Origin: Candidatus Hydrogenedentes bacterium ADurb.Bin170 | Lineage (GTDB): Bacteria; Hydrogenedentota; Hydrogenedentia; Hydrogenedentales; CAITNO01 | Length of the DNA: 64,000 nucleotides | Assembly: GCA_002070275.1 (NCBI GenBank) | Contig: MWCY01000010.1 | Location: forward strand, 9,122-73,121 | Direction of reading: 5' to 3' | Shown here: in pieces, positions 1-64,000 of the stretch | Layout: the number at the start of each line of letters is the position of its first letter | How positions within the stretch are numbered: position 1 is the stretch's first letter | The notes under the pieces: generated by a model | Seen by the model: only the letters and a program-made list of their open reading frames with translations | Database searches by the model: none | What the model was told of the DNA's origin: nothing | Program-made: the position numbers and the translations under genes

Positions 1-1
1 T

Positions 2-538
2 TTTATTGAGGATCCCGCTTTTGTGGAGGCGCTCTTCGAATTTGCGCTGACCCTGGGACTGTCTTTTGCCAGGGCTCAATTGGAAGCAGGCGCTGATTCT
101 ATCGGTGTGGGCGATGCCGCCGCTTCTCTCATCGGCCCGCATCTTTATGAAAGCCTGGTGCTTCCTTATGAAAAAAGGCTGGTGGCGGGCATTCAGGAAA
201 TGGGCGGCAAAGTGCGTCTTCATATCTGCGGAGACACAAGTCAGCTGGTGGGTGCCATAGGCACGCTTGGCTGTGATATTGTGGATCTGGACTGGATGTC
301 TCCGCTGAAGGCTGCGCGGGTTTCTATGGGAGATCAGCAAGTGCTGGCGGGCAACGGTGATCCGGTACGGATATTTCGTAATGGAAACGAAGAAACGGTG
401 CGCAGCTATCTGTGCTCATGCCTGGCTGACGGGTCGCCGCGCTATATTCTTGCGGCGGGCTGTGAACTGGTACGGGATACGCCCGAAGCGCATGTACGAC
501 TCTTCCGCCAGATTTCCGAGGAACAGGCAGGACGCTGA
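2..538 (+). CDS. Uroporphyrinogen decarboxylase (URO-D) family protein, MtaA/CmuA-like; 5' end cut by the window edge
   Basis: The frame is open from nt 2 with no start in the window. The C-terminal half looks like the URO-D/MtaA fold (RLHICGDTSQLV, DIVDLDW, LAGNGDP, AAGCEL). Confidence 0.55.
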   Translation, partial: FIEDPAFVEALFEFALTLGLSFARAQLEAGADSIGVGDAAASLIGPHLYESLVLPYEKRLVAGIQEMGGKVRLHICGDTSQLVGAIGTLGCDIVDLDWMSPLKAARVSMGDQQVLAGNGDPVRIFRNGNEETVRSYLCSCLADGSPRYILAAGCELVRDTPEAHVRLFRQISEEQAGR

Positions 539-568
539 AGCTGCCGAAAAATATACAGGAGTGTTTTC

Positions 569-2017
569 ATGTCTCACACAGATTGTCAGGGAAAAGAGCT
601 TTCGGCGTGCTGTCCGAAGGCTGAGATTTCTTTGGGAACCTATATTGTATTTCCGGCTGTTGCGGTACTGCTTGGCTGGGGACTGCGCGGATATATAGGC
701 GGCGGTCCTTTTGCGGCACTGATACCGGGTGCTTTTCTTTCGTTGAGCCTCAGCCTGCTTTTGCGTCACGATACCGCTATGGCATGTCAGACAGCATTGT
801 TCTGCACGGTGGGGCTAGCCTTTGGCGGCGAAATGACCTATGGGCAGACGTTGGGCCTGGCGACGGCGCCGGAAACTTTCTGGTGGGGCATGCTGGGCGT
901 GACGCTCAAAGGCGGTATCTGGGGTCTTCTGGGCGGCGCACTTTTAGGGGCAGGTCTGGTGCTGCGGCGCTATGAGACAAAAAGGCTGTTTCTTGCCTGC
1001 CTGCTGATACCGGTTGCTTCTTTTATCGGCTGGAAAATAATCAATGATCCGCAGCTGATTTATTTTTCTGATCCGACAAATCCGCGAGAGGAAAGCTGGG
1101 CAGGGCTTCTGTTTGCCACGGTTGTTTTTCTTGCGGTGCTTTACGGCAGCGCCGATAAAAAGGCAAAACAGATGCCTTTGCGCTTTGCTCTGTGGGGATT
1201 GGTCGGTGGTGCGATTGGCTTCGGCGGCGGCACGCTTTTTCTTGTTTACGGTCCGTCACTGCCGGTGCCTCAGGCGTGGAGCAACTGGTGGAAAGCCATG
1301 GAGTTTTTCTTCGGCTTTATGCTGGGTGTCTTTTTTGGCGGCTGCGCCTGGTATTATCGCGGCGAGCTGGCAGAAGAAAAGGCATTTGTACGGGAGAAGG
1401 ACCGCGGGCTTCGTGATCTACTCTGGTTTGTGCCGGTGATTATTTTCTTTTTCACCCTTTTCCCGATTCTCGATACAGCGAGCACGGAGGGAAATGCCTG
1501 GTATCTCCGGGATCTCATGCATTTCATATACACTTTTGTTTTCCTTGGCGGACTCTGCCTGATTCTTGGTCTTCGCTCTTCGCCCATGACCTGGCAGATT
1601 GTGGCGACCTTGACTGTTTTTCATGCGGTGCTGGATTTTAACGAATGGGCGCCTGCAGCGGGCGAACCCAATTTTTCAATCATCGCCCGAGCCCTTATTC
1701 TGGTTCTGAGTATTGTTGGAACAGGAGCGGCGGTGCTCTTTCTGCAAAAGCGCCGGCACTTTGTGCCGCATCTTTTTCAATTGCTGCTCTGGGCGTGCTA
1801 CGGCGTTTCCTGTCTGAAGGTTTTTGCTGTGAAAAAATGGCTGCTTACCGATGCGGATGCGGGGTATCGCTTCATTAATTGCTGGCTGGATCATTACGCC
1901 ATTGTCCCGGTTTTTGTTATCTTCACGGTTTCAGCTGTTATTACGGCGTTATACATTTGCCGTGTGTATGATGAAAGCACGGGAGAAGTGTCGCTTTCTG
2001 TTCAGGAACACGGATAG
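569..2017 (+). CDS. Polytopic inner-membrane protein, family not recognised
   Basis: 482-aa ORF with an AGGAG-like SD 5-13 nt upstream of the ATG. It has many hydrophobic 20-aa segments rich in G, W and F. No catalytic motif recognised. Confidence 0.6.
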   Translation: MSHTDCQGKELSACCPKAEISLGTYIVFPAVAVLLGWGLRGYIGGGPFAALIPGAFLSLSLSLLLRHDTAMACQTALFCTVGLAFGGEMTYGQTLGLATAPETFWWGMLGVTLKGGIWGLLGGALLGAGLVLRRYETKRLFLACLLIPVASFIGWKIINDPQLIYFSDPTNPREESWAGLLFATVVFLAVLYGSADKKAKQMPLRFALWGLVGGAIGFGGGTLFLVYGPSLPVPQAWSNWWKAMEFFFGFMLGVFFGGCAWYYRGELAEEKAFVREKDRGLRDLLWFVPVIIFFFTLFPILDTASTEGNAWYLRDLMHFIYTFVFLGGLCLILGLRSSPMTWQIVATLTVFHAVLDFNEWAPAAGEPNFSIIARALILVLSIVGTGAAVLFLQKRRHFVPHLFQLLLWACYGVSCLKVFAVKKWLLTDADAGYRFINCWLDHYAIVPVFVIFTVSAVITALYICRVYDESTGEVSLSVQEHG

Positions 2018-2021
2018 CTCT

Positions 2022-2672
2022 TCAGCCCGGTATTCGCTCAAAGCTGAGGGCGGCAAAGCCCGCTGCGGGATGGATGCCCTTCAGCGCCTGAACCGGCTCT
2101 TGGGGCACGGTGCCGGGTTCCCATCTTAGAGCGCTTCGTGCATCCGTAAAAAGAAAGCCGGATTGTTCTGCAAGCGCGACTGTCTCGGTTATGCTCCGGA
2201 AATGCGCCCGGCTGTAAAGAGGGTGCCCTTTGTGCGCGGATGCTTTCCATAGGCCGCCCCAGCGGCTTTCCGGCACAGTCATACCGATCAGCAGCTGCCC
2301 GCCCGGCATGAGCACCCGCGCCGCCTCCTGAAGCGCTTGTTTTGCATCGTCCATAAAACACAATGCGAGTGCAAAAAGCACTCCCTGAAAAGCGGCGGAG
2401 GGAAAAGGCAGCGCTTCTGCACGTCCCTGGCAGAGCCGGAGTCCTTTTTGACGGCCAATACGCAGCATCCGGCTGGAGAGATCAATACCGGTGCCGATCG
2501 CAAGCGCATGGGCGAAACGCCCGGTACCCGTCCCTGCTTCCAGCCAGCCAGACGGACTGCCTTTCATTAAATCTTTGATGCAAAGCCATTCTCCCTGAAA
2601 AGCGGCTTGCCCTTCCGGCGTGTCATACCAGAGATCGTAGTTGTCTGCGGTAAAGTCAAAAGGCGTTTTCAT
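2022..2672 (-). CDS. Class I SAM-dependent methyltransferase (Methyltransf_11-like)
   Basis: Motif I is LEAGTGTGRF and the post-I/II region is ALPFPSAAFQGV..VLMPGGQL. I trimmed the start to the internal ATG at 2672 (MKTPFDF), because the upstream 55 codons look non-coding. Confidence 0.75.
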   Translation of the reverse strand: MKTPFDFTADNYDLWYDTPEGQAAFQGEWLCIKDLMKGSPSGWLEAGTGTGRFAHALAIGTGIDLSSRMLRIGRQKGLRLCQGRAEALPFPSAAFQGVLFALALCFMDDAKQALQEAARVLMPGGQLLIGMTVPESRWGGLWKASAHKGHPLYSRAHFRSITETVALAEQSGFLFTDARSALRWEPGTVPQEPVQALKGIHPAAGFAALSFERIPG

Positions 2673-2792
2673 GGCTTTTTCTGCATTCAGGCGGCTGGTG
2701 TTTTTTAAATTATATGCCCCTTGGGTCCTGCGGTCAACTGCCGGGAAAAAGGCAGGATACCGGGGATTTCCGCATTCCGGACTGAGCGGCAT

Positions 2793-2822
2793 TTGACAAA
2801 AGAGGTTACTCTCTGATACAGT
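2793..2822 (+). promoter_or_regulatory. Sigma70-type promoter candidate (TTGACA-18 nt-TACAGT with a TG extended -10) driving the infC leader
   Basis: TTGACA lies at 2793-2798 and TGATACAGT at 2814-2822. It points toward infC and there is no + strand gene upstream. Confidence 0.4.
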
Positions 2823-2940
2823 ATGGCTACGGATCATAGTTATCCGTCAGCAGAAGAAGGAAAATATTCCTCACCTTGCGGCGGCTTCGAGCCTGCCAGC
2901 CTGGTTGCGCACCACAGAAAATCGTGGTTTAGTATGTGTA

Positions 2941-2982
2941 CGCGACGAAGGCAGGTGTCTTCTGTCGCGTTTTTTTATTTTT
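2941..2982 (+). terminator. Intrinsic terminator/attenuator hairpin in the infC 5' leader
   Basis: CGCGACGAAG (2941-2950) pairs with CTTCTGTCGCG (2959-2969), giving 10 bp with 1 bulge and an 8-nt loop. It is followed by TTTTTTTATTTTT and ends 70 nt before the infC start. Confidence 0.6.
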
Positions 2983-3051
2983 CCGGATAAGACCGGATCC
3001 TTTGTGTTATATGTCGTTCGGCCCTTAAGCGGCCCATAGGAGAAGACTCTC

Positions 3052-3585
3052 ATCGGCAAGGAAAAAAAGCAAGACCAAGTGCGGGTGAACGAAGAAATCC
3101 GCGCCCGTCAGGTGCGGGTTATTGATGAAGAAGGCGCCCAGCTTGGAATTATGAGCCCCCGGGATGCAATCCGCGAAGCGGCACACCGCGGCTTTGATCT
3201 GGTGGAGGTGGCACCGGATGCAGTGCCTCCAGTCTGCCGTATCATGGACTATGGGAAGTATCGCTACGAGCAGAAACGCCGTGCCCGGGAAGCCCGCAAA
3301 AATCAGCATACGGTTTCTTTAAAAGAAATCAAATACCGGCCCAAGATTGATAAGCATGACTTTGAGTTCAAGACCAACCACGTCCGTGAATTCCTGAAAG
3401 AAGGGAACAAGGTGCGCGTGACCATCATGTTCCGCGGCCGCGAAATGGCACATCAGGAATTCGGGCGCGAGATCATCCAGCGGGTGATTGAAGCTACCCA
3501 GGATTTGTGTGTGGGCGACAATACGGCAGGTCTTGCCAAGATGGAAGGCCGTAATATGTCCATCGTTCTGACCCCGGCAAAATAG
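3052..3585 (+). CDS. infC: Translation initiation factor IF-3
   Basis: The protein has RVNEEIRARQVRVIDEEG..LVEVAP...PPVCRIMDYGKYRYE and the C-domain KEIKYRPKIDKHDFEFK. I propose an ATC start at 3052 because AGGAG (3038-3042) lies 9 nt upstream. The GTG at 3079 used by the ORF track has no SD. Confidence 0.9.
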   Translation: MGKEKKQDQVRVNEEIRARQVRVIDEEGAQLGIMSPRDAIREAAHRGFDLVEVAPDAVPPVCRIMDYGKYRYEQKRRAREARKNQHTVSLKEIKYRPKIDKHDFEFKTNHVREFLKEGNKVRVTIMFRGREMAHQEFGREIIQRVIEATQDLCVGDNTAGLAKMEGRNMSIVLTPAK

Positions 3586-3713
3586 CGTCTGTCTTTGACA
3601 GAGATACAGCATCAGGCTTAACAGGCATCGTCTCTCATAAAAGGGACAGATGTTTTGTCCGGTCTTAGTCACATGAAGAAACACTGAGCATTGTACTACA
3701 GGAGATTGCAGTT

Positions 3714-3911
3714 ATGCCTAAACTGAAAACGAACAAAAGCGCAGCCAAGCGTTTCAGCCGTACGAAAAACGGATCTTTCAAACGTCACCACGCTTATGCG
3801 CGCCACCTTATGTCCTCCAAAACCCCCAAACGTCGGAGAAATCTTCGTCAGTCGGCTTTGGTTTCGTCTGAGGAAGTCCCGCGGATCAAACGGCTTCTTC
3901 CCTACGCCTGA
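3714..3911 (+). CDS. rpmI: 50S ribosomal protein L35
   Basis: MPKLKTNKSAAKRF...; 65 aa and very basic. It follows infC and has an AGGAG SD. Confidence 0.95.
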   Translation: MPKLKTNKSAAKRFSRTKNGSFKRHHAYARHLMSSKTPKRRRNLRQSALVSSEEVPRIKRLLPYA

Positions 3912-3992
3912 TCGTCGGGAGGTATTCCGGGTACAACACAGGGATCCCGGCAGCGGATCCACTGATTCAGAGAGTAAACAAGGAGATTTATC

Positions 3993-4355
3993 ATGCCCCG
4001 TGCAACAAATAATCCGGCTTCCCGCCAGCGCCGCAAAAAAGTCCTCAAACTGGCAGCAGGCTATCGCGGAGCCCGCCACAAACTGTACAAGACAGCGCAG
4101 CAGGCCGTTGATCACAGCGGTCAGTACGCCTATCGTGACCGACGCAACCGGAAAAGAGAATTCCGCCGCCTGTGGATCGCACGCATCAACGCGGGTGCCC
4201 GTGCCAACGGCATTACCTACAATCGCCTGATCGAGGGGCTTCACAAGGCTGATATCAGTCTGGACCGGAAAATGCTTGCCGAACTGGCAGTCAACAATGC
4301 GGAAGCTTTTGCTGCCCTGGTTGAAAAAGCCAAAGCAACATTGGCGGCTGTATAA
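3993..4355 (+). CDS. rplT: 50S ribosomal protein L20
   Basis: [28 protein letters not shown]...[10 protein letters not shown]. It sits in the conserved infC-rpmI-rplT order. Confidence 0.95.
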
Positions 4356-4357
4356 TC

Positions 4358-5107
4358 ATGCGCATTGTTCCTGCGGTGGATATCCGCGGCGGATTGTGTG
4401 TGAATCTTGTTCAAGGTGATTTTGATCAGGAAACCGTCTATTCTCAGGATCCTGTCGATCAGGCACAGGCGTGGTGGCATGCGCTGCTTGAGGCGGGTCA
4501 GAAAGACGATTCCCTGATTCATATGGTTGACCTTGACGGAGCACGTACAGGCGCCTGCTGTATCCTGCCGCAGCTGAAAATGCTTGCCCGCCGCGGTATT
4601 CCCTATGAAGTCGGGGGCGGCATACGCTCTCTGGAAACCATAGAACAGATTCTTGAGGCAGGCGCAGCCCGGGTAATTCTGGGTACTGCTGCCTACCGGG
4701 ATCGTGAACTGCTGGCAGAAAGCTGCCGACGCTGGCCCGGGAAAATAGCAGTAGGCATCGATGCCCGCGCTGGTCAGCTGGTACTCAGCGGATGGCTTGA
4801 AAACACTGATGCGGATGCGCTTGTCTTTGCCCGTGAAGTGGCGGAAGCGGGCGCTTCACGCATTATCTATACAGATATCCTCAGCGACGGCATGCTCTCG
4901 GGACCCAATCAGGAAATGACGGGAGCCGTCGCCCGTACCGCAGCAATTCCTGTAACCCTTTCCGGAGGGGTCGCCTCTCTGGATGATATTCATAATGCCC
5001 GTGCACTGGCGGCTCTCGGCGTGGACGAAGTGATTGTGGGCCGTGCCCTTTATGTCGGTCGTTTTACTGTGGAGCAGGCGGTGCGGGCAGCACGAGAAAG
5101 GCCATGA
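4358..5107 (+). CDS. hisA: ProFAR isomerase HisA (HisA/HisF TIM-barrel family)
   Basis: MRIVPAVDIRGG.CVNLVQGDF..TVYS.DP and VDLDGA. The C-terminal phosphate-binding region is SGGV.SLDDI...G.DEVIVGRALY. Confidence 0.8.
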   Translation: MRIVPAVDIRGGLCVNLVQGDFDQETVYSQDPVDQAQAWWHALLEAGQKDDSLIHMVDLDGARTGACCILPQLKMLARRGIPYEVGGGIRSLETIEQILEAGAARVILGTAAYRDRELLAESCRRWPGKIAVGIDARAGQLVLSGWLENTDADALVFAREVAEAGASRIIYTDILSDGMLSGPNQEMTGAVARTAAIPVTLSGGVASLDDIHNARALAALGVDEVIVGRALYVGRFTVEQAVRAARERP

Positions 5108-5961
5108 ACATCGGCTTTGAGCGGATTACCATTATCGGTGTTGGATTATTGGGAGCCTCTCTGGGGCTGGCACTGAAAAGACGGAAGTCTGGTGCCCGGA
5201 TTACCGGAGTGGGTAGACGGGCAGAAAGCCTGGAAAAAGCGCTGCAGTGCGGTGCTGTCGATGAAATTTCCCTCGATCCGCTCAGTGCGTCGGCACAGGC
5301 TGACGCGGTTATCATCGCTACCCCGGTTCAGCAGGTCATTCCCCTGCTGGATCTGCTCGCTCCTCATCTTTCCCCGAACGCTCTTGTCATGGATGTGGCA
5401 AGTGTCAAACAGGAAATATGCGACCATGCCCGACGGATTTTTCCCGTACCGCGTCGCTTTGTGGGCTGTCATCCTATGGCGGGCGGTGAAAAATTCGGGC
5501 CGGAAAACGGTACTGCCGAACTCTATGAAGGTACCGTCTGCCTTATGGAAGACAGCCCGGATCTCAGTGAAGAGGCACAGCAGGCGGCCCGGGCATTCTG
5601 GGAATTTGTAGGTACCCGCGTCGTCACCCTCAATGCGGCGCGGCATGATGCGCTTCTTGCCCGTACCAGCCATTTGCCACATGTGGCGGCGGCAGCTCTG
5701 GCGCGCATTGTGTATGATGCCGGAGCAGACAGCACACTGATAGGCAGAGGGTTTCTGGATGTGACCCGTATCGCCGCTTCCCGCGCTGAAATCTGGCGCG
5801 ACATCAGTCTGTCAAACCGGGGTGCGCTTCTCGGAGCGATCCAGGAACTTCAACAGAGCCTGGATGCGTTTGAAGCTGCTCTGACAAAGGGTGATGCCGC
5901 GGCGGTGGAAGACTTTTTTGAGAAGGCGGCTGAAGCGCGCGGCAAGGTGACTGCCTCATGA
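5104..5961 (+). CDS. tyrA: Prephenate/arogenate dehydrogenase
   Basis: The Rossmann motif is ITIIGVGLLGASLG and HPMAGGE is present. It overlaps hisA by ATGA. Confidence 0.85.
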   Translation: MNIGFERITIIGVGLLGASLGLALKRRKSGARITGVGRRAESLEKALQCGAVDEISLDPLSASAQADAVIIATPVQQVIPLLDLLAPHLSPNALVMDVASVKQEICDHARRIFPVPRRFVGCHPMAGGEKFGPENGTAELYEGTVCLMEDSPDLSEEAQQAARAFWEFVGTRVVTLNAARHDALLARTSHLPHVAAAALARIVYDAGADSTLIGRGFLDVTRIAASRAEIWRDISLSNRGALLGAIQELQQSLDAFEAALTKGDAAAVEDFFEKAAEARGKVTAS

Positions 5962-6605
5962 CAGGACTTTTTATTACACTGGAAGGCGGAGAAGGCTCAG
6001 GAAAGAGCACACAGATCGGGCTGCTCTCTCAATGGCTGCGACAGCAGGGCTATGAAGTTCTTGCCACACGGGAACCGGGCGGCACGCCGCTGGCAGAAGA
6101 GATACGCACGCTCCTGATGGTTCCCCGAAGCGAAAAAATGTCCTCTCTGGCTGAACTGTTTCTGTATCAGGCGGCGCGGGCACAGCATGTGCAGGAGGTC
6201 ATCCGTCCGGCACTGCTTCGCGGAGCGGTGGTGCTCTGCGACCGTTTCACCGACAGCACCCGGGCCTACCAGGGCGCCGGTCGGACGCTTCCGGATGAGA
6301 CGGTTGTTCAGCTGAATCAACTGGCGGCTCAGGATATTCAGCCTGATATTACATTTATTCTGGATCTTCCTGAAGAGGCGGGGATGCAGCGTGCCCGGGA
6401 CAGAGGCAGTGATGACCGTATGATGACGGAAGCGCTGGCTTTTCACCGGAACATTCGAGCCGCTTTTCAACGCCTTGCGAAGGAGGAGCCCGATCGTATT
6501 ACAATGGTAGATGGTACCCTTTCCCGGGAAGCGGTGCTGGCTGTGCTGCAGGAACGGATTCTTCCGCGGCTGCCTGCCCGTCCGATGCCGGAGAAACGCT
6601 CCTGA
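5958..6605 (+). CDS. tmk: Thymidylate kinase
   Basis: The P-loop is FITLEGGEGSGKST, with REPGGT and DRF. It overlaps tyrA by ATGA. Confidence 0.95.
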   Translation: MTGLFITLEGGEGSGKSTQIGLLSQWLRQQGYEVLATREPGGTPLAEEIRTLLMVPRSEKMSSLAELFLYQAARAQHVQEVIRPALLRGAVVLCDRFTDSTRAYQGAGRTLPDETVVQLNQLAAQDIQPDITFILDLPEEAGMQRARDRGSDDRMMTEALAFHRNIRAAFQRLAKEEPDRITMVDGTLSREAVLAVLQERILPRLPARPMPEKRS

Positions 6606-6670
6606 ACAGGTGCGTCCGCTTCCTGATACGGGATCGGACGTGCTGCAGCTATGAATAACAGGCAAAGAGA

Positions 6671-7801
6671 ATGAGCTTTTCACAGATTCGGGATCAGGAG
6701 ATTGCCCTGCGTCTTCTGCAGGGAATGTGCCGCCGGGAGCGCATCCCCAACGGATTGCTCTTTTGGGGACCGGACGGCGTGGGTAAAAGTCTGGCCGCTC
6801 TCGAATTTGCCAAGGCGGTGAACTGTGAAGCCCGGAATGGAGATGCCTGCGGTCAATGCCTTTCCTGCAGAAAAATCACGAACAGAAACCATGGCGATAT
6901 TCTTTATATTGCGCCGGAGGGCAAAGGGCGGCTCATCAATGTGAAAGCCATAGAGTCCATGACCGAGATGGTGATCTACCGCCCTTTTGAAGGGGGTACC
7001 CGTGTTGTCCTGATTTATGACGCCGACCGCATGCATGAGGCGGCGCAGAACAAGTTTCTGAAAACACTGGAAGAGCCGCCGAGTAAAACTGTTTTTGTGC
7101 TGATCACCACATCTCCCCGCCGCCTGCTGCCCACCATTCTGTCACGGTGCCACCGTATCCGCTTCCGTGCTCTTCAGGAAGCTACGGTCGTGCAGATTCT
7201 CCGGGAGAAGGAGCAGTGCTCCGAGACCCGTGCGCTAGCCATCGCTCCTCTTGCTCAGGGCAGTATGACCCGTGCGCTGGATCTTCTCCATTCCGACCGG
7301 CGGGAAGCGGTGCTTGACATTATTAAACGCCTCGCTTCCCGGGAAGATCCGCTGGTTGTCAGCGAGCTTTTCACAGCTCACCTTCAGGAAAAAGAAAAAC
7401 AGATTACCGCTGAACTGAAAGCGGAATGGTCGGGCAAACCGGAGGAGGGCGGCGAGTCTCCGGAAATGGAGAAAGAGGGACTGGAAGCACTGGTGGCGGG
7501 CCGGATTCGCCGGGAAGTGCAGGAATATTTACGCCTTTTTGACAGCTGGTATCGCGATGAGATGATGCAGGCTGTGTCCGCTGGTGAGGCGCTGCTGTTC
7601 AACCGGGATCAGATGGCGCATCTTGCCAGGGACATTTCTTTGGACGGGCAGTCTGTCAAGCTGGCGGCGATTAATGAAGCCGCACGGTATATAGAAAGAA
7701 ACATGCAGTCACAGCGGGTGTTCCGGGATTTATTTTTTGAGCTTGCCCGGCCCGTTACCGGCACTGCGCTTCGCCCTCCGGGCAGGCAGGCGGGTGGCTG
7801 A
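6671..7801 (+). CDS. holB: DNA polymerase III delta' subunit
   Basis: GLLFWGPDGVGKS, the zinc module CGQCLSCRKI, and the SRC motif LSRCHRIRF. It sits in the conserved tmk-holB order. Confidence 0.85.
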   Translation: MSFSQIRDQEIALRLLQGMCRRERIPNGLLFWGPDGVGKSLAALEFAKAVNCEARNGDACGQCLSCRKITNRNHGDILYIAPEGKGRLINVKAIESMTEMVIYRPFEGGTRVVLIYDADRMHEAAQNKFLKTLEEPPSKTVFVLITTSPRRLLPTILSRCHRIRFRALQEATVVQILREKEQCSETRALAIAPLAQGSMTRALDLLHSDRREAVLDIIKRLASREDPLVVSELFTAHLQEKEKQITAELKAEWSGKPEEGGESPEMEKEGLEALVAGRIRREVQEYLRLFDSWYRDEMMQAVSAGEALLFNRDQMAHLARDISLDGQSVKLAAINEAARYIERNMQSQRVFRDLFFELARPVTGTALRPPGRQAGG

Positions 7802-7843
7802 TGCATCGGGGCATTCCCCGTACAGTAAAAAACACGCACAGGT

Positions 7844-8713
7844 ATGCATATGAATATTGTACATGTCCGATTACGCAAGTCCCGCCGGGTTATGGTTCTT
7901 TCCAGCGGTGATCTGGTGCTGCAGCGGGATGACCCACTTATTGTGAACACCGAACAGGGGCTGGAATGGGCGACTTGTATTCTCCCTCCGGAGCCTTGTG
8001 TGGATACGGCGCACCTGCCAGCCGAGCTGCGGGTTGTGCGCAAGGCAACTGTTTCCGATGAGCATGCGCTGGAAGCACTGGAAGCAGAGGAGCGCACCGC
8101 CTGGGAAGTATGTTATAAACGGATAGAAAAACGAAACCTTCCCATGCGTCTGGTTGCGGCGGAATACACCTTCGACAAGCATAAAATCACTTTTTATTTT
8201 ACCGCAGAAAACCGGGTCGATTTCCGTGAGCTTGTGCGGGATCTCGCCAAAGACCTGCACAGCCGTATCGAATTACGCCATATTCAGGTGCGCGACCGCT
8301 CCAAACTGGTCGGCGGCCTGGGCTGCTGCGGCAGAGAATTATGTTGTGCCAGCTGGCTGAATCATTTCGTGCCTATTTCCATGCGTATGGCGAAATGCCA
8401 GAATCTGTCGTTGAACCCGGGAAAGATCAGCGGTCAGTGCGGTCGCCTGCTTTGCTGTCTGCAATATGAAAATGAGGTTTATGAATCCGGTGACATCCAG
8501 TGCTGCCAGATAGCCGCACTGCAGGAAAAGGGAGATGAAGCTTCAGCCTCTGCACTGGAGGAGGAAGCGCCTTCCAGGAACAATATCGTGGTTGCCGCAC
8601 CGGAACAGCATTGGGAAAAACATACGGTCTCCTCTTCCAATCAGGATGAAAAGAAGAAGGGGAAAAATGCCCGGCGTAAGAAGAAGAAAAAACCGGGAAA
8701 AAATCAGCCATGA
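7844..8713 (+). CDS. ricT: PSP1-domain protein (YaaT/RicT-like)
   Basis: KITFYFTAENRVDFRELVRDL...RIELRHIQVRD..GGLGCCGRELCC..W...CCLQYE. It follows holB as in Bacillus, and has a Lys-rich C-terminal tail. Confidence 0.85.
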   Translation: MHMNIVHVRLRKSRRVMVLSSGDLVLQRDDPLIVNTEQGLEWATCILPPEPCVDTAHLPAELRVVRKATVSDEHALEALEAEERTAWEVCYKRIEKRNLPMRLVAAEYTFDKHKITFYFTAENRVDFRELVRDLAKDLHSRIELRHIQVRDRSKLVGGLGCCGRELCCASWLNHFVPISMRMAKCQNLSLNPGKISGQCGRLLCCLQYENEVYESGDIQCCQIAALQEKGDEASASALEEEAPSRNNIVVAAPEQHWEKHTVSSSNQDEKKKGKNARRKKKKKPGKNQP

Positions 8714-9471
8714 AAGGAGTGGATACACACTGCCACCTGCAGATGGCCCCTTTTGATGAGGATAGGGAAGCCGCACTGGACCGGGCATTGCAGGTGCTGA
8801 AATGGCTGGTGGTTGTCGGGTATGGCCTTGACGGCAGTGAAAGCGCTCTGGCGCTGTGCCGTCCGGGGGTCTATGCCACCGCCGGATTCCATCCTTATCT
8901 GGCTTCGGGCTATGACGATGCCGGAGAAGCACGTCTTAAAGAACTGGCACAGAAAAAGGGCATTGTGGCGCTGGGGGAAATGGGTCTGGATTATTTTAAT
9001 GAATTTTCGCCCCGGCCAGAGCAGCGGGTCTGTTTTGAACGGCAGCTGGCGCTTGCTGCAGAACTGCAGCTGCCTGTGATCATCCATTGCCGTGAAGCCG
9101 ATGAGGACACAGAGGCGATTCTGAAAGACTACATTTCAGACCTCCCCGAATGCATTATGCATTGTTTCGGCGGCACGGCCTCCTTTGCGGAAAGATGTGT
9201 CGGCATGGGCTGCTACGTCAGTTTTGCCGGAAATGTGACCTTTCCCAAAGCACAGACGCTGCGGGAAGCGGCTCTGGTGGTTCCTTTGGAACGGCTTCTT
9301 GCGGAGACCGATGCCCCCTATCTCGCGCCGCAGTCTTTTCGGGGGAAGCGCTGTGAGCCTGCCCATGTCATGACGACGTTGACGTTTCTGGCGCAGCTGA
9401 AGGGGCTTCCCCCGGAACAGCTGATCGGACAGGTGGTGAAAAACGGAGAACAGGCATACAGGCTGTGCTGA
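8710..9471 (+). CDS. tatD: TatD-family metal-dependent hydrolase/DNase
   Basis: DTHCHL, GEMGLDY, IIHCREA and ETDAPYL. Confidence 0.9.
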   Translation: MKGVDTHCHLQMAPFDEDREAALDRALQVLKWLVVVGYGLDGSESALALCRPGVYATAGFHPYLASGYDDAGEARLKELAQKKGIVALGEMGLDYFNEFSPRPEQRVCFERQLALAAELQLPVIIHCREADEDTEAILKDYISDLPECIMHCFGGTASFAERCVGMGCYVSFAGNVTFPKAQTLREAALVVPLERLLAETDAPYLAPQSFRGKRCEPAHVMTTLTFLAQLKGLPPEQLIGQVVKNGEQAYRLC

Positions 9472-9497
9472 GGCGTCACCGGCCGGCGCGGTTTGTA

Positions 9498-11393
9498 TCA
9501 TGTGCTCAGGATAATCGAAGCAATACTCAGATAAATTACCACGCCGAGAATATCCGCCAGAGAGGTAACCAGCGGTCCGCTTGCCACGGCGGGGTCGACC
9601 TTAAACCGACGCAGCACGAAGGGAAGCAGCATGCCCAGCATGCTGCTGAGGATGACAATGGAGACCATGGCGAGGGCGGCAACGACGGCGATAAGCGCCC
9701 CTGAACGCCACCATGCCACCGCAAAGACAGCCACCGACATGGACAGCCCCAGGGCGGAGGCGACCAATGCCTCGCGCCAGAACACACGGGCAAAGTCTTT
9801 CAGCGATAACTCGCCCAGTGCCATACTTCGAATGACCAGCGTTGCCGACTGCGCTCCGGCATTGCCGCCGCTGTCTATCAGAAGAGGCAGAAAAAACACC
9901 AGTGCCATATAGACTCCGAGCAGTTCTTCAAAATGGGCAATGCCCGCACCGGAAAAAATATTGACAAATACGAGCGCAATCAGCCACGGAAGCCGGCTGC
10001 GGTAGAGCATAATCAGCGGTGTCTTCAGATAGCCCACCGACAGAGGACGGATGGCGCCTGCCTTGTGGAAGTCTTCCGTCGCCTCTTCTTCTGCCACGTC
10101 CAGAATATCGTCGTTGGTGACGATTCCCAGCAGCACGCCTTCGGAGTCAATGACGGGCAGGGCGTACACGTCGTACTTCTTAAAAATCAGCACAGCCTCT
10201 TCCCGGTCCTGAATGGAATGGAGCGCCACATAATTTTTGTCCATCAGCACGGAAACGCGCAGTGCCGGATCGGCAAGGATCAGTTGGCGCAGGCGCAATT
10301 CTCCGACCAGCGCGCCGCTGTCGTCGATGACATAAATGGTCATGACCGTTTCCGAGTCGCTGCCTGCCGCCCGGATATGCTCCATTGTTTTTGCTATCGT
10401 CCAGTTTTCCTGGGCGGAAACATAGCCGCTGGACATGAGGCGGCCCACGCTGTCTTTGGGATAACTCAGCTGGCTGAGCACTTGCTTGCGGTCCGCATCG
10501 CTCAGAAGGGTCAGCAGGCGCTGCGTGACGTTGGCGGGCAATTCCTCAAAAAGAGCTGTCTGGTCGTCGGAAGACAGAGCGGCAAGAACCTGGCGTGTTT
10601 CGTCCTGCGCCATGTTTTTCAGAAGCCCTGTCTGCGACGGATAGTCGATGAGAGAAAAGACTTCATCAGCGAGACTTCTGGGCAGCAGTCGAAATACCAG
10701 CAGCTGATCGGAAGAGTCCAGTGCCGTAATCAGCTCGGCGATTTCCGGCGCCGGCTGGGCGGACAGAAAAATGCGAAGGTCGCGCAAGCGGCGATCTTCC
10801 AGCATTTCCAGAATATCAGGGATCAGTACCTGGCTCAAAAGAGAGGAAGCCACACGGGACGCCGCTTTTCGACCATCTTCAGGGTCTATCCGGCCTTCCA
10901 TGGCGGCGATCCAGGTATTCAGGCGCTCTTTTACCTCGTCCAGATCTTCCAGATTCACCAGTTCATGGTGGTCTTCGTCGGCGGCAATCGCACGGGCAAG
11001 AGAGGAAAGCTCGGTCAAATACTTGTTTCGGGCGGGATAAGGCACATAGTACATCAGAAGCAGATGCACGGGCCATCCGTCCGTATTACCGTATTCGATG
11101 CCGTCTGGACTCCACCCGACTGCGCAGATCATTTCACCTTCATTGCCGCCCCGGGCATGAGGGCAGGCGATACCGTAGCCCAGGTAGGCTGTGGACTGTG
11201 ACTCATAGTGCAGAATGCTGTCGATGATGCTGGGGACAGCAGCGTCCCCGTCCCGGGCGCTTTCAAGACTTTCCGCCAGAATCCTGAGAGCCTCCTCTTT
11301 GTTGCAGAGGGGAAGCTCAATCACGCGGCCTTCTTCGATTGCCTGCTGGATGAGGCTGGAAGAGGGCGCGGCTGTCTGAGCGTTAATCGACAT
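9498..11393 (-). CDS. mgtE: Magnesium channel MgtE with an extra N-terminal PTS EIIA type-2 (PtsN-like) domain
   Basis: Residues 12-165 align by eye with E. coli PtsN (GYGIACPHARG vs GNGIAIPHGK; PVHLLLMYYVP vs PVDLLFALLVP). The rest is MgtE_N, a CBS pair, and the TM domain with LIDSGGNAGAQS. Confidence 0.85.
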   Translation of the reverse strand: MSINAQTAAPSSSLIQQAIEEGRVIELPLCNKEEALRILAESLESARDGDAAVPSIIDSILHYESQSTAYLGYGIACPHARGGNEGEMICAVGWSPDGIEYGNTDGWPVHLLLMYYVPYPARNKYLTELSSLARAIAADEDHHELVNLEDLDEVKERLNTWIAAMEGRIDPEDGRKAASRVASSLLSQVLIPDILEMLEDRRLRDLRIFLSAQPAPEIAELITALDSSDQLLVFRLLPRSLADEVFSLIDYPSQTGLLKNMAQDETRQVLAALSSDDQTALFEELPANVTQRLLTLLSDADRKQVLSQLSYPKDSVGRLMSSGYVSAQENWTIAKTMEHIRAAGSDSETVMTIYVIDDSGALVGELRLRQLILADPALRVSVLMDKNYVALHSIQDREEAVLIFKKYDVYALPVIDSEGVLLGIVTNDDILDVAEEEATEDFHKAGAIRPLSVGYLKTPLIMLYRSRLPWLIALVFVNIFSGAGIAHFEELLGVYMALVFFLPLLIDSGGNAGAQSATLVIRSMALGELSLKDFARVFWREALVASALGLSMSVAVFAVAWWRSGALIAVVAALAMVSIVILSSMLGMLLPFVLRRFKVDPAVASGPLVTSLADILGVVIYLSIASIILST

Positions 11394-11648
11394 GGAAGAC
11401 TCTCCTTGTTCCGGAGTGATGAGGGCGTGGAAAAAAGTTGTGTGTATATATTAACAGAATCAGGCTTCTTCAGTCAGTTAACGGGGCTTGCGGGAAAATA
11501 TGGGGCACCCTTCCGGTGCCTCTGAACTGCTTCAGCCCCGAAGACCATGGTCTGCCGGGAACTGTGCAGGATTTCCTGCAGACAGCGGATTTATCTGCCT
11601 GTGAATCTTCGGTTACAATGCTGAGATCAACCTATAGGAGTCTGCGTC

Positions 11649-13958
11649 ATGCATCTGCTTTTTGCCCTTGCTTTTGTGTCCCTGTCTTCCTTTTCCGCAA
11701 TGCCCGCCGTCGATGGTGTGTACATGCTTGCGCCCTGGGACAAGGCGTCTACGGTGTCCATTCCTGAAAGCGGCCGCTATACGCTTTGGCTGGCGGCAGA
11801 TCCGGAAGCAGGAGGCGGTCTGCTTCTCAAAGACAAAAAATACACGGTGGGCAAAGGGGAGAAGGACGCAAAAGGCAGGAGCGCATTCTGGCGCAATGCA
11901 GGCACGGCGGCGCTCGAGGCGGGAGTGCTCAAGGTGGAATGGTCAGGCGGCATTTACCTGCTCGTGCTCAGCAGAGATGCCGAATACACACCGGAGCGAG
12001 GTCTTTCGGATGTGCGGGTACTCCCCTTCAACCGGAAACCCGAAGACGCACGCCTTACGAAAGAACGGCATACCGACACGGTATTTATCATGCCTCACTT
12101 TGATTCGGTGGAAGCGTGGGAAAAAGCGGCTGCGGCAATCCGGTTGCGCATCCGTCTGGGCAGCGGGTTGTTTCCCGCACCGGAAAAGACGCCGCTGAAT
12201 GCCCATGTGTTTGATGAAAAAGAATACGACGGATTTTCCGTATCCAAAGTGTATTTTGAGCCCGTTCCGGGTTTTCTGGCTACAGGCAATCTCTACCGCC
12301 CGCTGGGCGAAGGACCTTTTCCGGCTGTCGTCAGTCCCCACGGTCACTGGACTGCCGGCAGACTGGAAAACACCGATCTGGGTTCCATAGCCGGTCGCTG
12401 CATTACGCTGGCGCGGATGGGCATTGTCACGCTTTCTTATGACATGATCGGCTATGTGGACAGTATACAGCTGCCACACCGATGGGGGACTGAAGCAGAA
12501 AAGCTCTGGGGCATTCATCCCTTTGCCATGCAGTTGTGGACAAGTCTGCGTGCAGTGGATTTCATGGAGGCGCTTCCCTATGTTGATCCGGAGCGACTGG
12601 GCTGTACGGGCGCCTCGGGCGGCGGGACACAGACCTTTGCTCTGACAGCGCTTGAGCCGCGCATTCGCGTTTCCGCTCCCGTCAATATGATCTCCAGTAC
12701 CATGCAGGGCGGATGCCTGTGTGAAAATGCGCCGCTGCTGCGCCTGACCAATTCCAATATGGAAATCGGTGCGCTGGCGGCGCCGCATCCGCTTCTCATG
12801 GTGTCAACGACCGGTGACTGGACACGGGAAACACCGCGGGTGGAGTATCCGGCTGTCCGCAGCATTTACGCCCTGTATGGCGCGGAAGATCAGGTAGTCA
12901 ATGTGCATCTTGATTTCCCGCATAATTACAACCGGCAGAGCCGGGAGGCGATGTATCGCTTTTTCGGTGCCCATTTACTGGGCGGCGACTGGCATGCCTA
13001 TGAAGAGCCGCCTTTTGAAATGCCGCAGGAAGAGGCGTTGCGTGTATTTCCCGGCGACAGATTGCCCGAAGGATATCTGGCGGGCGAGGCTCTTCGGGCG
13101 CAGCTGATGAACCAGGCGCAAGAGCGCAGGGCGCACCATCTGGAACAGGCATTGAAAGCGCCCGATTCTTTTGCAGAGGAGTATCATGAGGCACTGACCG
13201 CTTTATTCGCTGCGGAGCTGCCGGGAAAAAATGCCCTCTCTCTGGAACGCCTGGAAATGGAAGAGCGGGAAGGGTATGTGCTGGAGCGCTGGCTTATCGG
13301 CAGGATCAGTGAGGGCGACCGTGTGCCTCTGCTTCTCTACCGCGGCACGGGTGCCCTGCCGCAGGAAAGTATTCTGCTGGTTCATGGCGCAGGGAAAGCG
13401 GCTTTTGCCGACCTGCAGCACGGCGGCCCGGGATCTCTGATCCGAAGGCTCCTGGCAGAAGGAAAAATGGTTGCGACGCTGGACGCTTTTCTGATCGGCG
13501 AATACAACGGACCGGAGAGAGCGGCGAAGCGTGTGGAAAAAGGAAAGTTTTCAGATCCCTTCCTGCCCGCTGTTGCTTCCTGTCGGGTTCAGGATATTCT
13601 CACGGCGGCGGCTTTTCTGCGTTCCCGCTTTGATACGGCGGGCCGTATTGATCTGGTCGGCGTGGAGGAGGGCGGTTTGTGGTGCCTCTTTGCCGGGGCC
13701 GTGGACAGAAGCCTGCACTCTGTTTATGTGGATCTGAACCGGCAGAATTACAGCGATGACAGTCTGTGGGAGAGCCGTTTCTTTGTGCCGGGCATACGCA
13801 GTTTTGGCGATATTCCGGCGGCGTGTGTGGCAGGCGGCTTCAGTCGCTTCCATTTCTTTAACGGCAGTCTGCCCCCGGAACTGGCACACTCCGGCATTTC
13901 CGTCGAAGCAGATGATCCGTCCGACGAAACGCTTGCGGCGTGGCTTGTCGGTAAATGA
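11649..13958 (+). CDS. Secreted alpha/beta-hydrolase-fold protein (esterase-like)
   Basis: The signal peptide is MHLLFALAFVSLSSFSAMP. The nucleophile elbow is GCTGASGGGTQTF. 769 aa. Confidence 0.6.
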   Translation: MHLLFALAFVSLSSFSAMPAVDGVYMLAPWDKASTVSIPESGRYTLWLAADPEAGGGLLLKDKKYTVGKGEKDAKGRSAFWRNAGTAALEAGVLKVEWSGGIYLLVLSRDAEYTPERGLSDVRVLPFNRKPEDARLTKERHTDTVFIMPHFDSVEAWEKAAAAIRLRIRLGSGLFPAPEKTPLNAHVFDEKEYDGFSVSKVYFEPVPGFLATGNLYRPLGEGPFPAVVSPHGHWTAGRLENTDLGSIAGRCITLARMGIVTLSYDMIGYVDSIQLPHRWGTEAEKLWGIHPFAMQLWTSLRAVDFMEALPYVDPERLGCTGASGGGTQTFALTALEPRIRVSAPVNMISSTMQGGCLCENAPLLRLTNSNMEIGALAAPHPLLMVSTTGDWTRETPRVEYPAVRSIYALYGAEDQVVNVHLDFPHNYNRQSREAMYRFFGAHLLGGDWHAYEEPPFEMPQEEALRVFPGDRLPEGYLAGEALRAQLMNQAQERRAHHLEQALKAPDSFAEEYHEALTALFAAELPGKNALSLERLEMEEREGYVLERWLIGRISEGDRVPLLLYRGTGALPQESILLVHGAGKAAFADLQHGGPGSLIRRLLAEGKMVATLDAFLIGEYNGPERAAKRVEKGKFSDPFLPAVASCRVQDILTAAAFLRSRFDTAGRIDLVGVEEGGLWCLFAGAVDRSLHSVYVDLNRQNYSDDSLWESRFFVPGIRSFGDIPAACVAGGFSRFHFFNGSLPPELAHSGISVEADDPSDETLAAWLVGK

Positions 13959-13961
13959 ATG

Positions 13962-14876
13962 TCACTGATCGGATTCTTCGGAGATCGCGGAGCCCGTCAC
14001 CCGGGACCGGATCACGAGAAGGCAGCCGGCGATCAGCAGAAAACCGCCCAGCTGCTGCAAAAGAACCAGCTTTTCGTCTGTCCAGAAAAAGAGCGCAATG
14101 ATATGGGTAATGAAAGGCGAGGTCAGATGCAGTGATGTGCAGTAGGCGCTGCCGAGATGCAGCTGTGCGTGATGAAAAGCACAATGAGCGGCGGCTATAC
14201 AGATCACGCCTGATATAAAGGCAATGAAATTCATGCGAGGTCCTGCGGTTGCCAGGCAGCTGATATCGCCCAGCAGCAGGGTGGACAGCAGAAAGCCTGC
14301 GCTGACAAAAACGCTCAGCACAGCAAAGAGGGCTATGGGGTGCAGGGATTTTGCCGTATGGCGCCCCCATACCGCATAAATGGCCCAGGTGATGCTGACA
14401 AAAATCAGCAGAATCAGCGCCAGATCTACAGTAAGGGAAAGTCCACCGCCACTGCGCCGTATGAAGATGGCGAGGACACCTGCGATGCAGGAGAGTGTGC
14501 CCAGCAGATAGCGCCAGCTTCCGATTACAGCGCGTTCTTCCCGAAAAACGAGGAAACTCAGCAAAATGACCAGCGGTGCCTGAAGAGTCGTTACCAGCTG
14601 CGCTTTGGTTGCCGTGGTGTGATAAATGGCGACAGTCCATGCAAATTGCATCAGCAGCACCAGCAGACTCATGGAAAGCAGAATGCGCCACCGGGCGAAG
14701 GCTTCTTTCAGTGCGCCGGGCATGCGGAAAGCGGTATAAAGAAGAAGGGCGACAGCGGCACTGCCGTAACGGATAAAGGCCTGGCTGTGAGGCTCATAGG
14801 CACCGCTCATATAGCGAACGAAAACAGGAGTGAGCGCCCATCCTGTTACAAAAACAACCACCGACAGGTAAGGCAT
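13962..14876 (-). CDS. DMT-superfamily (EamA-like) transporter
   Basis: About ten hydrophobic helices in two EamA-like halves. I trimmed the start to the ATG at 14876 (MPYLSVVVFV), because the 84 upstream codons are not membrane-like. Confidence 0.7.
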   Translation of the reverse strand: MPYLSVVVFVTGWALTPVFVRYMSGAYEPHSQAFIRYGSAAVALLLYTAFRMPGALKEAFARWRILLSMSLLVLLMQFAWTVAIYHTTATKAQLVTTLQAPLVILLSFLVFREERAVIGSWRYLLGTLSCIAGVLAIFIRRSGGGLSLTVDLALILLIFVSITWAIYAVWGRHTAKSLHPIALFAVLSVFVSAGFLLSTLLLGDISCLATAGPRMNFIAFISGVICIAAAHCAFHHAQLHLGSAYCTSLHLTSPFITHIIALFFWTDEKLVLLQQLGGFLLIAGCLLVIRSRVTGSAISEESDQ

Positions 14877-14951
14877 AATGCTTTTATTTTGCTGAGCCAC
14901 AGATAATCCCTTCTGGAAATGTTTCGAACGGAAAACTGCAAATGAGTTTTT

Positions 14952-15475
14952 TGATATGGTATCACTCTTGTCCAAATCAGCTTTTCTTGGACAAGCTTGT
15001 TCTGTGTGCTGACACCTGTTTCCATGTACTGAGCACCCGGGAAAGCCTGTCTTTATGGCATTTTGGGGCTGTAGAATGGTCTTGCATAGGCCTTCGCAAT
15101 TTGGACAGACAAATGCAATGATCAGCAACTCTGATCCTGAAACCTCGATAATGAAGACAAAAGTCTGGCCGAAATGCCAATGAATTCATCTATGTGGATT
15201 CGATGGTGGCCTTAATTTGGACACCAATGATATGGTATATAAGAAATAGTAGTAAATAGATAATATTCTTTAAAAAACGAACAATTTACGGATTTACTTT
15301 CCTGATGACGAATCTACAATTCAGGCTTTTCTGCTAAATTGTTCTGATTATGATAACATGTTCTTGTTTTCTGGAAAGGCTGAGCAGTAATAGTCTACAT
15401 TTAGAGTAAATTCGGAAACCGAAAGATGGTTTTTGAAAACAGAAGTTTGTAAGCATTTAATTTTGAGGTTGGACA
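14952..15475. repeat. Cluster of short motifs: five TTGGACA cores (three extend to AATTTGGACA) and two TGATATGGTAT
   Basis: TTGGACA occurs at 14968-14977 (reverse orientation), 14987-14995, 15098-15107, 15214-15223 and 15469-15475. TGATATGGTAT occurs at 14952-14962 and 15228-15238. CTTGTCCAA/TTGGACAAG form a 9-bp inverted repeat at 14967-14995. Confidence 0.6.
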
Positions 15476-15479
15476 GAAA

Positions 15480-18400
15480 ATGACAAAGAAGAGTGAGAAC
15501 CAAGATCAGGAAAAAGTACAGCAACTCTTAAAGTATCTTTTGGAGGTGATGAAGCTCCGCTCAGCAGTGATTTATGACCTTACTTCCTATGAGGCTGTCT
15601 TGTGGATTTCAGATATTCCAAAAGAAAAAGGATGTTCTACAACATTATGGTCTGCGTCACCGAACAATGAAACGGACATTTGCATCGAAATAGAAAAGCA
15701 GGAAGAGCCTGCGATGCCAGCCGTACCAGCATCATGTGAAAACTGGATTAATTCCACTGAGCTCCAGGATAAAACAACCGTGCCAGAACTAATGCCGAAA
15801 ATCATTCAAGAACAACCTAACCCGAATTGGACAGAAGATTCTGACGAGGAACAAACGGTATACAAAACTTTATATCTTGGCGAGCACGCCAAAATACAGG
15901 AAGATTGGGAGAGATATGTTGAAGGCTCCTGGAAAGAATGGCGTGAAAAACATAACCGTTGGGAAGCTGGGTTTAAAATTTATTCAATGCTTTTTAAAAT
16001 ACATCAGGATCAATTAAGACTGGGAGAAGAGCATGAACTTGTTTTGGGTTATGGTCTGCTCCTTTGGGTCAATCCACAAGAGAAAAGAATTTACAGGCAT
16101 TTAGCAGTGGCTAATGTTTCTCTTGAATTTGATACAGCCCGCGCAAAATTTTCAGTGCGCACCCACCACGAAGGCGCAAAATTAAGAGCTGAACTAGAAA
16201 TGCTTGGTCAGTCCATTGATTCTGCCGAAATAAAAAAAGCTGAAATGCTATTCAGTGATGCGGGTGATGACCTCTCTGATCATACAACGATTTTTTCAGC
16301 AGTCAAGGGGCTGGGTGAGGCTTTGTCTGCGCAGTGCAGAATTGATGAAAGTTTTGATAGAGGGAAGGAGAAGCCTTCTAATACTCCCAAAATTATTTGG
16401 AGTCCAGCCCTAATACTTCGAAAACACTCTACCAAAGGGATAAGTGAAGCTCTTCAAAGCATGATGAAAAAAATTGAACTTGACACCACGCTTCCAAGTG
16501 GCTTGGCCGCCTTAGCAGAGCTTGACCAATCAAATAACATTGAAGTACGACAATCCTCTGATAACACTGCCTCGCCAGAGACTAGTGAAATTTTCTTTCC
16601 GTTGCAGGCGAATACAGAACAATTTCAAATTATCAAAAAACTACAGCACTCAAGCGGGCTTTTGGTTCAAGGGCCGCCAGGAACAGGAAAGTCTCATACA
16701 ATAGCAAACCTAATCTGTCACCTTTTGGCCACAGGCCAGAAACTTTTGATTACTGCCAAGAAAGCCCATGCACTTGAAGTGCTTTATAAAAAGATACCGA
16801 AGGACTTGCGTCCTCTTAATATAAATTTATTGGGAGGTGGTCTTAGCGAACGTCAATCTCTTGAAACCAGTGTCTCGTGTATCATTGCACGAAAGAGCGC
16901 ATGGAATTTTGAAAAAGAACAAAAGAAGATCGCTGAATTGCGAGAAGAGTTAAAAAAAGCGCGCGAGGAACAAGAGAAAATTAGAAAACGCATGGAAGCA
17001 GTGCGAATGTCGGAGACTAACAGCGACAACCGTTTAGGTGATGGAAGATATAGGGGTGCCGCTGCTAGTATCACAAGGAAAGTTACTGAAGAAAAAGAGT
17101 ATTTTAACTGGTTTGTCGATAAAGTACCTTTAGAGGGACTGTGCCCTTTGCAGACAGAGCAGTTGTCGGATCTCCTGCGTTCTTTTAAATTTCTACAATC
17201 ATTGCCGGAAGAAAAGAAAAAGGAATTGCATCAGTTTCTGCCGAATGATCTGCAGAGCGTTGACACTTGCATCGCATTTTTTGAAGAAGAAAAAAAACTG
17301 GCAGAGCAGGAGATGTCTTTAGAAGGGAAAGTGCGAAGTGACTCGGCGCACGCACTGTCCTTAAACGCAAAAGAGTTGGTTCAGAAGATCGTGGGATGCT
17401 GTCAGAAAATTGAGAGTGTTTCAGGGGCAATTAAGCAAGCCATGCCGTGGCTTAAGAAAGAGTTGCCGAATATTTTGGCAGGTACAGATAATTTCTGGCC
17501 AAGACTCTTAAAAGAAACGGAAAAACGCGACCGAATCCCTGAAAACAACAGAAGATTTGTCGATAGGTGTAGTCTGGATTATCCGGGATCTAAGAGCCGG
17601 AGTCTGGGTCACGATGCCAAAAAGTTGCTTGAGCACCTCAAACAAGGGAAAAAACTTAAGTTTTTGGGAATTCCTCATCGGGCAATTAAAGAGCAAATAT
17701 ATATAACAAAATCGGTGATACTCAACGGAAAACCCTGCATTACGACAGAAGATCTTCAAAAGTTAATTGGGCTACTTAACATTAAACATATTTACAGTTC
17801 TATCTGGGCGCAATGGTCTGGGATTTTAGAAGCACCGTCGAGTTCTTTAGAGAATCAGGAAAGAATTCTTGCTTCTGCTTATGAAAACTTAAAGACTGCT
17901 TTACATTACAAACAAAGCATAGACGCTTTAAAAAAACTAGTGCCACCTGAGTTGAGCTCTTCCTTGCCTGATTGGTGTACTCCTGAAGAGGTTGAAGTTT
18001 TTTCCTCTTCCTGTAAGATGGCTTTAGTGCAGATACAAAAGAAAGAAGTTGTAAAAAAGATTCAAATAATAGAAGCTCAAATTTCTAAATATTTATTGCA
18101 AGAAAATGTTCACCACCTTTTAAAAGACCTTAAAGCGTCCATTCAAGAGCGAGATCAATTGCGGCTGACTTATGCTCTCGAGAAAATAGGAGAGGCACAG
18201 AGGGAAAAGAGTAAATATGCCTCGGCAATAGAAAAGATTGATAGCCTTAAAAGGGATTTGCCCGTATTTACTCAGTCGCTTAAAGCAACTTTGAGCGAGG
18301 AGGTCTGGGAACAACGCATGGAATCGCTTTGTGATGCCTGGTATTGGAGGCAGGCGTATGATTGGATTTTTGAGTTCACAAAAGGTGACAGCTTTCAGGA

Positions 18401-20390
18401 ATTAAATGATGAATTTAAAAAGAAAGAAGAGCTCATTCACCGAAGAATCGAACAACTGGCTTCTTCCTATGCCTGGTCTTATTGCTGTGAAAATCTAAAA
18501 GAAAAGCATAGAAAGCACATGATCTCATGGCAAGGAGCGATGAAAAAACTCGGCAAAGGGACTGGAAAAAATGCTCCTATACACAGACGTGCTGCGCAGG
18601 AACATCTGGATCAATGCCGTGCCGCCATTCCTTCCTGGATTATGCCTCTTGATCGTGTCTGGGATACTATCGCTCCTGAGGCAGCTATGTTTGATGTGGT
18701 GATTATCGACGAAGCCTCTCAATGCGGCTTAGATGCTTTGCCGTTGCTTTATTTGGGTAAAAAAATATTGATTGTTGGGGATGATAAACAAATTAGCCCT
18801 TACAGTGTAGGGGTCAACGAACCAGACGTGCAGTCTTTGATGCAACTTCACCTTAAAGATTTTGCGCATCGCGATTCTTTTCGCATTGACAGCAGTTTAT
18901 TTGACCATGGCAATAGACTTTATCCAAATCGAATATCACTGCGTGAACATTTTCGCTGTATGCCTGAAATTATTGAATTCAGCAATCAGTTGTGTTACCA
19001 GAGTTCTTCTCTCATTCCTTTAAGGCAATACGGGGCAGATCGTCTGGTACCTTTGAAATCGGTCTATGTTAATGATGGTTTACGAGAGGGACGCGATGCC
19101 GGTGTTTACAATGAGAATGAAGCTCAAGCCGTGGCTGATTGTATCAAAGAGATGTGTCGTGACGATAAGTACAAAGGGAAGACCATGGGGGTTATCGTTT
19201 TACAGGGTCAGGCCCAGGGTCAGTTAATACAGGATAAGCTATTTAAAATGCTGGGTGCCGAAGAGATAGAACGGCGAAAATTGCTCTGCGGAAATCCTTA
19301 CAGTTTCCAGGGCGATGAACGGGATATAATCTTTCTCTCCCTTGTTGCGGCTCGTAATCAAACAATTGGTTCTCTTACCACAGAAGTATATATCCGAAGT
19401 TTTAATGTCGCAGCCAGCCGTGCTAAAGATATGATGCTGCTTTTCCACTCTGTAAAGCCTGAAGACTTAAGCTCTTTAGATCTTCGACGTAAGTTGCTCG
19501 AGTATTTTTTAAATCCAACAATCCGGTCTGTTGCAGGGATTCAGTTGCACGTACTGGAAAAACAAGCAAAAGATACGAACCGCAGCATTGCTAAAGCACC
19601 GGATCCTTTTGATAGTTGGTTTGAGGTCGATGTGGCCTTGGAACTGCTGCGGAAAAATTACAGTGTTGTCCCGCAGTTCCCTGTGGCCGGAAAGAAAATT
19701 GACCTTGTGGTTCAAGGGGGCAAAGCTGCTCTTGCCGTTGAATGTGACGGAGACCACTGGCATGGTCCGGAAAAATATGAGGAAGATATGGGGCGCCAAA
19801 GAATTCTAGAGCGCTGCGGATGGGAATTTTTCCGAATCAGAGCGTCTCTTTTTTATTTTGATAAAGAACTTGCTCTAGAACGCTTGTGGCCTCTGTTAGA
19901 GGAACGGCAAATTTTCCCTCTGAAAGCTGGTGAAGAGGCAGAGCAATCTGTGGGAAAAAATATGTACTTGGAATCAGGGAGAGCGGAAAAGGAAAAATCT
20001 TCCAAACAGAAAAGCTTATATCCTGAAGAGGTGGACTCGTGCATCAGGGCGGTGTCGGTTACACCTGTCACTAAAAGTGAAAATGATCAGCCTGTAGATG
20101 AGCAAGGCGCTGTTTTTGAGAAAAAGGGTATTTTAAAGATATCGGACATCAGTAAAGAAGATCTGGAATCATGTATTTTGTATATTGGCAAACTGCGACC
20201 CAACAACACGTGTAAACTGGATGACGTTGTGACTCTTGTATTAAAAGAGTTTAGGATCAAAACTTCAGGGGAGCCTAGAAAGAAATTTGACGCACGGGTG
20301 AAAAAAATGGTGAGAAATCTTGAAGAAAGGGGCTTGGTAGAAATATACCATGCAAAAAACAAGAGGGTGCGTTTCCTTTATCCTGTATAA
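15480..20390 (+). CDS. 1636-aa SF1B (Upf1/DNA2-type, AAA_11/AAA_12-like) helicase fused to a C-terminal DUF559/Vsr-type PD-(D/E)xK endonuclease
   Basis: The Walker A is GPPGTGKS (nt 16671-16694). Further helicase motifs are VVIIDEASQ (D at nt 18708), LIVGDDKQISP, HFRCMPEIIEFSN, SFQGDERDIIFLSLV and FNVAASRAKD. The nuclease region is IDLVV..AVECDGDHWHG..RILERCGWEFFRIR. The GAGG SD lies 11 nt upstream. The gene is AT-rich relative to its flanks. Confidence 0.85.
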   Translation: MTKKSENQDQEKVQQLLKYLLEVMKLRSAVIYDLTSYEAVLWISDIPKEKGCSTTLWSASPNNETDICIEIEKQEEPAMPAVPASCENWINSTELQDKTTVPELMPKIIQEQPNPNWTEDSDEEQTVYKTLYLGEHAKIQEDWERYVEGSWKEWREKHNRWEAGFKIYSMLFKIHQDQLRLGEEHELVLGYGLLLWVNPQEKRIYRHLAVANVSLEFDTARAKFSVRTHHEGAKLRAELEMLGQSIDSAEIKKAEMLFSDAGDDLSDHTTIFSAVKGLGEALSAQCRIDESFDRGKEKPSNTPKIIWSPALILRKHSTKGISEALQSMMKKIELDTTLPSGLAALAELDQSNNIEVRQSSDNTASPETSEIFFPLQANTEQFQIIKKLQHSSGLLVQGPPGTGKSHTIANLICHLLATGQKLLITAKKAHALEVLYKKIPKDLRPLNINLLGGGLSERQSLETSVSCIIARKSAWNFEKEQKKIAELREELKKAREEQEKIRKRMEAVRMSETNSDNRLGDGRYRGAAASITRKVTEEKEYFNWFVDKVPLEGLCPLQTEQLSDLLRSFKFLQSLPEEKKKELHQFLPNDLQSVDTCIAFFEEEKKLAEQEMSLEGKVRSDSAHALSLNAKELVQKIVGCCQKIESVSGAIKQAMPWLKKELPNILAGTDNFWPRLLKETEKRDRIPENNRRFVDRCSLDYPGSKSRSLGHDAKKLLEHLKQGKKLKFLGIPHRAIKEQIYITKSVILNGKPCITTEDLQKLIGLLNIKHIYSSIWAQWSGILEAPSSSLENQERILASAYENLKTALHYKQSIDALKKLVPPELSSSLPDWCTPEEVEVFSSSCKMALVQIQKKEVVKKIQIIEAQISKYLLQENVHHLLKDLKASIQERDQLRLTYALEKIGEAQREKSKYASAIEKIDSLKRDLPVFTQSLKATLSEEVWEQRMESLCDAWYWRQAYDWIFEFTKGDSFQELNDEFKKKEELIHRRIEQLASSYAWSYCCENLKEKHRKHMISWQGAMKKLGKGTGKNAPIHRRAAQEHLDQCRAAIPSWIMPLDRVWDTIAPEAAMFDVVIIDEASQCGLDALPLLYLGKKILIVGDDKQISPYSVGVNEPDVQSLMQLHLKDFAHRDSFRIDSSLFDHGNRLYPNRISLREHFRCMPEIIEFSNQLCYQSSSLIPLRQYGADRLVPLKSVYVNDGLREGRDAGVYNENEAQAVADCIKEMCRDDKYKGKTMGVIVLQGQAQGQLIQDKLFKMLGAEEIERRKLLCGNPYSFQGDERDIIFLSLVAARNQTIGSLTTEVYIRSFNVAASRAKDMMLLFHSVKPEDLSSLDLRRKLLEYFLNPTIRSVAGIQLHVLEKQAKDTNRSIAKAPDPFDSWFEVDVALELLRKNYSVVPQFPVAGKKIDLVVQGGKAALAVECDGDHWHGPEKYEEDMGRQRILERCGWEFFRIRASLFYFDKELALERLWPLLEERQIFPLKAGEEAEQSVGKNMYLESGRAEKEKSSKQKSLYPEEVDSCIRAVSVTPVTKSENDQPVDEQGAVFEKKGILKISDISKEDLESCILYIGKLRPNNTCKLDDVVTLVLKEFRIKTSGEPRKKFDARVKKMVRNLEERGLVEIYHAKNKRVRFLYPV

Positions 20391-20636
20391 TTTGTGTTGA
20401 TTAGATGAGGGTTTTACACCACAGTCTTTACCTGTTTTCCTCATTTTCTCTGTCAATCCTAAAAACAGCGGTATCGCCACAATTTTGTTCTTTTGCATCG
20501 CTATTGGTAAGGATAATGCTTTTACTGCACCATATGGCTTTCCCGGAAGATTTTTCTGCCGGGGATATTTATGGTAAAATGAGCAGACGGGGGGTTCACT
20601 TTTGCTGTGAAAGCCAGTGAGAGGTGTATAGTGCCC

Positions 20637-20645
20637 TGTTATACT
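20637..20645 (+). promoter_or_regulatory. Extended -10 element TGTTATACT upstream of rnd
   Basis: It matches the recurring TGnTATACT motif in this window and lies 18 nt before the rnd ATG. Confidence 0.35.
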
Positions 20646-20662
20646 GATCTGCGTCGTGATTT

Positions 20663-21856
20663 ATGGAGCGTTGTGTTTTGGTGTCCTCCGGAAAAGATCC
20701 CTACATACTGATTACAAACCGCCGTTCCTGGGAGCGTTGTCTTAAGGAACTGCAAGAAGCGCCCCGAATCGCCGTTGATCTGGAGGCGAACGGTCTTTAT
20801 GCCTATCGCGAAAAGATCTGCCTGATCCAGATTTCCACGGACAGAAACCATTTTATCGTGGATCCTCTTGCCGGTTTTTCACTGGAAGGGCTGAAACCGA
20901 TTTTTGCCGATGAGTCTGTCGAAAAGGTTTTTCATGCAGTAGACTATGATCTTACGCTTCTTCAGGGGCTATACCGGTGGAAAGTCCGTGGTTTATTCGA
21001 TACGATGCGTGCGGCGGAAATTCTGGGGCACACCAGTATCGGGCTTGCGTCGCTGCTTGGGTCGTTTTATGGTCTTACCCTGAGCAAGAAATACCAGAAA
21101 GCCAACTGGGGTCTCCGCCCGCTTTCCCGTGAACATCTCCTTTATGCCTACAATGATACCTGTCATCTGCTTCGGCTTCGCGATGATCTGGCAACGCATC
21201 TGGTCAGAGAAAACCTGATGGAAGAGGCGCGCGAGGCTTTTGAGCAGGTTTGTCACATGCCACCTGCCATGCGTGTATTTGACCCGGATCACTTCTGGAA
21301 AATACCGGGGGCTCTCCACCTGGACGACCCCCTTCCCGCCGTGCTGAAAGCACTCTTTATCTTTCGTGAATCGGAAGCGCAAAAACAGGATGTGCCCTCC
21401 TTTAAAATTATGTCGAACAAAATGCTTGCGGGCATTATCCAGCAGGTGGGCACCTGGCATAAGACGGGTGTTCGTGAACTGGTGCCGGATGCATGCATTC
21501 CGCTGAAACTGCTGGAGCGGTACAGAGCCGTTCTGATGAAGACCATCCAGGCGGCGCTGTTACATCTGCCGCCCCCACGCATCTCCTGTCAGAGCATCCA
21601 CACCAACGGTTTCTGGCAGCGGCTTGAAAAGCTGAAAGAATGGCGCAAGAATGAGGCAGACGGGCAGGGGGTGCAGTCGAACGTGGTTCTTACCCGAGCG
21701 GCAATGACCGAAATTGCGGAGCGTAACCCTGGTACACTTCAGGCCTTATCCATGCTAAAATTGTTGGGCCCGGTTTGCTGTCGCAAGTATGGTCCGGATA
21801 TTCTCGAGGTGCTCAGATCCGCATCGGAAGAGGCACCTTCGAACAAGCAGACGTAA
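20663..21856 (+). CDS. rnd: Ribonuclease D (DEDDy 3'-5' exonuclease plus HRDC)
   Basis: Exo I is AVDLEANGL, Exo II is FHAVDYDL, and Exo III is YAYNDTCHL. The C-terminus is HRDC-like. Confidence 0.8.
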   Translation: MERCVLVSSGKDPYILITNRRSWERCLKELQEAPRIAVDLEANGLYAYREKICLIQISTDRNHFIVDPLAGFSLEGLKPIFADESVEKVFHAVDYDLTLLQGLYRWKVRGLFDTMRAAEILGHTSIGLASLLGSFYGLTLSKKYQKANWGLRPLSREHLLYAYNDTCHLLRLRDDLATHLVRENLMEEAREAFEQVCHMPPAMRVFDPDHFWKIPGALHLDDPLPAVLKALFIFRESEAQKQDVPSFKIMSNKMLAGIIQQVGTWHKTGVRELVPDACIPLKLLERYRAVLMKTIQAALLHLPPPRISCQSIHTNGFWQRLEKLKEWRKNEADGQGVQSNVVLTRAAMTEIAERNPGTLQALSMLKLLGPVCCRKYGPDILEVLRSASEEAPSNKQT

Positions 21857-21871
21857 AGGAAGAGTATAGAC

Positions 21872-23128
21872 ATGCCCTTTAGAAAGGGAAGCGCTACGAA
21901 CAGAGGCCGTCTTATCAGCCGAATAGCTCTGGTACAGAAGGTGGAGTGGTCGCTTGTAGCGGTGCGCTATCTTGCGTGTATCGCCTGCGGCGCGTATGCT
22001 GTAATGGACAGCGGCCCGGGGATCGTCAGGGCTGTCGCTCTTTTCTGCCTGATTGCCTTGCTGCATAACGGCTTTGTCCACTGGGTGATGTACCGCAAAC
22101 AGTATAAGCTCTTTACATCGCTGTTGAATTTTTTCATCTATCTGGTTTTCTGCTGCGTGCTCATCGGCATGACAGGCGGTTCCGCCAGTTATTTTGCGCC
22201 ATTGCTTCTCTTTGTCATAGTGGGCTATCACATTTACAAGCCGCAGTCGGGCAATACGCTATGGGTTACACTGCTGGTCTGTGCGGCCTATTCCTTTACG
22301 ATTGTGCTGAGCTGGTTTACCACGGGCTTTAACTGGCTGCATCTGCCGGTATATGTGAATCTGGCGTTCATTGCGACCAGTGGCGGTGTTATGGGCGTTC
22401 TTTCGCAGCTGCTTTATGTTCTTGAAAAAGAGACGCAGCACCATGCGGCGGCGCTTGAAAGTTCGGAAGAAACGCTGCGTGCCATTCTGAACCATACCGC
22501 GCATCCGATAGTGGTTTATGATGACAATGAGCTGATTACGGAAGTCAACGACAGTGCCTGTAATTTTTTGAGCATGTCGCGCCTGAATATGATCGGTATG
22601 CGCTTTCAGAGTTTTCTGTTTGATGATGGTTCACTGGGCGAGGCACTTCTGGAACTCAAACAGTCGGGATCCCTTTTTCAGGAAATGCTTATTGTGCCTT
22701 CCCACGGTTCGGAGCGTGCGGTTTTAATGCACATTCATTCTTTTCTCGGAGAAAAGAAACGGTTTTTTGTGGCGCTTTTCCATGATATAACCGAGCAGAA
22801 AGAGTTGAACGAAACGCACCGCATAGCCAAACAGCGGCTGGAAGAGGCCAACCGTGAACTTCACCGTGCGGCGGAAATACGCGATGCCTTCTATACATCC
22901 GTTGCCAACCAGCTGCGCTCCCCTCTTGCCGCCATGCTCGGGTACATAGACATGCTGCTGGAAGAGCACCTCGGCACGATCAATCCCGAACAGCGTGAGG
23001 CTTTGTACAGCTGCCGTCGCAGCCTTCACCGCATCTTTGAGCGGCTGGACGAGGCGTTCATAGCATACCCCGCAGAGAAAACAGACGAAGATGCGGAATT
23101 ATCAGAAGATCTGGGCTCGGGCATCTGA
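21872..23128 (+). CDS. Membrane PAS protein with a degenerate HisKA (DHp) domain and no ATPase domain (pseudo-histidine kinase)
   Basis: About 6 TM helices, a PAS domain (LRAILNHTAHPIVVYD...FHDITEQKE), then FYTSVANQLRSPLAAMLGY. Asn346 (nt 22907-22909) replaces the phospho-His of SHELRTPL. The ORF stops about 70 aa later. Confidence 0.7.
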   Translation: MPFRKGSATNRGRLISRIALVQKVEWSLVAVRYLACIACGAYAVMDSGPGIVRAVALFCLIALLHNGFVHWVMYRKQYKLFTSLLNFFIYLVFCCVLIGMTGGSASYFAPLLLFVIVGYHIYKPQSGNTLWVTLLVCAAYSFTIVLSWFTTGFNWLHLPVYVNLAFIATSGGVMGVLSQLLYVLEKETQHHAAALESSEETLRAILNHTAHPIVVYDDNELITEVNDSACNFLSMSRLNMIGMRFQSFLFDDGSLGEALLELKQSGSLFQEMLIVPSHGSERAVLMHIHSFLGEKKRFFVALFHDITEQKELNETHRIAKQRLEEANRELHRAAEIRDAFYTSVANQLRSPLAAMLGYIDMLLEEHLGTINPEQREALYSCRRSLHRIFERLDEAFIAYPAEKTDEDAELSEDLGSGI

Positions 23129-23232
23129 CGCCCTGTCATCAGGCACACCGCCCGGCGATCCATTTTATTTGCATTGCGTCATCGCAATCACAACAATATA
23201 ACCGTGCGCAAACCCATTGGAGACCTTTCTCT

Positions 23233-25917
23233 TTGCTTTCCAGCTTACTACAGAAATTTTTCGGCACCAGTGCCGACCGCGAAATAAGGAAATTAACGCC
23301 CCTTCTTGAGCAGGTGAACGCCCGGGAACGTATTTACAGTGTCATGGACAATGATACACTGCGTGCCCAGACCGGGGTTTTCCGGGAAAAGTTGAGTCAG
23401 GGCTGCAGTCTGGACGAACTGCTTCCGGATGCCTTTTCTGCTGCCCGGGAAGCGGCAAAACGTGTTGTGGGGCTGCGCCCCTTTGATGTGCAGGTTCTGG
23501 GCGGGATCGTGCTGCATCAGGGCGGCATTGCCGAGATGGTTACCGGCGAGGGCAAGACACTCGTTGCCATTCTTCCCTGCTATTTGAATGCCCTTACCGG
23601 CAAGGGTGTGCATATGGTCACGGTCAACGATTATCTGGCGCGCCGTGACGCTGAATGGATGGGTCCGGTGCATCGTTTTCTCGGGCTGACGGTAGGACTG
23701 ATCCAGCATGACATGGGTACGTATGAGCGTCAGGCAGGGTATCGTGCCGACGTGACCTACGGCACCAATAACGAATACGGCTTTGATTACCTTCGTGATA
23801 ATGGTTCGCAGTGGAAATCCTATTGTGTTCAACGCGAATTGAACTACGCCATTGTGGACGAGGTGGACTCCATTCTCATCGATGAAGCGCGTACGCCTCT
23901 GATCATTTCCGGGAGACCTGAAAAAAGCAGCGACATGTACCTCCGCGTGGATGGTGTTGTGCGGCAGCTTCGCAATGAAATCCATTTCGAAAAAGACGAA
24001 AAACAACGGAGCATAATCCTGACGGATGACGGAATGGTTGCCTGTGAGCGACTGCTCGGCATCGATGATCTTTATACGGATGACAACATCGGCTATATGC
24101 ATCTCATTGAGCAGTCGCTGAAAGCTCATCATTTTTTCAAACGCGATGACGAGTATATGGTGCAGGACGATGAAGTGCTGATTGTGGATGAGTTCACCGG
24201 TCGTGCCATGGAAGGACGCCGCTATTCCGACGGTCTGCATCAGGCGATTGAGGCAAAAGAGGGCGTGCCGCTCCGCTTTGAATCGCAGACTATTGCCTCC
24301 ATTACCTATCAGAATTACTTTCGGCTTTATTCGAAGCTGGCAGGCATGACCGGAACCGCCCTGACTGAGGCACTTGAGTTTGAAAAAACCTACGGGCTTC
24401 GGGTGACTCAGATTCCGACCAATCTGCCCCTGATCCGGGAAGACCTCTCTGACCTGATTTTCGCTTCCGAAGAGGGAAAATTCCGCTATGTGATCAAAGA
24501 GATCTCCCGTATCTTCGACACAGGGCGTCCCATTCTTGTCGGCACGGTATCCATCGAAAAATCAGAGTTGGTGGCAAAGATGCTGACCGAGGCAGGCTTT
24601 GATGATTTTCAGGTGCTCAATGCAAAGCATCATGAACGGGAAGCGGCAATTGTTGCCAACGCCGGCAAGAAAAACGCCATCACCATTGCCACCAACATGG
24701 CAGGGCGCGGCACGGATATCAAACTTGAAGAGGGTGTCCGCGAGCTGGGCGGGCTGTATATCATCGGTACGGAACGGCACGAATCACGCCGGATCGACAA
24801 CCAGCTCCGGGGTCGCTGCGGAAGGCAGGGGGATCCGGGAACCAGCCGTTTTTATGTGAGCCTGGAGGATGAAGTGGCACGTCTTTTCGGCGGTGCCACG
24901 GCAAAGCGCTTCATGGGAAAAAAGGGCGGTGCGGAAATGGATGAAACACCGCTTAATATGCGCATCCTCTCCAGATCCATTGAGTCGGCGCAGCGCAAAG
25001 TGGAAGAATACAACTTCGAGATGCGCAAAGTTCTTCTGGACTATGACCAGGTCATGGACAAACAGCGCAAATACATTTACGGACTGCGCAATGAGGTGCT
25101 GGACGGGAAGGACGTAACCGCCCACCTGCATCGCATGTTTGAAAATATTGTTGCGGATATGCTGGATCTCTATGCGCCTGAAAGCAAATTGCCTGAAGAC
25201 TGGGATATGGAAGGGCTGGAATCGGCACTGCACACGCTGACAGGCAAAACCTTTGATCTGGTAGGCGATCCCAGTGAATCTCTGCAGGATCTTGTGTTTC
25301 GTCAGCTCCTTGAAGAGTACAGGCGTCGGGAGCAATTGCTGGCGGAGGACATCGAAGAGCAGTTCAGGGAGCGGGGAGACGATGCGCTTTCTGTCATCAG
25401 CCCTGCCAAGCTGGCGCGCAAACATTTTCATGATCTGGAGCTCGCCGAACTGCTCCGCGCCATTGATGACAAATGGATCAACCATCTTTATGAGATGGAT
25501 TACCTGCGCGATTCGGTGCGTCTCCGCGCCTTCGGTCAGAAAGATCCTCTGCTGGAATACAAGGAAGAGGGTTTTGAACTGTTTGAAAACCTGATTCAAT
25601 CCATCGAGGAGACGGTCACCCAGAATCTTTTCAGAATCACCGACCCGTCCCGGCGTAAACGGGTGCAGCCCGGCCAGTCCCGGCGCAGTGTCTCCGGGCA
25701 GAGTGAGGCAAAAGCGCGGGAATATCAGTACAGTGGCGCCGACAAAGAATCAGGGCGCAGTTTTTCCGATGTTGCCACCCCGACGGTGCGTCGGGGGGAA
25801 TCAAAGCCTGAGGCGCAGGCCCCTGTCCGTGTTCAGGATAAAACCAAACCCAATGACCCGTGTCCTTGCGGTAGCGGAAAGAAGTTCAAGAAGTGTTGCG
25901 GACGCCAAAACGTCTGA
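23233..25917 (+). CDS. secA: Preprotein translocase ATPase SecA
   Basis: TTG start. MVTGEGKTLVA, VDEVDSILIDEARTPLIISG, and the C-terminal zinc motif CPCGSGKKFKKCCG. Confidence 0.97.
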   Translation: MLSSLLQKFFGTSADREIRKLTPLLEQVNARERIYSVMDNDTLRAQTGVFREKLSQGCSLDELLPDAFSAAREAAKRVVGLRPFDVQVLGGIVLHQGGIAEMVTGEGKTLVAILPCYLNALTGKGVHMVTVNDYLARRDAEWMGPVHRFLGLTVGLIQHDMGTYERQAGYRADVTYGTNNEYGFDYLRDNGSQWKSYCVQRELNYAIVDEVDSILIDEARTPLIISGRPEKSSDMYLRVDGVVRQLRNEIHFEKDEKQRSIILTDDGMVACERLLGIDDLYTDDNIGYMHLIEQSLKAHHFFKRDDEYMVQDDEVLIVDEFTGRAMEGRRYSDGLHQAIEAKEGVPLRFESQTIASITYQNYFRLYSKLAGMTGTALTEALEFEKTYGLRVTQIPTNLPLIREDLSDLIFASEEGKFRYVIKEISRIFDTGRPILVGTVSIEKSELVAKMLTEAGFDDFQVLNAKHHEREAAIVANAGKKNAITIATNMAGRGTDIKLEEGVRELGGLYIIGTERHESRRIDNQLRGRCGRQGDPGTSRFYVSLEDEVARLFGGATAKRFMGKKGGAEMDETPLNMRILSRSIESAQRKVEEYNFEMRKVLLDYDQVMDKQRKYIYGLRNEVLDGKDVTAHLHRMFENIVADMLDLYAPESKLPEDWDMEGLESALHTLTGKTFDLVGDPSESLQDLVFRQLLEEYRRREQLLAEDIEEQFRERGDDALSVISPAKLARKHFHDLELAELLRAIDDKWINHLYEMDYLRDSVRLRAFGQKDPLLEYKEEGFELFENLIQSIEETVTQNLFRITDPSRRKRVQPGQSRRSVSGQSEAKAREYQYSGADKESGRSFSDVATPTVRRGESKPEAQAPVRVQDKTKPNDPCPCGSGKKFKKCCGRQNV

Positions 25918-27374
25918 TTCCGGCTGCGCTCATCCTTTTCTGGCTGATCATGGCAGGACTGCTTGTGTACAGGGAGGCCGTTGTGCCTCGCCTGTACCAT
26001 GGCGGCACGTGGAAGCGGGCTGCTATGCCGGAGGATATCTGGCTCGGTCTTTTTTTCGGGGAAGATCAGCTTGCCGGTTCTGTTCACCTGCAGACAGCAC
26101 CTTCCGACAGAAACGACGAAGAGGGCACTTCACTCAAGGCGTCGGTTTATCTTGATCTGCCGCTCTTCGGGAAAAAGACCCATTTTGCCCTTACGGGTAC
26201 AGCCTGGCAGTCTGCCCTGTATGGACTTCGTGAATTTGATTTCGCGCTTCGAGCTGAAGAGCACGATATGCGCCTTACGGGTACGGTAGACGCAGGTCAA
26301 ATAAATGCGGTCATGCATACAGCCGGTGAGGAGGTGCCGTTTACGCTGCCCGTGGGGAGCAAACTGCTTCTGTCCGGCGGGTTGGGGTTGTCTGCCGTCA
26401 CGCTGCCGCACATGCAGCCGGGAGAAGTCGTGTATCTGGATGCTTTTGACCCGGCGACCATGTCTCTTGGAAAAGCCCGGCTTGAAGCCCTCCGGCATGA
26501 AGTGCTGCAGGTGGCAGGGGAGGCTGTGGAAACCACACTCATAGAAACCAGCATTGGCGGAATTGTAACGCGCGCATGGGTTTCCAAAGACGAGGAAATA
26601 GTCCGCGCTGAAACGCCCTTGGGGCTGATTATTAAAAAGATATCGCCGGAAGATGTTTTAAAGGCGGAAGAGCGTGAAGATTCCGGTGTTGCCCGTGAAG
26701 CACTTACTGTCCGGGCAAAGGGGCTTCCCGTCGCAAAGGATATGAACCGTCTGGTTCTCCGTATTTCGGGGCTGAATGAAACACTGAATCTGCCTGAAGA
26801 CAGCCGTCAGCATCGTGAGGGCGATCTGTGGGTCTTTGAACGACAGGAACCCGGAAAGGCAGCGGCGACGGAACCTTTCTCCGCATCGGATGCGGATGAA
26901 TATCTTGCTCCCGATATTTTTATTCAGTCCAGCCATCCCCGGATCCAGGAAATGGCGGCATCCATTGCCGGCGAAACAGAAGACCCCTGGATCGCTGCTG
27001 TTCAGCTCCATGACTGGGTCTACGAGCATGTGAAGAAAGTGCATGTGCTTTCCGTTCCCAGCGCGCTGGAAGTGCTTGAACGGCTTGAAGGCGACTGCAA
27101 TGAACACGCTGTGCTTTATGTGGCGTTTGCCCGTGCGTTGAAAATTCCGTCGCGAGTCGCCATCGGTCTTGTCTGGAGCGATGAGCTCAATGCTTTCGGA
27201 TATCATGCCTGGCCGGAAGTGTACACGGGGCGCTGGATTGCTCTTGATCCCACTTTCGGAGAGCGTTATGCCTCCCCTACTCACATAAAACTGTTTACCG
27301 GGAGCATAGACCAATGGGCGCGGCTTATGGCATTTGTCGGAAAGATAGAGATTGAAGTTGTCTCCGTGAGCTGA
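25893..27374 (+). CDS. Membrane-anchored transglutaminase-like (Cys-His-Asp) domain protein, paralogue 1
   Basis: N-terminal TM LIPAALILFWLIMAGLLVY. The core is LEGDCNEHAVLYVAFARALKIPSR...GYHAWPEVY...DPT. The GTG start overlaps the secA end by 25 nt, so the start is uncertain. Confidence 0.7.
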   Translation: MLRTPKRLIPAALILFWLIMAGLLVYREAVVPRLYHGGTWKRAAMPEDIWLGLFFGEDQLAGSVHLQTAPSDRNDEEGTSLKASVYLDLPLFGKKTHFALTGTAWQSALYGLREFDFALRAEEHDMRLTGTVDAGQINAVMHTAGEEVPFTLPVGSKLLLSGGLGLSAVTLPHMQPGEVVYLDAFDPATMSLGKARLEALRHEVLQVAGEAVETTLIETSIGGIVTRAWVSKDEEIVRAETPLGLIIKKISPEDVLKAEEREDSGVAREALTVRAKGLPVAKDMNRLVLRISGLNETLNLPEDSRQHREGDLWVFERQEPGKAAATEPFSASDADEYLAPDIFIQSSHPRIQEMAASIAGETEDPWIAAVQLHDWVYEHVKKVHVLSVPSALEVLERLEGDCNEHAVLYVAFARALKIPSRVAIGLVWSDELNAFGYHAWPEVYTGRWIALDPTFGERYASPTHIKLFTGSIDQWARLMAFVGKIEIEVVSVS

Positions 27375-27431
27375 AGCAGTGCTGTTGCCGGAAGAAAAAT
27401 CTTTTCAGGACAGAACAAAGGAAACAAAAAG

Positions 27432-28424
27432 ATGACAGATAGCATCCGCTGGGGTATTCTCGGCACAGGCACCATTGCCCGGAAATTCGCCGAAGGTCTG
27501 CGCTTCGCCAAAGGGGCGGAACTGCGTGCTGTAGGGTCGCGCTCGATGGAGACGGCGGTGCAGTTCGCCGAACAATATCAGGTGCCTAACCGTCACGCCT
27601 GTTACGAGTCCCTTGCAGCGGATCCGGAAGTCGATGTGGTGTATATAGCCACGCCGCATCCCATGCACAAAAACAATTCCATGCTCTGCCTGAACGCGGG
27701 CAAGGCTGTTCTTTGCGAAAAGCCTTTCACGGTTAACCGGGAGGAAGCGGAAGCGCTGGCAGACTGTGCGCGCGAAACGGGGTGCTTTCTCATGGAGGCC
27801 ATGTGGACCCGCTTTATTCCGGTCATTTGTGAAGTGCGTCGGCTGCTTCGGGAAGGCGTGCTCGGACAGGTGCGGCTTATCCGGGGTGATTTCGGTTTTT
27901 GTGGTGATTATGAAGAAGACAAAAGTGCATTTCTTCCCGAGCTCGCAGGCGGTGCGCTTCTTGATGTGGGTATTTATCCGTTGTCTTTGGCTTCCATGGT
28001 TTTCGGGGCCTATCCGGCAAAAGTACTTTCAGCGGCAACTTTCGGTAAATACGGGACAGATGAATTGAATGCAGTTACGCTTGTTTACCCCGACGGTGGT
28101 CTTGCCCTTGTTTCCAGTGCCATTCGATTGGAGACGCCGCAGGATGCGGTTATTACCGGCGACAAAGGATCCATCCATATTCATGCACCTTTCTGGTGCG
28201 CCGAAAAAATAACGGTAAGCGTTGGCGGCAGCGCTCCGGAAGTGATTGAAATGCCGCTGTACGGAAACGGATATAATTACGAAGCGGAAGCGGTGATGGA
28301 GGCAATGCGTGAAGGCAGACTGGAGTCGCCGGTTATGCCGCTGTACGAGTCAATTGCGCTGGTTGCGCTGATGGATGAAATTCGCGCGCAATGGAAGCTC
28401 CGCTATCCGGTGGAAAACACGTGA
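27432..28424 (+). CDS. Gfo/Idh/MocA-family NAD(P)-dependent oxidoreductase
   Basis: IRWGILGTGTIARKF and the LCEKPF motif. Confidence 0.85.
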   Translation: MTDSIRWGILGTGTIARKFAEGLRFAKGAELRAVGSRSMETAVQFAEQYQVPNRHACYESLAADPEVDVVYIATPHPMHKNNSMLCLNAGKAVLCEKPFTVNREEAEALADCARETGCFLMEAMWTRFIPVICEVRRLLREGVLGQVRLIRGDFGFCGDYEEDKSAFLPELAGGALLDVGIYPLSLASMVFGAYPAKVLSAATFGKYGTDELNAVTLVYPDGGLALVSSAIRLETPQDAVITGDKGSIHIHAPFWCAEKITVSVGGSAPEVIEMPLYGNGYNYEAEAVMEAMREGRLESPVMPLYESIALVALMDEIRAQWKLRYPVENT

Positions 28425-28483
28425 GACCGTGGTTTTGGGAAGAATACTTTCTCTGCTGGGTCATCCGGCAAAAAAGGTCTGAT

Positions 28484-28507
28484 ATTTCATATGAAATACA
28501 GTATAAT
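28484..28507 (+). promoter_or_regulatory. 14-bp perfect palindrome ATTTCATATGAAAT followed by a TATAAT -10 box, upstream of the pilB-like gene
   Basis: The palindrome is at 28484-28497 and TATAAT at 28502-28507, 38 nt before the ATG. Confidence 0.4.
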
Positions 28508-28544
28508 AAGCATGCCGTATTAAATAGAGTGAGAGAGTAAAGCC

Positions 28545-30275
28545 ATGGCGTACAAGATTCGTAAGGAACGTCTTCCGGATATGCTGCTTGCGGAGGGGCT
28601 TGTCAACAAGGCGCAGCTGTCGGAGTGTGTGGAGATTCACCGTAACACCGGGCAGAGTCTGCCTTCACTGCTTGTGGGCATGGGCTATCTTGACGAAGAG
28701 GATCTGGCGGGAACCTTATCGGACAACCTCGGCATTCCTCATATCCGTGTAGCCAGCTGCAACGTCTCCAAAGAGGTGCTGAAGGAAGTGCCTGAATCTC
28801 TTGCGCGGCAGTATCAGATGCTGCCTGTGTCCATAACCGGGGGCGTGCTTACCCTTGCCATGGCGGATCCGCTCAATATCATGGCAATCGATGATTTGCG
28901 CATGGTGACCAAGTACGACATTGAACCGGTAGTGGGTATTATGTCGGAACTGCGCGCTGCCATCGATCGCTTCTACGGCGGTTCTTCAGAAGATCAGCTG
29001 CTCAGCACGATCATGGGCAAGAATGCAGAGCGTTTTGAAGAAATTATGCCGGTTCAGGATGATGAGCCCCGCGAAAATCTGTCTGCAATTACCAAGGGCG
29101 CGGAAATCGAGCCCGTTCGCGAGCTGGTCCGTCTGATTCTGAAAAGCGGGCTTGATCAGGGCGCCAGCGATATTCATATTGAACCCTTTGAAAAGCTTGT
29201 GCGTGTCCGCTACCGCATAGACGGACAGCTCGAAGAAGCAACCATCAAGCCGCCGAAGAACATGCAGCCCAATCTTATCGCACGGCTCAAGATTTTGTCG
29301 GGCTGTCGTATTGATGAACACCGTCTGCCTCAGGACGGCAGGGCCCGCATGTTCTACAATGACCGTGAAATCGACTTCCGTGTTGCCTTCCTCCCCTGTA
29401 AATACGGGGAAAAGGTGGTGCTGCGTATTCTGGATCAGGGCAGCCTCACGCTGGACCTTGATTCGTTAGGTTTTGAACCGCAGCCCATGGAAGCTTTCAA
29501 GCAGGCACTGGACATGCCCCATGGCATGATCCTGCTGACGGGACCTACAGGAAGCGGAAAAACAACGACGCTTTACAGCGCGCTTCACCGCCTGAATACC
29601 ATGGAAACCAATATCGTCACTGTGGAAGACCCGATTGAATATGAACTTTTCGGGGTGAATCAGGTGCAGGTGCGCCAGCGGATCGGATTTACCTTTGCGG
29701 AGGCGCTCCGTCAGATTCTGCGTCAGGACCCGGATGTGGTTATGGTGGGTGAGATTCGAGATGGTGAAACAGCGGACGTAGCAGTAAAAGCTGCCCTGAC
29801 AGGTCACCTTGTTCTGAGTACGCTGCACACCAACGATGCTTCCGGTGTGTTCCCGCGTCTGATTGATATGGACGTGGAGCCTTTCCTCGTGCAGTCGTCT
29901 GTAGCGCTGGCAGCGGCGCAGCGTCTGCTGAAACGGCTCTGCAACGAGTGCAAGCAGCCGGTCGACATTCCGGAGGAAGTGCTGCAACGCGTCCAGTACA
30001 CGCCTTTTTCCTATATTGAAAAGCCGCAGTTCTACAATGCGACGGGCTGCTCAAAATGTAAGGAGACGGGGTACAAAGGGCGTGTTGCTGTGGTGGAAGT
30101 GATGCTGAACTGGCCGGAACTGCAGCCGCTGGTGCTTGGCCGCGCATCGGGGCACGAAATCAAGGAACAGGCGATTGCCTGCGGCATGAAGACACTGCGT
30201 CAGAATTCGTTGTCAAAAGCTGCTCAGGGAGTTACAACGATACAACAGGTTCTGGAGCACACGATTGCCGACTGA
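28545..30275 (+). CDS. pilB: GspE/PilB-family secretion/pilus assembly ATPase with an N-terminal MshEN-like (T2SSE_N) domain
   Basis: GPTGSGKTTTLY, VEDPIEY, GHLVLSTLHTND, and the tetracysteine CNECKQ...CSKCKETGYKGR. Confidence 0.85.
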   Translation: MAYKIRKERLPDMLLAEGLVNKAQLSECVEIHRNTGQSLPSLLVGMGYLDEEDLAGTLSDNLGIPHIRVASCNVSKEVLKEVPESLARQYQMLPVSITGGVLTLAMADPLNIMAIDDLRMVTKYDIEPVVGIMSELRAAIDRFYGGSSEDQLLSTIMGKNAERFEEIMPVQDDEPRENLSAITKGAEIEPVRELVRLILKSGLDQGASDIHIEPFEKLVRVRYRIDGQLEEATIKPPKNMQPNLIARLKILSGCRIDEHRLPQDGRARMFYNDREIDFRVAFLPCKYGEKVVLRILDQGSLTLDLDSLGFEPQPMEAFKQALDMPHGMILLTGPTGSGKTTTLYSALHRLNTMETNIVTVEDPIEYELFGVNQVQVRQRIGFTFAEALRQILRQDPDVVMVGEIRDGETADVAVKAALTGHLVLSTLHTNDASGVFPRLIDMDVEPFLVQSSVALAAAQRLLKRLCNECKQPVDIPEEVLQRVQYTPFSYIEKPQFYNATGCSKCKETGYKGRVAVVEVMLNWPELQPLVLGRASGHEIKEQAIACGMKTLRQNSLSKAAQGVTTIQQVLEHTIAD

Positions 30276-30400
30276 TGGAAAGCGGGGTTATACGGACGGT
30301 CAGGTTGTATGCCGGCGGTTTGTGCGTAAAAACTACTTTTCTGTCATCACGGCTTTATGGCTGTGCGCTGATTTAACATAAAAAAAAGGAAGGACTAATC

Positions 30401-31474
30401 ATGGCTGCACCTCATATTCGGGAACTGCTTGTCAAAATGGTGGAAGAAGAGGCAAGCGACCTGCATATCGTTGTCGGAGCACCGCCCATGGTGCGCATTA
30501 ACGGAAGTGTCGAACCGCTGAAAGGGTATGCGCGGCTGAACGCTCATGACACTCAGGAACTGGTATACAGCGTCATGAATGAGGAGCAGATAGCCGAATT
30601 TGAATCAGAAAAGGAATGTGACCTTTCTTTCGGCGTGGAAGGATTGAGCCGCTTTCGTCTCAATGTTTATTTGGACAGGGGTTCCGTTGTCGGTGCTTTT
30701 CGCTCCATTCCCTATACAATACTTTCTTTTGAAGAGCTGGGACTTCCACGGGTTATTGCTGAATTTGCCCATAAACCGGTAGGTCTGGTGCTTGTTTGCG
30801 GTCCCACCGGCAGCGGCAAGTCAACGACCCTCGCCACCATTATCAATAAGATCAACACAGAGCGCAAGACGCATATCATCACGGTGGAAGATCCTATTGA
30901 ATACCTGCATCGGCATCGCATGTCCATCATTAACCAGCGCGAAGTGCATTCGGACACCAAGTCCTTCAATGCGGCGCTGAAACGTATTCTCCGGCAGGAC
31001 CCCGATGTCATCCTTATCGGCGAGATGCGCGATCCTGAAACGATCCAGGCCGCCCTGACCGTTGCGGAAACCGGCCATCTGGCCTTTGCTACACTGCATA
31101 CCAACGATGCCCTGCAAACGATCAACCGTATTGTCGACGTGTTCCCGTCGGCACAGCAGTCCCAGATTCGCACCCAGTTGTCTTTTGTGCTGGAAGGGGT
31201 AGTTGTCCAGCAGCTGATCCCCCGCGCCGACGGTCTCGGTCGGGTTATCGCCCTGGAAGTCATGCTGCCCAATCCCGCCATACGTTCTCTGATCCGCTCG
31301 GAAAAACTGGAGCAGATTCCGTCAATGATTGAAATAGGCAAGGCGGAAGGAATGATGACAATGAATCAGTCGCTGTACCGCCTGCTGCGGCGCGGGATAA
31401 TCACTATGGACATGGCATTTAAGCGCAGCTTTGATCCGGAAGGGCTTCAGAATCTGATCAATAAGGGGCTGTAG
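30401..31474 (+). CDS. pilT: Twitching-motility retraction ATPase PilT
   Basis: 357 aa. GPTGSGKSTTLA, VEDPIEYLH, AETGHLAFATLHTNDA. It has no N-terminal extension. Confidence 0.9.
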   Translation: MAAPHIRELLVKMVEEEASDLHIVVGAPPMVRINGSVEPLKGYARLNAHDTQELVYSVMNEEQIAEFESEKECDLSFGVEGLSRFRLNVYLDRGSVVGAFRSIPYTILSFEELGLPRVIAEFAHKPVGLVLVCGPTGSGKSTTLATIINKINTERKTHIITVEDPIEYLHRHRMSIINQREVHSDTKSFNAALKRILRQDPDVILIGEMRDPETIQAALTVAETGHLAFATLHTNDALQTINRIVDVFPSAQQSQIRTQLSFVLEGVVVQQLIPRADGLGRVIALEVMLPNPAIRSLIRSEKLEQIPSMIEIGKAEGMMTMNQSLYRLLRRGIITMDMAFKRSFDPEGLQNLINKGL

Positions 31475-31489
31475 CATCGGCTTTGGCGT

Positions 31490-33148
31490 ATGCCGGGCTT
31501 ATTGGAGCCTCAGAACTTCTATCCGGGCAGAGTTGCCATGGGAGCTGAAAAAGTGCGAAGAGGAGTCGTGCGCCTGCTGAGCGCTGTCATCAGCAGACTG
31601 AAGCCGGAATATGAGGGCGGTTCTTTCTGGCTTCTGACGAGCGGTGTGCTCCGCATCGTGATTTTGCTGCTGGCGAGTCTGGGCACACAGCGCGTTTTTC
31701 AGCCTGACATTGCCCTGTGGCTTTTGACGGGGCTTTTTATTGCCGCCATGGCATGCGGCATCTGGTTTCTGATCGTTGTGCGTTTTCAGGGTAAGGTAAG
31801 CCCCGCACTGGTCTGGACTCAGGTGCTTCTGGACTTCACTATTGTTGCCGCCACGCTCAGTTATACAGGAGGACACGGAAGTTATTTCAGTTTTCTTTTT
31901 GTGGTGATCATTCTTGAAGCGGGAATGCTCATGGGTTTTTTCCACGGCTTTGTTTTTGCATTCCTTTCCATGACCTATATTCTGACGCTTCAGCCGCCCG
32001 ATCCTTTTAAAGCGGTATTTGCCCTGCCCTATTGGTACTCCCTGTTGCTCCAGGGCACCGCTCTTTTTATTACGGCGCTTATCAGCGGACAATGGAATGA
32101 GCGGATTAATCGCCTGAAGCGGTTTCAGCGCGAGATACTGGACAATATGGTGAGCGGCTTTCTTTTCTGTGATCTTGACGGCAAAATCAGCATCGCCAAC
32201 AAAGCGGCATGCGCCATTCTGGATATAGATGAGGCTTCTCTGGTCGGTCAAAATGCCACCAGAACACCGCTGTGCGGAGCGGGCAAAGAGTATCCCGTTG
32301 TCACGGCGCTGCAGACCGGCAGTGATTATATAAACTATGAATATTCAGTGGAGACAAAAGGCGGGAGAACCAAAGTTCTCGAACTGACCACGCATAAAAT
32401 GCTGGGTCGTACCGGTCGTATGCAGGCGCTTATTGTAACCTTTAAAGATATAACGGAAATGGCGGAAATGCGGCAGATGCTGCGGCGCAATGACAGACTG
32501 GCAGCGGTCGGTGAATCGGCGACGGAACTGACCCACGAAATCCGCAATCCCCTCGCATCACTGCAAAGTGCCGTGGAAGAACTGCAGCGGAATCTGGCAT
32601 CGCCGGATATGGCACAGCGGCTCGCCGCCATTGCACTGCGCGAATCGAGACACCTCAACGGCATTGTTACCAGTTTTCTGGACTTTGCCAGAAATCCCGA
32701 GATAAACCGGGAAGCTATGGAACTGGGTTCTTTTCTTGACAGTCTCGGCACGGCATACAGCGAAATGCATCCCGACATTGAATTTTCTGTTATCCGGGGT
32801 GATACGCAGTGTTTTATTGCGGCAGACCCTGTTCAAATGCGACAGCTCTGTGATAACATTCTGATGAACAGCGTGGAAGCTATGGACGGTCGGGGTATGA
32901 TCAGAGTGGAATTGACAGAGAAAGACCGTTTTGCCGAAATTGCTTTTCACGATACGGGCCCCGGTATTTCACCTGCCAGTATTCCACGTCTCTTTGACCC
33001 TTTTTATACCGAGAAAAAACATGGTGTCGGAATGGGGCTTGCTGTATGCCTGCGTATTGTCACTGCTCATGACGGAAGTATTCAGGCTGTGCCCCATGCG
33101 GACGGCGGGGCAACAATCATTGTCCGCCTTCCAAAACGCTCTGACTGA
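31490..33148 (+). CDS. Membrane sensor histidine kinase (PilS/NtrB-like)
   Basis: About 6 TM helices and a PAS domain. H-box ELTHEIRNPLASL, N-box ILMNSVEA, G1 HDTGPGI, G2 GVGMGLAV. The start could be a downstream ATG. Confidence 0.85.
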   Translation: MPGLLEPQNFYPGRVAMGAEKVRRGVVRLLSAVISRLKPEYEGGSFWLLTSGVLRIVILLLASLGTQRVFQPDIALWLLTGLFIAAMACGIWFLIVVRFQGKVSPALVWTQVLLDFTIVAATLSYTGGHGSYFSFLFVVIILEAGMLMGFFHGFVFAFLSMTYILTLQPPDPFKAVFALPYWYSLLLQGTALFITALISGQWNERINRLKRFQREILDNMVSGFLFCDLDGKISIANKAACAILDIDEASLVGQNATRTPLCGAGKEYPVVTALQTGSDYINYEYSVETKGGRTKVLELTTHKMLGRTGRMQALIVTFKDITEMAEMRQMLRRNDRLAAVGESATELTHEIRNPLASLQSAVEELQRNLASPDMAQRLAAIALRESRHLNGIVTSFLDFARNPEINREAMELGSFLDSLGTAYSEMHPDIEFSVIRGDTQCFIAADPVQMRQLCDNILMNSVEAMDGRGMIRVELTEKDRFAEIAFHDTGPGISPASIPRLFDPFYTEKKHGVGMGLAVCLRIVTAHDGSIQAVPHADGGATIIVRLPKRSD

Positions 33149-33174
33149 AAAGATAAGGATCATCAGCAAAGATT

Positions 33175-34569
33175 ATGACTAAAAAGCATAAAGTTCTGGT
33201 TGTGGACGATGAGACCAGTATCTGCGAGGTGCTGGAGATTGTCCTGAGCAATGCAGGCTATACAGTCAGGACGGCTCTTTCTGTGGAGGCGGCAATCGAC
33301 CTGCTTGCTTCTGAAAACGTGGATGTTGTCCTGACGGATTTGTATATGGACACAGACCGCAATGCCGGACTGCGCCTGCTGGAACATCTTAAAAGCTACC
33401 TGCCTAAGACCCCGGCTATCATGATGACGGCGCACGGCAGTATTGATACAGCCATTGAGGCCATGCGACTGGGTGCTGTGGACTATGTGCAGAAGCCTTT
33501 TAAAAGCAATGAAGAAATGCTGCTGCGCATTGAGCGGGCGCTGGAAAAGCGGTGGCTCATTCGGGAGAACGAGGCGTTCCGTACAGAACAGGCAAAACGG
33601 GGCAGCCTGGATACCATGGTGGGTGACAGTCCGGTTTTTGTGCAGGTGCGCGAGTTGATCAGCCGCGTGGCGGCACTGCCCAGTACGGTGGCGATTCAGG
33701 GAGAAAGCGGTGTCGGTAAAGAACTCGTTGCCAGAGCGCTCCACTCGCTGAGTCCCCGCGCCAGCAAGCCTTTTGTTGCCATCAATTGCGGTGGTATTCC
33801 GGAAATGCTTTTGGAAAGCGAACTCTTCGGCTACAAAAAAGGCGCTTTTACCGGTGCTGTACAGGACAAAGAAGGGCTTTTTGTCATTGCCAGCGGTGGC
33901 ACCATTTTTCTGGACGAAATCGGCGAGATGCCGCTCCGGCTGCAGGTAAAGCTGCTGCGGGTGCTGGACGACAATACGGTGACTCCTGTAGGAGGCATCA
34001 CATCCACCACAGTGGATGTCCGTGTGCTGTCCGCCACCAACCGCGATCTGGGTGACATGGTGGCGAAGGGAGAATTCCGAAACGATCTGTATTACAGGCT
34101 GAACGTGATTCCTATCCGGGTGCCGTCTCTTCGGGAACGAAAAGAAGATATACCGCTGCTGGTTCGCCATCTGGTTAAAAAACATAGTGAAAGTATGCAT
34201 CTGCCCGCCAAAAAAGTGAGCAGGGAAGCAGAAGAAGCACTGCTGCGCTATAGTTGGCCGGGCAATATCCGGGAGCTGAGCAATGTGCTCGAGCGGGCGC
34301 TCGGTCTGAGCGAAGAGGATATGCTGAACCTGATGGATCTTCCCGAATATATTCGCAAGGAGACATTGTCTCAGGACGCGCCTTCTTTCGAAATACCGGC
34401 GGAGGGATTTCTTCTTGAAGATGAAATAGCGAAGATAGAAAAAGAATTTCTGTGTAAGGCGCTTGAAATGAGCCGCAATTCCCCGCAGAAAACGGCACAG
34501 CTGCTGGGCCTCAATATCCGTGCACTGCGCTACCGTCTTGATAAATACGGGCTGTCCACGGAGCAGTAG
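33175..34569 (+). CDS. Sigma54-dependent response regulator (NtrC/PilR family)
   Basis: REC domain (VLVVDDE, VVLTDLYM). AAA+ domain with GESGVGKE, GAFTGA and ESELFGY. Fis-type HTH SPQKTAQLLGLNIRALRYRL. Confidence 0.9.
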   Translation: MTKKHKVLVVDDETSICEVLEIVLSNAGYTVRTALSVEAAIDLLASENVDVVLTDLYMDTDRNAGLRLLEHLKSYLPKTPAIMMTAHGSIDTAIEAMRLGAVDYVQKPFKSNEEMLLRIERALEKRWLIRENEAFRTEQAKRGSLDTMVGDSPVFVQVRELISRVAALPSTVAIQGESGVGKELVARALHSLSPRASKPFVAINCGGIPEMLLESELFGYKKGAFTGAVQDKEGLFVIASGGTIFLDEIGEMPLRLQVKLLRVLDDNTVTPVGGITSTTVDVRVLSATNRDLGDMVAKGEFRNDLYYRLNVIPIRVPSLRERKEDIPLLVRHLVKKHSESMHLPAKKVSREAEEALLRYSWPGNIRELSNVLERALGLSEEDMLNLMDLPEYIRKETLSQDAPSFEIPAEGFLLEDEIAKIEKEFLCKALEMSRNSPQKTAQLLGLNIRALRYRLDKYGLSTEQ

Positions 34570-34802
34570 ACAAATTGTGCCAGAAGAAAAGAGCTGTTCC
34601 CCGCCCCGGTGTCGGCTAGCTTGGTGAAGCGACCGGGTAAAGGGCTGCACCCGGAATTTTTCACCTAAAATCAGAAAAAGAATGCTTTTCTTTACGTACG
34701 CCCCGGGGCAGGGAAGCACTGAGTGGCTTTTCATGTTTCCTTTTTTGAATGCTCAAATAGAAAACGGGTACAATGACCCCACTTATTCAGGGAGAATCCA
34801 CC

Positions 34803-35369
34803 ATGATGCGTTCCATAGTGATCAATAGTTGTCTGATTCTTGCAGTGGTGTTGACAGGGCTGGGCTGTGCCCGGGCCGCCCGGGACACCTCCGGTTTTGC
34901 CCTTCGCGAGGAAACCACTGTCGCAAGCGGCTATGAAAACACCTGGCAGACGGTGAAACATGTACTGCGCGAGCAGGGCTACGAAGTGTACACCATGGAT
35001 AAACGGGGCTATTTTGTTGCCTACACACCGCTCAAGCGCATTTTGTGGATGCAGCCCAAGCGTACAAAATTTACGGTGGAACTGGCGCGCCTGTCAGACA
35101 ATGAGACAGTAATCGCCGTGGAGAGTATCCGGCAAATTTACGGCGTGACACTGCTTACCCACCCCAACTGGCATGATCGCAAGCAGAACGATCCGGCGCC
35201 GGGAGCGGCACTGCTGGAAGGCATCCGCACCAAACTGGCGGAGGGCGGTGCGCCTGCGGAGTCCTTTGCCGATGAAGTTGACGCCGCAGCCGCAAAAGAA
35301 GAGGTTCTTCCCGTGGAAGAACCTGCTGTGATCGAAGCAGAAGATCTGACTGACCCGGCCACTCCGTAA
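34803..35369 (+). CDS. Lipoprotein of unknown function
   Basis: The start is trimmed to the ATG at 34803, which has a GGGAGA SD. The lipobox is VLTGLGC. The C-terminal tail is acidic and Ala/Glu-rich. Confidence 0.6.
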   Translation: MMRSIVINSCLILAVVLTGLGCARAARDTSGFALREETTVASGYENTWQTVKHVLREQGYEVYTMDKRGYFVAYTPLKRILWMQPKRTKFTVELARLSDNETVIAVESIRQIYGVTLLTHPNWHDRKQNDPAPGAALLEGIRTKLAEGGAPAESFADEVDAAAAKEEVLPVEEPAVIEAEDLTDPATP

Positions 35370-35403
35370 GAAAGCAGCGGAAGCGGGTTTCATTGTGCCT
35401 GTT

Positions 35404-35529
35404 TCACTGCTGCGTGCGCTGCTTTTCAGCACTGTCTTTCTTTGCAAAAATCCGATAGAAGCAGTAGGCGTTCAGCGCCACAATAGCCAGCCATATGAAT
35501 CCCATATAAAGCCATGACAGGGGGGTCAT
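35404..35529 (-). CDS. 41-aa single-TM peptide translationally coupled to the NSS transporter (MetS-like small subunit candidate)
   Basis: The ATG overlaps the transporter stop in an ATGA arrangement. Sequence: MTPLSWLYMGFIWLAIVALNAYCFYRIFAKKDSAEKQRTQQ, one TM helix plus a basic tail. Confidence 0.5.
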   Translation of the reverse strand: MTPLSWLYMGFIWLAIVALNAYCFYRIFAKKDSAEKQRTQQ

Positions 35530-37094
35530 ACCCTTTCTCCTTCTGTGTCTGCTTCTTCGAAGAACTTGGGATGAGTTTTCCAGGCACGCCGTACGCCCCA
35601 GATCAAAAATCCCGCCATGCCCATCATCATCAGCCGTGCAAGCCACAGATAGGGCCTGGATGCCGGATCCACACCGGTCATAAAGACACGGTCGAAGAGA
35701 CTGTCATAGACCCACCACCCGAGCAATGCCAGCATGAAGGTCGGTGTGACATATTTAATGATATAAAAGAAGATGCGCGGCACCTGGAGCTCCGCACCGT
35801 AGTGCAGTTCCTTCCAGCCCCGTGCCGCCCCGAAAACCCAGCTGAAAAGCACTGTTTCAATAGTGGCGAAAAGTACCAGACAGAATTCGCCCATCCAGTA
35901 ATCCAGCTCGTCCACAACGCCGTGATGCATAAAAATAATTGCGGGCTGCATGAGGATAAAAACAACAATGCCCATGATATTCACTGCCCGTTTCCGGTTG
36001 GCGCGCAGTTCGTCCTCCAGAAAAAGCAGCAGGGGCGTGAACATTGCCATGGATGAGGTGAGCCCTGCCAGAAAAAGCAGAAAGAACCAGAGTGTTCCGA
36101 AAAACTGTCCGCCGGGCATTTGCTGAAAAATAACAGGCAGCGCAAAAAAGCCAAGGGAGAAGGTGCCGCCTTCGGCGATTTCCCGGGTTTGTGCGGCTCC
36201 AAAGAAAAGCACGGCGGCAGGGATGGCTATGGTACCACCCAGAATTACCTCGGCGAACTCGTTCATGGCACTGGCCGACAGACCGTTCAGAGTGACATCG
36301 TCACTTTTATTCAGGTAGCTGGCATAGGTGTGGATCATGCCCAGACCTACACTCAGCGTGAAGAAAATCTGACCTGCCGCGGCAATCCATACATCCGATT
36401 TCAGCAATACCCGCCAGTCGGTGACATGCCAGATCTGGGCAAGCCCGTCGCTTATGGTACGTCCGTCCTGCGGTGGCAGCGTCAGCACACGCACGGCAAG
36501 AACAATGCCCAGCAGCATCAGAAGAGGCACACAATACCGTGCCACCACTTCGATACCCCGCGAGATGCCCCGGCTGAATACAACAATATTGACAGCAAAG
36601 GCTATAAGAAAAAAGAAATAGGACTGGGGGTTGAAACTGAAGAAGCTGTCGCTGATGCCCAGATAGGAAGTGAACACTTTTCCCATGGATTCGTAGGAAT
36701 TCTGACCCCAGTATGCCCCTGTTGCCGTCTGCCACGCATACCCCAGAGACCAGGATTCGATATAGATGTAGTACACGCCTACCATGGCAGGCAGCAGGAT
36801 GCCGAAAATGCCGAGATATTTGGACAGGGGGTGCGCCCACATGCGGTGGAACATCCCCGGCGTGCTGCCATGGTTGTAACGGCCGCCAATGCGGCCTATT
36901 GTCCATTCCATCCAGAGAAGCGGGATCCCGACCAGCACCAGCACGAGAAAATAGGGAATCATGAAGGCGCCGCCGAAGGGAGCCGCCTTGCCCGGGAACC
37001 GCAGGAAGTTTCCCAGCCCCACTGCGTTTCCAGCCATCGCCATGATCAAGCCAAAACGGGTTGCCCACCCGTCATGGTTGCGTTTTTGCATCAT
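35526..37094 (-). CDS. Sodium-dependent transporter, NSS/SNF family
   Basis: The signature is AMAGNAVGLGNFLRFP. About 11-12 TM helices. Confidence 0.9.
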   Translation of the reverse strand: MMQKRNHDGWATRFGLIMAMAGNAVGLGNFLRFPGKAAPFGGAFMIPYFLVLVLVGIPLLWMEWTIGRIGGRYNHGSTPGMFHRMWAHPLSKYLGIFGILLPAMVGVYYIYIESWSLGYAWQTATGAYWGQNSYESMGKVFTSYLGISDSFFSFNPQSYFFFLIAFAVNIVVFSRGISRGIEVVARYCVPLLMLLGIVLAVRVLTLPPQDGRTISDGLAQIWHVTDWRVLLKSDVWIAAAGQIFFTLSVGLGMIHTYASYLNKSDDVTLNGLSASAMNEFAEVILGGTIAIPAAVLFFGAAQTREIAEGGTFSLGFFALPVIFQQMPGGQFFGTLWFFLLFLAGLTSSMAMFTPLLLFLEDELRANRKRAVNIMGIVVFILMQPAIIFMHHGVVDELDYWMGEFCLVLFATIETVLFSWVFGAARGWKELHYGAELQVPRIFFYIIKYVTPTFMLALLGWWVYDSLFDRVFMTGVDPASRPYLWLARLMMMGMAGFLIWGVRRAWKTHPKFFEEADTEGERV

Positions 37095-37299
37095 CCGTCT
37101 CCAGCATATTTTCGCATATATCTGTTGTGCATGAACTTTCTACTTGCGACTTCGAATTTTAAAGTATAAACGGCAGGGTAGTCCTGTTCAACTTTATTCC
37201 TTTGCGTGCCGCCCCTTCCGAAAGGCCCTTATACCTGTTGAGTCAGGGCTGGTTTTCCGTATTTTTGAATTTGCCTGTACCAAAGATTATAGTGAAGGC

Positions 37300-38334
37300 A
37301 TGGTTCAAACGGGTGATTATCGTCATGGCATCTTTTTCTTCCTGCTGTGCGTGTGCTTTGTGTTTCCGGGGCTCACAGGCTGTGACCGCATGCCGACCGG
37401 CGCAAGGGAGGCACTGGAAGATCATCGCACTTCCCGCTCGGCTTTTGTCCTTGCTCTTGCGGGGGATGTGCTGCTTTCACCCAACTGCAGCCGTCGCCCG
37501 CTGGCGGAACTGGAATGTGACAACTGCGGCTACGGAGACCTGATGCGCCCGGCACGCTCTTTTTTAAAAGGGGCGGATGCCGCTTTCTGCAACCTGGAGT
37601 CCCCTCTTTCTATGCGTGGCACTGCCGTTCCCGGCAAACTCTGGAACTTCCGGGCGGCACCGCATGCCGTAAAGGCATTGACGGAGAGCGGTTTCAACGT
37701 GGTCAGTGTTGCCAACAATCATATTCTCGACTACGGCAGCGATGCTTTCGCGGACACTCTGTCTCATCTGGAAAGAGCAGGCATACGGTACACAGGCGTA
37801 TCTGCTGACGGAGAGCAGCAGAATTCAGTGGTGATTGAGGCGAAAGGGGTACGCATCGCCTTCCTCGCATATGCCAATGTCTACCCGGCAGACTATTACC
37901 ATGTGCCACTGCGTCCTGTTCGTGCTACCCGTGAGCGGGTCCGCCGGGATATTGCGCAGGCAAAGGAGCAGGCGGATCATGTGATTATCTCAATACACTG
38001 GGGGATGGAATATAAAGCTGAACCGGATCCGGAGCAGATATCTCTGGCACATTTTATGATAGACGAGGGTGCATCGGTGGTTGCCGGGCATCATGCTCAC
38101 ATACTTCAGGACCCGGAATATTATCGGGGCGGTGTGATCTTTTACAGTCTCGGCAATTTTCTTTTTATGCAGGGCCGGCTTCGCACCCCGGAAACACGCG
38201 TTTATGCACTCTTTTTGAATAAAGATGCGATTGTAAGGGTCAGTTATATACCTTTTGACCTGAAAGTGAATCCCTGGAGAATGGTTTACACGCCCTTCAG
38301 CCGCCGTGCCTGGCGTTTTCCTGAAGCACACTAA
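37300..38334 (+). CDS. capA: CapA/PGA_cap-family metallophosphoesterase-like lipoprotein
   Basis: The start is trimmed to the ATG at 37300. Lipobox FPGLTGC. VSVANNHILDYG and VAGHHAHILQ. Confidence 0.75.
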   Translation: MVQTGDYRHGIFFFLLCVCFVFPGLTGCDRMPTGAREALEDHRTSRSAFVLALAGDVLLSPNCSRRPLAELECDNCGYGDLMRPARSFLKGADAAFCNLESPLSMRGTAVPGKLWNFRAAPHAVKALTESGFNVVSVANNHILDYGSDAFADTLSHLERAGIRYTGVSADGEQQNSVVIEAKGVRIAFLAYANVYPADYYHVPLRPVRATRERVRRDIAQAKEQADHVIISIHWGMEYKAEPDPEQISLAHFMIDEGASVVAGHHAHILQDPEYYRGGVIFYSLGNFLFMQGRLRTPETRVYALFLNKDAIVRVSYIPFDLKVNPWRMVYTPFSRRAWRFPEAH

Positions 38335-38374
38335 AGGGGTCTCCGTTATATAAACGGGGAGGGAATACGTTAAA

Positions 38375-39892
38375 ATGGGAAGATCGAGGAGAGTACGATT
38401 CATGGTTAAGTGGCAGATCATCATGGGCATTCTGATAACGTGCGGGTTGGCATCGGCAAACACACTGGATATCACTCCTTTTCTGGGTGAGAACTGGTAC
38501 GGCCTTTACTTTAACGGGGAAAAAGTCGGATACCTGGTAAAACGCACCTCGCTGAACGACCACAAAGACATTGAAGTGCTGGAAGATGCGCATTTCCGGG
38601 TGACCATGTCCGGTGCCCGGCAGGGTATGAGCATCACCACCACGCGCACCTATGCTGCTGCCGGAGATCTGATCAGTATTGATATGGAAATGCAGGATCC
38701 CGCTCAGGCTTCGACCTTTCATGCCCGGGTTGATGGTGACTCCATGCGGGTAAAAAGTCTTTTGGGCGGTACAGCCCGGGAAGAGACTTTTCCGCGGCCG
38801 CAGGAATCGCTTACAGACGCACTGCGCGATGCAGTCTGGGTGCGCAGCCGGCCGGAGCCGGGCGCCGTTATCAATTTCTCTGTTTTTGAGCCCATGTACC
38901 AGAAAGAAGTGATGGGCATGAGCCGGATTACAGGCGTTGAAGAAAGAATACTCAACGGTGTTCCTACCCGCATTTATGAAATTCAGAGTGTCCTCGATCT
39001 GATGGATATAGAGTCGACTTCTTATGTTGCTGAAGACGGCACGACAGTGGAAGACGTTGTGTCCGGTGTCTTTACCATGCGGCTGGAACCGGAAGATTCC
39101 GCTAAAGACGTGGAATATGCCGTGGATACCATGGTGTCCAATGCCGTGCTTCTGCCTGAGCGCATTGCCGATCCGCGTACCCGGCGCTGGCTGCGGCTCT
39201 GGCTCAAAGGGCCTCTGCGTGAAGCGCATCTGTTCAATGACGTACGCCAGCATATGACGCTTCTTGACGACAAAGTTGATTTTTATGCGGAGCGCACGGA
39301 TCTGTCCACCCTCGTGATTCCGCAGCTTCCTGTTGAAGATCCGGAGTTGCTGCGCCATACGAAACCGTCTGCCTACATCCAGAGCGATGACGCGAAACTG
39401 GTTGCCCGGGCGCGGGAAATTGTCGGTGATGAAAAGGACATTCTGAAGGCATCCCAAAAAATATGCTCCTGGGTACATGGCAATATGCGCAGCGTTTATT
39501 CCGCCCGCCTGTCCAATGCACTGGATGCGCTGGAAAGCCTGGAGGGAGACTGCACCGAATATACCGTTCTTTTTGTGGGTCTTGCCGCCGCAGCCGGTAT
39601 CCCGGCGAAAATCTGTGCAGGGCTTATTTATGTGGACAGCGCCAAGTCAGGTTTTTATTTTCATCAGTGGGCGTCTGTGTGGATGGGGGAATGGATTGAT
39701 GTGGATCCCGCCTTTAACCAGATCCCTGTTGACGTAACGCATATAAAGCTCGCCGAAGGCGATCTGTTCCGGCAGGCAAGAATCCTTCCCCTCATCGGGC
39801 GGCTCAGTATCACTGTGAATGAAGAAGCACCCCGCCAGGACGATCTTTCCGAACCCGAAGAGCATGCCGGCGAAGAGCCGCCCCAGGAATAA
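38375..39892 (+). CDS. Transglutaminase-like domain protein, paralogue 2
   Basis: Signal/TM IIMGILITCGLASA. The core is LEGDCTEYTVLFVGLAAAAGIPAK...FYFHQWASVW..DVDPAF, collinear with the 25893-27374 product. Confidence 0.7.
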   Translation: MGRSRRVRFMVKWQIIMGILITCGLASANTLDITPFLGENWYGLYFNGEKVGYLVKRTSLNDHKDIEVLEDAHFRVTMSGARQGMSITTTRTYAAAGDLISIDMEMQDPAQASTFHARVDGDSMRVKSLLGGTAREETFPRPQESLTDALRDAVWVRSRPEPGAVINFSVFEPMYQKEVMGMSRITGVEERILNGVPTRIYEIQSVLDLMDIESTSYVAEDGTTVEDVVSGVFTMRLEPEDSAKDVEYAVDTMVSNAVLLPERIADPRTRRWLRLWLKGPLREAHLFNDVRQHMTLLDDKVDFYAERTDLSTLVIPQLPVEDPELLRHTKPSAYIQSDDAKLVARAREIVGDEKDILKASQKICSWVHGNMRSVYSARLSNALDALESLEGDCTEYTVLFVGLAAAAGIPAKICAGLIYVDSAKSGFYFHQWASVWMGEWIDVDPAFNQIPVDVTHIKLAEGDLFRQARILPLIGRLSITVNEEAPRQDDLSEPEEHAGEEPPQE

Positions 39893-39948
39893 TCAGGTGG
39901 CCCGGGCCTGATTGGTGGGGATCCGACAGCTTCTGGAGCATCGCAGCC

Positions 39949-42924
39949 GTGTCCGAACAAAAACAGATTTCCAACGATGGCAGCGCCGAATCTCCCGGGG
40001 CGGTGTCGCCCGTGCCTACGGAAAAAGCACCTGCTCGCAGAAAAAGGAAAGTATTTCTGCTTTTCGTGCTGATTCTGCTGTCTGTGGTGCTTTTTCTCGG
40101 ACAGACCGGTCTGGTGGAGCGTCAGTGGCTGCCTGCCCTTTCACAATATTTCACGGGATATGCACTTCGTTTTGAACGCATCGGGCTTTATCCGCTGGAG
40201 CTGCGCAATCTGGAGCTGCGCCGGAAGGGAGATTATGAAAAAGACCCGCCGCTGCTGTCCGTCTCCTTTCTTAAGATAGACTGGAGCGTCACGTCCCTTT
40301 TTTCAGAAAAGCGACTGTTTCGCGAAATCTCGGCACATGGGATCAGGGCGATCATTCGTGATAGCGGCGCACTTGCACTGCCCGGTGACGGCGCCGCCGC
40401 CAAAGAAAAAAAAGCGTTTGCGGCGCCCGCTTTTTTGCTTCCCCGGGTGATTCATTTTGAAGACCTTTCTGTGCAGGTACAGAATAAAGATACCCGTGCA
40501 TCGCTGGAAGGGCTGCGGGGTAGTGCTGTGATCAGGAGTTTTTCAGATCTGACAGCAGCAGCCGGAGGAACGGAAATACGGGCGCGCTGGCTGCCCGGAT
40601 TGGAAAAGGAAGAGCTGTCGTTTCCGGAAGGAAATATTTCTGTTAAGGCGCATCGGGCAGGCGAAGAAATTCAGGCGGAGGCGCATCTCAGCATACCGGA
40701 CTTGTTGCAGTTCCGTGCTGAAGCATCGCTGACAGCTGGCGAAGCTCCTGCCTTGCGTCTGAATATTATCGAGTGCAGCGCACAGGGCAGGCTGCCCGGT
40801 GAGTTTGTGTCTCCGTTTCTTCCTGTTCCTGTGTTTTTCGAGAGACTCGACGCTGCACCTCTGTCTGTTACTGCCGGGTGGAGCGGTGGTGTTCCGGAAG
40901 CACAGCAGTTATCTTTTGATCTGCGCTGTACCGGGCTCACGGTCGGAAGAGCGGAGTCCCGTCTTTATGATGGCGACCTGAGCCTGACTGCCCGGACGGC
41001 GGCAGAAGGCGGGGGCGAAACAGACTGGACATTGCAGCTGAACCGGAAACAGCAGATTTCGGGTACTCTCCGGGCGGAGTCCGGCACGGTGCAGCTCAAA
41101 GCGGAAGGCGAAGGCTGGGACAGGGAAGGGGTGACGGCATTGCTGCCCGGGGCTTACGCACCTTTTGCATCGTGGATTCCTCCGCTGAAGAAGGCGGATT
41201 TTGATCTCGTTGCCCGTATGAATTCCGCCGGAGCGGAATTTGAAGGGAATCTGTCGCCCCGTCTGGATTCAGGTACGGAGCTGTCCGCTCATTTTCAGGG
41301 GGCTTATCAGCATGCCGGTTCGGGCGATATGACGATAGAGGCAGTTCTGGGCGACGGATCATTGCAGGGCAGTGCCGGGCTCCATCCCGGGACGGGTATA
41401 TCGGTGCAGGCGGCGTTAAAGCACTGTTCTCTTGCCGACCTGCTGTCTTTCGTTCCGGCACAGACAGGGGCTGAGGCCTGGTCGGGGACGATGGACGGCA
41501 GTCTTGCGTTCAGCAAATCACCGGGGAAAGAGGCCACGGTGAAGACGACGCTCACTGTCGGAAACCTGTTTCATCCGTCCCTTATGCCCGGGACCCTGGA
41601 GGATCCTCTTTCTTTTGTTCTGTCGGCAGCGCTCAGCGAAGACCTTGCTTCTTTGCAATCGGCGCAGTGTGATGTGGAAGCAGGGGCGTTCTTTAAGGCA
41701 GCCGTGGGCAAGTGCCGGGGCGATCTGAATACGGGCGGCCTGCATTTCTCTTTTCAGGGAGAGGCGGATCTGATGGAGGCAGGCACCCGGGCGGGCTTCA
41801 GTGACTTATGGGGGGCAGTGCAGTGGGAAACAACGGTGGCAGTGAAAAACTGGTTGGATATCGTGCTGAATCCCGCCACAATCACTTGTGAATCTCTTGG
41901 CTGGGGAGATTATTCATTGCCCTACGGAGAGGTACTGACTGTCACGTGTCCGGCCCGCCTGTCTTTGCAGAACAACCGGGCTGTGCTTGGGCCCGTTCTT
42001 ATGGAGATAGGCAGTGGTACTTCGATGCGCGCCGAGGAAATCACGCTCCGGAGTGATGCGGTGAAAGGAAAGGGGCTTTTTTCTTTCACCACCGATTTCG
42101 CCCCGGTGAAAGCGAAGGGATGGCTTGAAGAGGCGGAAGGCAGGCTGAATGCGGAGCTGCGGGACTTTGAATGGATACCGGAAGGGCTGCAGGGCAACCT
42201 TTCTTTTTCACTTACACCTTCCAGTTTTGTGCTGCCTCGGTCTCTTGCCCGGATGAGCGGACTGGCTGTTGACGGACAGGCTCGACTGGGCGCTTCTCCG
42301 ACGGCAGAAGCTGATATCGTTCTGGAAGAGCTCCTTGCCGGAGGCGTGAAAATCAGTGCAGCGCCTGCCCGTCTGACTTTTCAGGAGGGGAAGGCAAAAG
42401 TAGATCCGCTGACTTTGGGCGTTTTTGGCGGCACCCTTAATCTCTCGCTGCAATGGGAGCCCTTTGCTTCAGGCTTTCCATTGACGGTACGCAGCAACAT
42501 TGACCGCATAGACCTGGGCGTTTTTACCGACGAATTTAAACCCCAGTCCCTCGTGCTGACAGGAATTGTGCGCGGGGAGATGTTCTGTGTGCTCACCCCT
42601 TCCCAGCTCCGTGATTTCAGTCTGATGCTGGAATCAACAGAAAACTTCAGCATGAACAGGGATATGGTGGAACAGTTGTTGCTCAACCAGTACATGAATG
42701 ATGTGACCGGTTCCCGTCAGGTGAGCCGGATGCTGCAATCGGTGCTCGGGAAAAAACCGCAGACCGCCTTTGATCGGGCCCAAATCAAACTGGGGCTTGA
42801 AGAGAGCCGCATTGCTGGAACGGCACTGCTGGAGAGCAAGTCGCTGAATCTCACGGTAGATATCAAAGCGGACCCTCCGGCACTGCTGGAAGCGCTTCGC
42901 ATAAGACAGGAACACACGGATTGA
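39949..42924 (+). CDS. Large N-terminally anchored envelope protein, AsmA-like/YdbH-like (assigned mainly by synteny)
   Basis: GTG start and a TM helix (FLLFVLILLSVVLFLG), then about 930 aa of beta-rich, Gly/Ser/Ala/Leu-rich sequence. A YnbE/YdbL-like gene follows directly. Confidence 0.5.
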   Translation: MSEQKQISNDGSAESPGAVSPVPTEKAPARRKRKVFLLFVLILLSVVLFLGQTGLVERQWLPALSQYFTGYALRFERIGLYPLELRNLELRRKGDYEKDPPLLSVSFLKIDWSVTSLFSEKRLFREISAHGIRAIIRDSGALALPGDGAAAKEKKAFAAPAFLLPRVIHFEDLSVQVQNKDTRASLEGLRGSAVIRSFSDLTAAAGGTEIRARWLPGLEKEELSFPEGNISVKAHRAGEEIQAEAHLSIPDLLQFRAEASLTAGEAPALRLNIIECSAQGRLPGEFVSPFLPVPVFFERLDAAPLSVTAGWSGGVPEAQQLSFDLRCTGLTVGRAESRLYDGDLSLTARTAAEGGGETDWTLQLNRKQQISGTLRAESGTVQLKAEGEGWDREGVTALLPGAYAPFASWIPPLKKADFDLVARMNSAGAEFEGNLSPRLDSGTELSAHFQGAYQHAGSGDMTIEAVLGDGSLQGSAGLHPGTGISVQAALKHCSLADLLSFVPAQTGAEAWSGTMDGSLAFSKSPGKEATVKTTLTVGNLFHPSLMPGTLEDPLSFVLSAALSEDLASLQSAQCDVEAGAFFKAAVGKCRGDLNTGGLHFSFQGEADLMEAGTRAGFSDLWGAVQWETTVAVKNWLDIVLNPATITCESLGWGDYSLPYGEVLTVTCPARLSLQNNRAVLGPVLMEIGSGTSMRAEEITLRSDAVKGKGLFSFTTDFAPVKAKGWLEEAEGRLNAELRDFEWIPEGLQGNLSFSLTPSSFVLPRSLARMSGLAVDGQARLGASPTAEADIVLEELLAGGVKISAAPARLTFQEGKAKVDPLTLGVFGGTLNLSLQWEPFASGFPLTVRSNIDRIDLGVFTDEFKPQSLVLTGIVRGEMFCVLTPSQLRDFSLMLESTENFSMNRDMVEQLLLNQYMNDVTGSRQVSRMLQSVLGKKPQTAFDRAQIKLGLEESRIAGTALLESKSLNLTVDIKADPPALLEALRIRQEHTD

Positions 42925-43033
42925 GAATAACAGGGGGGTGAATATTTGTCTTATAATAAACAGGATGCTGATCGGGTGAATAAACATTCGAATTTCGGCG
43001 TCCTGTCAACACCTTCAACAGGAGAATGTCGCA

Positions 43034-43720
43034 ATGAGAAAAATAGTGGCTGTTCTGGGAGCAGTGGTTCTTAGTTTCGCACTGGGTTGTGTAATTCGTA
43101 CTGAGCACAAGATCAATGCTCACATTACACTGGATATCCGCCATATTGCCGATCAGGCGACGGATGTTCTGGACTATGTGGAAGGGAAATCTGATGTGCT
43201 GCCGGGCATGGAGCCTGCTCCTGCTCCTGTGTCATCGTGGTACGACAGACTTCCATCGTTCCGCCTTTTTGAGACAGCGTGGGCAGATTCATTGAGTCAG
43301 ACCGATTCGCCTGTGGTTCGTGAGATCGCAGGAAAAATGCGGGAGCGCAATGCCACCATTGCCGCCCTGAAAAAAGAGGGCTGTCTGGGCGAAAACAACC
43401 GGGGATATGTGGAACTTCGTGAGTGCGATGCGGCGAAAAACCCGGAAAAGAAAAACGAAATTCAGAAAACACTGGCAGAGGAAAATAAAGACCGCAAGGC
43501 GCTTTATGCGGAGATCGCCCGGCTCAACCGGGAACTTCCCGGCGTGAATGTCACCAAGGTGGAGCGGATTTATGCGCTGGAGCGCATGCGTCGTGCTCAG
43601 GCGGGTGAATCGGTTCAGCTTCCACCTGCCGGAGATGATTTCACCGCCATTCAAAGTTCTGAACTCGGGAAGGCACTCGGAGCTGCCTGTCAGCCCGACG
43701 CCTGGGTGATCATTCCCTGA
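43034..43720 (+). CDS. Lipoprotein combining a YnbE-like N-terminus and a YdbL-like (DUF1318) C-terminal domain
   Basis: The lipobox SFALGC is followed by VIRTEHKINAHITLDIRHI (compare E. coli YnbE ...ITINMNVKIEHEI). Later comes LKKEGCLGENNRGYVEL...LAEENKDRKALYAEIA, the DUF1318 pattern. Confidence 0.6.
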   Translation: MRKIVAVLGAVVLSFALGCVIRTEHKINAHITLDIRHIADQATDVLDYVEGKSDVLPGMEPAPAPVSSWYDRLPSFRLFETAWADSLSQTDSPVVREIAGKMRERNATIAALKKEGCLGENNRGYVELRECDAAKNPEKKNEIQKTLAEENKDRKALYAEIARLNRELPGVNVTKVERIYALERMRRAQAGESVQLPPAGDDFTAIQSSELGKALGAACQPDAWVIIP

Positions 43721-43752
43721 TCAGGTCTGTTTCACTCAACCAAAATAAACAG

Positions 43753-43793
43753 CCGCTCTCCTGTACAGACAAGTCAGGAGAGCGGTTCTTTTT
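43753..43793 (+). terminator. Intrinsic terminator after the ynbE-ydbL-like gene
   Basis: CCGCTCTCCTG (43753-43763) pairs with CAGGAGAGCGG (43775-43785), 11 bp, followed by TTCTTTTT. Confidence 0.7.
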
Positions 43794-43816
43794 GTGCTGC
43801 GGCCTGGGCCGGTGCG

Positions 43817-43855
43817 AAAAAAAAAGAGCGGTGATTCACCGGAGTGAACCACCGC
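43817..43855 (-). terminator. Intrinsic terminator after the DUF1559 gene (minus strand)
   Basis: On the minus strand, GCGGTGGTTCAC-TCCG-GTGAATCACCGC forms 12 bp including one G-U pair, followed by TCTTTTTTTTT. Confidence 0.7.
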
Positions 43856-43888
43856 CACAAGAAGGGTCGGGGGAAGAAAAAGGACGAA

Positions 43889-44884
43889 TTACCACGCAGC
43901 TGCGATCAGTCCGATCACGTTTGCTGTGTTGGAATTGATGAAACCGGTGCCCTGAGCGTCGTTGCCGATATACCGGATGAATTCGACGTGTCCGTCCATG
44001 TACAGAACATTGCATCCGCCCGGTACGTGGTTGAAGTACTGGACTGCAGCACCGGCACCGAACATATCAAACATGACCTGCACGGTGCTCTGTGCCATGG
44101 CGCTGGCTGCCGGGTTGTTGATGTCGGTGATCAGGAAACGTTCAATACCTTCACGCAGACGGTACACAGTGCTTCCGTTGCCGTTACCCATGGGAATGGT
44201 GCCGCCGGGCGCAAAGACATTTTCGATATCCTTATCCATGGCCTCGCGGCTGCCGCTGAGAAAGCGCATGAGCACTTCATCCACAGCTTTACCGACCTGA
44301 ATGGGAACGATGGCACTTGTCTGCACAGCCGCCGGATTGGGAAGAATGCCCAGCAGGGTCGTAATATTGGGAGCGGAGTTTGCCAGTGTATCACGCCATT
44401 CAGGTTTATTTTCCGCTTTGTCCATAACATAGCCGAAGTAGGCATAGCTTTCATCCATGGACCAGCCATGCTCATCCAGATAATTGACATAGTGAGCGAA
44501 TACCCAGTCGCCGTTGGAGTCTTTGAGGCTGTCAACGGAGTTATTGCCGTCCGACGGGCAGATCAGAATTGCCGGATCGGTCAGATATTCGGGGTATACG
44601 GCTGAGAGCCGGGGGCCGATGGCGATAGCGGCATCATGACCGCCGGTCAGGTCCAGCGGGTTATTGAAGTATGTGGCGGCGATGGGAGGAAACATCTGAC
44701 CTTTGTCTTCATTGGCATACATTTTGTAAATGAGTCCCCACTGCTTCAGATTGTTCTGACAGGAGGAGCGGCGGGCTGCCTCACGGGCACGGGCGAGTGC
44801 AGGCAGGAGGATGGCGGCAAGGATGCCGATGATGGCAATGACCACCAGAAGTTCAATCAGTGTAAAGCCTCTTCTCTTTTTCAT
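43889..44884 (-). CDS. Prepilin-type N-terminal methylation-motif protein with a DUF1559-like body
   Basis: [50 protein letters not shown]... The C-terminus has YMDGHVEF (H-X9-DG-like). Confidence 0.85.
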
Positions 44885-45094
44885 GGTGTAATTCCTTTTA
44901 CTGCGGGTTTTGCGGGGTGTCGTACACCGCCGCCGGGCATAAGGGTATCAGTACACAAGGGACAGTACGCCCTGTGGCGCCGTCCGGGCTGTGCGACAGG
45001 ACACGTATCATGCCGCCAGCCTGAGCTCTATGGTAAACGATTGGACTGTTAGAAGTCAAACCTTAAAATAGATCTAAGGGGGAAAGTGCTCTTT

Positions 45095-45122
45095 TTGCAG
45101 AGAAGACATCTTATGTCATAAT
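45095..45122 (+). promoter_or_regulatory. Sigma70-type promoter candidate for the GDPD gene
   Basis: TTGCAG (45095-45100), a 16-nt spacer, then TGTCATAAT (45114-45122). Confidence 0.35.
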
Positions 45123-45166
45123 GCCGGGATGAATGTTGATGCATGGCAGTCTAAAGGAGTTATTTC

Positions 45167-46111
45167 ATGAAACATGGTTCTTTCTTTTTGCTTTTTGCTC
45201 TGATCCTGAGCGGATGCGCCACTTTCAGGCCCGGTGCTCCGTCCGGTATGACCGATGTAATTGCCCATCGTGGTGCGAGCCATGATGCCCCTGAAAATAC
45301 ATTGCCCGCCTTTGAACTTGCTATTGAGCAGGGGGCTGACTGGTTTGAGCTTGATTGCCGTCTGTCGCAGGATGGAGCGGTTGTGGTGTTCCACGACGAT
45401 AATCTGGAACGCATCACAGGACTCGCTGACCGTGTGGACGCCCTGGATTTTGCATCTCTGCGCACACTGGATGCCGGCGCCTGGAAAGGGCCGTCTTATG
45501 CGGGTGCTCAGATTCCCACACTGGCGGAGTCGCTGGATCTTGCGAAGGGGCGTATCGGCGTTTATGTGGAAATCAAAAATGCGGCAAATGACGGCGCCCT
45601 GCTGGAACAGATTCTTGCCATGTCCGAGGGTGTGCCTGTCATGACAGATGCCCATGCCCGGAAAATTCTTGCTGCCATAGAAGAAAGCGGCACAAAAAAT
45701 CTGGAACTGACCCGCAAGACCCTTGCACTGATTCGGGAACGGCACATGGAAAAAGAAATAGTGATTCAATCCTTTTCGCCTGTGATCTGTGCTGTTGCCC
45801 GGATTGAAGCGCCTGAAATGCGTGTGGAGTTTCTGGCAGGTGCGGAGCCCGACAAACACGAGGACTGGGCGCGCATTGAGCGATGGGCCTTTCTGCTGGA
45901 TCTTCACGGTGTGAATATCAGCTACGGCAGCCTCACCTCCGGCAGGGTTGCAGTGGTGCGTGAATCCGGCAAGACGATGGCGGTGTGGACAGTGGATGAC
46001 CTCGAACAGATGCGCCATTGTACGTCACTGGGTGTGGATGCGATTATTACCAATGTGCCTTCCCGTTGTCTGAAACTGCTGGGCCGAGCATCGTCAGCGC
46101 AGCGAAAATAA
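45167..46111 (+). CDS. Glycerophosphodiester phosphodiesterase lipoprotein
   Basis: Lipobox LILSGC. HRGASHDAPENTL and FELDCRLSQDGAVVVFHD. Confidence 0.85.
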   Translation: MKHGSFFLLFALILSGCATFRPGAPSGMTDVIAHRGASHDAPENTLPAFELAIEQGADWFELDCRLSQDGAVVVFHDDNLERITGLADRVDALDFASLRTLDAGAWKGPSYAGAQIPTLAESLDLAKGRIGVYVEIKNAANDGALLEQILAMSEGVPVMTDAHARKILAAIEESGTKNLELTRKTLALIRERHMEKEIVIQSFSPVICAVARIEAPEMRVEFLAGAEPDKHEDWARIERWAFLLDLHGVNISYGSLTSGRVAVVRESGKTMAVWTVDDLEQMRHCTSLGVDAIITNVPSRCLKLLGRASSAQRK

Positions 46112-46206
46112 AGGCGTATGCGGCAGTGCCTGCTCCGGAATAAGTGGCAGCATTGCGCTGTTTATCGGACAACAGGCTGTTCAACTGTCTTCATGCAGTT
46201 CTGTTG

Positions 46207-46215
46207 TGCTATACT
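46207..46215 (+). promoter_or_regulatory. Extended -10 element TGCTATACT about 440 nt upstream of leuA
   Basis: The same 12-mer, TGCTATACTTTC, is also found at 61298-61309. Confidence 0.3.
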
Positions 46216-46652
46216 TTCTCACCTTCTCCGTACTGCATTGAGCAGAACAGAAGTTCTTTTTCCGCAGGATCTGTAAAGGCAATCATTATGCAACATGTAT
46301 CACCGGCAGCGGGCTTTGTGAAAAGCGGATTCTTTTCCGTCTTTTCAGGCTATGCCTGTGCCTGTGCATACAGCAGGGAGGTACCTGCGCCCGGCGTTAA
46401 CGCAGCCAGACTGCGTGTTTCCCGTCCGGGCCGACAGCTGCTCTGATTCCGGACAGGCGGAAGACGGCGGCAATCGAGTCAGGGCAATGTTGTATCAGGC
46501 GCCGGCAGAGATATTTCTGCGGGTCCATGACAGACAGGCGGATCGGAAGCTGCATCCCATTCTTCCCCTTGCCGGAATCGCGCAATGCACCCGAATTTGT
46601 TGTGTTTTGCTTTCTGCAATGGTTTCCAATTTACAAAAAAGGTAGAAGAATA

Positions 46653-48182
46653 ATGAAGGATACAATCTATATTTTTGATACAACGCTTCGTGATGGAGAA
46701 CAGTCCCCCGGTGCGAGTATGGATGAAAACGCCAAGGTTCAGATGGCGCTTCAGCTCGACCGACTGGGCGTGGATGTGATTGAGGCAGGCTTTCCCATCG
46801 CTTCCAAACAGGAGTTTGAAGGGGTGATCCGGGTTGCCAAAGCAGTCCGCAATGCCCGGGTTGCCGGCCTTGCCCGTGCGTTGAGCAAAGACATTGAACG
46901 CGCTGCTGCTGCGCTGAATTATGCCCAAAAGCCCGTATTGCACACCTTTCTCGCCACCTCCGATATCCACATGGAATATAAGCTGAAAATGTCCCGTGCC
47001 CAGGTAATCGATACGGTGGGAACAGCGGTTACGCTGGCAAAATCCCTGCTGCCCCGGGTCGAATTTTCTGCCGAAGATGCGACCCGCTCCGACCGTGATT
47101 TTCTGGCGGAAGTGGTTGAAACGGCAATCGCCGCCGGTGCCGATGTGATCAATCTTCCCGACACCGTCGGATACACGACCCCGGACGAGATCCGCGAGAT
47201 GTTCCGGTATGTGATTGACAAAGCCAAAGGCTCGGAAAAAGTCATCTTTTCCACTCATAACCATAATGATCTGGGGCTTGCCGTTGCCAATGCTCTGGCA
47301 GCACTGCAGGGCGGTGCCCGTCAGGTCGAATGTACGGTAAACGGTATCGGTGAGCGGGCGGGCAACACTTCTCTGGAAGAGGTGGTTATGGCGATCCATA
47401 CCCGCGCCGACGAGTTCCCCTATCATTGTGGCGTGGAAACAAAAGAAATTGTACCTTCCAGCAATCTGCTGAGCATGATCACCGGTCTGGTCGTTCCCTT
47501 CAATAAACCTATTGTGGGACGCAATGCCTTCGCACACGAATCCGGTATTCATCAGCATGGCATGCTCGCCAACAGCAAGACCTATGAAATTATGACGCCT
47601 GCTTCGGTGGGTCATAAGCGTACGGATCTGGTGCTCGGCAAGCATTCGGGCCGTGCCGGTCTGGCAAAACGCAGTGCCGAACTCGGCTTTAATCTGAATG
47701 AAGAGGAAGTCGGAAAGCTGTACGAGCGTTTTATTGTTTTAGCCGACAAGAAAAAAGAAGTCTATTCCGATGACCTGCGCATGCTGATCGTTGCCATGTA
47801 TTCCAATGCATTTGAAGTGTATCAGTTGGAGAAACTGCGGACTTTCGGGGAAGACCCCACCGTTGCCATGGTCAAGCTGAAACATGGTGATGAAGTGATT
47901 ACGGAAACGGCGCTTGGTGACGGGCCCGTGGATGCCGCCTGTGTTGCCATCGAAAAAATAGTGGGGCATACAGGAAAACTGGAACAGTTCAATCTGCGCG
48001 CCGCTACGCCGGGCAAAGATGCTTTCGGTGAAGCCCATGTGACTGTACGCTTTGATGATAAAGTCTACAGGGGGAACGGCGCCAGTACAGACATTGTAGA
48101 AGCCGCCATTCATGCCTATCTGAATGCTATGAACAAACATATAGCATATCTGCAGAGCCGTGAAATTAATGGTGATTCCTGA
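46653..48182 (+). CDS. leuA: 2-isopropylmalate synthase
   Basis: The start is trimmed to the ATG at 46653 (MKDTIYIFDTTLRDGEQSPG). HNHNDLGLAVAN and GIGERAGN, plus a C-terminal LeuA regulatory domain. Confidence 0.95.
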   Translation: MKDTIYIFDTTLRDGEQSPGASMDENAKVQMALQLDRLGVDVIEAGFPIASKQEFEGVIRVAKAVRNARVAGLARALSKDIERAAAALNYAQKPVLHTFLATSDIHMEYKLKMSRAQVIDTVGTAVTLAKSLLPRVEFSAEDATRSDRDFLAEVVETAIAAGADVINLPDTVGYTTPDEIREMFRYVIDKAKGSEKVIFSTHNHNDLGLAVANALAALQGGARQVECTVNGIGERAGNTSLEEVVMAIHTRADEFPYHCGVETKEIVPSSNLLSMITGLVVPFNKPIVGRNAFAHESGIHQHGMLANSKTYEIMTPASVGHKRTDLVLGKHSGRAGLAKRSAELGFNLNEEEVGKLYERFIVLADKKKEVYSDDLRMLIVAMYSNAFEVYQLEKLRTFGEDPTVAMVKLKHGDEVITETALGDGPVDAACVAIEKIVGHTGKLEQFNLRAATPGKDAFGEAHVTVRFDDKVYRGNGASTDIVEAAIHAYLNAMNKHIAYLQSREINGDS

Positions 48183-48216
48183 CCTTTGCGTTTGTGCGGA
48201 CAGCCGGTAAGATAGG

Positions 48217-48253
48217 GACTCGGAAAAGGGATTTCTCTTTTCCGAGTCTTTCC
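48217..48253 (+). terminator. Hairpin after leuA (possible terminator with a weak U-tract)
   Basis: GACTCGGAAAAG (48217-48228) pairs with CTTTTCCGAGTC (48237-48248), 12 bp perfect, followed only by TTTCC. Confidence 0.45.
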
Positions 48254-48450
48254 ATGAAAGATGTCTTGCGTAATCTGCCCGCTTTTCTCTGTGTTGCATG
48301 AAAGGCTTTGCGGTATAATGTTAACCGTGGGTAAGCGCATTCCGTTCTTTGAACGTATGCGAGTGACTCATCTCCCGGTCTGATTATTCTTCATTTTCGC
48401 CTTTGGGCGAGGGAAGAGGTCGGGCGGTTTTTTGCTTTCGTAATTAAAGG

Positions 48451-49467
48451 ATGCACATGGTACGCAGTTTAGTCATACGGCAGGCTTTCCGGGTCTTGGA
48501 TATCACCCTTACCCTGGCGGTAATCGCTGTGGTAGTGGTTGTTCTCCGCATGTTTCTGACACCGCTGTTGCCACTGGAGCCAGGTGTTGCCGTGGAAGAT
48601 GCGGGCTCCGTGGAGCTGGCGACTGTATTGAAGACTGTTGGGGATCGCCGCTCTTATGACAGCCTGGTTAAAGGCGGTCTCTTCGGCAATGCCAGCGACT
48701 GGGATCCTGCGGCTGCCCCTCCGGTCGAAGAGCCTCCTGCCGTTGAGGAAAGTGCCGCAATAGAGGAAAGTGAACTCGGGCTCGCCCTGCGGGGCACCAT
48801 TGCTCTTGAGTCGGGCAAGGAGTTTGCCGCTGCTCTTATTGAGAACACTGAAAAAAGAGAAAAACCTCATCCCTACAAAATAGATCAGGAAGTGCTGGAG
48901 GGCATCGTCCTAGTTGACATTGCCCAGCGGGAAGTTATTCTGCTGAACAAACGGCAGGAACCTTACCGAAAAGAACGGTTGAGTATGCAGGGCGGCGAAC
49001 TGCAGCTGACCGGGGGTACAGGCGCACGCCCCAGAGGTGCGGCGGTGGCTTCCGCTTCAGGAGAAGCGGTTTATGATCAGGGAAGTTCGAGAGGGAATCA
49101 GGCGCGCGGGCAGGGCAGCACGGGTGCTTCTTCCTCTTCTTCTGTGCAGCGCATGGCTGTCAAGCGTGACGAAATTATCCGTGAGGCGATACAGAATTAT
49201 TCTTCGCTGGCAACGATCACTCCGGAAGTCAAAACTGACCCGAGCGGCAAGGTGCTGGGCCTTACTGCGGAAAATATTGAGGCTCAGCCACTGGCAAAAA
49301 AACTGGGTTTTCGTGACGGTGATGTGCTGCAGTCTGTGAATAACGAAGAAATTACCAGCCGCGAGCAGCTTTATGATTTATTTCAACGCTATCAGACCGC
49401 CACTTCTTTCCGTGTCGGCATTTTAAGGGACGGCAGGCCGATGGTACTCAATTTTCAGGTAGACTGA
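48451..49467 (+). CDS. gspC: Type II secretion system protein C-like (N-terminal TM, Gly/Ser/Ala-rich linker, C-terminal PDZ)
   Basis: TM ITLTLAVIAVVVVVL. The C-terminal PDZ-like region is GLTAENIEAQPLAKKLGFRDGDVLQSVNNEEI. It sits directly upstream of gspD. Confidence 0.65.
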   Translation: MHMVRSLVIRQAFRVLDITLTLAVIAVVVVVLRMFLTPLLPLEPGVAVEDAGSVELATVLKTVGDRRSYDSLVKGGLFGNASDWDPAAAPPVEEPPAVEESAAIEESELGLALRGTIALESGKEFAAALIENTEKREKPHPYKIDQEVLEGIVLVDIAQREVILLNKRQEPYRKERLSMQGGELQLTGGTGARPRGAAVASASGEAVYDQGSSRGNQARGQGSTGASSSSSVQRMAVKRDEIIREAIQNYSSLATITPEVKTDPSGKVLGLTAENIEAQPLAKKLGFRDGDVLQSVNNEEITSREQLYDLFQRYQTATSFRVGILRDGRPMVLNFQVD

Positions 49468-49677
49468 TGCTGCCGGGTTTTACAGTGCTGCGACGCTTCT
49501 TTTCCCTTATCGCTGCTCACAGAAAAATCGATCCCGGTCTGGTTGATAAAATGGGCATCCCGGGTAGGGCATGCGTTATAATGCATGCGAGTTTTGACAA
49601 CGGTGTTCAGGAGCACTTTTGCTGCAGGATTTCTTTTTAATCCCTTGCTGAATAAAAATACTGTGGAAGGGACGCTT

Positions 49678-52344
49678 GTGTATATACATTGTTCTGGTTT
49701 CCGCTGCTTTGCGGCAGTTCTTCTTTTATTAGCTGGTGCCGGTCTTGCTTATGCCCAGTATCCTGACGAGTACGGTGAGGCTCCGCTTGTAGAGCCGCCG
49801 GACGGTTACGATGCGAACGGTGCCGTGCCGGACGCGCCTTATACCGCAGCGCCGCCAGGCGCCGAGTATGTGGACGAGTCCGGCCTGGAAACCTTCAATC
49901 CGGGCATGCGAAATGCCCAGCAGCCGCCTGCTGTGCAGCCTCATTCTTCCCGCCCGCTGTCGCAGGGCGCAACGCCGCCGCCGCCACCGCCCATCCGTGA
50001 TCGTGTTCGCCCCAACAGGAGCGGATCTGCGGCACCGGTCGCTTCCCGTGCACCCTTGAACAGTACCACGGTCAGTGCTCAGGGGAACGGGAGCGGCAAT
50101 GGCAATGGCCAGGGTAATCCCATGGCATCAGAAGAAAAGACAGGCGAAACGCCGTCTGATCCGGTCAGCTTTGATTTTCAGGATGCGCCGCTGCTGGATG
50201 TGATAGCCGCCATCTCCAAACTGACCGGGCGCAATTTTGATCTTGATGCCAATCTTTCATCCCTCACAGTTTCCATCATCACTCATGATAAAATTCCGCC
50301 CGAAATGGCGTATGAAGTGCTCGAATCCATTCTGACAACCCGCGGTTATTCCATGGTAGAAAGTCTGGACGGGCACCTGATCAAGATTATCCCCACTGCT
50401 GATGCGCCCACTTCAGATAAAACACCGCTCGTTCTGGAAAAAGGGGCTGAAATCAAGGGCTACGACGGCTTCTCCACCCACATTGTCACCGTGGAAAACG
50501 GCAACGCCGAGGAGATCCAGCGGGTACTGCAGCTGCTGGGTTCCAAAAATGCGCGCATCGACGTATATGCGCCCACCAATACGCTCATTATTACGGATAC
50601 AGCGGACGGTCTTCGCCGCATGCTGGCTTTCCTCGAGCAGGCGGATGTGCCCGGCTTTGATACTACCATGGAGATTTTTACGCTCGAGTATACCCGTGCC
50701 GAAGTGATCTCCGGTCAGATCAATCAGGTGCTGCTGGGTGATACCGGCCAGCCGCAGCGCGGCAACATGCCTCCGCAGCCCGTTCCGCCGACACCGGTAC
50801 GGCCCATGCGTGCTCCCCATCCGGCAGCGGTGCAGCAGCCGGGTTCGCAGGTGATCGGTTCCCGGGAAGAAGTGCTGCGCATGGTCAGTGATGAGCGTCT
50901 GAACTCCTTGATTGTTGTGGCGACGGCATCGATGATGGAACGGGTGCGCGATCTGGTAAAACGCCTTGACACGCCGACGCCCTATGAAGCCAACAACATG
51001 CATATTTATCAGCTTGTCAATGCCGATGCCGAGGCAATTGAAACAGCCATTCAGCCTCTTATCGGTACAGCACCGCGTAAGCAGGCAACCGCAGGCGGTG
51101 CAGCAGGCGGTGCGGCAGGCATGCCCTCGGTCGGCGGCGGAGGCGGCGGTGCCGTCGGAACGCCTGAGGTGCAGCCTTTCGAGCAGAAGGTGCAGATTAC
51201 CCGCTATGACAGAACAAATTCGCTGCTGATTGTCGCTTCCCCGCAGGATTACAAACTGCTTGAAGCGTTTATAGCCCGGCTGGATGTGCCGCAGCGTCAG
51301 GTGTGCGTGGATGCGGTCATCATGGAAGTGAAGATGACCAATGACTTCGGGCTTTCTGTCGATGCTGCCGCTATTACCGGCAATGACGGGTTTGCCATGA
51401 CCAGCACGGACAACCTGAACGGCTTGCTGAAGACCGTGCATGTGGCGGAAGAAATTGTGGGCGGGCCCCGTGCCGCCTTACGCGGAGCCGCCCTCGGGCT
51501 GGGCAGCGAGCAGCGCAGCGGTCTGACCTTGGGTGTTTATGATGATCTGAGCTTCACTTATCGTGGTCAGAAAATCAAGATTCCTTTTGTGCCGCTCCTC
51601 TTTCAGGCTGTTGAAAAAATCACCGATACAGAGGTGCTTTCACAGCCCAGTCTGGTGACCATGGACAACGAGGAATCAAGTATTATCGTCGGTCAGGAAG
51701 TGCCTTTTATTACCAGCACCAGCTCCTCCCGTCGCACGGATGGTTCTGTGGATTCAGGTATGTACGGCGGATACACCCGGGTCGAACGCCAGGACGTGGG
51801 TGTGAAGCTGAAAGTGACACCGCAGATTTCCGAAGGAGACAATGTCATGGTTGATGTTGAGATTGAAATCTCAGACACCAACGCGACTCCTGTCGGAACA
51901 GTTGATATCGTCGGGCCGACAACCAATAAATCACAGGTCACCAACAAGACCATAGTCAAGGACGGGTCGACAGCGGTAATTGCAGGGCTTATACGTGACA
52001 CAGCGGTGAAAAAGCATCAGCCCAAGGCGCCCATTCTTGCGGATGTGCCTGTTTTCGGATGGCTTTTCCGCTCCAAATCCACCTCGCGGCAGAAGCAGAA
52101 CATGGTAGTGCTTGTAACGCCTCATATCATCAAGGAAAGCATGGATCTGGAAAGAATCAGCCATAGCAAAATTGATGAATACTACGATTCGACTGTGGAG
52201 CAGATTGTGCAGGCCGGTTTCTTTGACAAGATTTTGAAAAAAAGGAGCCTTTCCAACGATGACAGTCCTACGCTGAAGCGTGCTGAAACCATGAGTGGCA
52301 GGCGCAGCTCCAAAAATTTTAAGCGCGGCGACATTGAAAGATGA
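49678..52344 (+). CDS. gspD: Type II secretion secretin GspD
   Basis: I propose the GTG at 49678, with GGAAGGG 6 nt upstream and the signal peptide ...LLLLAGAGLAYA|Q. The ORF track starts at 49585, immediately after a TATAAT box. N-domains are present, and the secretin core has SQPSLVTMDNEESSIIVGQEVPF and ILADVPVFGWLFRS. Confidence 0.85.
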   Translation: MYIHCSGFRCFAAVLLLLAGAGLAYAQYPDEYGEAPLVEPPDGYDANGAVPDAPYTAAPPGAEYVDESGLETFNPGMRNAQQPPAVQPHSSRPLSQGATPPPPPPIRDRVRPNRSGSAAPVASRAPLNSTTVSAQGNGSGNGNGQGNPMASEEKTGETPSDPVSFDFQDAPLLDVIAAISKLTGRNFDLDANLSSLTVSIITHDKIPPEMAYEVLESILTTRGYSMVESLDGHLIKIIPTADAPTSDKTPLVLEKGAEIKGYDGFSTHIVTVENGNAEEIQRVLQLLGSKNARIDVYAPTNTLIITDTADGLRRMLAFLEQADVPGFDTTMEIFTLEYTRAEVISGQINQVLLGDTGQPQRGNMPPQPVPPTPVRPMRAPHPAAVQQPGSQVIGSREEVLRMVSDERLNSLIVVATASMMERVRDLVKRLDTPTPYEANNMHIYQLVNADAEAIETAIQPLIGTAPRKQATAGGAAGGAAGMPSVGGGGGGAVGTPEVQPFEQKVQITRYDRTNSLLIVASPQDYKLLEAFIARLDVPQRQVCVDAVIMEVKMTNDFGLSVDAAAITGNDGFAMTSTDNLNGLLKTVHVAEEIVGGPRAALRGAALGLGSEQRSGLTLGVYDDLSFTYRGQKIKIPFVPLLFQAVEKITDTEVLSQPSLVTMDNEESSIIVGQEVPFITSTSSSRRTDGSVDSGMYGGYTRVERQDVGVKLKVTPQISEGDNVMVDVEIEISDTNATPVGTVDIVGPTTNKSQVTNKTIVKDGSTAVIAGLIRDTAVKKHQPKAPILADVPVFGWLFRSKSTSRQKQNMVVLVTPHIIKESMDLERISHSKIDEYYDSTVEQIVQAGFFDKILKKRSLSNDDSPTLKRAETMSGRRSSKNFKRGDIER

Positions 52345-54077
52345 GTATGCAGGCTGCCACGGGATTAAAACTGGGTGAAATACTGGCGGAACAGGGCTGG
52401 GTACATGCCGATCAGGTGAAGGAAGCACTGGAGCTGCAGAAGCTGCGCCCCCGTCGGGTAGGGGAACTTTTACTGGATCTGGGTTATATCGAGGAAGAAA
52501 ATCTCCTTCGCGCTCTGGGGCTCCAGTTCGGCCTGGATTATGAACCGTCAGTGCGAAAGCAGGTCGAGTCGTCGCTGACCACGAAGGTACCCATCAGCTT
52601 TATCCGTGAATACCACATGGTACCCTATAAACGCAGCAATGACGGGTATCTGGTTGCAATCAACGATCCGATCAATCTGCTCCCTCTGGATGATCTCCGC
52701 CTGCTGCTGGACGGCGCTGTCATTCCTGTGCTCTGCAGCAAGGAAGATATTCAGTTCATCATCGACACGTATTTTGAGCAGCAGAGCGAAAACGCCGGAG
52801 AGCTCATCGACAATATCACGCTGAGCGGGGAGGAAGAGGGCAAGGTTCACTCGCTGGATCACAGCGAATCCGAGCGGGATCTTCTTGATCTTGCCAATGA
52901 AGCCCCGATCATCAAACTGATCAATCTGGTGATTTCCGGTGCCGTGAAAGAACGGGCTTCGGATATCCATCTGGAGCCTTTTGAACATTCGGTGCGGGTT
53001 CGTTACCGTATCGACGGGGTGCTCTACGAGAAATTTACAGTGCCCCGGGCACAGCAGGCGGCGCTGGTGTCCCGCGTGAAAATTATGGCGAACCTGAATA
53101 TAGCCGAGCATCGCCTGCCTCAGGACGGCCGTATCAAAATACGGCTGAGCGGAAAAGAAATCGATATTCGTGTATCTATTATCCCTATTGCCCATGGCGA
53201 GCGGGTGGTCATGCGTATTCTGGAGAAGGGCAGTTTTCTTTTCAGCCTGACCCAGCTGGGCATGGACAGTCGTGATCATAAAATTATGGATCGGCTGATC
53301 ACCAGTTCTCACGGGATCATTCTCGTGACAGGACCCACGGGCTCGGGAAAATCGACGACCCTCTATGCCGCCCTGCAGCAGGTGAACTCGCCGGATAAAA
53401 ATATCATTACCGTGGAAGATCCCATTGAATACCTCATCCCGGGGATCAGCCAGATTCAGGTCAGGCCCAAAATCGGACTGACTTTTGCCGCCGGTTTGCG
53501 CAGTATTTTGCGGCAGGACCCGGATATTATTCTGGTCGGCGAGATCCGTGACATGGAAACGGCGGAAATGGCGGTGCAGGCTTCTCTTACGGGGCATCTG
53601 GTTTTTGCCACCCTGCATACCAATGACAGTTCAGGTGCCATTACCCGCCTGATCAATATGGGCATAGAGCCCTTTCTCGTTACGTCTTCCACCATTGCAA
53701 TTCAGGCGCAGCGCCTGGTGCGCCGGGTCTGCCCTTCCTGCAAGGAAAACTTCATGCCCGATCTGGACTCGCTGCATGAACTGGGTATTTCACCCGATGA
53801 TCCGCGCTGTAAAGAACTGAAACGGGGGGTCGGCTGCGACAAATGCAGCAACCGGGGCTATCTGGGCAGAAGCGGCATTTTTGAGCTCCTCGCCATGTCC
53901 AACAGGATTCAGGAAATGGTGCTGCAGGGTGCGGACTCCAATGCGGTGAAGCGGGAAGCGCGTTTGGAAGGTATGCGCACACTCCGTGAGGACGGTGCGC
54001 AGAAAGTACTGCGCGGCGAGACAACGGTAGAAGAGATCCTGCGGGTTACCCGCGATGAAACGCTTGAATCCGCATAG
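52341..54077 (+). CDS. gspE: Type II secretion ATPase GspE with a canonical tandem MshEN motif
   Basis: GPTGSGKSTTLYAAL, VEDPIEYLI, GHLVFATLHTNDS, CPSCKE...CDKCSNRGYLGR. It overlaps gspD by ATGA. Confidence 0.92.
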   Translation: MSMQAATGLKLGEILAEQGWVHADQVKEALELQKLRPRRVGELLLDLGYIEEENLLRALGLQFGLDYEPSVRKQVESSLTTKVPISFIREYHMVPYKRSNDGYLVAINDPINLLPLDDLRLLLDGAVIPVLCSKEDIQFIIDTYFEQQSENAGELIDNITLSGEEEGKVHSLDHSESERDLLDLANEAPIIKLINLVISGAVKERASDIHLEPFEHSVRVRYRIDGVLYEKFTVPRAQQAALVSRVKIMANLNIAEHRLPQDGRIKIRLSGKEIDIRVSIIPIAHGERVVMRILEKGSFLFSLTQLGMDSRDHKIMDRLITSSHGIILVTGPTGSGKSTTLYAALQQVNSPDKNIITVEDPIEYLIPGISQIQVRPKIGLTFAAGLRSILRQDPDIILVGEIRDMETAEMAVQASLTGHLVFATLHTNDSSGAITRLINMGIEPFLVTSSTIAIQAQRLVRRVCPSCKENFMPDLDSLHELGISPDDPRCKELKRGVGCDKCSNRGYLGRSGIFELLAMSNRIQEMVLQGADSNAVKREARLEGMRTLREDGAQKVLRGETTVEEILRVTRDETLESA

Positions 54078-54085
54078 GTATTTTT

Positions 54086-55315
54086 ATGGCACTTTATCAG
54101 TATAAAGCGATTATTAAAAGTACCGGCAAGACGACACGCGGTGTAATCGATGCCGACGGTATTGTGCAGGCACGCCGCAAGCTGCGGGAGCAGAATCTGT
54201 ACCCCACCGAAGTAACGGAAGATACTTCCGGAGGCAAGGGCGCCGGTATCAGCGGACGCGTTTCCAATAGGGGCAGGGTCTCGGGGCGGGATATTGCGCT
54301 GATGACCCGTCAGTTGGCGGTGCTGCTCCGGGCGGGCATGTCGCTGCTGGAAGCGCTGAATGCGCTGATCGATCAGACAAGTCGCATGCGACTTCGGGCG
54401 GCGATTTATGAGATTCGGGACAAGGTGAACAGCGGGCAGCGTCTGGGCGATGCGCTTGCTGACCATCCGCGTATTTTTTCGGATCTGTATGTGAATATGG
54501 TGCGTGCCGGAGAAATCAGCGGCACCCTGGAGCAGGTACTTCTACGGCTGGCAGATATTCTGGAGCGCCAGCATAAGCTTCGTTCACAGATCATTTCCAC
54601 CCTGGCATACCCCGGATTCATGGGATTTTTTTCAGTGGGGATTGTTGTCTTTCTGGTGATGGTGATCGTTCCACGAATAACACGTATGTTTGAGCGTCAG
54701 GAAACGGAACTGCCCGCCCTTACGCAAGGGCTTATTGCTTTCAGTGAGTTTACAAGTCACTACTGGTGGCTGATTCTGCTGGCGCTTGGCGCCGGCTTCA
54801 CCCTGTTCCGTATCTGGCTTTCCAGACCCGAGGGCCGCCGGAAATGGGACCGGCTGAAGTTGAAATTTCCGCTGTACGGACAGCTTCATTTGAAACTGGT
54901 TTGCGCCCGATTCACGCGCACCATGGGTACCATGCTTCAAAGCGGACTTATGATGCTTCCGGCACTGGACGTGGTGAATGCCATTCTGGGCAATACCTAT
55001 ATTCAGGAACGCATGGATGATGTGAAAGTAGGTGTGCGTCGCGGACGTGATCTGGCTGCGCCGCTGAAAGAATCCGCGCTGTTTCCGCCCATGATGATTC
55101 ATATGATTGAACTGGGTCAGCGAAGCGGCGAGATGGAAAATATGCTGATACAGGTGGCGGATACTTTTGATGAGGATGTGCGCCTTACCATTGATGCGCT
55201 GGTGGCGCTGATCGAGCCCATCATTATCATTTTCATGGGGCTTGTTGTGGCGGTGCTGGTACTCGCCATTCTGCTTCCTATTTTCCAGATGAGCACAAGC
55301 ATTGGTTCCAGTTAA
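54086..55315 (+). CDS. gspF: Type II secretion platform protein GspF
   Basis: 409 aa. The cytoplasmic domains are duplicated (AGEISGTLEQVL and GQRSGEMENML) and there are 3 TM segments. Confidence 0.9.
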   Translation: MALYQYKAIIKSTGKTTRGVIDADGIVQARRKLREQNLYPTEVTEDTSGGKGAGISGRVSNRGRVSGRDIALMTRQLAVLLRAGMSLLEALNALIDQTSRMRLRAAIYEIRDKVNSGQRLGDALADHPRIFSDLYVNMVRAGEISGTLEQVLLRLADILERQHKLRSQIISTLAYPGFMGFFSVGIVVFLVMVIVPRITRMFERQETELPALTQGLIAFSEFTSHYWWLILLALGAGFTLFRIWLSRPEGRRKWDRLKLKFPLYGQLHLKLVCARFTRTMGTMLQSGLMMLPALDVVNAILGNTYIQERMDDVKVGVRRGRDLAAPLKESALFPPMMIHMIELGQRSGEMENMLIQVADTFDEDVRLTIDALVALIEPIIIIFMGLVVAVLVLAILLPIFQMSTSIGSS

Positions 55316-55385
55316 GCCAAACAGTCCGGCATCTCGTTTTTTCTGGAGAACCGACTTTCAGTCAGGGCACAGCCCGGGAGATATT

Positions 55386-55796
55386 ATGATGAAAAAAAAC
55401 CAGGAGACAACACGAAAGCAGCGGCAGTATCAGGGCGGTTTCACTCTGATTGAACTGATGGTGGTTGTGGCAATTATTGCGATCCTTGCCACGACAGCGG
55501 GTATTTACCTCTTTGGTGCGCTGGACGATGCGGATCAGGCAAAGGCACAATCGGAAATCAAAGCGCTTAAAGCGGCGGTCACTGCCTATATGCTGAAAAA
55601 CAACCGGCGCCTGCCGGAATCGCTTGAACAGGTCGCCGAGTTTATGGATCCGCCCAAAGTTCCGCAGGATCCCTGGGGCAACCCTTATATCTATACCAAA
55701 GACGGCGCACGGAAATATACAATCGTATCCTACGGCGCTGACGGAACACCCGGCGGAACCGGGGTGAACGAAGACATCTCCAGCGACAAGTTCTGA
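55386..55796 (+). CDS. gspG: Major pseudopilin GspG
   Basis: The start is trimmed to the ATG at 55386. GGFTLIELMVVVAIIAIL, DPWGNPYIY and YGADGTPGGTGVNEDI. Confidence 0.9.
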   Translation: MMKKNQETTRKQRQYQGGFTLIELMVVVAIIAILATTAGIYLFGALDDADQAKAQSEIKALKAAVTAYMLKNNRRLPESLEQVAEFMDPPKVPQDPWGNPYIYTKDGARKYTIVSYGADGTPGGTGVNEDISSDKF

Positions 55797-56713
55797 TGCT
55801 TCTTTCTGCTGACTGGTTTTTAGCGGATTTGATGCCGGAAAGAAGTGTGTTTCCGGAGCGCATCGCTGTTGCCTCTTTTTCCGGCAGCATATCCGCGAAA
55901 AACGGTGCCGGCGGAAAAAACGGTTTTACACTCATAGAACTCTGTGTCATCATTCTGATTATCGGTACCGTTGCAGCGCTGGCACTGCCCCAATTTATGC
56001 CCCTTCTGCTTTTTTCCGAAGTGGACGGAGAAGCGCGTCAGCTGGCGCAGTACGGCACCGCCATTGTTGCTGAAGCCGCTCTTTTCGGAAATGACATGAC
56101 AGTTTATATCGATCTCGGCGGGCAGGTCTATTACACGATGCAGACCATTTATCCGGATGCCGCCGACGAATCAGGCGAAGCCGTCGATTACCTTTCCATG
56201 TTCAATGATTTCCGAAAGTCGGGCCAGCATTCCAGTGCCGAGTTGAAAGAGATGCTCAACGGCGCCACCCAGGGTAACCTCAGGCTTGCCGGCAGCCTTC
56301 CGGCGGACTTCGACACTACGAAAGCCAATGAACAGATGGCGAAGGAATTTGATCAGCGTCATAACCAACTGATTTACAAGCGTGCGCTCAATGTAAAGCA
56401 GAACGAGAGTTTCCTCAGTGAAATCGGGCCGCTTTTTGACAAAGAGTTCAAACTATCCTGGAGCGAACCCTATGAAGAGGAACTATCCCTGCCTCTTCTG
56501 GCACGGCACAACATGCCTCCGGCTGTCCGGATCACCTCTGTTGCAGTTGGTGCAAAACAATATTCGAGCGGCCTGGTTGCCGTGAATGTGACCCCTCTGG
56601 GGCTGCAATATCCTGTCTCTTTTCAGGTGTGTAACGATTCCGGGCTTTGCTATACAGTGGACTGGAATGCTGTTACCGGGCTGGGTCAGGCACGGGAGGC
56701 GGGCGCTTCATGA
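55796..56713 (+). CDS. gspH: Atypical long minor pseudopilin (GspH position)
   Basis: The prepilin motif is GKNGFTLIELCVIILIIG. The ATG overlaps the gspG stop (TGATG); an alternative ATG lies at 55832. At about 290-305 aa it is long for GspH. Confidence 0.55.
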   Translation: MLLSADWFLADLMPERSVFPERIAVASFSGSISAKNGAGGKNGFTLIELCVIILIIGTVAALALPQFMPLLLFSEVDGEARQLAQYGTAIVAEAALFGNDMTVYIDLGGQVYYTMQTIYPDAADESGEAVDYLSMFNDFRKSGQHSSAELKEMLNGATQGNLRLAGSLPADFDTTKANEQMAKEFDQRHNQLIYKRALNVKQNESFLSEIGPLFDKEFKLSWSEPYEEELSLPLLARHNMPPAVRITSVAVGAKQYSSGLVAVNVTPLGLQYPVSFQVCNDSGLCYTVDWNAVTGLGQAREAGAS

Positions 56714-57144
56714 AGCAGACACCTTTTCTCCCCTCTCGTGGTGCAGCAGGCTTCACTCTGGTGGAAGTCCTCGTGGCGCTGGCGGTGCTGGGTGGTGCTC
56801 TGTTTGTGCTGATTAACGCCCACTATACAGCCCTGCACCTGCATTTGATGACACAGGAGTCTGTGGATGAGCGCATGCTTCTCGAGAGTACTGTTGCCCG
56901 TGCTGAAATGGGCGTATGCCAGGATGAGCTGAGCGGCAGCGGTGATTTCGGCCCGCGCTATCCCGGTTTTTCCTGGAGTTACGAGGCGGCGCCGACCGGA
57001 GACACGGAGCATCCGCTTCTGGCGGATACCCGTTTTTTTCGCGTGACGGTGACCCTTACCCGTCCCGATGCTGAGGCAAAAACACTTGAGTTTCTGACCT
57101 TCGTCAATGAAGAGACGAAAAGCGTCCGGGTGGGTGCGCCATGA
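56710..57144 (+). CDS. gspI: Minor pseudopilin GspI-like
   Basis: The ATG at 56710 overlaps the previous stop. AAGFTLVEVLVALAVLGG. Confidence 0.65.
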   Translation: MKQTPFLPSRGAAGFTLVEVLVALAVLGGALFVLINAHYTALHLHLMTQESVDERMLLESTVARAEMGVCQDELSGSGDFGPRYPGFSWSYEAAPTGDTEHPLLADTRFFRVTVTLTRPDAEAKTLEFLTFVNEETKSVRVGAP

Positions 57145-57947
57145 TCAGCGTGTCCGGTAAGAAGGCGGGTTTCACGCTGCTGGAGCTGCTCATCGCTGTC
57201 ACGGTGCTTGTAGTGATTGTTGGGCTGGTCTACGGGAGTTTCTCCTCCGTTTCTCTTACCATGACTTTAGCGCGTGCGGATGCGGAACGTCTGCGGTTCC
57301 GGCAGATTCTCTGGCGCAGCTTCTCCGGCAATCTGCAGAGCATTTACGCCGATGCGGCTTGCCTTCAGGAGGAGCTGCAGTTTCTGGGGGAAAATAAAGA
57401 TGGCGGCTTCGGGCCCGCTGACCAGCTGCGTTTTGTCAGTGCGTTGCCGATGCCCGGAGCGACAGCACTGCCGGGCATTCTGCGGGTGGTCTCTTACACT
57501 GTAACCAGCCGGGCTGAAACAGACAGCGCCATTGCGGCGGCGCTGCCGGTGACCGGCTCCGGCAGCGACACTATTTTGTTGATTCGTGAGGAGCCCTACC
57601 AGCTGCAGTCGCAGGGTTTTTACAATGATGCCCGCAGTGCTTCGGGCGAAGTCTTTGAGCAGGCGGTGCCCATTGCATCCATGAATATCCAGTACTTTGA
57701 TCCCTCCAAAAAAGAATGGCAGGATCAGTGGAATTCTCTTGAAGAGCGGCGTATTCCTGGCGGTATCTGGATCAGAATTAATTTTGCGCGTACTGAAGAA
57801 GACCGGCAGGCGGACTATGCTGCCGGCATCGATCTGAATGAGCATCCGGATTTTGAGTTTATGTTGTCTTTTCCAATGGGGCGCAATGTGGAATATCCTT
57901 TCCCGGATTTTAATCACCTGCGCTATTTTTCAGACGAAGTGCTTTGA
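57141..57947 (+). CDS. gspJ: Minor pseudopilin GspJ-like
   Basis: KAGFTLLELLIAVTVLVVIVG. It overlaps gspI by ATGA. 268 aa. Confidence 0.65.
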   Translation: MISVSGKKAGFTLLELLIAVTVLVVIVGLVYGSFSSVSLTMTLARADAERLRFRQILWRSFSGNLQSIYADAACLQEELQFLGENKDGGFGPADQLRFVSALPMPGATALPGILRVVSYTVTSRAETDSAIAAALPVTGSGSDTILLIREEPYQLQSQGFYNDARSASGEVFEQAVPIASMNIQYFDPSKKEWQDQWNSLEERRIPGGIWIRINFARTEEDRQADYAAGIDLNEHPDFEFMLSFPMGRNVEYPFPDFNHLRYFSDEVL

Positions 57948-57969
57948 TGTGAATACAGCGACACCACCT

Positions 57970-59172
57970 ATGAATCAGTCTCGAACAGCGCAAAGCGGTG
58001 TTGCGCTTTTGCTTGCACTGGTTTTCATTGCGCTGATGTCGGCGCTGGTTTTTGCTTTTCTTTTTGAAATGCAGGTGGATGCCTCCTTTGCGCAGAATCA
58101 GGGAGCGGACTTTGAAGCCCTTCTCGCGGCACGGTCTGCTGTTGTGCAGGGAATTCAGATTCTTGCCGAGCAGTATGCCGATGTGCAGGACACGGGCATG
58201 CCGCCGGCAGACAGCGAAGTGGACGGGTCACAGTGGGCTCTGGGTGTGCCTTTTGAGCCTTTGAACGATGCAACCATGCATGCCTCCATTGATGATGAGT
58301 ATGGTAAGATTAACCTGAATGCGCTGATTCTTTATGATAACGGCGCACCGGAACCCAACGAACCGCTGATTCAGGCTTTGCGTGATTTTTTTGCCGAACG
58401 CAGCGACAGTGCTTATGATCCCGTAGATGCCATTCTCGACTGGATCGATTATGAGGACGGCGATGCGGCGGAACCTGACGGCGCTGAGTCGGATTATTAT
58501 CTCAGTCTGGAAACGCCGTATCCCTGTAAAAACGGGCCCATGGATTCCATTGAAGAACTGCTGCTGATCAAAGGCATTACACCGGAACTCTATTTCGGCA
58601 ATGCAGAAGAAAAATCCGGCTCGCTTCCGCAGGAACCGCTCTCCGAATATCTGACAGTGCACGGTGACTGGCAGGGGCGGGTGAACGTCAACACAGCCCG
58701 GGAAGAAGTGATTACGGCTGTGATTGCGGGGTATACAGGGACGGCTGACCCCGCACTGGGTCAGCAGATTTATCAGGAAGCGCGGGTGGCGCCCATGGAA
58801 AATGCGAGTCAGCTGCGCCCGTACATCCCGATGGCGGACGGCGGTCAGCGGAAGGGTCGGGTGCCGGACAGAAATACAGGCGAAGCACCTGAAGGTGTCG
58901 CAACGGATCAGGAATTCCGTCGTGCGCAGCGCCTGCAGGCGAATGACTCGGTTGATGAAATGTTCAGATACAACAGCAGTGTTTTCCGTATCCGGGGTGA
59001 CGGCAAAGTGGATGATGTGCTGGTTCGGGTGGAGGCTTTCGTATTCCGGGAGCCCTATGATCCGCGTGAAATTGAAGAACCTCTCTCTTCTCTCGGTCTG
59101 CAGTATCAGCAGGAATTTACTGACGCTCCCCGGCAGCTCTTCCGTATTTTAGATTGGAAAGTAGTACAATAA
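57970..59172 (+). CDS. gspK: Minor pseudopilin GspK-like
   Basis: The start is trimmed to the ATG at 57970; a GTG at 57949 is also possible. GVALLLALVFIALMSALV lacks Glu+5. GKINLNAL and SIEELLLIKGITPELY are present. Confidence 0.7.
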   Translation: MNQSRTAQSGVALLLALVFIALMSALVFAFLFEMQVDASFAQNQGADFEALLAARSAVVQGIQILAEQYADVQDTGMPPADSEVDGSQWALGVPFEPLNDATMHASIDDEYGKINLNALILYDNGAPEPNEPLIQALRDFFAERSDSAYDPVDAILDWIDYEDGDAAEPDGAESDYYLSLETPYPCKNGPMDSIEELLLIKGITPELYFGNAEEKSGSLPQEPLSEYLTVHGDWQGRVNVNTAREEVITAVIAGYTGTADPALGQQIYQEARVAPMENASQLRPYIPMADGGQRKGRVPDRNTGEAPEGVATDQEFRRAQRLQANDSVDEMFRYNSSVFRIRGDGKVDDVLVRVEAFVFREPYDPREIEEPLSSLGLQYQQEFTDAPRQLFRILDWKVVQ

Positions 59173-59253
59173 AAGAAAGAAACCGAGAACTTCTCCGGAG
59201 CGGCAGAAAGGGCTGTCGGTTCGGGAAACACCGGTGCTCAACAGGATATACAC

Positions 59254-60693
59254 ATGAAGGTAACGGCAAAAATCGGCGCCATTGAATTCGTGGGAAATGA
59301 GGTTCGGGTCGCCATGGTCAAGACGGGGCGGTCATTGCCGCAGGTGCTGGATCTGCAAACGCGCACGGCGGTGTATGAAGCGCCTGAAGACAGAGTGCCC
59401 GCTTTTGCCCGGGCGCTGAATGATGCGCTGGATGCGCTTCGATCCAACCCGGCGACCTATGTGCTCTGTGTTCCCTGCAATATGACGGTTGTTCGTGCAC
59501 TGGATATTCCGTTTAAGGGGCTTGCACGTGTGAGCAAAGCCGTGCCTTTTGAAATTGAGCCGCACCTCGCTTTTCCTCTGGAAGAGTTGCTGCTGGATTT
59601 TAATGTGATCCGGGAAAGCGGAAGCACCACGGAGGTGCTTGCGGTAGGTGCCCGGAAAAACCATCTGGAAGAACAGCTGGCGATTCTTCAGCTGGCGGGC
59701 GTTGAGGCGGAGCTCGCCGGAGTGGACGTAGCCGGCCTGACTTCGCTGTGGCTGGCGACGCAGAAAAATGTGAAGGGGCTCAGGGCGGTGCTGCATGTGC
59801 GTGACGACAGCTCCATGCTTGCCATTACGCATAACAGGGCGCTTGCTTATTTCCGGCATCTCTATTTTGGTGTGGATGCACTGCAAACTGACCCCCGCAG
59901 GGCTGCCCGTGAAATACAGAATACGCTGCGCGCTTTCATGGCAAAATGGCGCAGCGATATGGAGTTTTCAAGCCTTGCCGTCACCGGCTGTTCACTGACA
60001 GTTGATGAGACCGAAGTATTTGAAGAAATTCTGAGTATGCCCGTAACCACAACCGTTCTGATGGACGCACTGAAGAAAAGCCGATCCTGCACAGTGGACC
60101 GCTCCGCCAATTTCTGGGAGGCTGCCATTGGTGTCGGGTTCAGTGCCGGCGGTGGCGGACTGGGATTCAACCTGATGAAAGAGGCACAGCAGGCACAGGG
60201 TGCTATACGTGCCGTTGTGGCGCATCTGATGTTTACCGCATGTCTGGCACTGCTGTTTCTGCTTGGCTGCGCCTGGTACTATCACGAGGGCAGGCTGCGC
60301 AACGAAACACTGATCGAGCAGGCACATGATGAATTGAATTTTCTTGAAGGCGAGATAGAAAAAATGGCAGCTGAAGGGCTGGGTGCAGACGTTAAAGTCA
60401 GTGTTTTCAGTGATCCGACACTGCTGGATCTGCTGAAAGAGCTGACTGAAAAGCTCCCGCGCGGAAGTTTTCATATCAGTGAAATTAAAGTAAATCCTCC
60501 GGACGCCCGGGGCGGCTGGATCAATATTGCCGGGTCGGCGAACAGTGCCGCCGAGTTTAACACCGCTTTCGAGCGTCTGAAAGAATCAAGCATGTTCCGC
60601 TTTACTGAGGATACGAACATCCGGTTGCAGGGAGAAAAGACAACATTCCGTCTCCGTGCTTTCCGTCCTGAGGACGAAATAGATGAATTATAA
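59254..60693 (+). CDS. gspL: T2SS assembly protein with a PilM/GspL-like cytoplasmic actin-fold domain, a TM helix and a periplasmic domain
   Basis: Assigned by its position after gspK. The N-terminus is PilM-like (IGAIEFVGNEVRVAMV), with one TM (VVAHLMFTACLALLFLLGCAWYY). Confidence 0.55.
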   Translation: MKVTAKIGAIEFVGNEVRVAMVKTGRSLPQVLDLQTRTAVYEAPEDRVPAFARALNDALDALRSNPATYVLCVPCNMTVVRALDIPFKGLARVSKAVPFEIEPHLAFPLEELLLDFNVIRESGSTTEVLAVGARKNHLEEQLAILQLAGVEAELAGVDVAGLTSLWLATQKNVKGLRAVLHVRDDSSMLAITHNRALAYFRHLYFGVDALQTDPRRAAREIQNTLRAFMAKWRSDMEFSSLAVTGCSLTVDETEVFEEILSMPVTTTVLMDALKKSRSCTVDRSANFWEAAIGVGFSAGGGGLGFNLMKEAQQAQGAIRAVVAHLMFTACLALLFLLGCAWYYHEGRLRNETLIEQAHDELNFLEGEIEKMAAEGLGADVKVSVFSDPTLLDLLKELTEKLPRGSFHISEIKVNPPDARGGWINIAGSANSAAEFNTAFERLKESSMFRFTEDTNIRLQGEKTTFRLRAFRPEDEIDEL

Positions 60694-61207
60694 ATTGGAT
60701 CTTCGTGAAAAAATTGGACTGTCGCTGGGAATTCTGGCGTGTATGCTCACATTTGTTCTGGCTGTATACGTTCCGTCGGGCCCAAGAAAATGGTATGCCC
60801 AATCCCAGCGTGAACTCGCTTCGTTGAAAGAGCAGCTGGAATTACAGCAGCTGTTTTATCTTGATGAGGCGGAACGGCTGAATAAGCAGAAAGTTCTGAT
60901 GGAAATCCTGGCAAATCGGGAGCCCGCTTTTTCACTTTTTACTTATGTCGACAATCTGCTGACCTCGACCGGTCTGAGAGCGAGTGCGCAGCTGGAAGAA
61001 TACAAGCCCCGTGATGCATCGCCCAGGCAGCCCATGGTGCAGCTGCGCCTGCAGGGAGTCGCTTTCGAGCAATTGGTTGACTTCCTGCACCAAATTTATT
61101 CGGGCAACCGCCTTATCGCCCTGTATAAACTGGACTTTCTGCGGCCATCGCCTACGGAAAAAGGGCTGGACTGCGATATCACCCTGGTGACTTTGGTGCA
61201 GCAATAA
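60683..61207 (+). CDS. gspM: GspM-like bitopic protein
   Basis: 174 aa with an N-terminal TM (LSLGILACMLTFVLAVYV). It overlaps gspL by 11 nt and is the last gene of the cluster. Confidence 0.5.
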   Translation: MNYKLDLREKIGLSLGILACMLTFVLAVYVPSGPRKWYAQSQRELASLKEQLELQQLFYLDEAERLNKQKVLMEILANREPAFSLFTYVDNLLTSTGLRASAQLEEYKPRDASPRQPMVQLRLQGVAFEQLVDFLHQIYSGNRLIALYKLDFLRPSPTEKGLDCDITLVTLVQQ

Positions 61208-61297
61208 CACAAGTCAGCCACAAAGGGTTGTACTGAAACAACTCTTCCAGCAGAAAACCACTATTTCTTGTATGCCCTTGTTTTTTCAGGGCGATTT

Positions 61298-61306
61298 TGC
61301 TATACT
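61298..61306 (+). promoter_or_regulatory. Extended -10 element TGCTATACT upstream of the beta-barrel gene
   Basis: Identical to the element at 46207-46215. It lies 262 nt before the ATG at 61568. Confidence 0.35.
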
Positions 61307-61567
61307 TTCAGATATGAAGATGGATAAATAACATCTGTACGGATTATAAACGAAGGAAGTATTGTTTGAAGGCATATATCCCTGCGCACATATTTTTATG
61401 ACATGAAAGGAGGGATGAGCAGGAGAAAGGCGATTTACGTCTGGTCACCTGTGCGCGGCAGCGATAAATATTTATAGCAGTTGACTGAAGTGCGTTTTTG
61501 CAGCGGGAAGGATGCTGCAAAACGCGCAGGCTTAGCTTCACAACATTGAGTACAAGGAGATCTGAAT

Positions 61568-62890
61568 ATGTCTTTTAGGACTTTGCTTATTGCCGCTCTG
61601 ATCGTGAGTCTGGGCGGAGTTGCTTTTGCGGAACTGCAGAACGTTGAAATCGGCGGCAGCATCCGTATTCGCGGTAACTATTTTAACCTTGACAGCATTG
61701 ATCGCGCCAGTTTTATTGAACAGCGCACCCGTCTGAATGTCCGTGCTGATTTTACGCAGGAAGTCAGTGCTTTTATCGAACTGGACAGCTATGATTACTG
61801 GGGCGAAGATTTCCGTTCCTGGTACCTTTGCGGTAATGATTTCCGCGGTGGCTGTGATGTAGGTCTGTATCAGGCATACATTGAAGCACGGAATCTTTGG
61901 GGCACACCCCTGAGCCTTCGTGTGGGCCGTCAGGAAATTGCGCTGGGCAATCAGTTCCTGGTGGGCGTCAATGACACTTCCTCCTTCTTCTCCGGTCTGT
62001 CTTTTGATGCGGTGCGTCTGACTTTTGCGAATGAGGTCGTTAACATTGATGCTATTGCCGCGAAACTTGCCGAAAACTTCGGTGACTTTGCGGAAGACGA
62101 TGTTGATTTTTACACGGTTTACGGCAGCTACATCGGCATTGAAGACATTACGCTTGATGCTTACTGGATGTACGTCCGCGACCGTGCCGGTGTGATTACC
62201 CGCCTTGCCAATGGTCAGGAAGCGGATATGCACACGGTCGGCCTGCGCGGTGCCGGTGTGATCGGCGGATTCGACTTTGAAGTTGAAGGTGCCTATCAGT
62301 TCGGTGATCTGGACGGCGTTCCTTCCGCATGCCCCCTGGGCTTTGGTGAAGCCGACGTTGACTTTGATGCCTTTGCCGTCAATGCAGAAGTAGGTTACAC
62401 CTTTGATATGTCGCTGCAGCCCCGCCTGTTTGCCCGCTTTGCCTATCTTGGCGGCGGCAAGCCCGACAACAACTGGTGGAGCAATGACCGCAATCTTGCC
62501 TTCTCCCGCATGTTCTCCAACGTTCAGTACAGTGAATTTCTGGATGACTGGACGTTTGACAACGGCGCCATGTCCAATGCGCTTGTTTACACACTGGGCG
62601 TGCAGGGACAGGTCACCGAGTCTTTCGGTCTGAAGCTGATCGGATCCTACCTGACGGCCAACGAGAAGCAGAGCCGCCGCGCCCGCTCCAAATCTCTGGG
62701 TTGGGAAGTGGGTCTCTATGCTGACTACAACTACAGCGAAGACCTGGTATTCCGTGCCGGTTATGCCCACCTCTTCGGTAAAAAAGGTCTTGAACCTGCG
62801 ACCATCCGCTGGAGCGGACTGGCACCCTGGCAGGGTGATCGTAAAGACGATTACGACTACGCCTTTATCGAAACGGAAATTTGCTTCTGA
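61568..62890 (+). CDS. Outer-membrane beta-barrel protein (porin or alginate-export-like)
   Basis: Signal peptide ...LGGVAFA|E. The body shows alternating hydrophobic beta-strand periodicity with aromatic girdle residues. The protein ends in C-terminal Phe (...ETEICF). Confidence 0.7.
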   Translation: MSFRTLLIAALIVSLGGVAFAELQNVEIGGSIRIRGNYFNLDSIDRASFIEQRTRLNVRADFTQEVSAFIELDSYDYWGEDFRSWYLCGNDFRGGCDVGLYQAYIEARNLWGTPLSLRVGRQEIALGNQFLVGVNDTSSFFSGLSFDAVRLTFANEVVNIDAIAAKLAENFGDFAEDDVDFYTVYGSYIGIEDITLDAYWMYVRDRAGVITRLANGQEADMHTVGLRGAGVIGGFDFEVEGAYQFGDLDGVPSACPLGFGEADVDFDAFAVNAEVGYTFDMSLQPRLFARFAYLGGGKPDNNWWSNDRNLAFSRMFSNVQYSEFLDDWTFDNGAMSNALVYTLGVQGQVTESFGLKLIGSYLTANEKQSRRARSKSLGWEVGLYADYNYSEDLVFRAGYAHLFGKKGLEPATIRWSGLAPWQGDRKDDYDYAFIETEICF

Positions 62891-62916
62891 TTTAAATTTC
62901 ATTCTCTGCTGATTTT

Positions 62917-62964
62917 CACACCCTCGAAGCACCTGTTGTTTCGAGGGTGTATTTATTGCTTTTT
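62917..62964 (+). terminator. Intrinsic terminator after the beta-barrel gene
   Basis: ACACCCTCGAA (62918-62928) pairs with TTCGAGGGTGT (62940-62950), 11 bp, followed by ATTTATTGCTTTTT. Confidence 0.6.
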
Positions 62965-63014
62965 AGCATAATTTGTGCTTGTTTCTGCATCTATTTTTTT
63001 CGATAAACAAGATC

Positions 63015-63043
63015 TTGACAATGCCATTTAAAAGTGGTATACT
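63015..63043 (+). promoter_or_regulatory. Near-consensus sigma70 promoter (TTGACA-17 nt-TATACT with a TG extension) for the downstream DUF1559 gene
   Basis: TTGACA at 63015-63020 and TGGTATACT at 63035-63043. Confidence 0.55.
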
Positions 63044-63191
63044 TGTTCTGAACGGTGTTCAGGTTTATTGACACAGTTATAATTTAATCTCGCGTTTGTC
63101 ACATAACCGGAAAACGGCGTTTCATGCCGTGGGGATTGTATGCCCCTTCCGGAAGTGTGATAGGGATACATACCTACGTAGGAGTCATGCA

Positions 63192-64000
63192 ATGAAACGC
63201 AAAGGATTCACACTCATTGAGCTGCTGGTGGTAATTGCCATTATCGGCATTCTTGCGGCAATTCTGCTGCCGGCACTCGCCCGGGCACGCGAAGCGGCAC
63301 GCCGCTCCAGCTGCCAGAACAATCTGAAGCAGTGGGGACTGGTATTCAAGATGTATGCCAATGAATCCCCCGGGGAAAAATTCCCTACAGTCCAGGCCGG
63401 CGGATTTCCGTGGATTGATGACAACGGCAATGTGATTCAAGCCCAACTACTGGTTTTCGACCTGGGCCCCAACACCTTTGCCATCTATCCGGAATATCTG
63501 ACGGACCCCAACATCATGCTGTGTCCCTCGGATCCGGAACTGGGTCAGCATAAAAAAGACATCATCGACAATACAGGCAATCTGAATCTGTCCGGCGTCA
63601 GCGCCCCCAGCAAATATGCCAGTGCCATTGATGCCAGTTACAGCTATCTGGGCTGGTGCTTCGATCACTATGATTATGAAGAGCCCGGTCTGAGCGTTCA
63701 GCCGATCCTGCAGATCATGCAGATTGTGGGCGAAGCCAGCAAGATTCCGGCGAATGCCTCCTCCTTCTCCGGTCCCAGCCAGCTCATTGCCGGTGTTGAA
63801 GCACTGCTGACCAAACTGAGCCCCCTGTATCTTGCCAACAACATCAACGGCATTGCTCAGCTTGTTGACAAAGATATCGAACTTGAAGCATCTCATGCCG
63901 GTTTGGGCAATGGTCAGGGCAACACCATTTACCGCTTCCGTGAAGGTATCGAGCGCTTCCTGATCACCGACATCAACAACCCGGCGGCCAGTGCACAGGC
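63192..64000 (+). CDS. Second prepilin-type/DUF1559 protein; 3' end cut by the window edge and not in the supplied ORF track
   Basis: My own translation from the ATG at 63192 is [58 protein letters not shown]...[31 protein letters not shown]. The frame stays open to nt 64000. It is a paralogue of the 43889-44884 product. Confidence 0.85.

Follow-up and report, generated by a model that had tools for sequence, protein, structure and literature searches.

Within the window, meaning the whole 64 kb stretch of DNA analysed here, one very large open reading frame stands alone, and its neighbours are housekeeping genes rather than defence genes. The locus raises three questions: what the protein is, how its gene came to lie there, and what it does for its carrier. 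A first-pass annotation had described an Upf1-like helicase joined to a nuclease and proposed it as an uncharacterised relative of known defence systems.

Domain architecture of the protein

The features of the locus are collected in Table 1. The first-pass annotation had reported a full Upf1-like SF1B motif set followed by a C-terminal PD-(D/E)xK module, and a sequence check placed each of its motifs as described. The helicase motifs are GPPGTGKS (aa 398-405), DEAS (1077-1080), LIVGDDKQISP (1097-1107), HFRCMPEIIEFSN (1157-1169), SFQGDERDIIFLSLV (1275-1289) and FNVAASRAKD (1308-1317), and those of the nuclease are IDLVV (1407-1411, with D1408), AVECDGDHWH (1419-1428, with E1421) and RILERCGWEFFRIR (1441-1454). 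Pfam agrees on both modules, with AAA_11 at aa 377-518, AAA_12 at aa 1137-1321 and REase_MTES_1575 at aa 1381-1471 (E 6e-27; 94 bits, the cut-off being 38.2), each scoring over its gathering threshold. A 1,636-codon ORF with such profile matches far exceeds what chance would give.

Table 1. Features of the helicase-nuclease gene and its surroundings (positions in the window)
Feature	Position (nt)	Strand	Basis or remark
Inserted low-GC block: gene plus its spacers on both sides	14886..20664	.	Homology break against L097
AT-rich upstream spacer, 579 bp, probable promoter region	14901..15479	+	GC 0.373
GAGG Shine-Dalgarno	15466-15469	+	Sequence reading
Whole ORF, helicase-nuclease, 1,636 aa, ATG start	15480..20390	+	
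Family-specific N-domain, alpha/beta (aa 1-375)	15480..16604	+	AF2 pLDDT 84.3, pTM 0.75
SF1B RecA-like domain 1A, N-terminal part (aa 377-475)	16608..16904	+	Pfam AAA_11, AAA_30, AAA_19
Walker A GPPGTGKS (aa 398-405)	16671-16694	+	Invariant in family
All-alpha insert within domain 1A, ~570 aa (aa ~476-1046)	16905..18617	+	AF2
Remainder of domain 1A (motif II DEAS, aa 1077-1080) and domain 2A (aa 1047-1325)	18618..19454	+	Pfam AAA_12
Vsr-type PD-(D/E)xK nuclease (REase_MTES_1575, aa 1381-1471; D1408, E1421)	19620..19892	+	Pfam
Variable, probably disordered linker (aa 1484-1544)	19929..20111	+	pLDDT ~30
Predicted C-terminal winged-helix-like domain (aa 1559-1632)	20154..20375	+	AF2 topology H-E-H-H-E-E, pLDDT ~90
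Downstream spacer, 287 bp, low GC, ahead of rnd	20391..20677	+	

The helicase combines Walker A, a DEAS motif II, the other SF1 motifs and two RecA-like domains, as in Upf1-like SF1B enzymes. Its second part (aa 1047-1325) is the best-conserved portion of the family, and Foldseek matched this region to Sen1, SETX, Dna2, Upf1 and IGHMBP2 (E 3e-7 to 1e-5). In the nuclease, D1408, E1421, C1422, D1423, D1425 and H1428 showed no variation across 25 family sequences, and the core is predicted to fold as alpha-beta-beta-beta-alpha-beta in an AF2 model; as with the other AF2 models used here, the underlying alignment was of reduced diversity. The Pfam score, the acidic residues and the predicted fold are those of a Vsr-type PD-(D/E)xK nuclease. 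The ORF encodes an SF1B helicase and a Vsr-type nuclease whose catalytic residues are intact and conserved. In some analyses a stand-in (P0001), with 3 of its 1,636 residues different, took the place of the window protein.

The N-terminal region, in which no motif had been recognised at first, also gave no Pfam match over aa 1-376. A PDB search of the N-domain returned nothing, either by profile or by Foldseek, the structural check that the first-pass annotation had proposed; in a viral structure library one match was found, to an uncharacterised phage 'AAA domain protein' (E 1e-3). Conserved motifs within the domain comprise GEE(Y/H)ELVLGxGLLxW (182-196), R206-H207, E238 and PALILRK (309-315). 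Its likeness to DUF4011 is marginal at the profile-profile level: hhalign against more than 100 DUF4011 sequences gave a score of 30.2 (P=0.0077, probability 5%) with one shared motif, and the reversed control gave P=0.32. An exhaustive protein search with the N-domain profile matched 1,875 cluster representatives (a word-indexed database had returned only 12 fragments), and among the best 150 matches listed the domain was always located at or near the N-terminus, in full-length proteins of 1,400-2,030 aa.

The insert in the ATPase core had been called very large, which its length of ~570 aa bears out. It is modelled by AF2 almost exclusively as long helices, with pLDDT mostly 75-90, and its length is steady, the stretch aligned to query aa 520-1030 measuring 500-518 aa in 67 of 69 family loci. 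No counterpart of the insert was found in the PDB, where only weak coiled-coil matches (SMC, Rad50, dynein) were obtained. The linker behind the nuclease is gappy and little conserved among family members. In the C-terminal tail, a winged helix is predicted from the topology, together with a weak TrmB wHTH match (E 0.033); the tail gave neither a Pfam match to DUF3320 nor hhalign similarity to DUF3320-bearing tails. At the same position, other family members carry a LuxR/GerE HTH, a GreA/GreB C-terminal domain, DUF3320 or nothing. Of these, the GreA/GreB C-terminal domain is the one with which Gre factors bind RNA polymerase.

Insertion at the locus and spread of the family

The gene order and the GC profile agree with the earlier description of a gene standing alone in an AT-richer block between EamA and rnd. 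The EamA gene lies at 13962-14900 on the minus strand, and the RNase D gene (rnd), which carries an HRDC domain, at 20678-21856. GC content falls to 0.37 in the spacer before the gene and stands at 0.42 both in the ORF and in the spacer behind it, the remainder of the window having 0.54, and the block forms the sole GC dip within the 64 kb. The syntenic locus of the closest related species (L097) has the order MgtE, AXE1-like gene, EamA, rnd, PAS kinase and SecA, with an EamA-rnd spacer of 717 bp and no helicase; homology to it ends at 14885 and restarts at 20665. The gene is a horizontal insertion, and the related species has the empty site.

Neither a target-site duplication nor convincing repeats, direct or inverted, were seen at the borders of the insertion; the window has no tRNA gene, and no integrase, transposase or recombinase was found in the inserted block. 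In the upstream spacer, promoter-like sites were no more frequent than in shuffles, and only short ORFs (21-70 aa) lacking coding signs were present. The downstream spacer has no convincing intrinsic terminator, and no Rfam family was matched anywhere in the window. The DNA of the gene was 100% identical in 7 independent samples of the species, and two samples each carried the same three substitutions. Because of the identity in 7 samples, the gene looks fixed rather than variable in the species.

We hold it to be extremely unlikely that the transferred gene has lost its function and persists as an inactive or decaying relic. Its solitary position amid housekeeping genes and promoter and terminator signals that do not rise above chance would suit such a relic, but the frame is intact over its 4.9 kb, no helicase or nuclease motif has been lost, the DNA is unchanged across the 7 samples, and conservation is strong throughout the family.

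That family occurs in at least 586 species genomes and forms 1,875 clusters at 50% identity, with members in many bacterial phyla and in one archaeal MAG. Its genes are currently annotated only as "AAA domain-containing protein". They occur patchily and at positions that vary from genome to genome, and in the main clade, identity between phyla is 65-85% for proteins encoded on large contigs. The GC content of the gene minus that of its flanks had a median of -0.033 over 55 family loci. When 627 neighbouring ORFs from 84 loci were clustered, the top cluster occurred in only 5 of the 84; the gene is a single-gene module without any partner gene. About 290 bp upstream are conserved in four loci only (one species pair shares more), and the flanks of family loci are otherwise unrelated. 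Through tblastn, 450 plasmid records were matched, true Hhe genes among them; clear family members on plasmids are far fewer and belong chiefly to Acinetobacter, Streptomyces, Deinococcus and Variovorax. Phage records gave a single partial match among 50,697, and a phage origin was rejected on that count.

Such spread would also be compatible with a selfish or element-borne competition gene that serves its carrier DNA through exclusion of rival plasmids, addiction or self-spread, the chromosomal copy being an element remnant. We regard this as very unlikely. The high identity of the main clade across phyla, which extends to the archaeal MAG, the copies on conjugative and mobilizable plasmids, the conserved upstream stretch, and the location of some copies beside IS elements, toxin-antitoxin genes or an HTH_17 gene all fit it, as does an insertion in the window that lacks recognisable integration machinery. 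However, terminal repeats, a target-site duplication and a recombinase are all absent from the block, nothing else is shared between the flanks, and there is no conserved antitoxin-like partner; moreover, ordinary defence genes typically show plasmid carriage and wide transfer too.

Defence-gene neighbourhoods and proposed function

The first-pass annotation had suggested an inspection of the neighbourhoods of homologues, and many family loci were found to adjoin defence genes, which the control gene rnd does not. At a PADLOC threshold of E<=1e-10, 144 + 117 (261) nearest neighbours of family genes matched 179 + 82 PADLOC families, whereas 138 neighbours of rnd matched 15 families, generic without exception; these counts are pooled over loci, and the control loci come from metagenome contigs that share synteny. 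The defence neighbours include full-length Avs4, GajA/GajB (Gabija), type I and type III restriction-modification, a CBASS cyclase, PD-T4-2 A and B, IetA, ShosA, AriA and PD-Lambda-2. On the Acinetobacter baumannii AYE plasmid p3ABAYE, a copy with the family N-domain (ABAYE_RS00355) directly follows brxL of a BREX-1 system. In the pooled counts, family genes have more defence neighbours than the control gene has. The defence reading also withstood the objection from synteny, composition and neighbourhood that the first-pass annotation had raised against itself: the family has no conserved slot, many of its loci adjoin defence genes, the gene in the window has a foreign composition, and the site in the related species is empty.

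In our assessment, the gene probably encodes a horizontally acquired, self-contained, single-protein effector of phage or plasmid defence, of the Hhe/ProA kind and belonging to a separate, uncharacterised sister family. Several observations weigh against this explanation. The neighbours in the window are housekeeping genes, and so are those of the Nitrosococcus oceani copy, which lies between cinA-recA-recX and mutS; the scores against curated anti-phage models are far under their cut-offs; the neighbour comparison is pooled rather than made per locus, with control loci that are syntenic with one another; the closest solved helicases (Sen1, Upf1, SETX and Dna2) are housekeeping RNA or DNA enzymes; and the gene looks fixed in its species. 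In addition, the literature search found no experiment on the family and no functional study of it.

Part of this evidence would also suit a cellular genome- or transcript-maintenance enzyme, similar to Sen1, SETX or Dna2, that was acquired horizontally and retained for the benefit of the host, possibly in end processing, in R-loop removal or in resolving conflicts between transcription and replication. The nearest solved helicase cores (Sen1, SETX, Dna2, Upf1 and IGHMBP2), the GreA/GreB C-terminal domain that ends some family members, the position of the N. oceani copy between cinA-recA-recX and mutS, the RNase D gene with its HRDC domain next to the gene in the window, and a gene identical across 7 samples of the species all point in that direction. 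We nevertheless consider such a role unlikely, given the patchy distribution with a different location in every genome, the empty syntenic site in the closest related species, the foreign composition, inter-phylum identity of up to 65-85%, the copies on plasmids and beside defence genes, and the top profile matches, which are anti-phage models.

For the preferred explanation, a single-protein defence effector, we infer the defence function, the DNA substrate, the translocation polarity and the roles of the N-domain, insert and tail along the following lines. The Upf1-like SF1B motor would bind single-stranded nucleic acid at a junction or end and move 5'->3' with ATP through Walker A K404 and motif II D1077/E1078, a polarity suggested by its family membership. 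The tethered Vsr-type PD-(D/E)xK domain (D1408, E1421) would then cleave the DNA tracked or unwound by the motor. The N-domain and the ~570-aa helical insert may act as a sensor, gate or scaffold, restraining the nuclease from host DNA until a structure or protein specific to the invader is encountered. The C-terminal winged helix could aid nucleic-acid binding or targeting; in relatives, its position is taken by other DNA-binding or RNA-polymerase-binding modules.

A bolder extension, which we hold to be quite unlikely, is that the family represents a new type of single-protein immune sensor-effector, in which the N-domain serves as sensor or gate and an exchangeable C-terminal adaptor sets the recruitment of the motor-nuclease. 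Some versions might ride RNA polymerase in a transcription-coupled surveillance of foreign DNA, as a bacterial analogue of Sen1, and the gene would move, naked and single, from one bacterial phylum to another and to or from archaea.

Few anti-phage effectors are as poorly understood as single-protein helicase-nucleases, and this family is suited to follow-up, being large, self-contained and sufficiently conserved for modelling. The BREX-adjacent member on p3ABAYE offers an experimental handle, since its host, A. baumannii AYE, can be cultured and is clinically studied. With an N-domain and insert that stay constant and a C-terminal module that can be swapped, the family lends itself naturally to taking sensing, motor, cutting and targeting apart.

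Comparison with known helicase and helicase-nuclease systems

The helicase core resembles those of Sen1/SETX, Upf1, IGHMBP2, Dna2, Aquarius and ZNFX1 in fold and motifs. Foldseek matched eukaryotic Upf1-like helicases at E 3e-7 to 1e-3 over ~360-450 columns, and phmmer against the PDB at E 5e-11 to 5e-7. These enzymes lack the helical insert, the N-domain and the Vsr-type nuclease; Dna2 also joins a nuclease to an Upf1-like helicase, but its nuclease is N-terminal and of another type.

Among bacterial systems, Nhi and Hna each combine a helicase and a nuclease in one protein. Their domain order and types are unlike those of the window protein, the Nhi nuclease being N-terminal and Hna being an SF2 helicase, and PADLOC models named Nhi or Hna gave no match at E<=0.01. 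Mokosh models were matched over aa ~1067-1324, the C-terminal half of the Upf1-like helicase (MkoC E 9e-35, limited to aa 1070-1324; MkoA E 1e-30). Mokosh type II, however, pairs a COG1112-type helicase with a PLD nuclease, whereas the nuclease of the window protein is of the Vsr-type PD-(D/E)xK class and Pfam found no PLD domain.

The build had initially been taken as new, and this part of the claim does not hold: Hhe already has such an arrangement, the core of ProA/PDC-S37 aligns, and the combination was published in 2013. Anantharaman et al. (PMC3710099) described MTES_1575-type proteins with an SF-I helicase, a Vsr-family REase and a wHTH (DUF3320), also with HEPN and transglutaminase. 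The SF-I helicase, the Vsr-type REase and a C-terminal winged helix (predicted here) are shared with the window protein, which, unlike that type, has no HEPN or transglutaminase by Pfam and a winged helix not detectably of the DUF3320 kind.

Hhe (NF042953; PADLOC PDLC02194) is a single-gene anti-phage system of a helicase with a Vsr endonuclease. According to the preprint bioRxiv 10.1101/2022.06.16.496414, Hhe stems from a published defence-system screen (ref. 25 therein), protects against lambda, T3, T7 and PhiV-1, and requires the glutamate of its Vsr domain. Both proteins share the order of N-domain, SF1 Walker A region, large insert, remainder of the helicase, REase_MTES_1575 and C-terminal tail; the window protein has the split SF1 helicase (AAA_11/AAA_12), large insert and MTES_1575 nuclease with glutamate that characterise Hhe. 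Their nuclease domains are 34% identical, with E1421 aligned to the glutamate of the Hhe IECDG motif, and both Hhe and the present family have plasmid-borne copies and copies next to other defence or mobile genes. The PADLOC Hhe model was matched at E 3e-39. Only aa 1022-1453 can be aligned with Hhe, however (27.7% identity), and NF042953 scored 139.7 bits against a cut-off of 2,000, its best-scoring stretch covering aa 1051-1513 only. DUF4011 (PF13195), which Pfam matches in a true Hhe protein at 1.6e-37, gave no match in the window protein at E<=0.01, and DUF3320, a C-terminal feature of Hhe, was not found in its tail. The insert measures ~570 aa here and ~890 aa in Hhe, and the proteins 1,636 aa and 1,911 aa. 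Membership of Hhe was rejected because the score lies far under the curated cut-off.

The top-scoring profiles were ProA (NF058533, 'anti-phage protein ProA') and the PADLOC candidate PDC-S37 (PDLC05009). The literature search did not find the source papers behind these two names, matches to 'ProA' being to the proline gene or to F' proA+B+ strain genotypes, and for proteins of the Hhe or ProA type it found neither a solved structure nor a study of mechanism. The NCBIfam ProA profile gave 210.5 bits against a cut-off of 1,500, and since this is far under the curated cut-off, membership of ProA was rejected as well. PDC-S37 gave E 3e-62 and 208.7 bits on a 1,550-position model. In both cases the alignment spans the entire helicase, the insert and the nuclease without a break, query aa 355-1503 corresponding to ProA positions 628-1733 and aa 352-1517 to PDC-S37 positions 269-1379 in one stretch, so that the window protein has the continuous core of these profiles. 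The N-terminal region differs, because ProA positions 1-627 and PDC-S37 positions 1-268 were unmatched. Six other family members tested all scored 190-245 bits on PDC-S37, and the whole family is therefore a sister group. The proposal of an uncharacterised relative of defence systems stands in this narrower form: the window protein is a distant sister, not a member, of the catalogued Hhe and ProA systems, with a build that they already share.

The helicase-nuclease gene and its insertion

The helicase-nuclease gene reads as a single open frame, in which all nine motifs quoted by the first-pass annotation (9/9) were located at the residues assigned to them. The helicase and nuclease assignments were upheld by Pfam above the gathering score, with AAA_11 at aa 377-518, AAA_12 at aa 1137-1321 and REase_MTES_1575 at aa 1381-1471 (E 6e-27). 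A gap of ~620 residues separates AAA_11 from AAA_12, and the N-terminal region, in which no motif had been recognised, likewise lacks any Pfam match over aa 1-376. The gene stands alone between an EamA transporter gene and rnd, the RNase D gene, within the AT-richer block noticed initially. The ORF has a GC content of 0.423 and is flanked by spacers at 0.373 (upstream) and 0.422 (downstream), versus 0.54 in the rest of the window, so that the ORF departs from native composition; this block is the sole GC dip across the 64 kb.

Features of the window, of family loci (L handles), of homologous proteins (P handles) and of Hhe
Feature	Location	Strand	Remarks
MgtE magnesium transporter	window 9498-11393	-	N-terminal PTS EIIA-type domain (PF00359)
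EamA transporter	window 13962-14900	-	312 aa; flanks helicase-nuclease ORF
Helicase-nuclease ORF	window 15480-20390	+	one frame of 1,636 codons
Helical insert	window protein aa ~476-1046		predicted model; almost purely helical
Nuclease core	window protein aa 1380-1475		predicted model; canonical alpha-beta-beta-beta-alpha-beta
Linker	window protein aa 1484-1544		predicted model; disordered
C-terminal H-E-H-H-E-E unit	window protein aa 1559-1632		predicted model; pLDDT about 90
Allele substitutions R1292C, K1372N, D1378E	window 19353, 19595, 19613		between helicase domain 2A and nuclease
RNase D gene (rnd) with HRDC domain	window 20678-21856		flanks helicase-nuclease ORF
PAS-HisKA protein	window 21872-23128	+	418 aa; downstream of rnd
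LuxR/GerE HTH tail	L024:14459-15547
GreA/GreB C-terminal domain tail	L055:7648-8613; P0064 aa 1522-1593
DUF3320 tail	L029 and L048
HTH_17 (excisionase/MerR-like) ORF	L007:9799-9954		51 aa; inside ~290-bp upstream segment
Nitrosococcus oceani family gene			between cinA-recA-recX and mutS
Fimbriimonadaceae family gene			adjoins PemK toxin gene
Family gene of another genome			adjoins IS3, HEPN RiboL-PSP and HTH genes
Acinetobacter baumannii AYE p3ABAYE family gene ABAYE_RS00355	L154, NC_010404.1 49045-53775		directly after brxL, BREX-1
Klebsiella plasmid Hhe, DUF4011	aa 30-308		protein of 1,911 aa
Klebsiella plasmid Hhe, Walker A	about aa 430-490		then gap of about 890 aa
Klebsiella plasmid Hhe, AAA_11 C-terminal part	aa 1378-1420
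Klebsiella plasmid Hhe, AAA_12	aa 1455-1637
Klebsiella plasmid Hhe, MTES_1575	aa 1683-1780

A metagenomic contig of a related species (L097) shares the gene order of the window (MgtE, AXE1-like gene, EamA, rnd, PAS kinase, SecA), with protein identities of 90% for MgtE and SecA, 76% for EamA and 66% for rnd. In this contig the helicase is absent, the EamA-rnd spacer is merely 717 bp, and the spacers of the two stretches cannot be aligned to each other. Because DNA homology ends at 14885 and restarts at 20665, a unit of ~5.8 kb was gained (or lost in the relative), comprising the gene together with 579 bp of its own DNA upstream and 287 bp downstream. Repeats were looked for at the borders of this unit and none was found, nor is a tRNA gene or a recombinase present there. 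The gene is an insertion that, judged within its own species, looks fixed; every contig with an identical rnd also carries it. Its DNA is 100% identical in 7 samples, and a second allele, found in 2 metagenome samples (L001, L096), differs by three substitutions (3/3 nonsynonymous, 0 synonymous). The organism probably belongs to Candidatus Hydrogenedentota; named members of the ≥90% identity cluster are all Hydrogenedentes/Hydrogenedentota MAG proteins.

Two other genes in the window were also described. The MgtE-EIIA fusion is unusual and is kept at 90% identity in L097; its EIIA-type domain has weak NCBIfam matches to PtsN and FruA EIIA models, and the fusion suggests Mg2+ transport under a nitrogen-PTS-like signal. 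The PAS-HisKA protein, whose Pfam matches include no HATPase_c catalytic domain, could be a sensor kinase that is truncated or atypical, and its gene is syntenic with rnd even in quite distant relatives.

Domain architecture and predicted structure

Among 69 full-length family loci, the N-domain spans ~375 aa in most (a few deviate in either direction), the region aligned to aa 520-1030 measures 500-518 aa in 67, and the stretch after the nuclease ranges from 0 to 363 aa. This last region is modular across the family, with differing domains or none: besides the predicted winged helix of the window protein, LuxR/GerE, GreA/GreB and DUF3320 tails were identified, and the C-terminal module is absent from some members. 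In Gre factors, the GreA/GreB C-terminal domain binds RNA polymerase.

Some family copies appear interrupted or expanded. The family match at L062:10001-16770 is split by an opposite-strand ORF of 473 aa, that at L049:8483-14242 has 826 aa aligned to aa 520-1030 versus the usual ~510 aa, and an IS701 transposase is annotated within the match on Deinococcus plasmid CP029776.1 (61236-66763).

Structure prediction and Foldseek, as proposed in the first-pass annotation, gave a confident N-domain model (pLDDT 84.3, pTM 0.75) with no PDB match by profile or by Foldseek (best E 0.18); among viral structures its sole counterpart is an uncharacterised phage ‘AAA domain protein’ (E 1e-3). Domain packing is unreliable in the model covering aa 437-1636 (pLDDT 73.7, pTM 0.33). 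Foldseek matched the helicase core to Sen1, SETX, Dna2, Upf1, IGHMBP2, Aquarius and ZNFX1, and a PDB sequence search returned the same helicases and nothing else. The helical insert has no Foldseek counterpart beyond weak coiled-coil matches. As modelled, the C-terminal unit has the topology of a winged helix, with which a weak TrmB match agrees.

Family spread and genomic neighbourhoods

A protein search with the window protein gave more than 4,231 matches, the best 119 of which are full-length (about 1,600-1,640 aa), 42-47% identical to it and, at the median, 75% identical to one another. Within the main clade (P0002-P0120; loci L002, L006, L007, L034), pairs from different bacterial phyla, taken from contigs of 0.2-3.5 Mb, share 65-85% identity over about 1,620 aa. 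Its sources include the Nitrosococcus oceani complete genome, a Fimbriimonadaceae 2.8-Mb contig, Sumerlaeota, Syntrophorhabdaceae and Acidobacteria; a main-clade copy lies, too, on a 14-kb contig of one archaeal MAG. Because identity reaches this level across phyla, the main clade points to recent cross-phylum transfer of a single 4.9-kb gene, the vehicle of which is not visible. At ~44% identity to the main clade, the protein of the window forms a divergent branch of the family; it is itself the representative of a 50% cluster, and the main-clade version is present in another Hydrogenedentes genome (P0018).

Relatives are encoded in at least 586 GTDB species genomes. The N-domain profile alone matched 1,875 cluster representatives (1,070 at E≤1e-10); in every one of the best 150 of these 1,875 the domain lies at or near the N-terminus, and the full-length proteins among the same 150 are 1,400-2,030 aa long, the remainder being fragments. 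Plasmid records with a tblastn match numbered 450, true Hhe genes among them; clear family members are far fewer and come mainly from Acinetobacter, Streptomyces, Deinococcus and Variovorax. The phage collection gave 1 partial match in 50,697 records. Across 55 loci, GC of family genes is lower than that of their own flanks by a median of 0.033 (more than 0.03 lower in 29, higher in 6).

A conserved neighbour was sought in 84 family loci, and the commonest neighbour cluster occurs in 5; homologues thus do not occupy one shared syntenic slot. Flanking DNA is unrelated between loci, except for ~290 bp upstream common to L007, L034, L012 and L025 (69-92% pairwise identity). The HTH_17 ORF within this segment in L007 is possibly a regulator travelling with the family gene; no HTH_17 ORF lies upstream of the gene in the window. 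The p3ABAYE protein (WP_000653919.1, 1,576 aa), annotated merely as ‘AAA domain-containing protein’, contains the family N-domain (E 4e-31), and toxin-antitoxin genes are close to its gene. The arrangement of BREX-1 brxL and family gene recurs on many about 90-kb plasmids of A. pittii and A. seifertii.

The neighbourhood test suggested by the first-pass annotation took, on each side of the gene at about 80 family loci, the two closest ORFs with at least 100 aa (PADLOC, E≤1e-10); 144 + 117 neighbour proteins matched 179 + 82 PADLOC families. Full-length matches include Avs4, type III methyltransferase, GajA, GajB, type I REase, CBASS cyclase, HEC-02A, AriA, PD-T4-2 A and B, PDC-S02, IetA, ShosA and PD-Lambda-2. 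By the same procedure, 138 rnd neighbours in 53 loci matched 15 families, all generic cross-matches (dCTP deaminase-like, sigma-54 activator-like and IscS-like models); the comparison is an aggregate one and the rnd loci are related to each other, with the contrast still large. The main rival reading, a housekeeping Sen1/Dna2-like role, is based on the GreA-like tails that some members carry, on the repair genes around the N. oceani copy and on the apparent fixation in the species of the window; it fits poorly with a family distribution that is patchy, mobile and defence-linked. A selfish-element role may also be considered.

The best-supported reading is that the helicase-nuclease gene is a self-contained candidate effector against invading DNA, of the Hhe/ProA kind and in a separate family. 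An ATP-driven SF1B motor moving 5'->3' would pass DNA on to the Vsr-type endonuclease tethered to it; the N-domain and helical insert, constant across the family, could serve as sensor, gate or scaffold, and the exchangeable C-terminal module might serve in targeting. No functional study of the family was found in the literature. The existence of such a family would not surprise a specialist; it is large, tractable and unannotated, with a member in a cultured host.

Relation to catalogued anti-phage systems

The top PADLOC profile for the window protein is PDC-S37 (E 3e-62, aa 352-1517), followed by Hhe, MkoC and MkoA. On the NCBIfam anti-phage profile ProA, window aa 355-1503 align to positions 628-1733 with 210.5 bits versus a cut-off of 1,500, and on NCBIfam Hhe the protein reaches 139.7 bits versus 2,000. 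Since six other members, an Acinetobacter one included, score 190-245 bits on PDC-S37, the family is a sister group of PDC-S37 rather than a member. The proposed uncharacterised relative of known systems is accordingly a sister to PDC-S37, ProA and Hhe, below the ProA and Hhe cut-offs. The proposal of a stand-alone candidate defence gene also stood (a single, acquired gene with homologues beside defence genes), whereas the different build claimed with it was rejected: true Hhe, as on the Klebsiella plasmid, has the same order of parts.

The N-domain might be a highly diverged DUF4011; the two profiles were compared by hhalign (score 30.2, P=0.0077, probability 5%; reversed control P=0.32), with the match centred on ELVLGxGLLxW...RHL versus LYLAxGFLEW...APL; the N-domain HMMER profile reaches the same Hhe segment non-significantly. 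The window protein is alignable to Hhe only over aa 1022-1453 (27.7% identity), and the nuclease domains are 34% identical. Window E1421 aligns with the Hhe IECDG glutamate and is, from this alignment, probably equivalent to Hhe E1731 (residue numbers of E. coli and Klebsiella Hhe may be offset by a few positions). Hhe confers protection from lambda, T3, T7 and PhiV-1, and the glutamate-to-alanine substitution E1731A in its Vsr domain abolishes defence (bioRxiv 10.1101/2022.06.16.496414).
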